Origin: the human T2T-CHM13v2.0 reference genome, Homo sapiens
Reading direction: 5' to 3' (one strand)
DNA length: 64,000 bases
Assembly: GCF_009914755.1 (NCBI RefSeq)
Contig: NC_060932.1
Part shown: piece by piece, positions 1-64,000 of the stretch
How positions within the stretch are numbered: position 1 is the first letter of the stretch
Layout of the letters: every line of letters begins with the position of its first letter
Program-made: the position numbers and the translations under genes
The notes under the pieces: generated by a model
Database searches by the model: none
Told to the model about the DNA's origin: nothing
The model's input: only the letters and a program-made list of their open reading frames with translations

Positions 1-385
1 CTTCAGTATTCAAAATTCCAATAATAAATAGTTGTGTTTTGGAAGTTCATCCACAAAGATTCTTGGGTGAGTAGGGGGCTGTTATTCATGGCTGAGTTAT
101 AATAACACTTGGGATCTGTAGACTGTCCAAAAAGGTAACAGAAACCCAGGCTTTCATCAACACTTTCATGAGAGAGATTGTATTGTAGGTTAATAGTTCT
201 TTTCTGAAGAAAATTTTTCAGTTCTGTTTAGCAAATCTGTTATCTACAAAGAACAAAAGAGATTTGAACCTTATTAGACAATGCATTCAGTATGTGAGCC
301 AAAGTATGAATTTCTCAAGCCGTACTTCTCTGACAAATTCTTCCCTCAGAACTGAGGAAATTTTGATTTAAATTGCCCAGATATT

Positions 386-422
386 GGCTCTGTTGCGCAA
401 TGGATAGCGCATTGGACTTCTA
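386..422 (+). pseudogene. Tailless retropseudogene of the 5' half of tRNA-Arg(TCT)
   Basis: GGCTCTGTTGCGCAATGGATAGCGCATTGGACTTCTA matches nt 1-37 of tRNA-Arg-TCT except G9>T. It ends in the anticodon loop, has no 3' half or B box, and is flanked by direct repeat TAAATTGCCCAGATATT (369-385 and 421-437). Confidence 0.93.
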
Positions 423-569
423 AATTGCCCAGATATTTTCTAATCTCCATTTTTTATGCAATAGCTGAATGGAGTTATAATACAGTTTCCTGAGATTATG
501 GCTGATATATTAAACTTCACAAATCTTTGTTTTATTTTCTTTTTCTTAGAGTTGATTTTGTTGTCTTGT

Positions 570-1043
570 TGTCACGTGCATCCGTGTGAAGGGACCACCA
601 AACAGGCTTTGTGTGAGCATCAAGGCTGTTTATTTCACCTGGGTGCAGGCGGGCTGAGTCCGAAAAAGGAGTCAGCAAAGGGTGGTGGGATTATCATTAG
701 ATCTTACAGGTTTTGGGGATAGTCGGTGGAATTAGGAGCAATGTTTTGCAGGCAGGGGGTGGATCTCACAAAGTACATTCTCAAGGGTGGGGAGAATTAC
801 CAAAAACCTTCTTAAGGGTGGGTGAGATTACAAAGAAACTTCTTAAGGGTGGGGGAGATTACAAAGTACATTGATCAGTTAGAGTGGGGCAGAAAGAAAT
901 CACAATGGTGGAATGTCCTCAGTTAAGGCAGGAACTGCCCATTTTCACTTCTTTGTGGATCTTCAGTTGCTTCAGGCCAGCTGGATGTATATATGCAGGT
1001 CACAGGGGATATGATGGCTTAGCTTGGGCTCAGAGGCCTGACA
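570..1043 (-). mobile_element. Solo LTR7-family (HERV-H) LTR
   Basis: Minus strand begins TGTCAGGCCTCTGAGCCCAAGCTAAGCCATCATATCCCCTGTGACC; TG...CA termini; 5-bp TSD CTTGT (565-569, 1044-1048); three internal aagggtggg(g)gaga repeats. Confidence 0.93.
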
Positions 1044-1052
1044 CTTGTCTTA

Positions 1053-1451
<399 letters not shown>

Positions 1452-1922
1452 TTAATCACTCTGTGATAAGAAGTACCCATACAGACAATTAAGACAAAAA
1501 ACTATTAAAAAATACAGTTGAAGAGAAAAAGAGTAAGAAAAATATCAATCATTCTCCATTTATTTTTGAAATACATAGGTATATTTTCAGGGGACAGGAT
1601 GTGTATGTGTCCAGCAATGATCAGGAGCTAAGGCAATCGCAGTGTATTATACAAAGCTGGCTGCTGCTCCCAGAATGCTTCTAATCAGGCAGCAGGGATG
1701 AGCACTCAGATGTAGGTATAATAATCTAACTACCGTTTGGACAGGACATGATATAATGAGATCCCCTCAGGATGCTATAGCTGAAGTGACAGAAACCCAA
1801 TTCAAACTGATTTAAGCATGAAAGAAAATTCTTTGGCTCACAAAGCTGAAAAATTTAAAAGTAGGTTGGTTGGATCTGATATGGACAGGAGGCAGGGAAA
1901 TACTAGGTAGAAAAAAGTGGGG

Positions 1923-2338
<416 letters not shown>

Positions 2339-2405
2339 TCAAAGCTGGGCCCATGAGTGAGACTCCATCTGAGAAGAGAAGAGAAGGGGGAGGGAGGGGA
2401 GGGAA

Positions 2406-2911
2406 TGTGGGATATGGCAAGGTTTCTCTTCAAATAACGCGATCAGTCTTTTATTCTTTAATTCATAGTACCCCCCACTTTTTTCCCTTTTTCTCCTTTT
2501 TTCCCTTTTTGCATTTGTTAGATGCCCAGGCATGCCTCAGTACCAGGTGTTATCAGTACCAGCTCACATTCCTTTCCTTATTTGGAAAGAGGACTAACTT
2601 TCTAGCTCATTACAGACACCCTTTCCCCTTTCCTCTCCACTTTCTTTTATGTGCCCACCTTATCTAAAAAAATCAAATGTTTAGCCAACCGGAATTAGTT
2701 TAGATTATACGACCGGACCCTGGCCAGTGGGGAAAGGGTACAGGGGCAGGACTTGCATCAGGAATAAAGGCTCTTGTGCCCCTTTGTTCAGGTGTGCTCT
2801 CATGGCGACTGGCCAAGGAGGCACCCCTCTGTGCAGAAGTAAAATTGCTTTGCTAAGAATCCTTTGTTCGAGTGTTCAGTTTCCTTAGGATTTTGAGCAT
2901 TATTCCTTACA
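2406..2911 (+). mobile_element. Solo LTR10-family (HERV-I) LTR, subfamily uncertain
   Basis: TGTGGGATATGGCAAGGTTTCTCTTCAAATAAC...TTATTCCTTACA; TG...CA ends; AATAAA at 2763 and AGTAAA near 2838; no clean TSD. Confidence 0.7.
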
Positions 2912-3761
2912 AGGACAGAAGAGAAGAGAAGAGAAGGGTGGGGTCCCTGACAAGGTTTCCACCCTCAAGCCTGGGCCACTGGCCCTAAATGAGAACTTTA
3001 AATCCCTGTTTTCCCATCCAAATATTGCCTTTTGGCCCACCACACCCCTTACTCTGTGCCCATGGAAACCCCAGGCTCCACTAGCAGAGCAGCAGAGCGG
3101 TGTGGCAGGGAAGGAGAGGAGAGAAGCGTCTGAACATCCAGAAGGGAAGAGGCGCTGGACATTGGAGACTAGGATCGGGGAGGAGTTTGGCCGGGGATGA
3201 TTGGAAAGGAGTTCGGCCAGGGACAGCCGAACTCTAGGGGAAGATTATCTTCCCACTCCATCCCCTTTCCTGCTCCCCATTTCACTGAGAGCCATTCCAC
3301 TGCCCAATAAAATCTCTGCATTCACCATTCTTTAAGTCCTTGTGACCTGATTCTTCCTGGATGCTGGACAAGAACCTGGGTACCAAGAGAGCAGGGTGTA
3401 AAAGGCTACCGGGATCCTCCCCTGAGCTGGTTTTAACACCTAGCCATCAGCAAAAGGCAAATGCTAAAAGAGCATTGTTTGTAACACACGATCCCTGGGA
3501 CCCCAGAGGTCGTGGGCAACACCTAGACACTGCCGGGGGCAGTATGGGTTAGTTCCTGCGGACACTTAGTTCCCAAAGGCACTTGCCCCAGCGCCTGCGC
3601 CCACTCACCTGTGTGCCCCCCACTCCTCCAAGGGAATTGAGCTGAGTAAACGAGCCACCCCTGTTGCAAGTCCTGCAAGGGGATTAAGGGAATTCTCCCG
3701 TCTCAGATGCAGGGGCTCAAATTCCATTGTGGGAACTTAAGACTCTGTCTGTCTTCTGCTG

Positions 3762-4376
3762 TGTCAGTGAAAAGAGTCAAACTGTAAAATATCTGAAGAG
3801 ATTTATTCTGAGCCAAATATGAGTGACCATGGCCTGTGACACAGCCCTCAGGAGGCCCACAAACATGTGCCCAAGGTGGTCGGGGCGCAGCAGCTTGGTT
3901 TTATGCATTTTAGGGAGACATGAGGCTTCAATAAAATACATTTAAGAAACACATTGGTTTGGTTCAGAAAGGCAGGACAGTTCAAAGCAAGAGGGCAGGG
4001 GTAACTTTCAGGTTACAGGTAGATTTAAAATTAACATTTTCTGGTTGACAATTGGTTGAGTTTTTATCTAAAGGCCTGGGATCCATAGAAAGGAAATGTC
4101 TGGATTGCGATAAGAGGTTCTGGAGGCCAAAGTTTAATTATGCAGATGAAGCCTCCAGGTAGCAGGCTTCAGAGAGAATAGATTGTAAATGCTTCTTATC
4201 AGACTTAAAGGCCTGTGTTGATGTTAACGCTAAAGAGGTATCATGAGGTATATTCAACCCCCACTTCCTGACTTGGCCTGAACCAGTTTCTCAGTTTACA
4301 TTTTAAAAGTGCCCTGGCCTAGGAAAAAGTCCATTCAGATGGTTGAGGGGGCCTTTGAATTTTACTTTTGTTTGCA
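3762..4376 (-). mobile_element. MER4-family ERV1 LTR
   Basis: gaaaagagtcaaactgtaaaatatctgaagagatttattctgagccaaatatgagtgacc...cccaaggtggtcgggg signature; similar to 7832-8512. Confidence 0.85.
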
Positions 4377-5003
4377 TATGATTACCTTATTGAATAGCTC
4401 CTAAACTCCCTTTTCCACTCTGCTAATGTCCCGGCTCATATTCTTTCAAATGAAGTCCAGCAGATGGAGAACTTCTTTATTCTCTATACTTTTAAGAATA
4501 GAGAATTAAAATGTATTGGCTCTAATTAGCCAAATGTAAGTCAAATGCTCACACATTGAGTTCAGAAAACGGTCAGCTTTATCCTAATCCTATAGACTAA
4601 GAGTAGAGACTACATTTTTTTCCCAAGGAAAATCAAGATTCTATTATCGGAAATAAGAGAAATGGTCAATGCATAGGAAAGTGATAATAGTTGTCACCAC
4701 ACAGAGGACACAGAGACGTGTTTTGGGATATTTATTCCACTCGCGAGAAGATCTAAGACATTTTTGATAATCACATCTCCAAGAAGGCTGATGAAAGGAG
4801 GAGGCTGCTACTTTGGGTTTAAGTATCAGTCTCTGGTGATCAAAGAATTGTGATCATTTCCCTTTGGAAAATATATCATATCCAGTTATTTGTTATTTCT
4901 CTAGTACCCACTGTTTCAGGGATTGTCCATGGCTCCTAAGATTAAGGCGAGGATAGAGTCAGATATACAGTAGATCCCAGATTATTAGATTTTAAATTCT
5001 TCA

Positions 5004-5400
<397 letters not shown>

Positions 5401-5951
5401 CTATCCAGTCCAAACAAGTTTAGTAATAATCAGCAAGTTGATGACGTCAGAATTAATTTAAGAGAACTATGGGAAAAATGGAATGTATCTATCCTTAAGT
5501 GATTCAGCTGGGCACATATTCTCAGAGTTAGAGTCTCAGATGTCCACCACCCGTCTTTAACTCAGCTATCTTCAAACTTAGGTATCAATTATGACTAAAA
5601 CAAGTATATTGTCTACATTAATGTCAATATTGGAAGTTGTGAGCCCTAGAAACAAAATCAAGTGCATTCCTGTTACCCCTTATTTTTGCCATTCAGATGC
5701 AAACTCCAAGCATCAGTGAACATGAGCCTATGGATCACCCTAATTTGAGAATCACATTGGCCTAAACCATAACCCCGAGTATCTGCCTAATTTTCCTCCA
5801 CTCATTTTCTGGCTTTGTCTCTTTGTTTAGAGGAAAACCATGCTCTAAATACTAGCTGTTCTCTGGATTCTTAGCATCCAGATTTAATTTTGCCTCCTTA
5901 ATCCACGATTTAAAAAAGGAATTAGATGCATAGAACTCCAAACTTAATATG

Positions 5952-6627
5952 TATGGTAGATAGAATAATGTCTATCCACCAAACAAACACAAAAATATGT
6001 CTATGCCTCAGTCTCTAGAAACTGTCAGTATCTTACATTACATGGCAAAGGGGAATTTGCAGATGTAATTAAGGTTATGAACCTTAACAGAGGGAGGTTA
6101 TCCTGGCTTATCCAAGTGGCCCAATCTAATCATATGAACTTTAAGAGCAGAGAAATTTCTCTGAGTCAGAAAGGCAGCAGAAGACAAAGGCAAAAGAGAT
6201 GTAACAGAAGAGGAAGCTGGAGAGATTTTAAGTGTGAGACGGATTAGAGGCACCGTTGCTGGCTGTGAGATGCCCACCTACAAGGACTGAGGATAAACCT
6301 CTAGGAGATAAGATGCTCTCCAGCTAACAGCACACATGGAAATGATGAGTTTAACCCTACAACTGCAAGGAACTGGATTCTGCCTGAATAAGCTTAGAAG
6401 CAGATTCTTCCCAGATCTCCCCTGTACTGAGAAGGATTAATTGATTAGGATCTCACTAATAGGGGTTGGGCAGACTGACACCTTGATTTTAGTCTTGTGA
6501 AACCTAGAAGAGAGAAACCATAGAACAAATCTGGATTTATGATCTAAAGAACTGTGAAATAAATTTGTATTGTTTTAAGCACAGATCAGTGGATTGTTTA
6601 AAATAGCAGCAGTAGGAAACTAATACA
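5952..6627 (+). mobile_element. MLT1 (MLT1E/F-like) MaLR LTR
   Basis: catggcaaaggggaatttgcagatgtaattaaggtt...gcagtaggaaactaataca; near-TSD atatg/gtatg. Confidence 0.8.
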
Positions 6628-7831
6628 GTATGTTTCCAGACAAGGAAGGAAAGTATGAATTAGAAGGAGAGGAAATCATGGCAACTAAAAGAATTGATAG
6701 ATTTAAAAATGGGAGAGTTTTCTACTGATGCTTAGTATGGTTCTGATTTTAGTCCAGTGTTGCTATAAAAAAATGAGTAATTGTCCATTAACTGGACAAC
6801 ATTCGGCATAAAATCTTTCTTTCTTAAAGGGCTCAAGTCAGTATCTGCATTATAGGCATAGTCTGTGGTGAGATAAAGAAATAGTGAAAAGAGGTAAGAA
6901 ATGAAAAATATAAAAGCAGGCACATGAGTCCTCTTCAATCCTGCTACCATATGTCTAGTCCTAGAGTAAGAAATAGATCTTTTATGATTTGAAGACAAGT
7001 CTCTGTTTTTGGAAACCTCACTTTTATGTCAAAGCCCTCAGATCTGTTGGAAAAAATTAAAAATAAGAATGGCTATATATTCCAGAGAAATAAAGCCATT
7101 GACAGACTTTTAAAATTCTTTATTGTTTTGGATCCAAAAAAAGGGACCTCTATGATATATTATGTATCGTTACAATATGGTGCATGGCTTCATCATCTGT
7201 ACTGAGAAAGATTAATTGAATAGGGTCACACTAATTTACAAGCAATTGTACTATGGGATGAACATGAAACAGGGCTGCCAAGAAAAGTTTTGTCACTTGC
7301 ACTAGACATTTTTATCTGCAAAGGATGTTTATATCCACCTTGGGTTATTTCCAAGATTTTACTTTGGGTATCACTTTTGGATCTAGGCCTTCACTTAGAG
7401 AACTCCTTCCTCCTTAAAAAAGCAAGTGAAGTTCTTGCAACATAGATAAGAAAATCACCAGTGCTACTTCATGTGTTTTTAATGATGCCCTAAAATCACC
7501 AGGCAACCACCAACCCAGGACCCGGAAATGAAGAAAGTACGCTATGTCTCAGAGAAATATAAATTTCTAGGAAATAACAACCAAAATGTGTTCATATCTT
7601 GAAACTCAGGAAACCTCAGCTACTGAGTTCCAAAGATTTCTCAGATATGTAAATAATACCAAAGGAGATGGGAAATTCCAGTTGTCTTTTATAGTATTCT
7701 TGATTTGATGGGGATTTCCTCAAGAGGTTATGACTGTCAAGGAGTGCAGACAGACTTTTTTCTTCTAAGACTGATGACAGCTCCTTTTCCTCACAGACAA
7801 AACATCGAGAAGCTTCTCAAGTTATGACCAA

Positions 7832-8512
7832 TGTTGACAAAAAGAGTCAAATCTGTAACATATTTTTAGAAATTTATTCTGAGCCAGATATGAGTGCCAA
7901 GGTGGTCGGGGTACAGCTTGATTTTATATATTTCAGGGAGGCATGAGATGTCAATCAAATACATTTAAGAAATAGGGGAGCAGGGGCTTCCAGGTTATAG
8001 GTAAATTTAAACATTTTCTGGTTAGCAGTTGGTTGAGTTTGTCTAAAGACCTGGGATGACAGAAAGGAAATGTTCAGGTTAAGATAAATGATTGTGGAGA
8101 CCAAGGTTCTTTTGAAGTCTTATAGTGGCTGCCCTTGGAGACAATAGATGACAAATATTTCCTATTCAGATCTTTGAAAGGTGCTAGATTTTTAGTTAAT
8201 CTCTTCAGGATAGGGCGGGCCTGGAAGAAAAAGATCTAGCTATGTTAATAGAGATTCTTTACAGATGCAGATTGTCCCCCACAAAGGATGGCTTTGCAGG
8301 CCCATTTCAAGATGTGGCAGAGAAAAATGTTTTGGGGTAAAATATTCTGATTTTCTTCCTTGTTATGCCAGAGTCAGATTGGAAAGTAAGTCCCAATATA
8401 CAGGGTTAAATAAAACCCATCTGATGAGAATTTATGGTTTGTAGGGCATGACTCTCCAAACCCCTTAGATAGGAATTTGGCCAAGATATAAAAAATCAGA
8501 GCTTAGTCCTCA
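7832..8512 (-). mobile_element. MER4-family ERV1 LTR
   Basis: TGTTGACAAAAAGAGTCAAA...GCTTAGTCCTCA with 4-bp TSD CCAA (7828-7831, 8513-8516). Confidence 0.88.
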
Positions 8513-8603
8513 CCAAGTATCGAATGCTTTGGAAACGTCTGTTCCCTATCATTCGCTTCCTCTTTGGAGCACATTTTACCCACCATTCCCTTCATTCCAA
8601 TTG

Positions 8604-8607
<4 letters not shown>

Positions 8608-8636
<29 letters not shown>
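8608..8636. repeat. (TA)n microsatellite abutting an Alu poly(T)
   Basis: Direct read of an uninterrupted TA run. Confidence 0.95.
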
Positions 8637-8952
<316 letters not shown>

Positions 8953-9619
8953 AAATTGATGATTATATTTTAATGAAGGTTCCATAACATATTTGAGTCC
9001 CCACTCAAAACTGAAAAGAACCATAACATAAAGGAAGACAAATGGGGGAAAAAACAACCCAAAACTCTCATACCTCTCAGATCAATGCCCTTATTTGACT
9101 TATCGTCATACTTTATATAAACTGTAGGAAGTTATATTCTTCCTTCTTTTCTTCTATTCTTATTTCTTCTTTCCTTCTATTCTTATTTCTTTCATTTATT
9201 TATTTATTCATTCATTCAGACAGTCATCAGTCATGCAAAGAACTAGATGTAATGTCCAGCCAAGGGAACAAACAGAAAGAACAAAGTTCTAAGACAGGAA
9301 AAGTTTTAGTAGGCTTTAAACATCCAGCAAAAGACCAGTTGGCCCTCACAATACCAAACATACAGAGTTTTTCAAATATCCAAATGCCCTAAAAATACTA
9401 TGACATTTAAATATATATATATATTTCTGTGAATTTAAATACAGTTTTTATAGTTATCTCTCACTGACTATCACTTCCCCTTGAAATTGTAGTTGGTACC
9501 ATTTTGTACACATTCAAAATGCTAGATCTGGAGTTACGCATTTTAGCTATGTAATGAAACTTTTCCCAAAAAAAGAAAACTAAGGTACACAAGAGAGCTG
9601 TGGACTTTTCTGCTATCAT

Positions 9620-10372
9620 CCACTCAGTTGCTCAAGGCAATAGTCTAGGAATCATAGTGGAATCCTTCTTTGTTTTCGATACCTACACCAACGCTGGTCC
9701 CATTCTGTTAAGCTCTGTTCACTTATCTCCATTTTCTCTAGTACAAACTATTATTAGCTCTCAATTCACCTGCTGCAATAGCCACTCTTGTCTTCCTGCA
9801 AACATTCTCCACCCAGCAGCCTTAGAATAATCTTTAAAAAATTGTCCAGCAAATTTTATGTTTAAAACCTGTCAACAGCTTTTCCTTAAATTCAAACTCC
9901 TGGACCCTACAGGATCTGTTTCCTACCTCCCTCCCTGATTTCATCTACTGATATTCACACTCTTGCTTACCATGTTTTAGCCACACAATTCTTTTTGTTC
10001 CTTGATACAGAACATCTGATTCTTGACTTGGGGAAGATTATTTCCCTTTCTTAAAATGATTTCTGCTCCCAGATTCGTCCTTGGTTGGCTACTTGTCATT
10101 TACTCGCTAATTAGATCTTTCCTGGCCAACCAATCTAATTAACATCCCTCCGCCACAACTCCAGTCATTTTCTCCATCAGCTCTTTTTAAATACAATTTA
10201 TTAAAATATTGTTAATCATATGTGTTTCATGTTTATTTTCTCTCTCCTTGTACTTGAATATAAACTCCATAAAGGCAGAGACCTTATTTATCTTGTTCTC
10301 CAGTTAATCTCCATCACTGTGAATAGTGCTTCACATATAGTGGGCACTCAATTAATGTTTATTCAATTAATT
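9620..10372 (+). mobile_element. L2 (L2a-like) 3' fragment
   Basis: actcagttgctcaaggc...; 3' end taaactccataaaggcagagacc...cacatatagtgggcactcaattaatgtt. Confidence 0.75.
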
Positions 10373-11399
10373 TGTTCAAGATTATACAACATCACAATTC
10401 AGAAGCAACATCTAACACTCAGCAGCGTGAGTACTCATTCCACTGGGCCATAGTTAGAAACACTAATGGCTTGCCATCTTGAAGATATATGGTATACCTT
10501 TTGTGTAAGTAAGATCAATCTTCCTCATTTTAGCACTTCCTAGAACTTACAGTAAAAAAAGAGAAATATTAGATGACCAATTGACATATTTTGATTGACC
10601 TAAACAATGGTTCATTCAAATATGCAAATATCCAGGTATACCATATCTTAGCTCCAAAATTCTTCCCAATGCCCAGTAGGAAAGACAGCCTGCTTATTAG
10701 GCAAATATGCCAGAGGTAGTGATTCACATGGTCCTATAGCAGTTGCCCAAGCTGACCTCCATCACCCTACCCTGGAAGGATGTGCCTGGAGGTGGTCTCC
10801 TGTTTGGTTAGCCACTCCCTGAGGCATTATTTCAGGTGTCAGTGCATTTGAAAGAGGTATCTCATACCTCTTTTATATTGCTATTGACACTCAATAAAAT
10901 CCAACAAGTTTTTAAACCCATATATTTCAGCATCTCCCAAATGTTACCGTTGGTTCTGAACAATTTAGTTTACTGAAAAAAAACAAACTATATTTTTCTG
11001 ATTCTGTCCACTGAAACAACCCAGAAGCAATGCATTTCTTTTTAGAAAAAGGAGAAATAAAGGCGTACAATTTCCAGTTCCCAAGATTAAATGATTTTTA
11101 AGGCCCTAGTGTTACATTTGTATCTCTTTTTTTTCACTGAAAATTTGATTATTAATGATGGCTGATTCATGAACTTATTTATTGTATGTGTGTGTGTTTC
11201 AAAATAATATTACCGATATTGTAACTAACAGTGAGATTGCTGAGTGAAAAGTATGACTCCTTTGTTGTATTTTTTTTCATTAAGATATACTTTTGTGGAG
11301 ATGTACAGTTAACACATTGTCTTTTTAAATCACTGATTATTTTTTATTTGATGATATGAGCAATTTGACAAAGTATATTTTTTCTTTCAGTTTTTTATT

Positions 11400-13964
<2,565 letters not shown>

Positions 13965-14025
13965 TATACCCTCTATTTGATAAATTATCTTATTTTACTA
14001 GTTTTCATATTAATTTATTTAGGTG

Positions 14026-14352
<327 letters not shown>

Positions 14353-14559
14353 TTAGGTTTTCCAGAGTTATAATTTTATAATCTGTAGATAGAAATTGTT
14401 TTATCTTTTCTTTTGCCTCTATTTGCTTTTTAGGACTTTACCATTTTAGCTAATTTATCTGACAATATTAAATAGTAGAGGAGATAATGGACATTTCTGC
14501 TTGTTCCATAATCAATATCCGGTTGTTTAATCACAATATAGCATTGATGAAATTGAAGG

Positions 14560-14750
14560 GGCACAGCTTTTGGAGTCAAGCAGCCATGGCTTTGAATTAT
14601 ACTTTCACCACTTACGGATTGTCTGACTTTAGGCAAAGAGCTTAATGTGCATGAGTTTTATTTTTCCCATCTGTAAAATGGATATTTATGTTTGCAATGA
14701 TTAACACAATGACTAACACATGGTAGATACTCAATACATTTTTGCTCATT
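14560..14750 (+). mobile_element. MIR
   Basis: gcttttggagtcaagcag...gactttaggcaa...catctgtaaaatgg core. Confidence 0.7.
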
Positions 14751-14971
14751 ATTTTTCCTTCTAAATGAACACTCTATCACCTGGGATTCCTTGAAACTGC
14801 AGTGGGAAGTAGAAAAGCCAGACTGAATAAGATAGCACAGCACCTACAATCACTGAGACTGGCCTAAGATGGAAATGGAGACCGGAAACTTTTAGGCAGC
14901 AAGCCATTACTTAAAGCGGCAAATAGGTGTATCTAGCTTAAAAGAGAAAGAAATCTAGCTGTTTATCTAAG

Positions 14972-14990
14972 CAGTGCCCTCTGGTGGTTA
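14972..14990 (-). promoter_or_regulatory. Candidate CTCF binding site
   Basis: Minus strand TAACCACCAGAGGGCACTG closely fits the CTCF core CCACCAG(A/G)GGGC(A/G)C; lies in unique sequence. Confidence 0.65.
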
Positions 14991-17900
14991 GGATACATGG
15001 CTGTAGTTTAAAAAAAATCTAGATCATGGAACAGAATATTAATAAAAATAGCCAGCGTTTGGTGATCACGTTCCATCTTCCAGGGCTTTTAGCAAATAAT
15101 GTGCAAGTATGAAACCCTGTGAGATATGCATATGCTCTCCCTTTCTGCAAAGGAGGACATCAGTACTTACAGAAGTTGATTAACTCAACCGAGACTGCAT
15201 AGCTAATTACTGGGGATGCTAGAATTCTGTGATTTAGATATGTTTGATTTATATCTGCTATGCTATTCTGTATGTATGCTATAACTGTATAGAATATAAA
15301 CAGAATACTGTACTTAGAAGGGTCCTAGAAATAAGCTAGTCCACACCACTTTTGACAGATGAAAGAATAAGAGCCCCAAAGGAGAATTGTACAGTTAACT
15401 ATTAAACAATTTGAACTAGACTTCTAGGTCCCCTGACTCCCATTTTTTTGTTCTTGTTATTGCACAAAAGTTGCCTGGCCTTATTGGATTTAATTTTCCT
15501 TTCTTGCGATTGTTTGACATTTCCCCAGGATAGTAGACGGCCCTCCATATCTTTACAATTTAAAAAAAAAAAAAAAAGCGGGGGCAGGGAATAATCTCTA
15601 CCAAATTTGACAACTCATTAACTACACTTTATAAAAGACATTTAATTGCTTGCCTTGTATCCTGTTTTCAGCTTTCGTCTCCAGTAGCAAATATCAATTA
15701 AATTCTACTAACAAAGAGTCTTACCACAGTTGACAAATAATCCCTTTCAGGAGAATTGCCCTCAGTGACTCTCCACAGGCAAAATTTACAATTCTTTCAG
15801 CCACAATTCTTTGCTGCTGTTTCCTCTAACATCAGATGTGACAGGTCTGCCAGGACAAGAAACAGACTTACCCTTTGAGGGCATTTTCCCATATAATGAG
15901 GTGGCTCCTGCAGAAATCACACTGCTAGTGGTGGTGACAGGCCACTATAACTCCTGCATGCTGACCATACAGAAACCTATAATTTACCCAGCTGACCAGC
16001 ATCAGCGTGGGGCCAATTTTCTAGAATGATGTTCTGATTTTGTAGTTAAGTTGTTGACAATAGAATAGTTTATGAATGACAAGGAGGAAAACTAGGTTCC
16101 CTCAATAAAAATCTCCGGGAGACAATTTTCACTCAGTCTTGGGTAGCACTTTGTAATAACTAGAGCATATAAATCTGCTGCATACTGCCCAGAATACAGT
16201 CACCTCTGATCATGAGATTCAAACAGAGGCTGGTTCAGCATTTGGCCAGAATGTGGTGTAGCTCACTCAAACAGTAGATTGACTAGATAATTTTCAGATT
16301 CCTTTTCCAAACCCTAGATATGTTTCCTTGACATAATCATAATTTTTTCTCCATTGCTTTTAATTTGATTAAGCAGTAATGTGCTGTAATTACATAGCCA
16401 CATTCTTTTAAAAAATCATAAAAACAATGAATCTCTGCCATCAGATGGGTGTACATCAATCAGAGACAACCATTTATTATGTAAAGCATGATGTCTTACA
16501 GTTTTGTTGCTAGCTAAAGAATAGTAGTAGAGATCCTAGTTCCAGGGAGTTTAGATGCATGGTTGTCAGGAACACCAGCTGAGTTTCAAGGTGAGATTAG
16601 AGGCTCACTGTCTTGTGATCAAAAGATATGGAAAAAATCAGATTATTTCTAATATCTCTTTTAATTATAGTATTCCAACATTCTAGAAATAACTTTAAGA
16701 TTCTCAGTTGCTAAGTGAGCAAAGGTAACAATAGAATCGATACTGGATTAAGAGCTATGAAATTGTGTGTTTGGTTTCCTTCTTATTCTGTTATATGTAC
16801 ATATAAATCTGACATATGGTTGAATGTTTTATATGTATATAACATTATATATATGACTTTTAAAAAAGAGGCTTATTCATGTCATATGAAGAGCAGTGGA
16901 CTCAGCTGAACTTTTAAATAAAATGAAAAAATTTATGGATTACATAATCGGTATCTTCAAATCATACAGGTCTAAAATGGGCTGTCACGTCAATGTTATC
17001 TGAGTTGTTTTACATGACTCAAATGGATACAAAGTTAAGAGAAAAAAATTCCACATCAATGATGTAACAAAATTGTTACCAAACAGAGCTGTTTGAGGAA
17101 AGAATAATCTACCTCATTTTTGTTGTATTCCATATCACCCCAAGTTTCAATATACATTTGATGTGCTCTGGATAGACAGAATATTAAACAGGGATTCAAA
17201 TATTATTTCTCTTGCCATCCTGAGATTTTTGTCACCCTATGAATCTATTCTATTGTCTTATTTATGAAGTAGCATCAATAGGTTCTTCCGTAATCACTCA
17301 AATCCTTTCAGGAAAGTTCGTTACTCTTGGATAATCTCTACAAGCCAAAGAGATTGGTCATGGTCTTGTCTTTGGTCATTTGTAATTCCTGCACTAGCTA
17401 TTTCACATTGCAGAAAAAGAAATGTTTTCCCCAAAGAAAGTCCCCTTGCAATTAAGTTACACAAAACATGGCGCTCACAGCCCGCAATCTTTAATTCACT
17501 CCTCCTGGGTAGAGTCAAACTTCATCATGCCACTAAGTGAAGGGATACCTACCACAGTCAGGAAACTAAGTGGGAAAGTATATCTGTCATAGCCTGTAGC
17601 CACCCAGAAGGAGTTCCAAGAATCTTAATCCTTAGTGAACCATGAAACTTCAGGGCAGGCAGCTTGCAGCTGGGGATTTGTTTGCCTATGCAAATTCTAT
17701 CATAAATCACCTCATCCTCAATGAAAAGGCTAAGGCAAAGGCCAAGGTGCTGTGCAGAATTATCACTGGGTCACAAAGACTCAGGATTTATGAGGCAAAC
17801 CAGCCCTAGATCGGTCCAGTCTTTTATTAAGGTAGTTACTTTAACTCCCATTTGCCAGATGAAGAAACCAAAATTCTAAGTGTAATAGACTTTCCTTAGT

Positions 17901-18716
17901 TCTAAGAGTTTATGAAGATCAGAAATTTTGCCATCTGGTGCTCTATTTCCTCTCCAACCAATCTGCTTAGGTCAGCAACTTCAATTCCTGTTAATGTTTC
18001 AAAAGCCAATTATGGCGGGAAGTATGCTGACACCAGGCCAATGGATAACTCATCATTGCTCCTAATGGCTGACTCTGTAGCTGTGTATCAAAGGCTGTTG
18101 CTAAACAGTCATAGGCATTCCTTCACTCACATCATCAATTCCGTGTTGCCTTGGTGCAGAGTCACAACATGTGTTTTTTGACAAGATGCTTTCTGTTCTA
18201 AGGATATTTAATGATTTCTCCCTTCTGGCTCTGAATAGTAATAGTATCACAGTGAAGCAAAAGGGATAAGGGATTTTAAGAGTGATGGGAGTAGTCCAAG
18301 AAAAGAAAGAGAGGAAGACAGATAAAATGCAGAAGACACTTAACTATAAATTTTGTCGGTAACATCACAGCTCTGAATTTACAAGCCTATGGCTGGATTT
18401 GGAGTTGAAATATTTGAGTTCTGCCTGTCTCTGATACATTCTAGTTCAACCGGCTTAAGTAGAATGTAAGAACTAGTTCTACAGGCTTAAGAACATCATT
18501 TACCCTTTGTGAGGCTAAGTTTGCTCACCCTCAGAAAAAGATAAATAACACTTCTTGCCGCCAACATACATGCATGCAGTCTAGGTGCATGTGAGGTCTG
18601 AATTTAATAATATGGCATATGGAAAAGTTCTTCTGAAAATTATCAAATAACAGAAATTGCAAAAGAGATAATGACACCTGAGGTTGCCACCAGGTGTCAT
18701 CTGATGATGACTCTGA

Positions 18717-19054
<338 letters not shown>

Positions 19055-19079
19055 TTACTTGTTATAATCTTTATCCTAT

Positions 19080-19635
19080 CCCTTTCCAGTTATGTGGCAT
19101 TGAACAGTGTATTTAGATTCCCTAAGTTGCATTTTCCTCATCTGTAAAAGTGGGACAACAGTTATTTCTCTATCTTTTTCCCACTGTGATTGTGAGGAAG
19201 AGGTGAGCCCAGACATGTGAAATAAAATGCATTGAAACTGGAAACCTGTATTATGTCTACAATTAAAGGAATCTTATTATTACTGAACCTCAGGCTTCCA
19301 GAAGAGGCACCTGACCTCTGGGTTCTCTGGTTAGGGAAAGATGTAGAGAGACCTCCCAGGAATTTTATATTCTGTTGCATGTGAAGGAGTAGGGTGAATG
19401 CTAAGGACTCTAGGGACATACTGCTTGGATTTGAATCCTGGCCCTGCTAATTCCCAGATGAATGACCTAAGGTAACTTTTTACTTCTCTATGCCTCAGTT
19501 TCTTTTTCTATTAAATTGCAATAAAAATATAAACTCACAAAGTTATTTTAACGATTAAATGAGCTTATCTATATGAAGAGCATAAGCAATGCACAGCACA
19601 CCAAGAATACCTTCTAAGTACTAGATACTGCTATT
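19080..19635 (+). mobile_element. Two MIR fragments (about 19080-19250, 19385-19635)
   Basis: ttttcctcatctgtaaaagtggg and ggatttgaatcctggccctgc...tgcctcagtttc cores. Confidence 0.65.
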
Positions 19636-21471
19636 AAATTATCCCCTTCCCTCAGCTCAGTTTGGACCCCTTCCCTCAACATTAACTTGCATAGATTTGC
19701 CTCTGGGACCAGGGCATGAAAAGGCAGGTTCGTTTTTATCTCTTAGGTTGCCTGCCAGGATTTGCATCATCTAAGGACTCTGCTTAATCCAGGAGGTTCA
19801 GAAACTAACTGTTGCAAATTTTATTCCAGTTCTCTGTCATTTTAAGTGCTCCAGTAGAACCCCGAATAAAAGGGTCACCCGAGGCAAGTGTGACCATGTT
19901 CTCCCTAAGATATGGGGAAGAGTCTGGTTGGAGTCATGTGAATTGTCCAAATCAGAAGGTGGACAGAGAATTGCTTAGAAATTAAGTGTATGGCTCTTTT
20001 CCCTCTTCCTTGACTCAATGAATTCCTCTATACTTCTGCAAAATAAGACAGTGTCTTTGCAATATTTCTAGCCAATGTGCGTATATTGAATCCCACTAAT
20101 TTTGCCAATACCCATTTCTCATATCTGTTATGCTGTAGTTTCACCAATTAAACTCCCATTTTAACAGCCATTAGATAAACTAATATGCTCTTTGTTCTTG
20201 AATGGAGATGAAAAGAGCTGATACATTTCTGGTAGCTGCCTCTAAGATAGGGTTTATGATCCAAAGTCTTGGGCGTACATTTCCAATTAGACCAAGTATT
20301 CAACCCTAGGGTGAAGATCAGAGATTAAAATTATCATCATCCTCCAAGCACTCCCCCACCATATACTGGTTAGGCTGTAGTAATTTTCTAGAGTAAGTTA
20401 TAAACCACAGAACAATTACAGTGGGTGCAACTAATATATTTCAGAGAATGGTACTGCATTTGAATCATTCTGTTTAAGAACTTCTCAAAAAGTTTCTTCT
20501 AGCTTTTTGGCCTCATCATCATCATGATCAAAGAGATGTTTGGAATAAATTCAAATTTTTAGACAACTTTCTTTAACTAAATAATTGTGAGTCATTGTTC
20601 TCCTTCAAGCACCACTAGCTCCAGCCATACTACTGCTCATATAAAACCGATGCCTTTTAATTTTTTTTTTTAACTTTGTCTCCACTGGTACTTTTATCTT
20701 GAATGTCTCTTCCCACTCACTTAAACATGCTAATATCCATCCCTTTGACAAAATGTCTCTGATTCTCCCAATATAAAACTCCCACTTTCATTATAACACT
20801 TACCATTCTAACTTCTAATTTAATTATGTGAGTATTTGCCTATATCAGACTTCAGATTCCTGCAGGCAAGTAGATATGTCTAATCCATCTCTGAAGTCAT
20901 CTAGAAAACACACAGTGCCTTGCTCAAATTAGTCAATCAATAACTGCTTATGGAAAAGACCCATTTCTAGTAGAGTAGAAAAAAGACCAGAATTATTTGA
21001 GTGTCATCTTGCCCATTATCAGGTATGTGAACTTGTGAGAAACTCTAATTTTTCATCTATAAATTGTGAACAATTATTTCAGGGTTGTTATAAGAGTTAA
21101 ATGAAAATGAAATAAAATAAAATGAAAATGCCTCATTGATTGTGAATATAAAATATTACTTGTTTTCCCATTCAAAGGATTCTGCAATTCATAGAATTCA
21201 CAGAATTAAAGACTCTTCAATAAAAACAAGAGGGCTAGGAAGAAGAAATTATTTAGATTAAAACTAGCATGCAGATTCCATGACTGTCCGTTCCATGTTA
21301 ATTTCCTACTTTCTCCTTTTGTGATCTAGTATTTTAAAAACTACATGGTGTTCTGGAAAAGACCCTGAGGTTTGTAAACAATCATCTAAATATGTTTTTA
21401 GTCTGTGTTATATTTTAAAGAAAATGTGGTTCTTTCAAAATATGGCTTTAATGCTGATCACTGCAGATGGG

Positions 21472-21848
21472 TGATATGGTTTGGCCATATCATCCATTTG
21501 GGTTTGACCCAAATCTCATCTTGAATTGTAACTCCCACAATTCCCACGTCTTGGGAGGAACCCAGTGGGAGGTGTTTGAATTATGGGGGTGGGTCTTTCC
21601 TGCGCTGTTTTCGTGATAGTGAATGAGTCTCACAAGATCTGATGATTTTAAAAATGGGAGTTTCCCCACAGAAGTTCTCTCTTTGCCTGCTGCCATCCAC
21701 GTAAGATGTGACTTGCTCCTCCTTGCCTTCTGCCATGATGGTGGGGCCTCCCCAGTCATGTGGGACTGTAAGTCCATTAAACCTTTCTTTTGTAAATTGC
21801 CCAGTCTTGGGTATGTCTTTATCAGTAACATGAAAACAGACTAATACA
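21472..21848 (+). mobile_element. Solo THE1 (THE1B/C-like) LTR
   Basis: TGATATGGTTTGGC...AAAACAGACTAATACA with 5-bp TSD ATGGG (21467-21471, 21849-21853). Confidence 0.93.
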
Positions 21849-22137
21849 ATGGGATATTTTGCTAGATTATTCTTCATACTAAGCATTTCAAAAGTGAAAG
21901 TGTCAATATAGTAAAACTTCTGTAGGAAAGGAGGAAAGCTTCCTCTTGATCAGATTTTTTTTTTGGCCTTTTTTTTTTCTCTCTAATAACAATGTTTATA
22001 TCTCATAGATCTGCACTGGCTTTCTTGGAAAACTCATTTTATGTTCTTGCCTTATATTTAGGTGAAGTTATATCCTGTAACCCCCCAAAAGTCAACCTTT
22101 CATGCTCATAGGGTTGTTATGAAAACTAATTAGTATT

Positions 22138-22519
<382 letters not shown>

Positions 22520-25009
22520 TTATGGCCCCAGTGGTCTTCAGAATCAAACAATTTTGGTTTGAATCCAGTATTCACCATTCACCAGTTGTTGGCTTTAGGC
22601 AAGGTAATCAACCTGTTTATTGCTCATTTTCTTCATCATAAAATTAGAATAAAAAACAGAGACTTAATATTATTGCCTTGAGGATATATGTATATTTCCT
22701 AATACAGTTCCAGTCGTATAGTAGGCTCTCAATAAATAGCAACTGCTTTAAAAATATATACTTATGAGAGTCTTCATAGCTATACCTCTGCCAGCCATTA
22801 ATGGGAGCAGGATTTGGGCTCTCCCATTTATGGGAGTTTTATGCTGTATACACTAGAGCAGTGTTGACATAATTTAGGCTTAGTAAATGTTTGGTGAACC
22901 AGAAGATGAATAGAGGCCTCATGTAACTCCCAGCCATGTCTTCAAATCTTAACATTTAAATCATATCAGCCCTCTGTGACTTTGTGTAATGATAGTCTGG
23001 GGACATGCAATGGCCCAGTGCAAATAAAAATTGAAACATTTTCAACATTTTCTCCTATTAGCAATGTTTTTACAAAGAAATTTTCTAGTCTTAAATAAGC
23101 ACTTACATAAGAAGTGGTGAGAATAAAGTAAATCAGCATATACTTTGATGAAAATGGAATTGCCAGAGCTGTTATCTAAATTAAGTTGGAAATGTGAGTG
23201 ATGATGTGAGTGTTATGAGTGGATTCACACAATTTTTGTTTTTGGACCTCTAAATGATGTCATCAGCCTTTCCTCCTTGTGCTTTCTGCCATCTTCAGTG
23301 ATTCTGTAATGCCACATAGTTGGATACTGAAGTATCAACTTAACTCATTTCAAATCACAGATTCAGTGTCCTCTGCTCACATAGAAATGGAACCACCCTC
23401 CTTGCCATTTGCAATAACTCCTGACCATCCAGCTATGAGGTGCCCATGATTGTACTGACAGTTCCAAAGTTCAACCACCCATGTTCTCATCATATATAGA
23501 TAATACATATCTGTCTTCCATATTGAAGTTTTCATAGCTTTTCATATCGATTCTCTCATACAGTCCTTATAACCAATCTGTGGAGGTGGCTGAAAAAGTA
23601 TGACATCATTATTTTAGAGATAAAGAAACTGAAGTTAATCTAGGTGTTACCATTTTAGAGAGAGAAACTTGGTGGTCTCAGTAAAACTTGGCCCTAGTTT
23701 CACCTTTGAAATGAATTCATTGTTATGGGCATTCATGCTGTTTAGGTCTAAATCTACTCCTCTGTTACATGCCAAATGGATTTCTTGGTTTGTTTCCAAC
23801 AATAACATCCAATGTTTCCTAACTATTCCAAATACAATTCAGATAAAAATGTGATGGTGGCAGTAGTAGAATCTAAGTCTTCTGAGCCCTACTCAAGTCA
23901 TTTTTCTAGAGAGCTGCCAATGGCCAACATGAAGACAGAGTCCTGGGCATGTCCTTTATGCCAGAGGTTTCCAGATATGGATGCTTAGCAGATTTACCTA
24001 TTTTTGTTAAAAATACAAACTCTGGAGTTCATTCTCAATGATTCTGATTGTGTAGGTCTGGTTTTTAAGCCTATGTTGAAACCTGATGATTTAGGTCATG
24101 AAAAAGACTCCTAAATGTATTGGTTTCATGGCCTTTCCTTGAAGTGGTGCCAATACAGTAACCTGGCTGTCATTTGACTCTGATGTAGACCAAGTCAATG
24201 GCCTTAAAAGGATCTACTGGGGATATTAAGGTGCATTCTTCAAGTTCCATTTTTTTTTCTAGGAAATCTGATATCCAACTCACAATTTTCTCCCATTTTA
24301 AGGCGGGGTCTTGGGGATGGACAAAATAGGGTGAACGAGCATGCTATTCTGGATCCCAGAGCCATCTCTGGAGAGAGAAATCATACTGAATCAAATCACC
24401 TTCCCCACAAATATCTTTCAGAAGGAATAAATTAATATGGTTAGTTGCTACCAAACAATTGACTTTCAGACAATGACCTTTACCTTCTCACTTCTCTCAC
24501 TGAGATAAAGTGAAGGGCAGCCCCATGGCTCCTGCTGTTAAGTGGAACCTAAGTGGAAGAGAAGAGGGACCAATGTTTCTGAGCTGATAATCACCTAAAA
24601 AAGGTACTTAACAGAGTCCAGAAGGGATTTCAGTTGAGGTTTTGGCTGATGTCAAAAATATTCTGTTTCAAGATTTCTCCAGGTTGTACAAAGTAGCATA
24701 TAAAGCTTGAAAAAATAAAGGTAAGCTAAAGAAATCATAGTATAACATGTATGTATTTTTTCTTCTTGTAAATAATATACTAATTTTTTTTCTGATTTTT
24801 TTTTTAATAAAATAAGCTAATAGAAAAGACCAAAATAGCACAGGTCTTGGAGTAACCATCTGTCTTGGCCACACATGGAAAAAAATGAACAACCTGCATT
24901 GATAGTGACCTTTTGCTCAGACCATGTGCCTGAGGAGGTGACACTGAACAGTAGAAAGTCAGACACATCAAGATCTGAATGCTAAGTCTGTCATTACTAT
25001 GTGTGTGAC

Positions 25010-25756
25010 TTTGGACACAATCACCATCCACCAGAGTTATTGTATTAAGTCTCCTAACTAGTTCCCTGCTTTTGTTACTGTTCTTCAGTCTATTCTTGGC
25101 AGTCATAGTCTTCTAGTCTATTCAATCTATTCTTCTTCTTCAGTCTATCTCAGCAGCCAAAGAGATCTGGTTGGAGTGCAAGCCAGGTCATTCTACTGTG
25201 CTACTCACCTCATTCTAATGACTACCCATCTTCCTCAGAGTAAAAGCCAAAGTTCTTACAATGGCTTATGATGCCCCATATGATCTCATGCCCCATTGTT
25301 TCTTCCTAATCTTACTTTGTACTTAATGTTGTTCACTGTGCTTCAACTATTCTAGTCTCTTTAGTATTCCTCAAACATACCAAGAACTCGCTTAGTTTGG
25401 AGCTTTACACATTTTCTTCACTCTGCCCTGACTTCTTTTCTTCAGGCATCTATGTGGCTTACTCCTTCATATCCTTCAGGTCTTTTTTTTACAAACTTTT
25501 CCTTCTCAGTAGAACATTTCTTAACCAGTCCATTTAAAATCACTTTTCCCCACAACATGCTCTGTCTCATTTCATGTTGGCATTTTTTTCCCTTTCTTTA
25601 TCTCTTCTCACCATCCAACATATTATATATTACTTGTGTCATTTATTATTTGTCTCTTTTCAGTGGAATGTAAACTTTATGAGAACAGATAATTTGTTGG
25701 TTATGCTCATTGATCAATTCTTAGCATCTGGAGTTAATGCCTAGCATATGGTATGC
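25010..25756 (+). mobile_element. L2 3' fragment whose last bases continue at 28157-28200 beyond the THE1 provirus
   Basis: cagagtaaaagccaaagttcttacaatggc...gaatgtaaactttatgagaacag...gcctagcatatgg, resuming taggcatttggtaaatatttaatgaatgaatgaa. Confidence 0.75.
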
Positions 25757-28156
25757 CGATATGGTTTGGCTGTGTCCCTACCCAAATCTCATTTTGAATT
25801 ATAGGTCCCATAATCCCCATGTGTTGTGGGAGGAATCCAGTGGGAGGTAGTTGATTCATGGGCCCGGTTACCCTCATGCTGCTGTTCTTGTGATAGTGAG
25901 CGAGTTCTCATGAGATCTGATGGTTTTATAAGGGGCTTTTCCCTCTTTTGCCCAGCACTTCTCCTTCCTACCATCACATGAAGAAGGACATGTTTGCTTC
26001 CCCTTCTGTCATGATTGTAAGTTTCCTGAGGCCTCTCCAGCCACACTGAACTGTGAGTCAATTAAACCTCTTTCCTTTATAAATACCCAGTCCCAGGTAT
26101 GTCTTTCTTAGCAGCATGAGAACAGACTAATGCAGTAAATTGGTACCACAGAGAGTGGGGTGCTGCTATAAAGATATGTAAAAATGTGGAAGTGACTCTG
26201 GAACTGGGTAACAAGCAGAGGTTGGAATAGTTTGGAGGGCTCAGAAGACAGAAAGAGGGGGGAAAGTTTGGAACTTCCTAGAGACTAGTTGAATATCTTT
26301 GACCAAAATGCTAATAGTGATATGGACAATGAAGTCCAGGCTGAGGTGGTCTCAGATGGAGATGAGGAACTTGTTGAGAACTGGAATAAAGGTGACACTT
26401 GCTATGGTTTAGCAAAGAGACTGGTGACATTTTGCCCCGCCATAGAGATCTGTCAAACTTTGAACTTAAGAGAGATGATTTGGGGTATTTGGCAGAAGAA
26501 ATTTCTAAGCAGCAAAGTGTACAAGATGCGACTTGGGTGCTGTTAAAAGCATTCAATTTTATGTATTCACAAAGATATGGTTTGGAATTGGAACTTATGT
26601 TTAAAAGAGAAGCAGAGCATAAAATTACAGAAAATTTACAGCTTGATGATGCAATAGAAAAGAAAAACTCATTTTCTGAGTAGAAATTCAAGCCAGCTGC
26701 AGAAATTTGCATAACTAGCAGCAAGGAGCCAAAAGTTAATTGCCAAGACAATGGGGAAAATGTTTCCAAGGCATGTCAGAGGTCTTCATGGCAGCTTCTC
26801 CCATCACAGGCCCAGAGACCTAGGAGGAAAAAATGGTTTCATGGGTGGGGCCCAGGGCCTTGTGGCTTTGGGCAGTCTCAGGACTTGGTGCCCTGTGTCT
26901 TTTAGCTGTGGCTAAAAGAGGCCAAGGTACAGCTCAGGCCATGGCTTCAGAGGGTGCAAGTCCCAAGCCCTGACAGCTTGCACATTGTGTTGAGCCTGTG
27001 GGTGCACAGAAGTCAAGAATTCAAGTTTGGGAACCTCCACCTAGATTTCAGAGGATGTATGGAAATGCCTGGATGTCCAGGCAGAAGTTTGCTGCAGGGG
27101 CAGGGCCCTCATGGAGAACCTTGGCTAGGCCAGTGCAGAAGGGAAATGTGGGTTTGGAGAGCCCACACAGAGTCCCCACTGGGGCATTCCCTAGTAGACC
27201 TGTCCTCCAGACCTCAAACACAGGTCTGCCTGAGAGTGCCTTATTGTCCTCCAGACCCCAGAATGGTAGATCCACTGACAGCTTGCACCATGCACCTGGA
27301 AAAGCCACAGACACTCAATGCCATCCTATGAAGGAAGCTTGGAGTGGGGCTGTACCCTGCAAAGTCACAGGGGCAGAACTTCCTAAGGCCATAGGAGCCC
27401 ACCTCTTGCATCAGTGTGACCTGAATGTGAGACAGGAAGTCAAAGTAGATAATTTCAGAGCTTTAAGTTTTGACTGCTTTGCTGGATTTTGGACTTGCAT
27501 GGGGCCTGTAGCCCCTTTGTTTCAGTAAATTTCTCCCATTTGGAATAGGTGTGTTTACCCAATGCTTGTACCCCATTGTATCTAGGAAATAACTAACTTG
27601 CTTTTGTTTGTACAGGCTCATAGGTGGAAGGAATTTGCCTTTCTCAGATGAGACTTTGGACTTGGACTTTTGGGTTAAAGCCAGAATTAGTTAAGACTTG
27701 GGGGGAAGGGGGCTGTTGGAAAGGCATAATTGTGTTTTGAAATGTGAGGACATGAGATTTGGGAGGGGCTGGGGTGGAATGATATGGTTTGGCTGGTGTC
27801 CCCACCCAAATCTCATCTTGAATTGTAGTTCTCATAATCCCCACATGTCATGGGAGGGACCCAGTGGGAGGTAATTGAATCATGGGGGTGGTTACCCCCA
27901 GGCTGCTGTTCTTGTGATAGTGAGTGAGTTCTCATGAGATCTGATGGTTTTATAAGGGGCTTTTCCCCTTTTTGCTTAGCACTTCTCCTTTCTGCCATCA
28001 TGTGAAGGACATGTTTACTTCCCCTTCCACCATGATTGCAAGTTTCCTGAGGCCCCCCTACACATGCTGAACTGTGAGCCAATTAAACCTCTTTCCTTTA
28101 TAAATTACCAAGTCTCAGGTATGTCTTCATTAGCAGCATGAGAAGGAACAAATACA
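25757..28156 (+). mobile_element. Full-length THE1D-like MaLR element (5' LTR 25757-26134, internal 26135-27779, 3' LTR 27780-28156)
   Basis: Two similar LTRs in direct orientation; internal starts gtaaattggtacc; purine tract gggaggggctggggtggaa precedes the 3' LTR; near-TSD tatgc/taggc; internal ORF broken. Confidence 0.93.
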
Positions 28157-29631
28157 TAGGCATTTGGTAAATATTTAATGAATGAATGAAGGAGATAATG
28201 AATAAATTAAAGATAGTGGGATTCTGACAGATTTACTTCCTCATCCGTGAAATGGGAATGATACCTGCTAGCATAGCCCTATTGCATTTTAGGCATGTAA
28301 TTCATCACACATCTCTTCCTCTACATCTAGGCCTATATAGGATTATTTTCTATCATCTACATCCTGAGAATAGAGTTAAAAATAAATCCCTCCTTAAAAC
28401 AGCAGCATTCCAACTCCACAGTTCCACTATCTAGATTTCATTTTGCAAATTAGCTTGACAAATACACTATTTCTATTTGGTTTGTCCTATTTTACAGAGT
28501 AGATGCTCAGTATATCTTAATTTCATTTTTCTTTCTCCCTTCATTTTTTATGTACATAAACATTGTCTCAGCAAATAAGTTCCTTTTACAGATTTTTTGC
28601 TCATTTTGGTAAAATCTAAAATACTATAATTCAAGTACTAAGCAGAGATTCAATCAATGTTGGCTTAAATATATATAAAAGACAAGAAATTTAATAATAA
28701 CATCTTTCTCTTTGCAGAAATGCAGATGGTCAGAATGCCTTGTTTGGCCATTCCCAAGTATGAGTTATTGTCAGGGAAAGTGTGGACCCAGCTAGAACAG
28801 CAATGATTTTGCAGTATACACCTCCTGGCTGCTTACATCCCTGAAAGGCAGTGAACAAAGGCACAGCAGGCCCCGGGGTTGCTTTGGTTAGATTCTGCTA
28901 TCCGCAGAGATCTTTTGGTGACCACATACACGTTTCAGTTTATTTATCTAAGGGCTCCTCTTGTAGGGCCAGACCAGGGAAAAAGGGAAAAGGGAGGCCA
29001 GATGTGTTAAGGATGGCAAGTGCCTGGAAAGCCTTGGATTGGGTTTCAGTTAGTAATTATAAAATGCTAAGTATAATCCAGGGTATTCTAGTTTCCCTTC
29101 CCAGACCACAGACCCCTGGGGGAAAGTACACTATAACAAATAAAGGTGCTCTCTCAGCACACTGGGAAGTATTCGCAGATTTTCAGATATTTTTTCATTG
29201 AAGAATCCAAACTTGAATTGAGTCATATTTGGGAAGTGTGTCTGACCTACATAACAATGATGAGTGCAAAATGGTTTGTAAGTAAGATCCCAAGCTTCAG
29301 AGGCCTGAGTAATGTTGCCCACACCGCTCAGTATGGGGTCCTCTTCCCTTTAGGCACAACATTTAGCTGTTGTTGTATAACAACAGCTAAAACTTCCTTC
29401 TTACGTTGCAATGAGGCTAAAAACACAGAGCAGCTACAAAGAGGAGCACTCAGGGGAAGAAATCTTTAAGACATTATTATTAGGTTGGCACAATTACTTT
29501 TGCACAAACCTAATAGTATGTAGAAAATAAGATACTGGATATTGTAAAATAGAGAATTATTAAAGAAAAAGCGGTCTCCTTGAGATGTGTGTAATAAAAA
29601 TGAAGAACAAAAGAGGTAAAAATATTGGTGA

Positions 29632-30034
<403 letters not shown>

Positions 30035-30429
30035 AAATTTTTTTTTTAATTGACAGATAATGCTAAGTACATTTATTATGTACAACATGGTGTGTTTAGG
30101 TATAATAATAATCTTTTATGGTAGTTATTTTCTCTTTTTTACAGCTGATGAAATTGAGAACATAGACAAGTGATTCATGAAAGATAGTATACCTATAGCA
30201 TGTGAGAATTGATGACCTAGATTTGTCTGACTCCAAAGTGTACAATCTATGTCCTATGCTACATGGACTTACTACTTAACATTTCTGAATTTTTAACCAT
30301 TTTAAACTAAGAGACTGATCATTATTTCAGGTTTGGTGCAAGAGAAGACAAATTTCAACCAGGAATTTAAAAAAAATGCTTGTAAGTGTGAAATGAAATG
30401 AGATTTATTGACTAATGACAAGTGGTATT

Positions 30430-32925
30430 TTTAAAATATTTTTTGAGGCTTCAGGTTTGAGATGAAATGGCATACACTCATTTCCCCTGCTTCTCCCTGC
30501 TAAGTACAACTAAAAACACATGGAAATAATACAGAGGACAGTAATAAGAGAATTCTGAAGGGTGGACAGAAGAAAGTGAACTGATGAGGAACCAAGTCCA
30601 GGACTTGAGTAAAAGCACAATGATCCTCTGTCTTCTGACTCTGCACCCATTGGTGGAAGATGTCAGGCCTGTCATTTCCCGGTGCTCCCCTTAGGAGGAG
30701 AATGGGCTCAGTTCTCCACAGTAACATGAGCAGAGAGCAAGTGGGAGCTGAGTTGACATCAGCCAGCCTGTAGAGCAGACCAAGTGAAATGACGTCTGAG
30801 CCCCTCATCATGCAGCCTGGGGAGATCCTTTCCTCCCTTCACTAACAGGGACGAAGCAGGAGTACCTTGCAACCTGGAGAAGAGTCTTCCACCCTTACAG
30901 GCCCACAATTTCCTCCTCACCCTCAAACTAGCAGCACCAGGTGCAAGGAACACATTCTTTCGCCAGTGACAGAACCAGTAGAAAAATGGAGCCAGAGCCC
31001 GACTGTCACCAAGGATAACAGAATAGCATTCCAAGGGCTCTGAAAACTAAATTGTCATTGAAACCGCAGCTCACAGAAGCAGGTCGGGACTTGTGTGCTA
31101 AGTCTAAACAGGGTGTCTCCCTGCTAAAATAAAAGTTTAAATAGGGTCCAGAGTCTCTTAGAATAACACCCAAATATCCAGGAGACGATGAGAAATAACT
31201 TCTTTTATCAAGAAATGAGAAAAGAAAAGAGATTCTAATTGAAATGAATCATATGTTGAAATTGTTTAATAAGGATGTTAAAACAGCCATCATAAAAATG
31301 TTCCAATGGACAATTTCAAATACTCTTGAAAAAATAGAAAATTGTCTCAAAATATAGGAGAAATAAAAAATAAATGGAAAATATAGAACTGAAAAATACA
31401 ATATAAATAAATTTTAAAATTTCACTGAGTGGGCTTGATAGTGGAGTGAATATAATAAAGGAAAAAATAGTAACTTGAAAATAGAACAATATAAATTATT
31501 TAATCTTAACAACACAGAGAAAATAGAAAAACAATGAACAGAGCCTCAAGGGCCATAACAAAATATCTATTACTTATACCATCCATGTGTCAGAAAAAGA
31601 AGACAAAGAAGGTAGGACTGCAAATTTATTTGAAGAAGAAATAATTAAAAACTTCCCACATTTGGCAAATGACATAGACCTACAGATTTCAAAGAGCTGA
31701 TTGAACTACAAGTAAAATAAACCCAAAGAATTCAGAGCAAGACTTATCGTAACTGAATGTCTGAAAATAAAGACAAAGAAAAGATCTTGAAAGTAGCCAG
31801 AGAAAAATGACTCTATCTATAGGGGACCACTTATTTGAATGACATTAGATTTCTCATCTCGGACCATGGAGGCTGGAATTAAGTGGCACATTTTTCAAGT
31901 ACTGAAAGAAAAGGAATCCTACATTCAGTAAAAATTTACTTCATTAACAATAAAAGGAAAAAAAATTCCAGATGATGAAAAACTAAGATAAGTTGTTATC
32001 AGCTGACTTTTCCTTAAAAAATGACTAAAGAAAGTTTTTCAAACAGAAAGAAAATGATAACTGAAGAAGGCTTGGAGCTTCAGAGAGGACAGAACAAAGG
32101 AATGGGTAAAAATATGGAGAAATATAATTATTTTACTCCTCAGGAGTTTATTAGATCATATGTGATGATTAAAGCAAAAATTATAACAACATATTTTGGA
32201 TGTTGTAATGTAAAGGAAATAGTCAAGACATCATATTTTATATAATAATATTTATAATATATTTTATATAATACATTTTGTATACTTATATTAAATATCT
32301 TAATATATTTTATATATTTACTATATTTTATATAATAAGTAGTTAAGACATTATATTTTTAAATTGGAGAAGGGAAAGGAACCAAAGTGGAAGTAAAGTT
32401 TCACTACACTGGAAGTAGTAAAATGTCAATACTAGTAGACTGCAATAAGTCATGTATGTATGTTGCAATACCTAGAGCAATGGCTAAGGACACTATACAA
32501 AGCAATATACTCAAAAACACTACATAAATCAAAATGAGATGCTAGATAACGTTTGAGTGACCTACAAAAAGTAAAGAGAAAGAAGAAAGAGAAATAAAAG
32601 GAGCAAATAGAAAACAAAATATAAAATGGCAGTCTTAAACCCAATGTATCAATAAACATTTTAAATATAAAGGGTATTAATGCACCAATACAAAGACAGA
32701 CCTTGGCAGAGTTTATAAAACAAAACAAACAATGACCCAACTGTATTCTGTCTACAAGAAATTCGTTTTAAATATAACATGAGTAGATTGAAATTAAAAG
32801 GGTAGAAAAAGTATATTATGCAAACATTAAAAATAGCTAAAGTGGCTATATTAATATTAGCTAAAACAGACTTTAGAGCGAAGACAATCACTAGGGACAA
32901 AAAGGAACATTACACAATGATTCAT
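30430..32925 (+). mobile_element. Old L1M 5' region: 5' UTR, degenerate ORF1, spacer and start of ORF2 endonuclease
   Basis: A-rich ORF1-like text (aatgaacagagcctcaagg, aaaacttcccacatttggc, gaaaagatcttgaaagtagccagagaaaaa) and EN-like aatgacccaactgtattctgtctacaagaa; many stops. Confidence 0.8.
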
Positions 32926-33918
32926 TTTAAATCCTGACTTTAAGCAAGAAATCTTTCCATGTTTACAGTGATAATATTAATAAAATAAAATATGTATGAC
33001 CTGACGTTATACATCAGAGCAGAGATGTATACGGTTTATCACAGGGTACCTTATACAACCCAAACTCTTTCATTAATATTAAACATTATTATCAATTTTT
33101 TTTTTCTGATTGCCCAAGTGATACAAAATCAAACAAAAATCCAGCCAAATAGAAAAGTAATTCAAAGGCCTAGAAATGGCATGGTCTTTGACATGTTTGC
33201 AAACGAAATAAAGCCTTTATGGCATGTGGGAGGTTATTTGGAGGAAGAGTAGATGAGTTAATGGAGGCAGCCAGAGGCCAGATCATACAGACCCTTTGTA
33301 GACCATGAGAAGGAGCTTGGCTTTTGATTCTAAAGGCATTGTGAAGTGATGGTGGTATTATTTTAAGTATAGGAATGATACGATTACAGTTTTATGATCC
33401 TGAAACTACTGGGGAGAAAGAGAATTGGGTATTGTTTAGGGGATGATAAACGTAGAGCATCTAGGTAGGGATGCCCTGTTATTCAAACAGGTCAGGAACA
33501 AAAGACAGAGTCATAGCTTTGTGGGTCACAGGCATAGAGTTCATCCGCAGGGGAACCATGTAAACAGAAGAGAGAAAAACTGAGAAGAAAATCCCAGGAA
33601 ACACCAATATAGAGATTGTGGGCAGACAAAGAGGAGCCAAAGGGAAAATTCCAACTGCATACATTTTGTGTCTGGATTTATTTCTAGATCAAGCATCTGT
33701 CTTGTAATCCTTTATCTTTTACTATCCTAATGAAATGGACTGAGACATCGTTTGACCTCTGGGGTATTTTATTTAATGTAGGTTTCTTATTCATTTTGTC
33801 ACGTAAAAAGTAGTACTGGTGCTAGATAAAAGAAGGGTCTAGGGTTTAAAATGCTCAGGGTTGTTTTGCTTGTTTCATTAAGAAGCTAAGAAGAGCAAAC
33901 TACTCATGGGTCATTTAA

Positions 33919-34291
<373 letters not shown>

Positions 34292-36957
34292 TGAATGTCT
34301 AACCATTGATCCTACTTGGAGGATTTATTATGCCTGAGCTATTTGAGCCAATATGTTTATGATTAGTTATAAATTCAGTGAGATTTCAAATTACCTGTTA
34401 CAAAGTTCTTTCCAGAGCTAACACAAAATCAACCAAAGAAAGCATACCATTAAAGCCCCTTTTATCTCATAGCTTGTTTTCAAATCATTGCCTCTCACTT
34501 GGTGTTGTGACTAGGAAGACTATTTCCCTCTTTCTATCTCTGTTTCCATCCATCTACCTTTTGTTTACTGTATTGATCATTGTTTTGAGTTTGCATCCAC
34601 TACTCAATGAACAAAAAAGGGGCTAAAAGTTTAGAATTAAAAGAAGTAAAGATAAAGAAAGTAAAATCAATAATTCTAGCAAAAGTTTTCACATTTTAGG
34701 AGTAGATTAGTATATTTAGTGAACAAATGTTGAAGTTTCTTTAAAAAAAGGCTGACTTAAATATTGAGTTGATACATATCCTGTCAATAATGTCTTCTAA
34801 CCTGAATGAGAAAAAATATGGCTTATAGACAAGTATGTATGTAGCAAGAGCGAGTCTTAAATTCTCAAAGGAAAGGTGAACAAGCAAGCCAGAGCCCAGC
34901 GTGAATAGTGCATAAAAGCCTGTAAGAAAACATTCAGGTTGATGACCTGCCACGGTAATGCAAAGTTCAGATCACAGAATACCTGGCTCTCCTCCCAGTG
35001 TTTACTTTCTTGGGTGTTGACTAATTCTAAGACTGTTAGGTTATTCCTCTTAATAATGCTTTAAAACTAAAGGCAGATATCTATAAAGTCTTTTACAATG
35101 GGATAAAGATAACAGGAAACAAATCAGAAGGTTCAAGGAATACACTAGTTCTCTTTTCCTTGCTCCTATCTGTGTTGAAGGTATATTGGAAAAGATATGG
35201 ATCACAGCTGCCTATGTGTTCCTTGACCTGATGTCTCACTTTACTCATTTGTATCATATGAACCAATTTTTACCTTGTAAGATTATAGATAATTCACTTA
35301 AAGCACCCCATACGTAAAAAGTGGGCAAAAAATTATAATCATCTATATCAAAGTTTTGCCACTCTTTTTAAATTCAAGAATAGCTATCTCTAAATCTCAC
35401 CAATGGAATCTCATTACAAAGTTTTCCAATTTGACAAACTGGTAAAGAAGAGGAGAAACAGTCTGGGATCCAGGAGTCCTGGGTTTACATTACTTATGCA
35501 ATGAACTTGGCAGAGATGTCTTCATCACCCTGGACTTTGGTTTCATCAATTAGAAAATGTGGTTATTTGCAAACATATTTGGTTGTCCTAATTACTTCAC
35601 ATTCAAGAACTGGAGTAATAGTAATAATACTAACAATGCTTAGTATATGACCAGCCCTATTCTAATTCGTTTGTACATAATGGCTGACATAATCCTCACA
35701 CTAGCCCTACATATTATTCTCATATCATTGTTTCTTACAGAAAAGGAACTGAGGCACAGAAGAGTTGAGCAATTATATAGTCAATTGCAGAGGGAAATTC
35801 AGATATAGGTACATTAGTGCCACATTCAAGGTTCCTAACCATCATGCATAGTGCATGTTAGGTGATAGGTCCATTTGGCTGACATATTTGGAGAAGAAAT
35901 TAAAACCCTTAAGACAAGTTTTTATGGATGAAAAGAAAAAAGGCTGAAAACAATGATGAGAAATGGAAACTTCCACTCCAGTTTCCTGAGCATTAAGGTA
36001 TTAACATTGTTTGGGAGGCTTTGGCAGTCTGGAATAATTTCTCATTTGTGACCCTGACACAAAAAGAGGGGAGATAGACAATGATGGCATGCTTAATATG
36101 CATGGAGATTTCTTGCATATTTTCCATTTAGCATCCCAGTCCCTAATGCGTGCAATTTGAATTTTCTTCTTGATTTAGCTTATGCACTGCTAGCTAATAT
36201 TACATCTTTGACAGAATATGACAAGCATGTATCTTGGATGTGATCTGTTTCTCATATGTTATTCCATTTTTGCTTTCAGTTTATTCTAATATAGCTGATT
36301 TTGCACCAAGAAACCAGAAGAGAATGGAAAGTAAAGAAAAGAGGCATATGACTTGGATAATAATTTACTGCTTGGTTTAAAAATTCTAATTCATCTCATG
36401 GATTTTTATACCAACTCCAGCTTAGATCAGAAAATGTGTAGGTGTTAGGGGCATAATCTCACCCTACTTTTTTTAAAACAATGTGCTAAATATTTTTTGG
36501 CAGTATGTTAATCACTCTCTTAGAAATGGAAATTCTGCAATAAACAGCACAAACCTTAACTTGCTTCCTGATTCAGGCGTTTTTGATTATGAGGAAGCTG
36601 GCATCTGTTCACAGACTTAACACCACCTTTCCTGAATCCATATTTCTTCATCTCGCTTATCTGCTAAGGGATTATGTTCATATTTTAGAATATAAAATTT
36701 TTCTTGCTCATTATCCCCTAAGGGAGTTGTTAAAACACACACAAGATGAAATGTAATTTTTAACTATAAGGAAAACTAACTAGTGAAAAAACTGCATAAA
36801 TCAGAGATGAGGCCCAGCTTGCCTTGGTTTGAGGGCCTCTGGGCCCTGCCTCAAAGTTTGTTTGTTTGTTTAGTTATCCCAGTTGTTGCTGGATTTTTCA
36901 TTCTATATAGTGAAGGCAACAAAAAATGGGAGTTCAGAAATTGATGCTTGGAGAGCA

Positions 36958-36994
36958 GGTGATAGATGATAGATATAGATAGATAGATAGGCAG

Positions 36995-37028
<34 letters not shown>

Positions 37029-37117
37029 GTGTATATATCTTTAGCTATAGCTTTACAGATGTGTAGATCTATATATAAACGTATAGCTATATAGATCTCT
37101 TTCTCTCTCTATCTAGC
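36958..37117. repeat. Compound (GATA)n/(TA)n/(GA)n...(TC)n low-complexity repeat
   Basis: Direct read. Confidence 0.9.
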
Positions 37118-37546
37118 TCCTTAATCCTTAACCCCAATAAATCAAAAAGTTCCTTGATTTGAGCTTATGATTCTTGAAATAATGGAAGTTCATCCTTTAT
37201 AATGATCTCTGAATGCATGTCTTAGTAGTTCAAGTCTGTAAATCCAGGTTACTCTGTATTCCAACAAGGTTGAAGAGAAGAGATGAAAGCTCAAACCGTC
37301 ACTTCAGAGAATGGGAAATAACCAAAGCAAGTTGAAAGATTAGTGGGAATAAATACTGAATTAGCATTATTTTTAATCCTAAACTTAGCCTAACACATTA
37401 AGTGGACCTAATTTTTCAGCTTTAATATGCCAAGATAAAAAAGTACACAGCACATATTCCCTCAAGATAAGCAATCTCCCATACCTGCAAACATCAGTCC
37501 TTCCCTACTGCCACCAGCCCTCCCATGGCAGTAAAACAATCCATTG

Positions 37547-40500
37547 TCTTCGAACCAGCTAACAACACTATAACATGATCAAAATGTGACATATCAATAT
37601 TAACCTTGAATGTAAAGAGTCTAAATGCCCCCAATTAAAACAGAGTGGCAAGTTGGATTAACAAAAAACAAGCCCAACCTTCTGCTGTCTTCAAGGGACC
37701 CATCTCACATGTAATGATATTCAGAGAATTGAAGTAAAGAAATGGAGAAAGCCCTACCAGGCAAACAGGAAACAAAAAAGAACAGGAGTCACTATTCTTG
37801 TATCAGATAAAACAGACTTTATTTATTCATTTATTTATTTATTTATTTATCCATCCATCCAAGATGGAGTCTTGTTCTGTCGCCCACGCTGGAGTGCAGT
37901 GGCGCAGTCTTGGCTCACTGCAACCTCTGTCTCCTGGGTTCAAGCAATTCTCCTACCTCAGCCTCCTGAGTATCTGGGATTACCAGTGCACACCACCACG
38001 CCCAGCTAATTTTTGTACTTTTAGTAGAGACGGGGTTCCACCATGTTGGCCAAGCTGGTTTCGAACTCCTGACCTTGTGATCCACCCTCCTCAACCTCCC
38101 AAAGTGCTGGAATTACAGGTGTGAGCCAGTGCGCCATCCTAAAACATGCTTGAAACCCACAACAGTAAAAAATGGACAAAGAAAGGCATTACGTAATGAT
38201 AAAGGATTCAATTCAACAGGAAGACTTAACTATTTTTAAATATATACACACTCAACATTGGAACACTAGACTCATAAAACAAGTACTTCAAGACTTATGA
38301 AAAAACTCAGGCAGCCACACAGTTATAGTGGGGGATTTAAACACCCCACTGACAGAGTTGGACAGATTATTGAGGCAGAAAACTAACAAAGATATTCTGG
38401 ACTGAAATTTGTCATCTGACCAGTTGGACTTAATAGACAGCTCCAGAATACAACATCCAGCACTCACAGAATAGACATTTTTCTCATCTGCACACAGAGC
38501 ATACACTAGCACTGACCACATGCTTAGCCTTTATGGCTATCTCAATAGGTTCTAAAAAAATTCAGGTCATGCCAAGCGTATTGCCAGACCATAATGAAAT
38601 AAAAATAGAAATGAATACCAACAGAATCTCTCAAAACCACACAATTACACAGAAACTAAACAACTTTATCCTGAATGACTTTTGGGTAAACAATGATATT
38701 CAGGCAGAAATAAAAAAAATTCTTTGAAATAAATGAAAACAGAGGCACAATATTCCAAAATCTATGGGATAGACCAAAAGCAATGTTAAGAGGAAAATCT
38801 ATAACACTAAATGCCTCCATCAAGAAGACAGAAGGATCTCAAATTACTAATCCAACATTGTACCTAGAGGAAATAGAAAACCAAGAACAAATTAACCCCA
38901 AAGCTAGCAGAAGAAAAGAAATAGCTAAAATCAGAGCAGAATTGAAAAAATTGAGACTAGGAAATCCATACAAAGGGTCAACAAAATGAAAAGTTAGTTT
39001 TTTGAAAAAATAACAAGATTGATAGACTGCTATCTAGATTAACAAAGAAAAAAGAGAGAAGATCCAAATAAGCATGATCAAAAACAACAAAGATGACATT
39101 ACAACTAATCCCACAGAAATACAAAAGATTCTTACAAACTATTATGAACACAAACTAGAAAATCTAGAGGAAATAGATAAATGCCTGGAAAATACAACCT
39201 CCCAAGATTGAAGAAATTGAAACCCTGAATAGACCAAAACAAGTTCAGAAGTTGAATCATTAATAAAGAACCTACCAATCAAAAATATCCTTTGGCCAGA
39301 TGGATTCATAATCAAATTTTACCAGAGAGAAAAAGAAGAGCTGATACCAGTCCTACTGAAACTATTCCAAAAAACTGAGGAAGAGGTACTATTTCTTAAC
39401 TCATTCTTAACTGCATAAACCAGCATCATCTTGATACCAAAATCTGGCAAAGACACAAGGAAAAAAGAAAACTACAGGCAAATATCCCTGATGAACATAG
39501 ACACAAAAAGTCTCAACAAAATACTAGCAAGCCAAATCCAGCGCACATCAAATAGTTAATTAACCATGATCAAGTAGGCTTTATGCCTAGGAAGCAAGAT
39601 TGGTTCAACATACACAATTAATAAATTTGATTCACCACATAAACAGAATTAAAAACAAAAACTGCATCTCAATAGATGCAGAAAAAACTTTCAATATAAT
39701 CTGATATCCCTATCCCTTCAGGATAAAAACCCTCAACAAACTAAGCATCAAAGGAACATATATCAAAATAATAATAAGAGCCATATATGAAAAACTCACA
39801 GCCAACTTCATACTGAATGGGTAAAAGCTGAAAGCATTCCCCGTAAGAACTGGAACAAGACAAGGAGGGCAACTCTCCCCACTCCTATTCAACATAGTAC
39901 TGGAAGTCCTATCCACAGCAATCAGGCAAGAGAAAGATACAAAAGGCATCTGAATAGGAAATAAAATTCAAAGTATCTCTCCTACCTAATGATACGATTC
40001 TATACCCAGGAAACCCTCAAGACTGCCAAGAGGCTCCTAGACGTGATAAATGACTTCGGTAAAGTTTTAGGATATAAAATCACTATACAAAAATTAGTAG
40101 CATTTCTATACCCCAATAATGTTCAAGCTGAGAGTTACTTTAAGAACACAATTTCATTTATAGTAGCCACACACACACACACAAAATTCCTGTGAATACA
40201 GCTAATTAAGGAAAGGAAAGATTTCTACAAGAAGAACTACAAAACATGGGTGAAAGAAATAATACATGACACAAACAAATGGAAAAACATTCCATACCCA
40301 TGGACTGGATGAATCAATATCATTAAAATGGACATATTACCCAAAACAATCCACACACTCAACACTATTCGTATTAAACTACCAGCATCATTTTTCTCAG
40401 AAATAGAACAAAACTATTCTAAAATTCATATAGAATCAAAGAAGAGCCCAAGTAGCCAAAGCAATCCTAAGCAAAAAGAACAAAGCCAAAGGCATCACAC

Positions 40501-41964
40501 TACCTGACTTCAAGCTATACTACAAGGCTACAGTAACCAAAACAGCCTGATATTAGTACAAAAGCAGACCCATAGACTAGTGGAACAGAATAGAGAACCA
40601 AGAAATAAAGCTACACACCTGCAATCAACTGATCTTTGACAAAGTCTATAAAAATAAGCAATGGGAAAAGGGCTCCCTATTTAATAAATGATGCTGGGAT
40701 AGCTGGCTAGCCATATGCAAAAGTCTGAGACTGGACCTTTACCCATTACCACATACAAAATTAACTGAAGGTGGCTTCAAGACATAAATGTAAGACTGAA
40801 ACTACTAAAATTCTGGAAGAAAACCTAGAAAATACCCTTCTGAACATTGGCCTTGGCAAAGAATTTATGACTAGGTCCTCAAAAGCCATTGCAACAAAAC
40901 CAAAAATTGACAAGTGAGATCTAATTAAATTACAAAGACCGCACAGCAGAATAAACTATAAACAGAGTAAACAGACAATCTACAGAATAGGAGAAAATAT
41001 CCACAAACTTTGCATCCGATAAAGGTCTGATGTTCACAATCTATTAAGAACTTAAATCAACAAGCAATAATAATAATAATAATCCCATTAAAAATGAGCA
41101 AAAGACGTGAACAGACACTTCTCAATAGAATACATACAAGCAGCCAAGAAACATATGAAAACATGGTTAACATCACTAATCAACGGAGAAATGCAAATCA
41201 AAATCACAGTGAGATATCATCTCACACCAGTCAGAATGGCTATTATGAAAAAGTAAAAAAATAACAGTTTCTGGCAAGGCTACAGAGAAAAGGGAATGCT
41301 TATATACTGTTAGTGGAAATGTAAATTAGTTCAGCCACTGTGGAAAGCAGTTTGGTGATTCTCAAAGAACTAAAAATAGAAGTACCATCCAACCCAGCAA
41401 TCTCATTACTGGGTATATACCCAAAGGAAAATATATCATTCTACCAAAAAGACACATGTACTCATATGTTCATTGTAATGCTATTCACAATAGCAAAGAC
41501 ATCAACAGCACTATTGACGGTAGCAAAAGACAGTCAACCTAGGTTCTCATCAGTGGTGGACAGGATAAAAAAATGTGGTACATATACACTATGGAATACC
41601 ATGCAGACATAAAAAAGAATGAAATCATGTCCTTTTCAGCAACATGGATGCAGCCGGAGGCTATTATTATAAGCAAATTAATGCAGAAATGGAATACCAA
41701 ATACTGCATGTTCTCACTTATAAGTGGAAGCTAAACAGTGGTTATACACAGATGATATAAAGATAGGAACAACAGACATTGAGGACTATAAAGGTGGGGA
41801 GAGGGCAGGGAAAGAGTTGAAAAACTACCTATTAGGTACTATGCTCCCTACCTGGGTGACGGGTTCAATTATACCCCAAACCTCAGCATCACACAGTATA
41901 CACTTGTAACAAACCTGCACATGTCCCCCAGGAATCTAAAATAAAAGTTGAAAATAAATAAATG
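37547..41964 (+). mobile_element. 5'-truncated L1 (L1PA15-17/L1PB age) with whole but degenerate ORF2 and 3' UTR
   Basis: Colinear ORF2 remnants (EN; RT motifs aactacaggcaaatatccctgatgaac, gatgcagaaaaaactttc, ggaacaagacaagga; Cys-rich C-terminus), 3' UTR and A tail; 17-bp TSD AGTAAAACAATCCATTG (37530-37546, 41965-41981). Confidence 0.95.
37818..38140 (-). mobile_element. AluS inserted in the L1 endonuclease region, with (TTTA)n(CCAT)n tail
   Basis: Reverse Alu; L1 text resumes at about 38141. Confidence 0.95.
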
Positions 41965-44629
41965 AGTAAAACAATCCATTGGCTTTGAGACTATTTATTC
42001 ACATCAAGTCTGTAATATTCACTGTGACCTACAATGTCTCTGCCTACCCTGGCTCTTTCCTGTCCCTCCAGATATAGCAACCCACCCACTAAATGCAGAT
42101 AACTTGTCCTTGTCTTTTTTCAGCTGATGCTCAAAACCATTTCTCTCTTTCTGGACTTGGGGCATGCTGTTCCTCTTTTTATGGCACATTCCCACCCACC
42201 CCCACACAAAGCTCATCCTTTGCCTAGTTAATTCTGCTAACTCCTAATAGCCCATGAGGTAAGTATGACTTTCTGGGCTTGTTCCTAGATATGTCTTTCT
42301 GGGTTTTAAGGTCATGAATGCAATAGGGAAGGGGCAGTCAGAATTCAAACTCAGTTTTCTCTGATTCCTTGGTCACTCTCTCTTTTATAACTGGATAACA
42401 CTGTCATAACATTGTAAGCCACACTGAATATTAACGATCTGATATGAATAGTTTCAAAGCCAATAAATTGTTTTATTTATTTATTTTCAACATTTATTTT
42501 AGATTCAGGGGATATCTCTGCAGGTTTGTCTCCCTTTCCAACACTTATATTTAAAGGTCTGAAATTGTGAAGATTTTTTTACTTATGAAAGTTGTTTATC
42601 AAAATGTTAGATGTTCGTAATTAAAGCTTGATACTCCTTCATTTTTGTGCTAACTTGACCTTCTGCAGATTCCTGGTCTGAAAGCTTAGTTGAGCCTGCA
42701 TGGTGTTTTGGCAACTCTTTCATTTGTCCCTTGATGATTCTAGCTCACACTACTCCCTGTTTCTCTCTGCTCAAGCCTTTATTCTTTGACAGTTAATCCT
42801 GTGTTGTCTTGCAACATCTCTCGAGTCTCTGTCTGGTACTATTTAGCTCTTTATTGTTACTAAATTCTTGAATTTGTTATCTCTGATTGCCTTCACTAGG
42901 CTATAGGTTTCTTCTGGTTAAGGGAGAATATTTTACAAATAATTGGCAAGCACTATCATTTGTGTGAACATCACAGTGTATAAAATTCTTGAATACACAT
43001 TGTCACGTTCATTTTTCATAACAGTTTTGTGAGAAGGCAGGGAAGGAAGTAGGGATTACAGAGGTAATTGACTTGTGTGCTCTCTTCACTTTTAAGGGGC
43101 AAAAGCAGGTCTTTGACTTTCTGATTTTAGGTTTTGTTTTCTTTTGTTTGATTGCTTTTCTCACCACACCAAGTTGCCTTATACATACTTCCATAGTGTT
43201 TAGCACAGTGTCTTTTGTACAAGAAATACTTAATAACCCTGTGTGGATTGATTTTATATTTTAAAGAAAATAAAATAAAGTAAGAATCATTACAGTCTGG
43301 ATCTGCATGACAAACATCTGTATGAAAAATAAACAAATTATCTCAACTGCCTGGACTCTTCCAAAATGTCAATATTTGGTGTGGAGGAAACTAATCATTT
43401 TGGCTGAATTGACAGAACTTCCCTCACCCTTTTTTGTTGTTACTTATGGCTCAAATTATGCAAAAACTGAAGAGCCCATGTGTGAATTAAAGTAACTTTT
43501 ACAAATTTCTGTTTATTCAGGACCATGTATGCCTCTGGGATTATTGTAGAAAGAGTCAACAGCTCTGCTTGACCCTCAGCTCATGGCCAGCAAAGGAGGA
43601 GTTTAGAGACTGGGAAGTCAGAAACATGTGGTGGTTCCAGGCCTGGGCAAAGCAGGGTAACAAAAATAGTCATTTTTCATTTTCCAGCCCTTGGTGTCTA
43701 GAGGACTTCGGGGAATTTAACAAAATATACATAAAGCCCAATTCTGAAAACAAAGCAACACATCCCCTGGCCTTAACAAAGCAAAGCCCAAGGGAAAATA
43801 ATAATAAACGCTTTGCTTCCTTTGCCACCAACATTACAAATCATCAGCAGTGACACTGGGAACAAAGAAATCAGAGGTTATGAGAAGGAGAAAAGATTAA
43901 ACAAGAGAGGAAATTAGAAAATAAATATGCATGGCCTCTTTAGGAATTGCTTCTAGATGTATGTGGAACATGAGTTTGACATAAAATGCCAGCCCCCATC
44001 CCGAGACACATACAATCACACACACTCCCATCACCAACCACAAGAAAATACCTCTGAGTTATAAACTAGTTACATGAAAATAAAGAAGAGGAAATGAACT
44101 GCCAACTGTCTGCTATGGTCGCAGGAACAGATAGTTGACTTGTTTATTAAGTAATAGAACATGTGTAAATAACTAAAAGATACTTGCTATGTATTACCAA
44201 AACAGCAGGTTATAATAAATATATGTGTTTTATTCCACTTTGTCACAAATATGGATATATATGTGTACAGACACATGCAGGCTAGAACGCATTAAAATAT
44301 AACCAATTCTTTTTTACATTTTTGGCGGTGGAAATATCTGCATTATTTAATTTTTTTCCATGCTTATCTAAATTTGGTATTTTGTCTACATGGTCATTTA
44401 TTGCTTCTGTAATAAAAACAAATACATTATTAAAAACTTAAAAATACCAGTGATTTATGGTAAACACACACTCATATAGAAATTCAAAGTAAACTCATGC
44501 ACAGTGTTTAGAAATTTCATCAATTGCAGTTATGCAGAGCTGTGGCTAAAGAGAAATTTCTACCTTAAAGAAAGGCTATTTTATCAGCTATCTTAGTATC
44601 TCTTTCAGTGATACAGACCCCCACTTCTA

Positions 44630-44840
44630 CTAATAGTTTACAGTCAAATTCTAGCTGCAAATTTACCATCTATGTGTCTTAGTTTACTATTCTTCTCACT
44701 TGCATTTCTGCAAATGTAGCTAATAACAGTACCTTACTTTCTTGAGCTTAGTGAGTATTAAATGGGATAGTCTACATTAAAATCCTTGACACAGTGCCTG
44801 ACAAACTGTAATCACCCAATATGTGTTAGCTAATATTATG
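44630..44840 (+). mobile_element. MIR
   Basis: gtattaaatgggatag...acagtgcctgacaaac...aatatgtgttagcta 3' signature. Confidence 0.65.
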
Positions 44841-46286
44841 ATTGTCAAAATCGCCATAATCCTCTTCAGAACTGTTACTTTTTCCTGAAAGAACTTCCAT
44901 TTCATGTATTCAGATTGGACTTCCCATTTTTTCTCTTCACCCATATATCTCAACAACTATTCAACATCCTACCTTTCAATATACTAATTATTCTAAAAAT
45001 GGAACATTCTGATATTAAACTTACAAGTTTGTATCCTCAAAACTAAGCCTCGGGAGGTTCCCATGTCTGTGAATGGTAATAGCCTCCATCCAGATGTACT
45101 GGCCAGAACCTTAGAAGACATCTTTTTTCTGTCCTACCTACATCAATTTTTTTTTTAAGAAAGACTCTCTTTCTTCTATCCTACTTATATCAATTCTCTT
45201 TTTAAAAAAACAAGTCTTACCAAGTGAAATGAAATGGATTTTAAAGCCAATGTTACCATTGAAATATCCCTCAAGTCTACCCACCTCACTCCACTTTATC
45301 ATCATCCTTCTAGATTATTCTAACACTGTTTCTCACATGGACAAGAGATTTCCTACTGATCCCTTTAAATTCCCTGTGCCTTCTTTGAATGTATTTCTTT
45401 CTTGCAGGAAGAGTGATAATTTAAAAATGCGTACATGATCGTATTACCTCTGTGCTGAAAACTTTTGGGTATCTGCATACTGCTTTAATGAATGATCGAA
45501 ATCCTGATCAGTGACCTGCAAGGCCTAGTTAGTTCCTTCTTACCATTTTTGGTTCCGTTAATACTATAGTAAATTGATTGTTCCTTAGTTAATTGTGCTC
45601 TGTTTGCATTGGCGGTTTGTTAGTTCCTCGAGCCTGATCTGTAACCTCCTATTGTAGGCTACTTAGAACATTCTTCCTCTCCCTACTCTCCTCATATCAC
45701 CCCCGTTAATTCCTTATTTTCTATTCTGCCTACCTAAACTCTCAGCAGATAACTCTTCCTTATACTTCACTGAGAAAATAAAAGCAAACAGATGGGAAAT
45801 CCCTCTCTTTTCTTGTAACCAAAGATGCCAACTTCCCCACTTTTGTGTCTGAATTCTTTGATTTTCTTCCTGTTACAATGTGTTTTAGAACAACTTCACC
45901 AGTACTTTGGTCCTTCAACTTTCTTAGGAAACTTTCTACAATATTCCCTTTTATTCAGCTTCATCAATTTCTCCCTTTAGCTGGGTTACTCTCTACAGCA
46001 CACACGCAAGCTCTACAGTTTCCTATCTGAAAACATAAACTATTTAAAGTATTTCCTAACTTCACAGTCCCTTCAGCTACCACCCTAATTCTCTGTATCC
46101 CTTTTTTCTAGAAAAGTTGTTTATATTACTGACTGAACTTCCTGGTCTGCTCCTTTTTAATTGTTTACAAACAGGCTAACAGGCTTCACGCCCTCACACT
46201 CAACAGAAAATGATCTGATTACATTACTGAGTGTCTTTCCCAGTCTTTTTCATGTCTGTTTTCATCCTTCTTGGCAGCACTCCCTC

Positions 46287-46588
46287 TTTTTTTTTTTTTT
46301 TCTTTTTGACAGAGTCTCACTCTGTTGCCTAGGCTGCAGTGCCACAGCGCAATCTCAGCTCACTGCAACCTCGGCCTCCTGGGTTCAAGTGATTCTCCTG
46401 CCTAAGCCTCCCGAATAGCTGGGATTATAGGTGCCTGCCACCACGCCCAGCTAATTTTTGTATTTTTAGTAGAGATAGGGTTTCGCCAGGTTGGCCAGGC
46501 TGGTCTTGAACTGCTGACCTCAGGTGATCCACCCGCCTCGGCCTCCCAAAATGCTGGGATTACAGGCGTGAGCCACAGCGCCCCACCC
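46287..46588 (-). mobile_element. AluS inserted within L2 fragments (about 44990-46800)
   Basis: Reverse Alu flanked by agcactccctctttt on both sides. Confidence 0.96.
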
Positions 46589-47889
46589 TGACAAGCACTC
46601 CCTCTTTTTAAAAGCATTTTCTTCTCTTGGTTTTCAGGTCATCATATTTTGGTTTTGCTCCTACCTCACTGAACAATCCATCTCAGTCTCTTTTCCTGGT
46701 TGTTTCTTTGCTCAGACTCCAAATGATGGAACTTTTCAGAGCTGGTATTAGGCATTCTGTTTTCATTTATATTTAGCTATCCTCATTTAGTTATATGACA
46801 GATAACTCATACAAACCACTCACCATAATTCATAAAAGGAGTTTGGTCCACACGTAATCTTAGTTCTTTCCCACTCTTCTTGATGTATATGTAGCCTGAC
46901 CGACATAAGCCACAGAAATTTGGCTTACACAAGAACTAAGGTGCTTCAAGCAAACTCAAGGAAAGAGCCACATGGTTGCATGGGTTGGGAATACTTCCCA
47001 ACAGTGGCTCTTCTGAGTGTCTTCATTCATCTCTCTCATTTTCTCATGAGAATAAGCTGGGAATAGTTGCCAGTCTTAATAGGTCCTGGGAAAGTAAAAA
47101 GGTTTCCGTTGGAAACTGAAGGACTTCAGCCTTCAGTCGAAAGTAGGAACACTTAGTTGACTCTGTAACAAGACTGCTATCTCTCTCAGAGTCTTATGAT
47201 CAGAAAAGAGAAGGGGAATGTGAAGTTTCCTGAGAGATAATTTGAGAATTCAGAAATAAACACTGGATTATCCTAAAGGCCCATTAACGTATTTTAACTG
47301 GAAAGGATGTAATATCTATCCAGATTACAGCAGGAAGGCTTAGATTTTTTCTCATAAAATCCCAAGCTCTCCAGAAGGGAAGAGGATTACCTACATAGCT
47401 GGAGAAATTAAAGAATGTAAGAAGATTCTAGAGCCACTTAGAAGAGTCATATGAGGAAAACCAATACAGGACTTCCTAATAGAAACAGTTTTTTTCACAT
47501 GGGGTCAAGTGACATTGAAGCATTGTCCTTCCTGTATAGGATGTAGGGAATTGTAGGGTTCTGCCGTGGCTGCAGTTTGCCTGTTGCAGACTAAATAATA
47601 AACGATACATGTGTACTTTCCTTTTAATGAATTTTCCTTCTGATACTTTGCAATTAACAGGAATTCAAGTGGAGAGACTTTCCCAGGTTTCTGTGCTGTA
47701 GCCAAGTCAAATGAGCCATGTCTTCCTAATAAAGTAAAGAAAAGGTAAAAGAAAACAGGCCCTTTGTGCCAAAGACATCTCAAATACATGAGAGCTGAGG
47801 AGGTGTGGTTTAGACTACATAAAAGAGGGGAAATGAGACCCCTCAGAATCAAAGGAAGTCTAAGTGATAATAGTGTCTCTATCTACATT

Positions 47890-48460
47890 TTTAAATTTAA
47901 TTTTATTTATTAAATTTTGTTTTATTTTTAATCAACACAAAATAATTGTACATATTTATGGGATATGATGTGATGTTTCGTTACTTGCATATATTGTGTA
48001 ATGATCAAATCAGGGTAACTAGCAAACCCATCACCTCAAACATTTATCATTTCTTTGTGGTGAGAACATTCAGAATCCTCTTTTCTAGCTATTTTGAATA
48101 CACAATATATTATTGCTAACTATAATCACCGTGCTGTACAAAAGAACACCAGAACTCATTCCTTCTATCTAACTGTAAGTTTGTTCCAGTTGACCAGCCT
48201 TTCCTCCTCTCTCCCTTTCCTTTCCCTTATCCAGCCTCTGGTAACCACTATTTTACTCTCTACTTCACTGAAATCAACCCTTGTAGATTCCACATATGAG
48301 TGAGATCATATGAGTGAGGTCATATGTAGAATCTAAAAGGGTTGATTTTAGTGAAGTAGAGAGTAAAATATTTGTCTGTCTGTGTCTGGCTTATTTCACT
48401 AAACATAATGTCCTCCAGGTTTATTCATGTTGCAAACAACAAAATTTTATTTTCTTATGT
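47890..48460 (-). mobile_element. L1MA-type 3' end fragment containing an inverted duplication
   Basis: aataattgtacatatttatggg, gtaatgatcaaatcaggg, cagcctctggtaaccac, ggcttatttcactaaacataatgtcctccagg. Confidence 0.88.
48249..48370. repeat. Inverted repeat: 51-bp arms (48/51 complementary), 20-bp spacer
   Basis: 48249-48299 versus the reverse complement of 48320-48370, compared base by base. Confidence 0.95.
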
Positions 48461-49685
48461 TCATCTGTATTTTTAAACATAATCTGCAGTTCAGTTACTT
48501 TAATGGATTTAAGGAGCAGAAAATATTAGAACTGTTTTCATTATTAGTCAGGATGCTTTGACATCAAACGATAAGTACACATTTCAAATTTTCTATAGTA
48601 AAAATAATTTTGTTGGTGTTTACATATATGAGAAGAATATCAAGGTGAGGTCACAAAAATTGAAGTAGGAATTATACAAATCAAAATAGAAGAACTGGAA
48701 CCTAGCACTCAAAACATCAGGTAATATTCTTTCGTTTTCTCTCTAATCTTTGCTTTTTTTGCTTGCTGACCTCATTCTTTCCTATGCAGACAGATTTTCT
48801 CCATGTGGCAGGATATCTGACTACTGACATTCTCGTTTTAGCAGACCTAGAGGAAAGTAAGAACATAATTTCACCAGCATCTATATCAGTCTCAGGGAAG
48901 GTGTGTTATCAGCCCAGAATAGGCCATTTCTCCTTTCCCTGCTTCGAAGCAATCATTATTGCAAGATATATCCAGTGCTATAATTGGAACAAGCCTGCTC
49001 CATGAACATACGGAAGAAAGTAGATATAGAGTTGGCAGAGCAGATTTTAAAAAGAAATTGTCAGCTACCACAGACTACTGTATTCTACATGACCCCAAGA
49101 GTATAATTATAAAAATAGGTCAGAAACTACAAGGAATGAAATTTCAGCACAATACTGTATTTAATGTCTTTTTTGCAATAGTCAAAACTGGGTAAAGATG
49201 TTGAATTGAGTAACTTTGTTAAGTTAGTTGCCCATCTCTAAAGGTGTTCAAACAAAGGCTAGAAGATAAGTTCACAGCAATGTTTGAAGAACAGCATTTT
49301 AAAATCTTGTGTAATTGAGCCTCCTGAGATATGGAGAAGGCCATCAGGATTTGCACAAGATGGCAGAAAGGGAGAACTTGTTCCCTACTGTGATTCAACA
49401 GGAGTATTTCTATTGATCTATTTTACATGCTGGAATTCCATATATAGTTTTGAGTGGGATTGTCAACAAAAGGTAACAAATCCACTGTAATAACTGTGGT
49501 AGGTGCTCCTAGGTAGTAGATAAGATGAGATAGCCTTTAAATGCTGGTATTATCTTTATATATAAAAAGAGATCAAGAAAGATCTTTAATGTTCATTTTA
49601 ATGATAGAGTTCTATGATTTTATGAGCTTCTTGGGGGAATTGAAAAGTACTAACAAATTTTAGAGTCTGGCTAATTTGGGGGATC

Positions 49686-49839
49686 AATAAATTAACCTAC
49701 TAGAGGCTTCTGATGTTCTCATGAAGCTAGTCAAAGGATGCGCCATTAATACATTAATAATATTAATAAAAACTAATAAATTAACCTACCAGAGGCTTCC
49801 GATGTTCTCATGAAGCTAGTCAAAGGATGCTCCATTAAT
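49686..49839. repeat. 65-bp direct duplication with 24-bp AT filler
   Basis: 49686-49750 versus 49775-49839, 3 mismatches. Confidence 0.95.
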
Positions 49840-50043
49840 CCCTGGGGTTCAGTGTTCATTTCACATATTGTGGCTTCACATTCTAATGGGAACAGCCCAA
49901 TCAAATCGTCAAATTTAAGCTATTTTTTAAATAGAGCTTTGGTTATGCGTTTTGCTGATGAAGAAACTGAATTAATTGACTTGACTGAAATTTCACAGGT
50001 AGTTAAATCTATGGTTTAGTTTATTCACTGCTTTTATGGTTTT

Positions 50044-50311
<268 letters not shown>

Positions 50312-51362
50312 GCTTTTATGGTTTTTTAAAATATTGGACTTTAGAGTTAGGGAAAGAAGAGAAAGGATGAAAAGAGATAATTCAGCTAGGCAGGCAGATC
50401 TGGGAGTGCTGAAATTCCATATTCTCAGGTATAGCAGAAAAAGGAGATCTGGTTCAATTCCATCCATTGATTCAATTAATTTTTCAAAGTCTTCTTTTGC
50501 TAGACTCTCTGCTAGAGACTGGGGTACAAACATGGATAAGACGGCCTTTCGTTCCTAGTAAATTTTCATCTATTGAAGGAGAGACGCTAAACATAAAGAC
50601 AGATGTTTTATCTATTCAACATTTTTTTTTGTAAAGAGATCATGAGGTGAAAAAGACAATTTCTATAATCAAGAAATTTTAAGTATATACAAATATATGT
50701 ATCTGTACTAGCAAATGTATTTAATATTTTAAAAAGTACACTGTAATAAAACATACTATGTAGTACTATAAGCATCATGCTCTCAGAGGAGAAAGGAGAG
50801 ACTTTTTTTTCTTTTTCCTCCTAGAGGGTCTGTGGAAAATTCTCAGCAGAAGCAGCATTGCCAATTAATGAAGAAGGAGAAACTATATTTTGCTGCATCA
50901 TTTAGGAATGACCCAAACAGTAGGAATTTCTGATAAGTTGCCTGCTTAGTGCAGATGATATTTGATATCTTTCAGTAGTTGAGTTAGTAATGGCTCTCAA
51001 TTTACATCAGATCTCTTAGTTCATAGATCCAGACATCAGTAGTGTACTTGAAAATGGCATTGCAAATCACACATATTTACATGAATCATATAGATATATT
51101 CAAGACTGCTGCCAGACACCTTTATTGCTTTTCCCATACACAGTGTTTTTGAGCTCTTCCTGAATGCACTGGGATTAACTTTTTGGCTGTGTGTATATTT
51201 TGGAAAGAGTAGTGGTGGTTAGGATCTACGAGTATACATACAAAATAGCAGAGCTTTTGTCCCATTCATTAAATATATACTTATTGAATATTTACTATAT
51301 GCCAAGTACCTTGCAAGACACTTGAAAGTAAGATGAAGAATAAAAGAATCCTTCATCTCTAG

Positions 51363-51790
<428 letters not shown>

Positions 51791-52239
51791 ATACTTTAAT
51801 TTAATTTATCCTGGTCATTGTTCGTCTAAGTTGTGATTAGGCAATTTCTCCAATCACTGGACCCCAGAGACAGCTCTTGTTAGGTGCTGGTCCATTGGGT
51901 CTCTAATTTAAAAAGCCCTTTTCTGTGGTGTTTGTCAACTCCCATGGAGTAAATATTTTCACCATCACTGATTTCTAGCTTCATCTTGATGCCACTGAAC
52001 ATAGAGTTATGACAAGATATGCACAGTCAGCTCTTGCTAGATGGTACAAACTAACTTCAGCACTGCATTCTACGAGATGGATCTGGTTCAGACTGAGACA
52101 TGTGTCCAAGGGAGAAATAATGAGGAAGCCACCTTTAAAAATCATGCCACACATGGGAAATAAATTGTAGTCAAAATTACAAATACAAGTACTAGAGACA
52201 TATGACCATACATTTTTAAAAGTACATAGATTTTTTGAC

Positions 52240-52790
52240 TTTCCTGCTAGAAATGTCATTTCTTACCATTGATCTTAGGCAAAAGCCCAAGATCTTAACC
52301 AAGGCCCATAGTTCCTACATAACCTGGTATTCACCCCTCTTACCTCCTGTAGTCCTTTAGCTTCTTGCATTTTGTAAATGTTATGTCTGCTCTTTTCTGC
52401 TATAAGCCTTTGTACTAGCTTTTCTTTCTGTCTGAATGCTCCCTTGTTCTCCTCCCTGCCCCAGGTAGATCCTATAATTTGTATTAGTTTGGTGGTCTCA
52501 AATAAAATGTCTCTTCCTTAGAGAAGATTTCTTAGCCTCTCCTCATCCACTAGGTCATGTCTCCTCTTATGTTATATAATATATAATAAACCTATAAATA
52601 TCATAGAATGTTCGAAGTTTTCCTAGTAGCACTGACAACAACTCTAAATAATCTGTGAGTCTGTCTCCTGCTAAAATGTAAGTTGATAGGCACTCTACTT
52701 GTCTTATTTACTATCAGATCTCCAGGGCTCACCACAATGCCTAGTGTACGTTAGGAATTCTATTAATAATAACTGAATGAAGGAATGAGC
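52240..52790 (+). mobile_element. L2 3' fragment
   Basis: aaaagcccaagatcttaacc...acaatgcctagtgtac...aactgaatgaaggaatga. Confidence 0.7.
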
Positions 52791-52950
52791 GAAAAAGCAG
52801 GAATTTATTAAATTCTCAAATTGACCAGTAGAGAGTTTCAAACAATTCTAATAATTTCCTCCCATCTCACCTTTCTCTTAAAAAGAATTTTATTTGCATA
52901 GTTATTCTGACATAGAGTGATCAGGGGAAAATAAGCCTCCAAAACTAAAA

Positions 52951-53295
52951 TACTCATGCACCTCATAACAATGTTTTGGTCAATGATGGACGCATATATA
53001 ATGGTGGTCCCATAAGATTATAATATTTTTACTCTACCTTTACTATGTTTGTTTAGATATATTTAGATATACAAATACTTACCATTATATTATAATTGCC
53101 TATAGTAGTCAGTACAGGAACATGTTGTACATGTTTGTAGCTTAGTAGCAATAAGCTATACTATACAACCTAGGTGTGTAGCAGGCTATACCATCTAGAT
53201 TTGTGTAAGTATACTCTACCTTGTTCCCACAATGACAAATTGCCTAACAACACATTTCTCAGAATGAAACTTCATTGATAAGTGACACATGACTG
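52951..53295 (+). mobile_element. Tigger3a (MER7A-like) DNA transposon
   Basis: tcatgcacctcataacaatgttttggtcaatgatgg...ggtggtcccataagattataat...taagtgacacatgactg with terminal inverted repeats. Confidence 0.85.
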
Positions 53296-53462
53296 TCGTC
53301 ATTTTGGCTCTTCGTTAAGCTAGTAGAGAAAGCAAGTAAAACAAATAACTAAACTTGTGTTGGAAGCATAGCTGTGCTATTATGTTTTAAACAACTATTG
53401 TTTAAAACATCTTAAGAGCCTCGTATCTTCTGCTTCTGTAGTGGTTTAAATCAATGATATAA

Positions 53463-53766
<304 letters not shown>

Positions 53767-55138
53767 GATATCATCTTTCTTTATAGATTCTGCCTATGCT
53801 GTTTCATCAAATCAATCACTAAGAAAGAGGTCTCAAATGTCTGAAAACTTTTTACCAAACCTCCTCTTACTTCTGCATATCAAAGAGGAGGTGCCTATCA
53901 CTACAGGGCTGGTGTTGGAGGGGGTGTGTGTTTGGAGAGGGGGTGTATTTGAAGCACAGTGAGGACTTTGAGAGTTTTAAAGACGTCTGGTGCAACTTGA
54001 GTCCTCTCAGGCCCCCAGCCCAAGTCCTTGGACAATATCTCCTGCTGTAGGTCAAAACAGGGAAATACAGAATTTGCCAGGCAGAACATCAAGAGGGTTT
54101 TGAGTTTCACACGAACACGTGAAGATTATTACCTCCAGCACACCTTGATTTCCACAGATTTCAGTTCAACACCCTCAGAGGCAAAGCCGACTTGAAATAT
54201 TGTTTTCCATTAACTTCTTCTTCCTCTCCTGTTGTGATTTGACATCTCCTTCCTAGGATGGTTTTCTCCTGTTAGATTAGAATTTGGATCCTGAATTTCT
54301 AGCATGGTCTATCCAGATGCAATTTTGTCTTCTTTCAGCTTTGTTTCAAAGCTGTCTTGGTTTCCCCAACTATAGAGTACTCCTTCAGGCCATGTGCCAT
54401 CTCCATCCCTCGCTGTATTTACAACTCCCTCAGTCTGCTTCCTTCATCTCTGTTATCTCATTTATCCTTCTTGCATTACTGCTTGAGAGCTTGGGAATAT
54501 GGTTTTGATTAGGAAGCTCTGTTTTACCCCTGGTGTTCACATACTGGCTTTCAATATCCCAGCCCACTTTTCATTGCTGTCTTCCTCTAGTCACAGTTTG
54601 CCTTGTTAAAGCATAATGATCTCATCTTCGACTCTTTAATGGCCTGACCCCATTTCTTCCTCTGAACCATATTACGTTATGGGTGACATTATTTATGTTT
54701 TCCTTCTTGCTCCTGTGACATGCTTCAGGCTTTCCCTTTTTCGAGGTGCTGGATCAGAAAGCACAGGCTACACAGGTTGTAAGTTAATTCTTTCTTTCTA
54801 AGTGACCCCTTCCATGGTTCTGCAACATCCCTCAAATCCACACTTGTTGGAGTCACAAATACAATTTTGCCAAGGAAATCAGCCAGGTTGGATAACTCTG
54901 GGTTTGGAATAAAATCTATTGTTAGGTTAGAAAGAAAAAGAAACTGTTCAGTCTTCTCTTCAGTAAATGGGGGAGGGAGGAGCTGTAACTTTTTCTTATG
55001 ATGCCCAAACTTCAAGGCCACATTAGAGCAAAAGGGAGAAAAGGAGACTTGGAGCAAAAGATCTGGTTTCCTAGTCTCACCCTGGGTCATTGCTTGAGTG
55101 TCTTCTTCAGTCCTGAAGCTCATGTTTCGTCTTGCTTT

Positions 55139-55485
55139 TGTCTTAGTCTATTCGGGCTGCTATAACAAAAATACAAGAAATAAATATTTATTTCTCATAG
55201 TTCTGGAGGGTGGGAAATCCAAGATCAAGATGCAACAGATTCAGCAACGGGAGAGGGCCCACTTTCTGCTTCATAGCTGCCTCTTGCTGTGTCCTTACAT
55301 GGTAAAAAACTGCATCAGAGATATCTCTGGGGTCTCTTTTATAAAGGCACTAATCCGATTTATGAGAACTCTACCCTCATGACCTAATCATTCCCTAAAA
55401 ACCCTACCTCCTTATACCACTACCTTGAGGCTTGGGATTTCAACATATAAATTTTGTGGGAAACTAAAAGGTTCAACCTATAGCA
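55139..55485 (-). mobile_element. MLT1A-like MaLR LTR
   Basis: tgtcttagtctattcgggctgctataacaaaa...tttctcatagttctggagg...catgacctaatca...ctatagca. Confidence 0.85.
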
Positions 55486-55575
55486 AATGTTTATTTACAA
55501 AATGGATCTACTAATATTTTTCAGTTTACCAGACTTAATCAAATAACTCCTGTGTACCTAAAAACATTTGGGAAA

Positions 55576-55830
55576 CAGTAGAGTGTAGTGGTATGAGCAT
55601 GAGATTTTGAGTCAAACTTGCCTGATAAAGTTTAGGTTTTCATTACAGCATTTATCAGAGTACAATCTTGAATGAGTTATTCAACACCTATAACCCTCAG
55701 TTTCTTTATCTAGAAAATCAAATAACAAAATTTTTCACCTTACAGGACCATTAGGAGGGCTAAATACAGTAATGATACTAAAGTCCTTAAAAGACTATTT
55801 CATGGTATATACTTAATAAACACTGGATGT
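55576..55830 (+). mobile_element. MIR
   Basis: cagtagagtgtagtgg...ttttgagtcaaac...cctcagtttctttatc. Confidence 0.7.
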
Positions 55831-57135
55831 TATTAATATTGCTACTAACAATATCTTATATCTCTATAACTTCTAGAGCAGTTTAAGGTAATATAATTAT
55901 ATAGGATTATATTTGTTTACATATTCACTTCTCCCAATCAGACTTTAGACTACTTAGAACAGGGATCACATCTTAACTTTCTCTCCTTAGCACCAAATAT
56001 GGGGGGTCTGAGATACAGAAACTTGAAAAAGAAGTCTTGACTTGAAATGGAGGTAGGAGACAATATCAGTGTCTTTGCATCTGAGCCTCTTCCAGCACAA
56101 CTGCTGAACAATTTCAAGTCAAACAATTTCAAAGGGAGTTGAAAGTCAAATGGATCAAATGTAACTTACTTGCTGTATGCCAGGGGACTGATTTTCCCTT
56201 TCCATTATTTGGAGAGTTCTACCCTGTTACTTTGATCCCCCCTTTGTTTCTATAAAATCCAATAAAAATTTTAAACACAAAATTTGTACACAGTCACTCT
56301 AAAGTTCCAATTTAGATGCAAAATAAAAAGTTAAAAGTAAAAGTTGCCCCTTTTTTTCCTTCTAGAGGTAAACACTTTTGATAATCTGGTATGTACCTTT
56401 ATAGATTTTTCTCTGTATGCAGAAGCATATACTATTACATATGTACCATATATTGAGTTTTTTGTTTTGTTTTAAAAATGGTATCATACTATAAATATTC
56501 CTGTTTTATTTCATTAATATTGATAAATAATGTCATAACTATACACAATGTAAAGACAATCATCTACATCTGGGGATGTACCAAATAATTTTTTAAAATT
56601 AGTCATTTTATTATCCATCAATGTAACATATACACAGAGTTTAAACATTCAAATGCATTTCTAAGAATGGTACCCTGCACCCACTTCTATTTCATATGCT
56701 GACCACCATCATGACCCCTAAGCCTCCAACTGTTCATCAAAGGTAGCTTTTTTTTTTAAGCCAGTTTCTTCTTAGCTCCACATATATATCAAATCAATAT
56801 CTCTATATTGCTATCTCTTGACTCACAAGTTCAGATATTAACTATTTATATCCTCTCCTTTCTTGCTGCTTCATCAATATATAGATTTTGAAATGCTTGT
56901 TAAATTCGTAGTCCATATTATTGTTACTATGGCAATGTAAACATTTGTTTTTCACTGCTGAGCTACTTAGTGCCGAGTACCAGGATAACTTTTTTGAAAA
57001 CAGCTTCGACACCTCCCTCTCTCCCATTTAATTACTATGTAATTTGCTTAATGCGTGATCATTGAGCTAAATCTTCCAACATCTTAAATAAGCTCTGCAA
57101 AATGCCTCTTAGTAAAAGATTTTACAAACTTTAAA

Positions 57136-57606
<471 letters not shown>

Positions 57607-57619
57607 TACATAATGTACC

Positions 57620-58700
57620 AGTTCCACTTTTACCTAGAGGTGGGTCCTGGTGACCTCCTTTTTTCTGTTCCTATCTGAATCTGGGTTTGTCTGTGCCTGC
57701 CACACTGCTGTTGTTTGGGATTTTTCCTTCTCAGTATCCCAAGAATTGCTTTTACTTTTATTTTGTTTTGGATTGACTGTTAGCAGGATCTCATGTCTTT
57801 TTTCTTGATTTACTTACTTATTATGATGAGACTTTTTTTGTTTTTGAGTAGATTCTTGAGAAACTGTTCAAGGAGGTAATATTTTTGACATTCCACTTTT
57901 CTGAAAATATTTTTAGTCTATCTTTATTCTCAGTTGGTAGTTTGAATGGATATGGAATTCTAGGTGGACATTTAATTTCACTCAGACATTTGAAAGCATT
58001 ACTTTCCAGCTTTCATCATCATTCATATGATGCTGTTCTTATACAATTTTTTTTTGTATGTGAATTTTAGACCTTTGTATTGCTTTCAGAATCTTTTTTT
58101 AAAACCATAATTATTGAAATTTCCCACTTAGTTGCTCTGGTCTGTGCCTTTACAAATTTCATCTTGTTTTCAATTTAGTGGGCTCATTCAATTTGGAGAC
58201 TTATGGCCTCAGTTATAAAATACTGTATTTTGTTATTTATTTGTTAATTTATCTACATTGTATTCTAGGCATTTTATTCCTTTAGTGCTTATTTTTTGCA
58301 CTTGGATACTTTCTGAATTGATCTTTTCTCTTCTATTGTCTAGCTCCACTTTTTTGTTCTATTTTCTGGAGCATTTTGTCAGTTATTTCTTTCAATCTTT
58401 TTACTGATTTGAAAAAAAAATTCTGTCCCTTTTTTTCTTCAGGGATTAATTTTTATCAGAGTTTCTGTTTACCCATAGCATCTTGTTCTTGTTTTATTGA
58501 TGCAATATTTTCTTTCATGTGGATGAAATATGGACTATCATTTTTAAATAGTTCCCAGTTCTAATTGTCTTTATTGTTCCCCTTTATACTTCATGCTGGA
58601 AACTTTCCTCCAAAATTTTGTGATCTTTGAGCCGTTAAAAACAGAAATGCATTTTGGAGCCTTTTAAAAATAGAAATTCTACCAGTAAGCAGAATTTAGC
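57620..58700 (-). mobile_element. Very old L1M ORF1/5' region fragments
   Basis: T-rich text such as ctgaaaatatttttagtc, gttggtagtttgaatggatatggaattctagg, tttgaaagcattac. Confidence 0.55.
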
Positions 58701-60972
58701 AAGTAGTAGGCAATCACGTGGACAGCTGGCATTTAAAAATGACTTTTCCCAAATGTCCTTATTAATAGTCCTCTTCTCTGGGGCAGTTTAGGATCTTGAA
58801 AGAAGGATACCAGTCTCCTGTGAGTAAGGTAAAATGAGGGGAGCTGAGGTCTTTCCTTTCACCTGTGACTTCACCTCCTTTGTCTTTACCTTCAGAACTT
58901 CACCTCTTACCCTTTTCTGAGCTTTATTTTCTTGAATCAAGAGTGGCCTTAGTTCAATTTCTTCAGAATATACATCTCCATTTTCCTATGGAGAGAGAGC
59001 AGGAGCAGTCGTTGCATAGGATAGGAATGAAAATGACCACTTTCCTAGACATTCAAGTAATCCACCTGGTTTTTGGCCCAGTCTCTTTGCCTCCACCTTC
59101 TTCATGCCTAGAGCCTCTCTTTTCTGAGGTTGAGTGGTTTCTGTGGGGCAATCAGCTTGTTTCTCATTTGGTGTCCTACTCTGTTCCTACTTTCTCTGCT
59201 CTAAGTTATTTCCCATTCACCCTTTCAAATTCTGCTGAATCATATATTGGGATCAAGTTGAAAACACTTTAATAGTTTTATTGAAGACTAAAGATATCCT
59301 TCTGTTCCTGTTGTAGTCACGAAAGAGAAAAGGGCAGAGTCATTATTGGTGACTTTGACTAATTTTGATGACTTCTGGATTTGCCATTGACTTGAGATAT
59401 ATCTTCTTCTATCATCATACAGAATTTCTTAAAATTCTGTCTTAGAATATATGACAGTTTTTATCCCTGTTCATCTTACTATAAGGCAAGAAAGGCCTAT
59501 CAGTTAGGCTTTGATCGCTCTAATTACTTAATTTCACAACTAATATTGTAATTCATTTCATTATTTAAGTTCCTTATTACTTTTCTCTCACATCTCCTTT
59601 GGTGGAAAATAAAATTAATGAATAGTACAAAGTTTATAAATGATACGTTATAATCATCAAGCAATTAAAAAAACAAATAATAACTAAAGCTTTTTCATAG
59701 TTTGCAACACTTAAATTTGCTAAGACTTTCTCTGATGATAGGATTTTTAATATTTATACCACAATAATATTATAAATAATTTAATGGTATAGAATATTTT
59801 ATAAAATATAAAAAACTCATAATCATAACACTAAAAATAATAGGCATAAACTTAAAAAAAAGCTAAAAATAACCACCCCTCCCTCAACACACCTACAGAC
59901 GATAATATTTTCATAATATATATTCCACAGTAGACACAGATTAATTTCCACATGTATTTTATTTGGTGCTTCTGTATATCAATGATTCAGCGGGTTTCAT
60001 ATTCTGATTGTTATTAGGAGAATTTCAGTGAACCAAGGCTGAATAAATGAGATATTCCTCCACACTTTCAACCTCACCCCTGTTTAACTTTATATTACTA
60101 CTCTGAGTTGTTCATATCTGTCTTCTAAATAACTCGTTTTTACTCATAATGAATTCCCTATACATCTGGAGGTAATCCTTGAGTGTTAGGAGGCCACTTC
60201 TGTAACCTTATCTGCTTGAGGTTATTTATTCCTGGCCTGACCTTCTGTCCCTACCACGCACAGCTATCACTCCCAGGTGACTGACAAAGGCATCCGCAAT
60301 TGGCACTTTAATGACTAAGCCCAGGATAGTGGAACTGTTCGATGGTCAGTTGAAGGCCTTTCTTGTGCTACTGATGCCTTATTGATAACGTTGTGCAACT
60401 ATGAGGGTGTAACCAAAACAAAAATCTTCTAGATGGGCTATGCTAGAAAGAACATGAATTTGTGATTTAGATAGAACCTAATATCAATTCAGGCTATGTC
60501 ACCTTTAGTTAAGTGATCTTGAGAAAAAAATAACCTCTCTGACATTATTTCTCCAACTATCAAGATCTAGGGATTTTTCTAATAAGATGATGCACGCATC
60601 CAGTGCTTAGCAAGTGCTCAGAAAATTGTAATGCATGCTACTATTACTTGCAACTGTGGCAGAGAACTTTTGTGGGGGTATTTATATAAGGAATAAAGGA
60701 GGTCCAAGAGGTCTTTGGACCTAAATATTCCTTCTGAGGTCTTCCATATGTGGTAGAAATACATAGGAACCATAATTCATCATAACTCTCCACAATTGAC
60801 AAATAATTATATTATAATGATCTATATAGTAAGCCTATGTATACTGTAGAAAACATCCTCAGATACTCTTTAGAAGAGGCTGAGATATCAATAACTTGAA
60901 CAAAAGTATAGACATGGGGTTTGAAGATATTAATATATCGGATACAATGTATAACCTATTGTGTTGTTAATA

Positions 60973-61075
60973 TTAGGTTGGTGAAAAAGTAATTCTTGTT
61001 TTTGCATTAAAAGTAATGGCAAAAACATCATTACTTTTAATGGCAAAAACAGGAATTACTTTTGCACCAACATAA
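60973..61075. mobile_element. MADE1 MITE with internal duplication (miR-548-like hairpin)
   Basis: ttaggttggtgaaaaagtaatt...aattacttttgcaccaacataa flanked by TA dinucleotides. Confidence 0.92.
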
Positions 61076-61293
61076 TATATTCAATAAATCATTGTGAGAA
61101 ATTACATATTCCCTAAGCTATTGTTCTGGATGATTATCCAACAAGTTACCTCTAAGTGCCACGAAGGAAAAAGATGCAGAAAAAAAAATCTAATTTTCCT
61201 AGAGGAAAATGAACATGAAACATGAGGTAGACATGCCTAGGTGAGCTCTTTGGACAAGATAAGGACACTTCTAGAAAAGGGGAGGAATTCTAA

Positions 61294-61295
<2 letters not shown>

Positions 61296-61341
<46 letters not shown>
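61296..61341. repeat. (GT)n microsatellite, about 23 units
   Basis: Direct read of an uninterrupted run. Confidence 0.97.
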
Positions 61342-61342
<1 letters not shown>

Positions 61343-61961
61343 GGGGTAGTAGTATATATCAGAATTTGGCTTTGGCCATCCTTGAATACCAGCTTAGTTT
61401 AAACTGTATTAGCCAAGTTCGTTTTTTTATAACCTACTCCACTTTGGTGTCATATGGGTCAGGTGGAAAAATATCAACTCTGTAATGAACACTTCTCTAG
61501 TACCTGGGGTTTTTCTCTTGAGCCAACTTTCCTATGTCACTTTGTTGAATGCATTTTTCAACATCTTTGTAGTGAAAAGAAAATACTTTAATAAACCTTT
61601 ATTTCCAAACCTGTGTTCCCTGTGGTGATGGCAAAGTTTAGGTGAGATTTACTCACAGACATGGCTGAGCTTCTTGAAGGACCCCCAATGTGTCATCTTT
61701 GCTGTGTCTTCTGCCAAAAAAGACTTTCTTTACATTATGAATTAAATAGCTCTCACATCCTGGAGTCTACTGTCAAATCCTATTGACTATTCTGCACTGC
61801 TCAGAAATGTTCTTCATTTGTATCTAAACCTTGATCTCAATCCGCATGTTTATATGACTGAAAATTTTAGTTTGATTATAATAAATACTTTTCACAGGAA
61901 TGGAAAATGGAAGGATTCCTTAATTTATGCAGATGTATGTTTAATATAAGGCTTCCTCTAA

Positions 61962-62281
<320 letters not shown>

Positions 62282-63189
62282 AGTTTTTCCATACACTTTT
62301 GGTGGAACCTTTTAATACAGATATTTTTCTAAGTGAGCTGTGATATCTCTACAGTGTTTTCAAGATAGTATTCCTTCCCATTTCTCCCATTGTTTCCTAT
62401 TATGTTCAAACCAAATGAATCTGCTTGCTTCTCCTGGCTTCACATTAATGGCATACTTATGCCTCCTTAGTAAGATTTCTCATAAAGAATTGCATGATTC
62501 AATTAAACATGGAGAGAAGAAAAGATGCTAGTTCTAATACCTTCACCTCATTAAATTAGTTTGAAGGAAACAAAAAGGTAGAGAAAGGCTTTGTTAAAGG
62601 ATGAAGTAGGTTTTAGTAGCACAGGTAATAGGAAAGAACAGCCTAGGCACAGGAAACTATCAACATAGGTAGAAAAGTTACAGAAGTCATTCAATGACTT
62701 CAGGGATACTGGTTAAAACTTCCACTATAATTTGTAGATGATAATAGCAGCAAAAATAGAAACTACCACTTAAATACTATCATTTACTGACTTTATTTTA
62801 TGTACAAAATCATTCATATATTTTAATTACATTTAACCCTTATTATAACACCATTTTAGATGAGTATTTTTTTTTTCAAATGAGAAAATGGAATTTCTCT
62901 GAGGTTAAGTACCTTGCTAAAATGAGTGATAAAAATGAAATTCAAGAGAATCAAAGCTTTTTGTATTTCTACAACATCATAGAATTTGGAGGCTAAATTT
63001 TGCTATTGGGGAATCATAAGTGTAATGCATGATTATGAGCAACTCCTGAACACCACTCTATATTGAAAAAGAGAGGTTATTGAAAGAGTAGAATTTTTCA
63101 CAAAAAAAGAAACTTAGTGTAGAGAGGACAAGAAGGACAGGACCTCTTCCACTGAGGCCCATTGAGAATATAACCAGTAACTCCTGGGA

Positions 63190-63345
63190 ATAGTCGCAGG
63201 TTTGGTAATCTCATAAGCAATATATCTGGATTTCACCAAGGAATTTGGCAAAGACTTGTGTAATTTTTTGGCAGACAAGGCTGAGAAATATGCGATGATG
63301 ATATAGTTAAAATCAGAGCTGGTTTAAAACTTGTAATCAGTGAGC
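63190..63345 (+). mobile_element. L3/CR1 reverse-transcriptase fragment
   Basis: ata tat ctg gat ttc acc aag gaa ttt ggc aaa = IYLDFTKEFGK, resembling the CR1 RT motif IYLDFSKAFDK. Confidence 0.65.
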
Positions 63346-63720
63346 TTTTAATATTGGTTAAGAATGAAATAAATCTGTGTTCTAATCTCATATACGTTAT
63401 TAAGTAGACACAAAGACCTTGAGAAAGTCATTAGCCCTTCCAGACAGTATTATTATTAGTTCATCTACAAAAGAGGTTTGGAAATACATATCTCAGTTGC
63501 CATGAGTAATATATTGAAAAAGAGAAATGTAACCAATGAAAAATAAAAATTTATAACTCTATTCCTAAAGAATTTGTCTGAAATATAAAAATCTAGAATA
63601 AGTTTGGACTTCTCTACATGATATACCTGATAAAAGATATTCAGATTATGTTTGGTGTGGGAAAATTAATTAGAAAGTTCTAGCACCCCAGCTTGGAGGC
63701 ACTAGAATAACATTAAAAGA

Positions 63721-63830
63721 TAAACAAAAGATGAAAGATTAAAAACAAAATATATATAAATAAGGTCTCTCTATTTAAACAAAAGATGAAAGATTAAAAA
63801 CAAAATACATATAAATAAGGTCTCTCTATT
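63721..63830. repeat. Tandem duplication, 2 x 55 bp
   Basis: 63721-63775 versus 63776-63830, 1 mismatch. Confidence 0.96.
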
Positions 63831-63899
63831 TATTACTTATTTCCTAAAGTGAACAGCCTTGGTTTCCTACCCAGCATTATCCCATTTCCCCTTAACTTC

Positions 63900-64000
63900 T
63901 TCTTTTTTTTTTTTTTTTTTGAGACAGAGTCTCGCTCTGTCCCCCAGGCTGGAGTGCAGTGGCGCAATCTCGCTCACTGCAAGCTCCGCCTCCCGGGTTC
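63900..64000 (-). mobile_element. AluY, truncated by the window edge
   Basis: Poly(T), then gagacagagtctcgctc...gcaagctccgcctcccgggttc. Confidence 0.93.

What the first reader, a model, noticed from the sequence alone, without database searches (positions are those of the whole stretch)
369..437. Retrotransposed 5' tRNA-Arg(TCT) half with a perfect TSD and no poly(A) tail
Seen: tRNA nt 1-37 start exactly at the mature 5' end and stop at the anticodon loop. They sit between 17-bp direct repeats at a TTT/AAA site, with TA(A) shared between the RNA end and the target. Known: L1 ORF2p makes tailless retropseudogenes primed by microhomology; these Arg-TCT genes have an intron after nt 37, and stress nucleases such as angiogenin cut anticodon loops. 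Inference: the template was a 5' tRNA half or a TSEN-released 5' exon present in the germ line, or a full tRNA primed internally.
Basis: partly seen in the sequence, partly recalled or inferred. Interest (0 to 1): 0.7.

Follow-up and report, generated by a model that had tools for sequence, protein, structure and literature searches.

The report
Known tailless tRNA-Arg retrocopy
This is a real but ordinary relic: a 35-base copy of the front half of an arginine tRNA that the LINE-1 machinery pasted into chromosome 8, of a kind described in 2004 and already listed at this very spot in a 2015 catalogue.

Summary
Window 386-420 matches nt 1-35 of tRNA-Arg-TCT (34 of 35 to four of the five genes). 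It lies between perfect 17-nt direct repeats (369-385, 421-437) at a TT/TAAA site, has no A-tail, and TA(A) is shared between the tRNA and the repeat.

It is an L1-type "tailless retropseudogene", a class described by Schmitz 2004 and Noll 2015. Table S2 of Noll 2015 lists a 39-40-nt ArgTCT copy at hg19 chr8:122827872-122827911, almost certainly this locus. The finding is therefore already known.

The single mismatch, G9>T, is probably not a later mutation.
- In 33 Arg-TCT retrocopies of this genome, position 9 is changed in 15 (5 T, 5 A, 5 C), against 10% at other non-CpG G sites.
- In 33 tRNA-Gln retrocopies it is changed in 8 of 8 copies without a 5' leader and 2 of 25 with one.
- Both tRNAs carry TRMT10A-made m1G9, so this looks like a fossil reverse-transcriptase error.

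The template was then a 5'-processed, methylated, probably intron-free RNA. Whether it was a pre-cut 5' half or 5' exon, or a whole tRNA primed in its anticodon loop, stays open. Family data lean to internal priming. The insertion could not be dated.

The parts
365..374 (+). L1-endonuclease-type target, GATT|TAAATT. The bottom strand would be nicked opposite 368|369, leaving a primer that ends ...AATTTA-3'.
   Evidence: sequence. It fits TT/WAAAAWW, the consensus quoted in Noll 2015. That the nick was made by L1 endonuclease is inferred.
369..385 (+). 5' copy of the 17-nt target-site duplication.
   Evidence: 17 of 17 identical to 421-437.
386..420 (+). tRNA-Arg-TCT nt 1-35 (acceptor strand, D arm, 5' anticodon stem, loop up to C35). 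No 5' leader base lies between the repeat and G1.
   Evidence: 34/35 to the chr6, chr9, chr11 and chr17 genes, starting at gene nt 1.
394..394 (+). T at tRNA position 9, where all five genes have G. Probably a fossil reverse-transcriptase misincorporation opposite m1G9.
   Evidence: position-9 hot spot in 33 Arg-TCT and 33 Gln retrocopies. (Vilardo 2020: TRMT10A-dependent m1G9 in Arg-TCT).
421..437 (+). 3' copy of the target-site duplication. Its first 2-3 bases (421-423, TAA) can equally be tRNA nt 36-38, so they are the priming microhomology.

Best explanation
The element is an L1-mediated tailless retropseudogene of tRNA-Arg(UCU).

Mechanism:
- Inferred: L1 ORF2p endonuclease nicked the bottom strand at GATT|TAAATT.
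- Shown as microhomology: the freed 3' end (...TTA-3') paired with U36-A37(-A38) in the anticodon loop of an Arg-UCU RNA.
- Inferred: reverse transcription ran to the RNase-P-made 5' end G1. A base other than C went in opposite m1G9, which reads as T9 today.
- Shown: a second nick 17 nt downstream gave the 17-nt duplication.

The copy has no B box and no 3' half, so it is inert.

The template was a 5'-processed, TRMT10A-methylated, most likely intron-free RNA, and the copy shows no trace of m3C32. My split on the template is:
- about 55%: a whole, newly spliced or nuclear tRNA primed internally in its anticodon loop;
- about 35%: an RNA already cut there (a TSEN 5' exon or a nuclease-made 5' half);
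- about 10%: an end-processed, intron-bearing precursor.

The confidence given is for the class and mechanism (an L1-type tailless retrocopy of a 5'-processed Arg-UCU RNA), not for the choice among these templates.
For: Anatomy.

The class is published, with this mechanism:
- Noll 2015, Introduction and Results read: 3'-truncated, tailless, TSD-flanked tRNA copies that end in loops, with 2-18 nt of target complementarity, and internal priming favoured.
- Its Table S2 ('Human tailless retropseudogenes') has the row chr8 122827872-122827911, chr11.trna3-ArgTCT.
- The T2T-minus-hg19 offset of +118.5 kb is in line with offsets of 16 other Arg-TCT rows that I could pair with my loci.
- Searches find only one such copy on chr8.

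Family, Arg-TCT:
- Nt 13-35 with up to 3 mismatches hits 38 places, against 0 for the reversed control. These are 5 genes and 33 copies.
- Many copies carry leader and intron bases of a particular source gene. They are therefore RNA copies of pre-tRNAs.

Position 9, Arg-TCT:
- Changed in 15 of 33 copies (T5, A5, C5), against 27 of 264 at eight other non-CpG G sites; binomial p = 2e-7.
- Changed in 12 of 14 copies ending at nt 35-38, against 1 of 15 that run into the intron; p = 2e-5, at like age.

Position 9, tRNA-Gln:
- Changed in 8 of 8 leaderless copies, against 2 of 25 with a leader; p = 3e-6.
- All 25 genes have G9.

Vilardo 2020 (Table 2 and its section read): Arg-TCT and Gln carry TRMT10A-dependent m1G9, which makes reverse transcriptases err and is put on mostly after end processing.

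Intron: present in 0 of 8 leaderless Arg copies and 15 of 22 with a leader; p = 0.002.

Internal priming: Gln copies of unprocessed precursors end at the same two spots (nt 35-40 and 42-43) as leaderless ones.
Against: - No enzyme is shown. L1 is inferred from the site and the duplication.
- The site is TTTA/AA on the nicked strand, one base off the classical TTTT/AA.
- For this one locus, G9>T could be a plain mutation.
- Arg-TCT copies with a leader also have position 9 changed in 7 of 22. That fits poorly with m1G9 coming only after end processing and needs an extra assumption: splicing or TSEN cleavage before 5' trimming.
- L022 and L024 are leaderless yet keep G9.
- My leader and end classes were set by eye. 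An automatic TSD finder gave other leader lengths for several copies, though none of them crossed the class limit.
- C32 is unchanged in all 14 loop-class copies, while mature Arg-UCU has m3C32. This may only mean that m3C32 templates never yield copies.
- The hg19 row was matched by offset, not by lift-over.
- The empty site in other primates was not seen.
Confidence: 0.9

Rival explanations
1. The template was a pre-existing 5' fragment. It would be either the 5' exon released by TSEN (ending at A37) or a 5' half cut in the anticodon loop by a nuclease such as angiogenin. ORF2p copied it from its very end with 2 nt of pairing.
For: - The insert never needs more than nt 37. In the 14 loop-class Arg copies, no unambiguous base beyond nt 38 is present.
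- Of the 15 copies classed as spliced or loop-ending, only 1 (L022) runs past the loop, although CAAA at nt 41-44 serves as a priming site in precursor copies (L015, L048).
- Six of 7 leader-bearing loop-class copies carry the position-9 change. A long-lived leader-exon fragment would fit that.
- No m3C32 trace, which fits an RNA that never had a closed anticodon loop.
- A 2025 preprint (passages read) proposes tRNA halves (nt 1-37) as the source of tRNA/LINE-1 chimeras.
Against: - In tRNA-Gln, which has no intron, copies of 5'-unprocessed precursors end in the anticodon loop as often as leaderless ones. Three of 8 leaderless, position-9-changed copies end at nt 43-47, where no half ends. Internal priming is therefore needed anyway and explains all classes.
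- Noll 2015 looked for matching truncated 5S and U2 RNAs and found none.
- TAA (3 nt) fits the spliced tRNA one base better than the 5' exon. This is weak, because targets are A-rich.
Confidence: 0.35
2. G9>T is an ordinary post-insertion point mutation and says nothing about the template.
For: It is a single base. L022 and L024 are leaderless with G9 intact.
Against: - The other 34 insert bases, all 4 CpG-site positions and 17 of 17 repeat bases are unchanged.
- Position 9 is changed in 6 of 8 leaderless Arg copies and 8 of 8 leaderless Gln copies, with all three other bases. It is never changed in the 5 + 25 genes, and in only 2 of 25 leader-bearing Gln copies of the same DNA context.
Confidence: 0.1
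3. It is a DNA-level remnant of a tRNA gene (deletion of the 3' half), or filler DNA captured at a double-strand break. It is not a retrotransposition.
For: None beyond the short length.
Against: - A perfect 17-nt duplication abuts gene nt 1 exactly.
- The upstream flank resembles none of the five genes' flanks.
- It sits at an L1-type site.
- At least 32 sister copies are built the same way, on other chromosomes.
- There is no B box nearby (nearest match at 12690).
Confidence: 0.02

Closest known systems
Tailless retropseudogenes of tRNAs (Schmitz et al. 2004 Genome Res 14:1911, not readable here; Noll et al. 2015 Genome Biol Evol 7:889, PMC5322556)
   Same: 5' complete, 3' truncated in a loop, no A-tail, 8-35-nt TSD, A-rich L1-type target, short complementarity between target and RNA end. 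This locus appears to be row chr8:122827872-122827911 of their Table S2. Thirty-two ArgTCT rows are listed there, and 15 of them span 35-40 nt by end minus start (my count).
   Different: Nothing structural. The text I read (Introduction, Methods part 1, Results part 1) does not mention base changes at modified positions. The paper gives no age for single loci.
tRNA/LINE-1 chimeric insertions with half-length tRNAs (bioRxiv 10.1101/2025.02.02.635956; passages read)
   Same: tRNA nt 1-37 copied by L1 machinery, TSDs of 9-19 bp, and the idea that cut tRNA halves are templates.
   Different: Those are fused to L1 sequence, mostly antisense (twin priming). Here there is no L1 part.
Classical L1-mobilised processed pseudogenes and SINEs
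   Same: Target-primed reverse transcription, a TSD of typical length, and a TT/AAAA-like site.
   Different: No poly(A). Priming is by 2-3 nt inside the RNA or at a non-A end.
Modification-induced misincorporation in tRNA sequencing (m1G9 signature; Vilardo 2020 PMC7293042; mim-tRNAseq PMC8062790, listing only)
   Same: Random base opposite N1-methyl-G9, TRMT10A substrates Arg-TCT and Gln, and a signature that is low on end-extended precursors.
   Different: There it is read in cDNA libraries made with laboratory enzymes. Here it would be fixed in germ-line DNA by L1 reverse transcriptase.

Membership tests
Tailless retropseudogene (criteria of Noll 2015, Methods) | 5' end complete (at most 5 nt missing; up to 20 nt of precursor allowed for tRNAs) | tested here: met
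   Starts at gene nt 1, with 0 nt between the repeat and G1.
Tailless retropseudogene (criteria of Noll 2015, Methods) | 3' truncated by at least 10 nt, at least 30 nt long, more than 69% identical to the source | tested here: met
   35-38 of about 73 nt (spliced), 34/35 identical.
Tailless retropseudogene (criteria of Noll 2015, Methods) | Flanked by 8-35-nt TSDs of at least 70% identity | tested here: met
   17 nt, 100%.
Tailless retropseudogene (criteria of Noll 2015, Methods) | No oligo(A) tail; truncation in a loop; target complementary to the last 2-18 nt of the copied RNA | tested here: met
   No A-run. It ends in the anticodon loop, and TA(A) is shared with the repeat.
Tailless retropseudogene (criteria of Noll 2015, Methods) | Target like TT/WAAAAWW | tested here: met
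   TT/TAAATTG: both T's and 5 of 7 following positions fit.
Tailless retropseudogene (criteria of Noll 2015, Methods) | Insertion shown by an empty orthologous site | not testable with these tools
   No primate genomes are held. Table S4 of the paper is a summary without loci.
Functional tRNA gene | Full cloverleaf with A and B boxes | tested here: not met
   ARAGORN finds 0 genes. Rfam gives no tRNA match. No B-box-like site within 12 kb.
cDNA of a pre-cut 5' tRNA half or TSEN 5' exon | Template RNA ended at the cleavage site before reverse transcription | tested here: inconclusive
   The insert is compatible with an end at nt 35-38. Family data neither require nor exclude it.
Poly(A)-dependent L1 retrocopy (processed pseudogene or SINE) | 3' A-tail | tested here: not met
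   None.

The most novel reading that the evidence does not exclude
Base changes at tRNA position 9 in tailless retrocopies are fossil errors of L1 reverse transcriptase opposite m1G9. Each copy would then record how mature its template was in an ancestral germ-line nucleus.

Read this way, the chr8 copy came from an Arg-UCU RNA that was 5'-trimmed and TRMT10A-methylated, with no intron and no m3C32 trace.

The Arg-TCT family would hold two template pools:
- unmethylated primary transcripts, primed in the intron (position 9 changed in 1 of 15);
- methylated, intron-free species that end at the anticodon loop (12 of 14), some still with a 5' leader.

The second pool would point to splicing or TSEN cleavage before 5' trimming in the human lineage.

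I found no paper saying this (searches; no hit for 'modification', 'm1G' or 'misincorporat' in the 2025 preprint). I could not read Schmitz 2004. The probability given is for the reading being both right and unpublished.
Probability: 0.45. Interest if true: 0.55.

Novelty: already known. Interest (0 to 1): 0.22.

Why it matters
The locus itself adds nothing. It is one of thousands of tailless retropseudogenes and is in a published list.

The side result could matter. If position-9 changes are m1G9 footprints, the roughly 2,400 catalogued copies become a free archive. It would show which tRNA species (primary transcript, end-processed, spliced, modified) met L1 reverse transcriptase in the germ line. 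It would also give a handle on the open question of internal priming against pre-cut halves.

Tried and rejected
- ARAGORN and Rfam at E up to 10 do not see the half tRNA. The tRNA identity rests on genome matches instead.
- A negative control with tRNA-Leu-TAG (G9, not in Vilardo's m1G9 list) was dropped. Its pattern gave 46 hits, almost all in gene clusters and too few of them dispersed copies. Other G positions and the genes served as controls instead.
- Dating from print failed. The locus occurs once in Noll's supplements, and Table S4 gives only totals. The supplement of Kojima 2010 gives counts only, with no chr8 or Arg row.
- A rate-based bound is weak: 95% upper limit 29-59 My under two recalled rate sets.
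- Schmitz 2004 is not held. Supplements of the bioRxiv preprint were not opened.
- My pattern search is incomplete. Only 17 of Noll's 32 ArgTCT rows could be paired with my 33 copies; for example, chr8:19191734 was not found.
- For Gln, only the 59 of 79 hits with up to 2 mismatches were fetched. L097 was set aside because its 5' part does not align.
- Three Arg copies (L038, L041, L046) had no clear TSD. They were left out of the class tests but kept in the 15 of 33.
- The DNA-deletion and break-filler readings were rejected (see rivals).
- A promoter role was rejected: no B box.

Full report
**1. What is in the sequence**

Window 369-385 and 421-437 are the same 17-mer, TAAATTGCCCAGATATT. 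The 35 nt between them (386-420) were searched with their flanks against the window's own genome. That gave the locus itself and 9 other places, each matching from window 385/386 to at least 422, E 5e-9 to 1e-6.

Five of these places are complete tRNA-Arg-TCT genes on chr1, 6, 9, 11 and 17.
- ARAGORN finds a tRNA at the match in each, under odd labels because of the intron.
- The printed contexts show a common 5' part up to TCTA, then 12-18 variable bases, then a common ATTCAAAGGTT... 3' part.

The window copy starts at gene nt 1 with no base between the repeat and G1. It is 34/35 identical to four genes and 33/35 to the chr1 gene. It differs from all five at nt 9 (T for G, window 394). Nt 36-37 (TA), and A38 of the spliced form, are also the first bases of the 3' repeat. 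There is no A-run.

A perfect 17-mer pair this close is expected 0.0004-0.01 times per 64 kb. It is the only perfect pair among the 9 close direct-repeat families of the window.

**2. What it is**

The anatomy is that of a tailless retropseudogene: 5' complete, 3' cut in a loop, no tail, a 17-nt duplication, an insertion site GATT|TAAATT, and 2-3 nt shared between RNA end and target.

Noll et al. 2015 (PMC5322556; Introduction, Methods part 1 and Results part 1 read) describe exactly this.
- They report hundreds of 3'-truncated tRNA copies, 'processed or unprocessed', first described by Schmitz et al. 2004.
- Truncations map to loops. The target is complementary to the last 2-18 nt. The consensus target is TT/WAAAAWW.
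- They conclude that internal priming by the L1 machinery is the likely route.

Their Table S2 ('Human tailless retropseudogenes', hg19) holds 32 ArgTCT rows. One is chr8 122827872-122827911, chr11.trna3-ArgTCT.
- The window copy lies at T2T chr8:122946386, an offset of +118.5 kb.
- Sixteen other rows pair with copies I found, at offsets that agree within chromosomes: chr2 -381 and -377 kb; chr11 +117, +134 and +140 kb; chr21 -3.03 and -3.02 Mb.
- Only one such copy lies on chr8 in my searches.

I take the row to be this locus, though I could not run a lift-over. The finding is therefore already known, both as a class and as a locus. By end minus start, 15 of the 32 rows span 35-40 nt (my count), so the anticodon-loop end is the commonest one.

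**3. The family in this genome**

Nt 13-35 of the copy, with up to 3 mismatches, hits 38 places, against 0 for the reversed control. These are the 5 genes and 33 copies (contexts; TSDs).

Many copies carry bases upstream of G1 that match the leader of one gene.
- L018 and L021 carry gtct, as in the chr11 gene.
- L015 carries caagca, as in the chr6 gene.
- L033 and L037 carry caggt, as in the chr1 gene.

Many also carry intron bases of the same gene. L015 has the whole chr6 intron plus attcaaa. L018 has 8 nt of the chr11 intron. These are copies of nuclear pre-tRNAs that end at varied points, each overlapping its TSD. That is what internal priming predicts.

By eye I classed the 33 copies as follows:
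- 14 'loop' copies, ending at nt 35-38;
- 15 'intron' copies, with at least 3 intron bases;
- 1 spliced-looking copy (L022);
- 3 without a clear TSD.

**4. The mismatch at nt 9**

Across the 33 Arg-TCT copies, position 9 is changed in 15 (5 T, 5 A, 5 C).
- That is as often as the four CpG-site positions (11-16 each), which change almost only by transitions.
- Eight other non-CpG G positions are changed in 27 of 264 cases. Binomial p = 2e-7.
- The change is present in 12 of 14 loop copies but 1 of 15 intron copies (Fisher p = 2e-5).
- The two classes have like numbers of other changes (1.86 against 1.67 non-CpG; 1.79 against 1.60 CpG-site). Age does not explain the difference.

I repeated the test on tRNA-Gln, taking the pattern from the Gln-CTG gene that lies in locus L003.
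- There were 79 hits and 0 control hits. The 59 with up to 2 mismatches were fetched.
- They were 25 full-length genes, all with G9, one unalignable locus, and 33 tailless copies.
- Position 9 is changed in 8 of 8 copies with at most 2 nt of leader and in 2 of 25 with a leader (p = 3e-6).

Same DNA context, same kind of element, opposite outcome. So this is not DNA hypermutability.

Vilardo et al. 2020 (PMC7293042; Table 2 and its section read) bear on this.
- tRNA-Arg-TCT-1, -2, -3, -5 and the Gln tRNAs carry TRMT10A-dependent m1G9.
- The modification causes random misincorporation by reverse transcriptase: error 0.08-0.2 in wild type against about 0.002 in the knockout.
- The signature is 'very low' on reads with 5' or 3' extensions.

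The retrocopy pattern matches this closely. I conclude, by inference, that T9 in the window copy is a fossil misincorporation. With it set aside, the copy is identical to its source at 34 of 34 bases, at all four CpG-site positions and in both repeats. That makes it the least decayed of the 33 copies. Its age is still only bounded at under 29-59 My under recalled rates.

**5. Which RNA was copied**

Shown for the family and inferred for the locus:
- The RNA was 5'-processed: no leader, with the position-9 change.
- It most likely had no intron. Intron bases occur in 0 of 8 leaderless Arg copies and 15 of 22 leader-bearing ones, p = 0.002.
- It left no mark at C32. That position is changed in 1 of 33 copies, and that one is an intron copy.

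Mature Arg-UCU carries m3C32, which blocks reverse transcriptase, and t6A37 (Lentini 2020, PMC7237682, passages read; abstracts). So the template was either not yet modified in the anticodon loop (a nuclear species), or m3C32 templates simply never give copies.

Three candidates remain: a newly spliced whole tRNA primed at U36-A38, a TSEN 5' exon, or a nuclease-made 5' half.

For internal priming:
- In Gln, copies of unprocessed precursors end at the same two spots as leaderless ones. Match ends are 34, 35, 38, 38, 38, 43, 43, 47 for leaderless copies. Leader-bearing copies have 10 of 25 at 35-40 and 12 of 25 at 42-43.
- Three of 8 leaderless copies end where no half ends.
- Noll 2015 found no matching truncated 5S or U2 RNAs.

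For a pre-cut fragment:
- Of the 15 Arg copies classed as spliced or loop-ending, only L022 runs beyond the loop.
- Six of 7 leader-bearing loop copies carry the position-9 change. A long-lived leader-exon fragment, or splicing before 5' trimming, would explain that.
- A 2025 preprint argues for halves in tRNA/L1 chimeras.

I put internal priming at about 55%, a pre-cut fragment at about 35%, and an end-processed intron-bearing precursor at about 10%.

**6. Function**

None is expected. There is no 3' half, no B box within 12 kb and no Rfam family at the site. The locus lies in an intron of a predicted lncRNA, far from the two annotated enhancers (hub annotation).

**7. Limits**

- L1 is inferred, not shown.
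- The empty site was not seen.
- Classes were set by eye.
- The copy sets are incomplete. Only 17 of Noll's 32 rows were recovered, and Gln hits with 3 mismatches were not fetched.
- The claim that the footprint is unpublished rests on five full-text searches and one term look-up. Schmitz 2004 was not read.

**8. Verdict**

The class and the locus are already known, so interest is low. The m1G9 footprint seen on the way is the part worth a follow-up.

Noticed in passing
window 394; loci L013-L048 (Arg-TCT copies) and L057-L107 (Gln copies): tRNA position 9 is a substitution hot spot in tailless retrocopies. It is changed in 15 of 33 Arg-TCT and 10 of 33 Gln copies, with all three other bases. 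In Gln it is almost confined to copies without a 5' leader (8 of 8, against 2 of 25). It looks like a fossil m1G9 reverse-transcriptase signature.
   Followed up: yes
L020, L021, L033, L034, L036, L037 (Arg-TCT copies with a 5' leader that end at nt 35-38): Six of 7 leader-bearing copies that end in the anticodon loop have position 9 changed, against 1 of 15 leader-bearing copies that run into the intron. This hints at methylated, intron-free but 5'-untrimmed Arg-UCU species: leader-exon fragments, or splicing before 5' trimming.
   Followed up: partly
L070-L107 (Gln copies); genes L065 and L068 (chr1 cluster): Nineteen of 33 Gln retrocopies have G at nt 20. Most of them also have leaders ending tgtga or atga, as in the chr1-cluster Gln genes. 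A few poorly processed genes seem to have fathered most leader-bearing copies.
   Followed up: partly
L025 (chr2:217.48 Mb) and L026 (chr3:142.64 Mb): Both copies carry the intron variant gcctaaattg, where today's chr6 gene has gcctaaatcaagag. The source allele or source gene has since changed or been lost.
   Followed up: no
Arg-TCT copies, nt 27 and nt 35: T27>C in 5 and C35 changed in 6 of 33 copies. Both are above the background of most sites. Not explained; nt 35 abuts the priming junction.
   Followed up: no
window 768-860: Three tandem 31-nt units (71-77% alike) lie inside a G-rich stretch that starts near 560. It looks like part of an older repeat. Not identified.
   Followed up: no
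window 49686-49839 and 63721-63830: Two recent tandem duplications: 65 nt at 89-nt spacing, 95% alike; and 55 nt abutting, 98% alike.
   Followed up: no
window 18771-18918 and 57272-57419 (minus strand): Two matches to the SRP RNA family just above threshold (71.6 and 70.5 bits), inside the masked stretches. They are most likely Alu elements.
   Followed up: no
L002-L008: ARAGORN in bacterial mode labels the intron-bearing Arg-TCT genes as Leu, Pyl or '???'. Only the chr6 gene is called Arg(tct). Such labels are unreliable for intron-containing eukaryotic tRNAs.
   Followed up: no

What the first reader, a model, noticed from the sequence alone, without database searches (positions are those of the whole stretch)
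394..394. G9>T: possible genomic fossil of m1G9 misreading by a reverse transcriptase
Seen: the only difference from the recalled tRNA-Arg-TCT sequence (GGCTCTGTGGCGC...) is T at tRNA position 9, while both CpGs are intact, so the copy is young and a chance transversion at this exact site is unlikely. Known: position 9 purines of many cytosolic tRNAs carry m1G (TRMT10A), which causes RT misincorporation. Inference: L1 RT copied a modified tRNA and wrote the epitranscriptomic mark into DNA, so such retrocopies could be an archive of ancient tRNA modification. Practical consequence: misread tRNA-fragment reads would map perfectly here and mimic a piRNA or novel small-RNA locus.
Basis: partly seen in the sequence, partly recalled or inferred. 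Interest (0 to 1): 0.8.

Follow-up and report, generated by a model that had tools for sequence, protein, structure and literature searches.

The report
tRNA half-copy carrying a modification scar
A 35-base retrocopy of the front half of a human arginine tRNA differs from its parent genes only at the base that is methylated in the mature tRNA, and sister copies across the genome suggest the copying enzyme misread that methyl mark and wrote it into DNA.

Summary
Window 386-420/423 is the first 35-38 nt of tRNA-Arg-TCT. It has no poly(A) and no 5' leader, and it lies between perfect 17-nt target-site duplications (369-385 and 421-437). Its only difference from four Arg-TCT genes is T for G at tRNA position 9 (window 394).

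The element is a known kind, an L1-made "tailless retropseudogene". A published catalogue lists a 40-bp ArgTCT copy at hg19 chr8:122827872, very probably this locus.

The new part is the reading of T9 as a scar of m1G9, and a genome-wide test supports it. I compared truncated, TSD-flanked copies of three TRMT10A substrates (Gln-CTG, Arg-TCT, iMet).
- Position 9 is changed in 7 of 10 leaderless copies, which derive from 5'-processed tRNA (C3, T3, A1).
- It is changed in 4 of 40 copies that still carry a pre-tRNA leader (p=3e-4; Gln alone 6/7 vs 1/25).
- Leaderless copies of tRNAs with little or no m1G9 keep position 9 in 18 of 20.

Support within Arg-TCT itself is thin: 1 of 3 leaderless copies is changed. 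Orthologues and the L1 enzyme's own error pattern could not be checked. I found no prior report. Confidence about 0.75.

The parts
367..374 (+). L1 endonuclease-like target site, TT/TAAATT. The nick falls between 368 and 369.
   Evidence: Sequence. It resembles the consensus TT/WAAAAWW that Noll 2015 derived for tailless insertions; 5 of the 7 positions after the nick fit.
369..385 (+). 5' target-site duplication, TAAATTGCCCAGATATT (17 nt). It abuts tRNA position 1, so there is no 5' leader.
   Evidence: the repeat finder reports two copies at 100% identity with spacing 52. The TSD finder gives score 17 and leader 0.
386..420 (+). Retrocopied tRNA-Arg-TCT positions 1-35: acceptor 5' strand, D arm, anticodon stem 5' strand and part of the anticodon loop. 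Bases 421-423 (TAA) could equally be tRNA 36-38 or the start of the TSD.
   Evidence: 35 of 36 bases match the genes L002-L005. There is no intron and no leader.
394..394 (+). T at tRNA position 9, where all five Arg-TCT genes have G. This is the proposed scar of m1G9.
   Evidence: m1G9 on Arg-TCT: Vilardo 2020 Table 2. Family-level enrichment.
421..437 (+). 3' target-site duplication. Its first three bases (TAA) are identical to tRNA 36-38, giving microhomology for internal priming.
   Evidence: sequence. Target/RNA complementarity is described for this class.

Best explanation
An L1 (ORF2p) target-primed reverse transcription event copied the 5' part of a mature tRNA-Arg-TCT into chr8. The template had lost its 5' leader; whether it had been spliced cannot be told at this locus.

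Proposed steps:
1. The nicked target (TT/TAAATT) annealed to U36-A37-A38 in the anticodon loop and primed cDNA synthesis toward the 5' end. This gives a tailless, 3'-truncated copy flanked by a 17-nt duplication. This step is shown by the anatomy.
2. The template carried N1-methylguanosine at position 9, installed by TRMT10A (literature).
3. m1G cannot form a Watson-Crick pair, so the RT inserted a wrong base. The result was fixed as T in the sense strand. This step is inferred from the family-wide pattern.
4. T was either written directly, or C was written first, creating a C9-G10 CpG that later deaminated to T. Direct writing is more likely here, because the two other CpGs are intact.

Copies made from primary transcripts that still carry a leader, or a leader plus intron, mostly keep G9. 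This implies that m1G9 is largely absent from those precursors.
For: Anatomy:
- Perfect 17-nt TSD, no leader, no tail, end at position 35-38 with 3-nt microhomology.
- This matches the class described by Noll 2015.
- Table S2 of that paper lists hg19 chr8:122827872-122827911 as 'chr11.trna3-ArgTCT'.

m1G9 on the parent tRNA:
- Arg-TCT-2/3/5 show a position-9 error of 0.19-0.20, falling to 0.002 in the TRMT10A knockout.

Family test, using truncated copies with a TSD score >=8:
- Gln-CTG: leaderless 6/7 changed (C, C, C, T, T, A); leader-bearing 1/25 (p=5e-5).
- Arg-TCT: leaderless 1/3; leader-bearing 2/13 (both A).
- iMet: T9 in the copy with a 3-nt leader, G9 in the copy with a 4-nt leader.
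- Pooled: 7/10 vs 4/40 (p=3.1e-4). Without this locus: 6/9 vs 4/40 (p=9.8e-4).
- Transversions only: 6/10 vs 1/40 (p=8.5e-5).
- Changes occur on two different Gln isodecoder backgrounds (T20 and G20), so they are independent events.

Not an age effect:
- Mismatch rate at other sites is 3.8% in leaderless and 4.8% in leader-bearing Gln copies.

Negative controls, leaderless copies:
- Gly-TCC 1/10 changed. It has the same U8-G9-G10-U11 context and is absent from the printed rows of Vilardo's Table 2.
- Glu-CTC 1/4 changed (signal 0.0035).
- Cys-GCA 0/6 changed (A9).
- Sources.

Robustness and consistency:
- The result holds at leader cut-offs of 0-4 nt (p<=7e-4). Controls are never significant.
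- The likelihood ratio for this locus, RT scar versus later mutation, is 18-180.
- The commonest outcome, C, is what the group II intron RTs write at m1G9.
- A non-LTR RT (Bombyx R2) gives misincorporation signals that were used to call m1G9.
Against: - Within Arg-TCT itself only 1 of 3 leaderless copies is changed. L011 and L191 keep G9, and L191's class is ambiguous.
- Two leader-bearing Arg-TCT copies have A9 (L010, L200), and one unclassifiable copy has A9 (L189).
- The two group II intron RTs compared in print read m1G9 as C rather than T. L1 ORF2p's behaviour at m1G is not documented in anything I saw.
- Controls are not clean. T9 occurs in one leader-bearing Gly-TCC copy (L115) and one leaderless Glu-CTC copy (L145), and A9 occurs in a tandem Gly-TCC pair.
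- C32 is unchanged here, although Arg-TCT is reported to carry m3C32, another Watson-Crick-blocking mark. This is recalled, not from a call.
- The leader cut-off was chosen after I had seen the data.
- The TSD finder is a simple ungapped one.
- Only copies with <=3 mismatches (in 36 nt, or in 24 nt for Arg) were sampled.
- The families were those whose gene sequences I could obtain.
- No orthologous sequence was available.
Confidence: 0.75

Rival explanations
1. Ordinary point mutation after insertion. The retrocopy was made faithfully with G9, and a G>T transversion later happened to hit position 9.
For: - One mismatch in 36 nt is unremarkable for an old insertion. Most dated tailless copies fall on the anthropoid branch, 258 of 406.
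- Position-9 changes also occur at a low rate in controls and in leader-bearing copies: 2/14, 2/34 and 4/40.
Against: - This copy shows no other change in 31 non-CpG bases, 2 CpGs or the 17-nt TSD pair. That bounds d below 0.029 and makes a hit at this base unlikely (<3%; G>T <1%).
- The family-wide excess at position 9 in leaderless copies (7/10) cannot be produced by random mutation, since other sites change at about 4%.
Confidence: 0.1
2. Two-step scar. The RT wrote C opposite m1G9, as group II intron RTs do. This created a new C9-G10 CpG that later deaminated to T. It is a variant of the main explanation, and the mark is still the cause.
For: - C is the commonest outcome among leaderless Gln copies, 3 of 6.
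- C is the read identity of m1G9 for TGIRT and Induro.
- In Arg-TCT and Gln, G10 follows position 9, so a C9 would sit in a CpG (sequences).
Against: Both original CpGs of this copy are intact, and nothing else has changed. A deamination at a third CpG alone is therefore less parsimonious than direct writing of T. T also occurs in iMet and Glu copies.
Confidence: 0.12
3. RT error or template effect unrelated to methylation. Position 9 of a folded mature tRNA sits in the tertiary core, and L1 RT might stumble there whatever the modification. Alternatively, the copy derives from a lost or rare Arg-TCT allele with T9.
For: [quoted passage not shown]
- Leaderless copies come from folded mature tRNA, so structure and modification are confounded in the leaderless versus leader-bearing contrast.
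Against: - Leaderless copies of Gly-TCC have the same U-G-G-U context and the same fold class, yet keep G9 in 9/10. Cys-GCA keeps A9 in 6/6.
- No gene with T9 exists in this assembly.
- Changes at position 9 arise on different isodecoders with different bases, which a single variant source gene cannot explain.
Confidence: 0.05

Closest known systems
Tailless retropseudogenes of tRNAs (Schmitz et al. 2004, not readable here; Noll et al. 2015, Genome Biol Evol, PMC5322556)
   Same: - 5' full-length, 3'-truncated in a single-stranded loop, no oligo(A).
- Flanking TSD, a TT/WAAAA-like target, and microhomology between target and RNA.
- Made by L1 in trans.
- Their Table S2 lists an ArgTCT copy at hg19 chr8:122827872-122827911 that is very probably this one.
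- They also note that unprocessed tRNAs serve as sources, which I see as leader- and intron-bearing copies.
   Different: - The 2015 main text has no occurrence of 'modif' or 'methyl'. It treats the copies as structural markers and does not analyse internal mismatches.
- The split into leaderless and leader-bearing copies, and the position-9 scar, are not in what I could read.
- I could not open the 2004 paper.
RT misincorporation signatures used in tRNA sequencing (DM-tRNA-seq, mim-tRNAseq, Induro-tRNAseq, OTTR-seq)
   Same: The chemistry is the same: m1G blocks Watson-Crick pairing, so an RT stops or inserts a wrong base. TRMT10A-dependent errors at position 9 of Arg-TCT, Gln and iMet were measured this way.
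   Different: - Those are in-vitro cDNA errors read in sequencing libraries. Here the error would have been made in vivo by L1 ORF2p in the germ line and inherited as DNA.
- Base preference differs: TGIRT and Induro write mainly C, whereas the genomic copies show C, T and A.
RNA editing or deamination recorded in retroelement copies (A-to-I or APOBEC footprints in retrocopies). Recalled from memory, not from a call.
   Same: The concept is the same: a feature of the RNA or cDNA intermediate, not of the parent gene, becomes heritable DNA through retroposition.
   Different: Editing changes the base identity that a polymerase reads. Here a methyl group causes misreading. tRNA base methylation has not, to my knowledge or in my searches, been reported as fixed in retrocopies.

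Membership tests
Tailless retropseudogene (L1-mediated, tRNA-derived) | Derived from a small RNA, complete at its 5' end | tested here: met
   Window 386 onward equals tRNA-Arg-TCT position 1 onward, at 35/36 identity to four genes.
Tailless retropseudogene (L1-mediated, tRNA-derived) | No oligo(A) tail; 3' end at an internal single-stranded region | tested here: met
   The copy ends at position 35-38 in the anticodon loop and runs straight into the TSD.
Tailless retropseudogene (L1-mediated, tRNA-derived) | Flanking target-site duplication | tested here: met
   17/17 identical direct repeat at 369-385 and 421-437.
Tailless retropseudogene (L1-mediated, tRNA-derived) | L1 endonuclease-type target (TT/WAAAAWW) with complementarity to the RNA's 3' end | tested here: met
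   The target is TT/TAAATTG, and the TAA equals tRNA 36-38. The match is imperfect: 5 of 7 positions after the nick.
Tailless retropseudogene (L1-mediated, tRNA-derived) | Listed in the published catalogue | tested here: inconclusive
   Table S2 has hg19 chr8:122827872-122827911, ArgTCT, 40 bp. T2T holds only one Arg-TCT-like copy on chr8 at <=3 mismatches, and a second chr8 entry in the table is of the chr1.trna9 type. No liftover was available to prove identity.
Functional tRNA gene | Complete cloverleaf with T arm and acceptor 3' strand | tested here: not met
   ARAGORN finds no tRNA and Rfam reports no tRNA match in 1-3000. The sequence after position 38 is the TSD and flank.
Genomic scar of an RT-blocking tRNA modification (m1G9) | Parent tRNA carries the modification at that position | tested here: met
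   Literature: Arg-TCT-2/3/5 show a position-9 error of 0.19-0.20 that is lost in the TRMT10A knockout.
Genomic scar of an RT-blocking tRNA modification (m1G9) | Template was processed tRNA rather than primary transcript | tested here: met
   Leader length is 0 and there is no intron sequence. In contrast, 13 Arg-TCT copies carry gene-specific leaders or introns. Splicing status itself cannot be decided, because the copy ends before or at the splice site.
Genomic scar of an RT-blocking tRNA modification (m1G9) | Excess of changes at that position in copies of modified tRNAs, absent from unmodified templates and unmodified tRNAs | tested here: met
   7/10 vs 4/40 vs 2/14, robust to the cut-off. 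The signal is driven mainly by Gln-CTG (6/7); Arg-TCT alone gives 1/3.
Genomic scar of an RT-blocking tRNA modification (m1G9) | Base written agrees with the copying enzyme's known signature | not testable with these tools
   I found no data on L1 ORF2p at m1G. Group II intron RTs write C. The genomic copies show C3, T3, A1.
Genomic scar of an RT-blocking tRNA modification (m1G9) | The change dates from the insertion, so all orthologues share it | not testable with these tools
   No primate genomes are held. The catalogue gives only summary ages.

The most novel reading that the evidence does not exclude
Tailless tRNA retrocopies are a genome-wide, datable archive of the tRNA epitranscriptome.

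- L1 reverse transcriptase in the germ line wrote m1G9 into DNA as a C, T or A substitution in most copies of mature TRMT10A-substrate tRNAs, but not in copies of leader-bearing precursors.
- The copies therefore record three things: which tRNAs were m1G9-modified millions of years ago; that m1G9 is installed after 5'-leader removal; and how ORF2p behaves on modified templates in vivo.
- The same logic should extend to m1A58, m2,2G26, m3C32 and m1G37 in longer copies, and to other mammals.
Probability: 0.6. Interest if true: 0.8.

Novelty: new variant of a known kind. Interest (0 to 1): 0.7.

Why it matters
If the reading holds, four things follow.

1. Hundreds of short, neglected tRNA-derived insertions become a fossil record of RNA modification. 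It can be dated by presence or absence across primates and read directly from genome assemblies. Questions such as when TRMT10A acquired its present substrate set become testable without ancient RNA.
2. It gives an in-vivo view of two processes that are hard to observe: what L1 ORF2p does at a Watson-Crick-blocking base, and at which maturation stage m1G9 is added (after leader removal, as the contrast between copy classes suggests).
3. It supplies a criterion, a scar at position 9, for telling whether a retrocopy came from mature tRNA or from a precursor.
4. There is a practical consequence. The T9 36-mer is unique in the genome, so cDNA reads of Arg-TCT 5' halves with a G9>T misincorporation would map perfectly and uniquely here. 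They could be mistaken for expression of this intronic locus. The six scarred Gln-CTG copies may pose the same risk; I did not test whether their sequences are unique.

Tried and rejected
- ARAGORN and Rfam on window 1-3000 gave no tRNA call, as expected for a half molecule.
- m2,2G26 as an independent test with Ile-AAT was uninformative. G26 lies in a CpG, so G26>A cannot be told from deamination.
- m1A9 test with Asp-GTC. All 37 places keep A9. Of the 6 non-gene copies fetched, 2 are full-length, 1 has a 9-nt leader and 3 carry a '...gtct' upstream end with no TSD found. None is demonstrably leaderless, so this is neither support nor contradiction.
- Further TRMT10A substrates gave almost no retrocopies within 3 mismatches: Thr-CGT (2 places, both genes), Gln-TTG, Thr-AGT, Arg-TCG.
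- The Arg-TCT C6 isodecoder added one copy without a TSD.
- BLAST mode with a whole Arg-TCT gene found only the same 12 places.
- I sought Pro and Arg-CCT genes (strong m1G9 substrates) among 15 unlabelled tRNA hits. None was of those types, so these families remain untested.
- Dating of the locus failed. The catalogue's Table S4 is a summary without per-locus ages, and no primate genomes are held.
- Schmitz et al. 2004 could not be opened by PMC id or PubMed id.
- Prior-art searches found nothing that links tRNA retrocopies to RNA modification:
  - 231 papers with >=3 of 4 terms; none of the 20 listed contains 'retropseudogene';
  - 0 papers;
  - 7 papers;
  - 142 papers with >=3 of 5 terms;
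  - 20 papers;
  - 33 papers;
  - passages read in the LINE-1 recombination preprint ('modification' 0 times) and in Telonis 2014 (reference list only).
- These searches cover only the held library. Subscription papers and bioRxiv supplements were not visible.

Full report
WHAT IS THERE

Window 386-421 reads GGCTCTGTTGCGCAATGGATAGCGCATTGGACTTCT. A whole-genome pattern search with this 36-mer at up to 3 mismatches found 11 places, and the reversed-pattern control found none.

- The window is the only exact match.
- Four places (chr6, chr9, chr11, chr17) differ only by G at position 9. Their flanks show they are complete intron-containing Arg-TCT genes (ARAGORN).
- A fifth gene (chr1) differs also at position 6.

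T at window 394 is the single difference from the parent genes, and both CpGs are intact. No Arg-TCT gene with T9 exists in this assembly.

- The piece is bracketed by a perfect 17-nt direct repeat, TAAATTGCCCAGATATT, at 369-385 and 421-437.
- The repeat abuts tRNA position 1, so there is no leader.
- The copy stops at position 35-38 in the anticodon loop, where TAA is shared by the tRNA and the target.
- There is no A tail.
- The pre-insertion site reads TT/TAAATT.
- ARAGORN and Rfam see no tRNA here.

WHAT KIND OF ELEMENT

This is the anatomy of a 'tailless retropseudogene'. These are L1-mediated, target-primed copies of small RNAs that start by internal priming at an A-rich loop. The target consensus is TT/WAAAAWW, and the target is complementary to the RNA's end (Noll et al. 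2015; sections read).

The paper's Table S2 lists 666 tRNA-derived copies. One is 'chr8 122827872 122827911 chr11.trna3-ArgTCT' (hg19), which is very probably this locus. I could not lift coordinates over to prove it. The element as such is therefore already known.

That paper's main text never uses 'modif' or 'methyl'. Its age table is a summary only, with 258 of 406 dated copies on the anthropoid branch.

IS m1G9 THERE, AND WHAT DO RTs DO WITH IT

- Vilardo et al. 2020 (passages and Table 2) report a TRMT10A-dependent error signal at position 9. The values are 0.19-0.20 for Arg-TCT-2/3/5, 0.07-0.08 for Gln-CTG, 0.1-0.2 for iMet and 0.0035 for Glu-CTC.
- Gly and Cys are absent from the rows I saw.
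- TGIRT and Induro read m1G9 mainly as C (Induro-tRNAseq paper).
- A non-LTR retroelement RT (Bombyx R2, used in OTTR-seq) gives misincorporation signals that were used to call m1G9.
- AlkB removes m1G9 only moderately in folded tRNA (Clark 2016).
- I found nothing on L1 ORF2p at m1G.

THE TEST

The window's genome can be searched by pattern, so I ran a version of that test.

- I took 5' halves of real genes from fetched loci and searched them at <=3 mismatches.
- I fetched flanks and classed every non-cluster hit with a simple ungapped TSD finder (score >=8).
- 'Leader' is the number of bases between the 5' TSD and tRNA position 1.
- Many copies carry leaders, and for Arg-TCT pieces of intron, that match specific parent genes. 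Examples are '...tgtga' of the chr1 Gln genes and 'caagca' plus 'agcctaaatc...' of the chr6 Arg-TCT gene. These are copies of primary transcripts, as the literature notes.
- Other copies begin exactly at +1.

RESULTS IN m1G9 FAMILIES

Gln-CTG, 62 places:
- 26 are full-length and all have G9.
- 7 are leaderless (<=2 nt), and 6 of them are changed at position 9 (C, C, C, T, T, A).
- 25 are leader-bearing, and 1 is changed (A).
- 4 have no TSD, and all have G9.

Arg-TCT, 23 non-gene copies:
- 3 are leaderless. This locus has T9, and L011 and L191 have G9. L191 is ambiguous and may have a 5-nt leader.
- 13 are leader-bearing, and 2 are changed (both A).
- 7 have no TSD, and 1 has A9.

iMet, 2 copies:
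- T9 with a 3-nt leader.
- G9 with a 4-nt leader.

Pooled statistics:
- Leaderless 7/10 changed versus leader-bearing 4/40 (Fisher p=3.1e-4).
- Leaving this locus out: 6/9 versus 4/40 (p=9.8e-4).
- Gln alone: p=5.2e-5.
- Transversions only: 6/10 versus 1/40 (p=8.5e-5).

The two classes are equally diverged elsewhere, at 3.8% and 4.8% mismatches at other sites. The changes sit on two different Gln isodecoders, so they are independent events.

CONTROLS

- Gly-TCC has the same U8-G9-G10-U11 context and is not among the m1G9 tRNAs I saw listed. It gave 74 places, of which 45 lie outside gene clusters and were fetched. The 29 unfetched cluster hits all have G9.
  - Leaderless: 1/10 changed (an A in an odd tandem pair).
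  - Leader-bearing: 2/26 changed.
- Glu-CTC: 20 of 55 places fetched; the 35 unfetched all have G9.
  - Leaderless: 1/4 changed (T).
  - Leader-bearing: 0/8 changed.
- Cys-GCA has A9. I fetched the first 13 non-cluster hits of 58 places: leaderless 0/6 and leader-bearing 0/5 changed. Among all 58 matched strings, one has A9>G.

Comparisons with the m1G9 families:
- Leaderless 7/10 versus G9 controls 2/14 (p=0.010).
- Versus all controls 2/20 (p=0.0017).
- Gln versus Gly: 6/7 versus 1/10 (p=0.0037).

I chose the 2-nt cut-off after looking at the data. At cut-offs of 0, 1, 2, 3 and 4 nt the contrast stays significant in the m1G9 families (p between 8e-5 and 7e-4) and is never significant in the controls.

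WHAT THIS MEANS FOR THE LOCUS

The copy is leaderless, derives from a strongly m1G9-modified tRNA, and carries one of the common outcomes, T. Nothing else in it or in its TSD pair has changed. This bounds post-insertion divergence at d<0.029.

Take T among the nine other leaderless copies (2/9) as the scar probability, and d/4 as the chance of a later G>T. The likelihood ratio then favours the scar by 18- to 180-fold over d=0.05 to 0.005 (the mutation-rate ratios are my assumptions).

T may have been written directly, or C may have been written and then deaminated in the new C9-G10 CpG. The intact neighbouring CpGs favour direct writing.

WHAT SPEAKS AGAINST IT

- Arg-TCT alone is thin, at 1 of 3.
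- A9 appears in two leader-bearing and one unclassifiable Arg-TCT copy.
- The controls are not spotless: T9 in Gly L115 and Glu L145.
- The two group II intron RTs compared in print prefer C.
- C32 is unchanged although Arg-TCT is said to carry m3C32 (recalled, not from a call).
- The sample is limited to copies with <=3 mismatches and to families whose genes I could obtain.
- Pro, Arg-CCT and Arg-CCG were not tested.
- The TSD finder is crude.
- No orthologue could be examined.

NOVELTY

The element class is known, and so probably is this very locus. RT signatures of m1G9 are routine in tRNA sequencing.

What I did not find in print is that such a signature is fixed in germ-line retrocopies, or that it separates copies of mature tRNA from copies of precursor tRNA. 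The evidence for absence is searches, and passages. Two limits apply: Schmitz et al. 2004 was not readable, and only the held library was searched.

I therefore rate this a new variant of a known kind. My confidence is 0.75 that T394 is an m1G9 scar, and about 0.6 that the general archive reading is right.

Noticed in passing
L007, L008, L009, L042, L187, L192-L199 (Arg-TCT copies on chr11, chr19, chr1, chr2, chr20 and others): Many Arg-TCT retrocopies contain the 5' leader and part of the intron of one identifiable parent gene, for example the chr6 gene's 'caagca' leader and 'agcctaaatc' intron. They are copies of unspliced primary transcripts, so each can be assigned to its source gene.
   Followed up: partly
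L065... specifically Gln-CTG leaderless copies L071, L081, L093 (position 29 of the tRNA): Position 29 (G in the anticodon stem) is changed in 3 of 7 leaderless Gln-CTG copies (A, T, A), against 1 of 25 leader-bearing copies. I know of no modification there. It lies close to the priming end, so it may reflect early-extension errors.
   Followed up: no
L121 (G000 chr10:22508443-22508535): Two Gly-TCC 5'-half copies lie 57 bp apart in tandem. Both have A9, and they share long flanking repeats (TSD scores 27 and 25). This looks like one retrocopy duplicated together with its target site, or a second insertion into the same site.
   Followed up: no
L008 (chr19), L095 (chrX), L112 (chr1), L157 (chr3), L129 (chr4): Position 10 is also changed in several copies: G>A in Arg L008, Gln L095 and Gly L112; G>T in Gln L157 and Gly L129. 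Position 10 carries m2G in iMet, and I recall the same for other tRNAs. No class pattern was evident.
   Followed up: no
L165 (chr5) and L169 (chr20), Asp-GTC copies: Two of the six fetched Asp-GTC copies are changed at U8 (to C and to G), next to the m1A9 site, while A9 itself is kept in all 37 places found. The numbers are too few to interpret.
   Followed up: no
G000 chr1:160,577,000-160,734,000 (L096 is one unit): In this assembly a 7.4-kb unit carrying Leu-CAG, Gly-GCC, Glu-CTC, Gly-TCC and Asp-GTC genes is repeated more than 20 times at regular spacing.
   Followed up: no
window 1106-1388 and 1924-2206: Partial matches to the SRP RNA model, all below its gathering score (Rfam). They look like Alu elements; my reading, not tested. 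They are unrelated to the finding.
   Followed up: no
L097 (G000 chr8:136094770-136094805): An initiator-tRNA-Met 5'-half copy has T9 and a perfect 14-nt TSD but three extra bases (gat) before position 1. All 11 position-9 changes in the m1G9 families lie in copies with leaders of <=4 nt, and none in the 25 copies with longer leaders. Some very short 'leaders' may therefore be untemplated additions rather than precursor sequence.
   Followed up: partly
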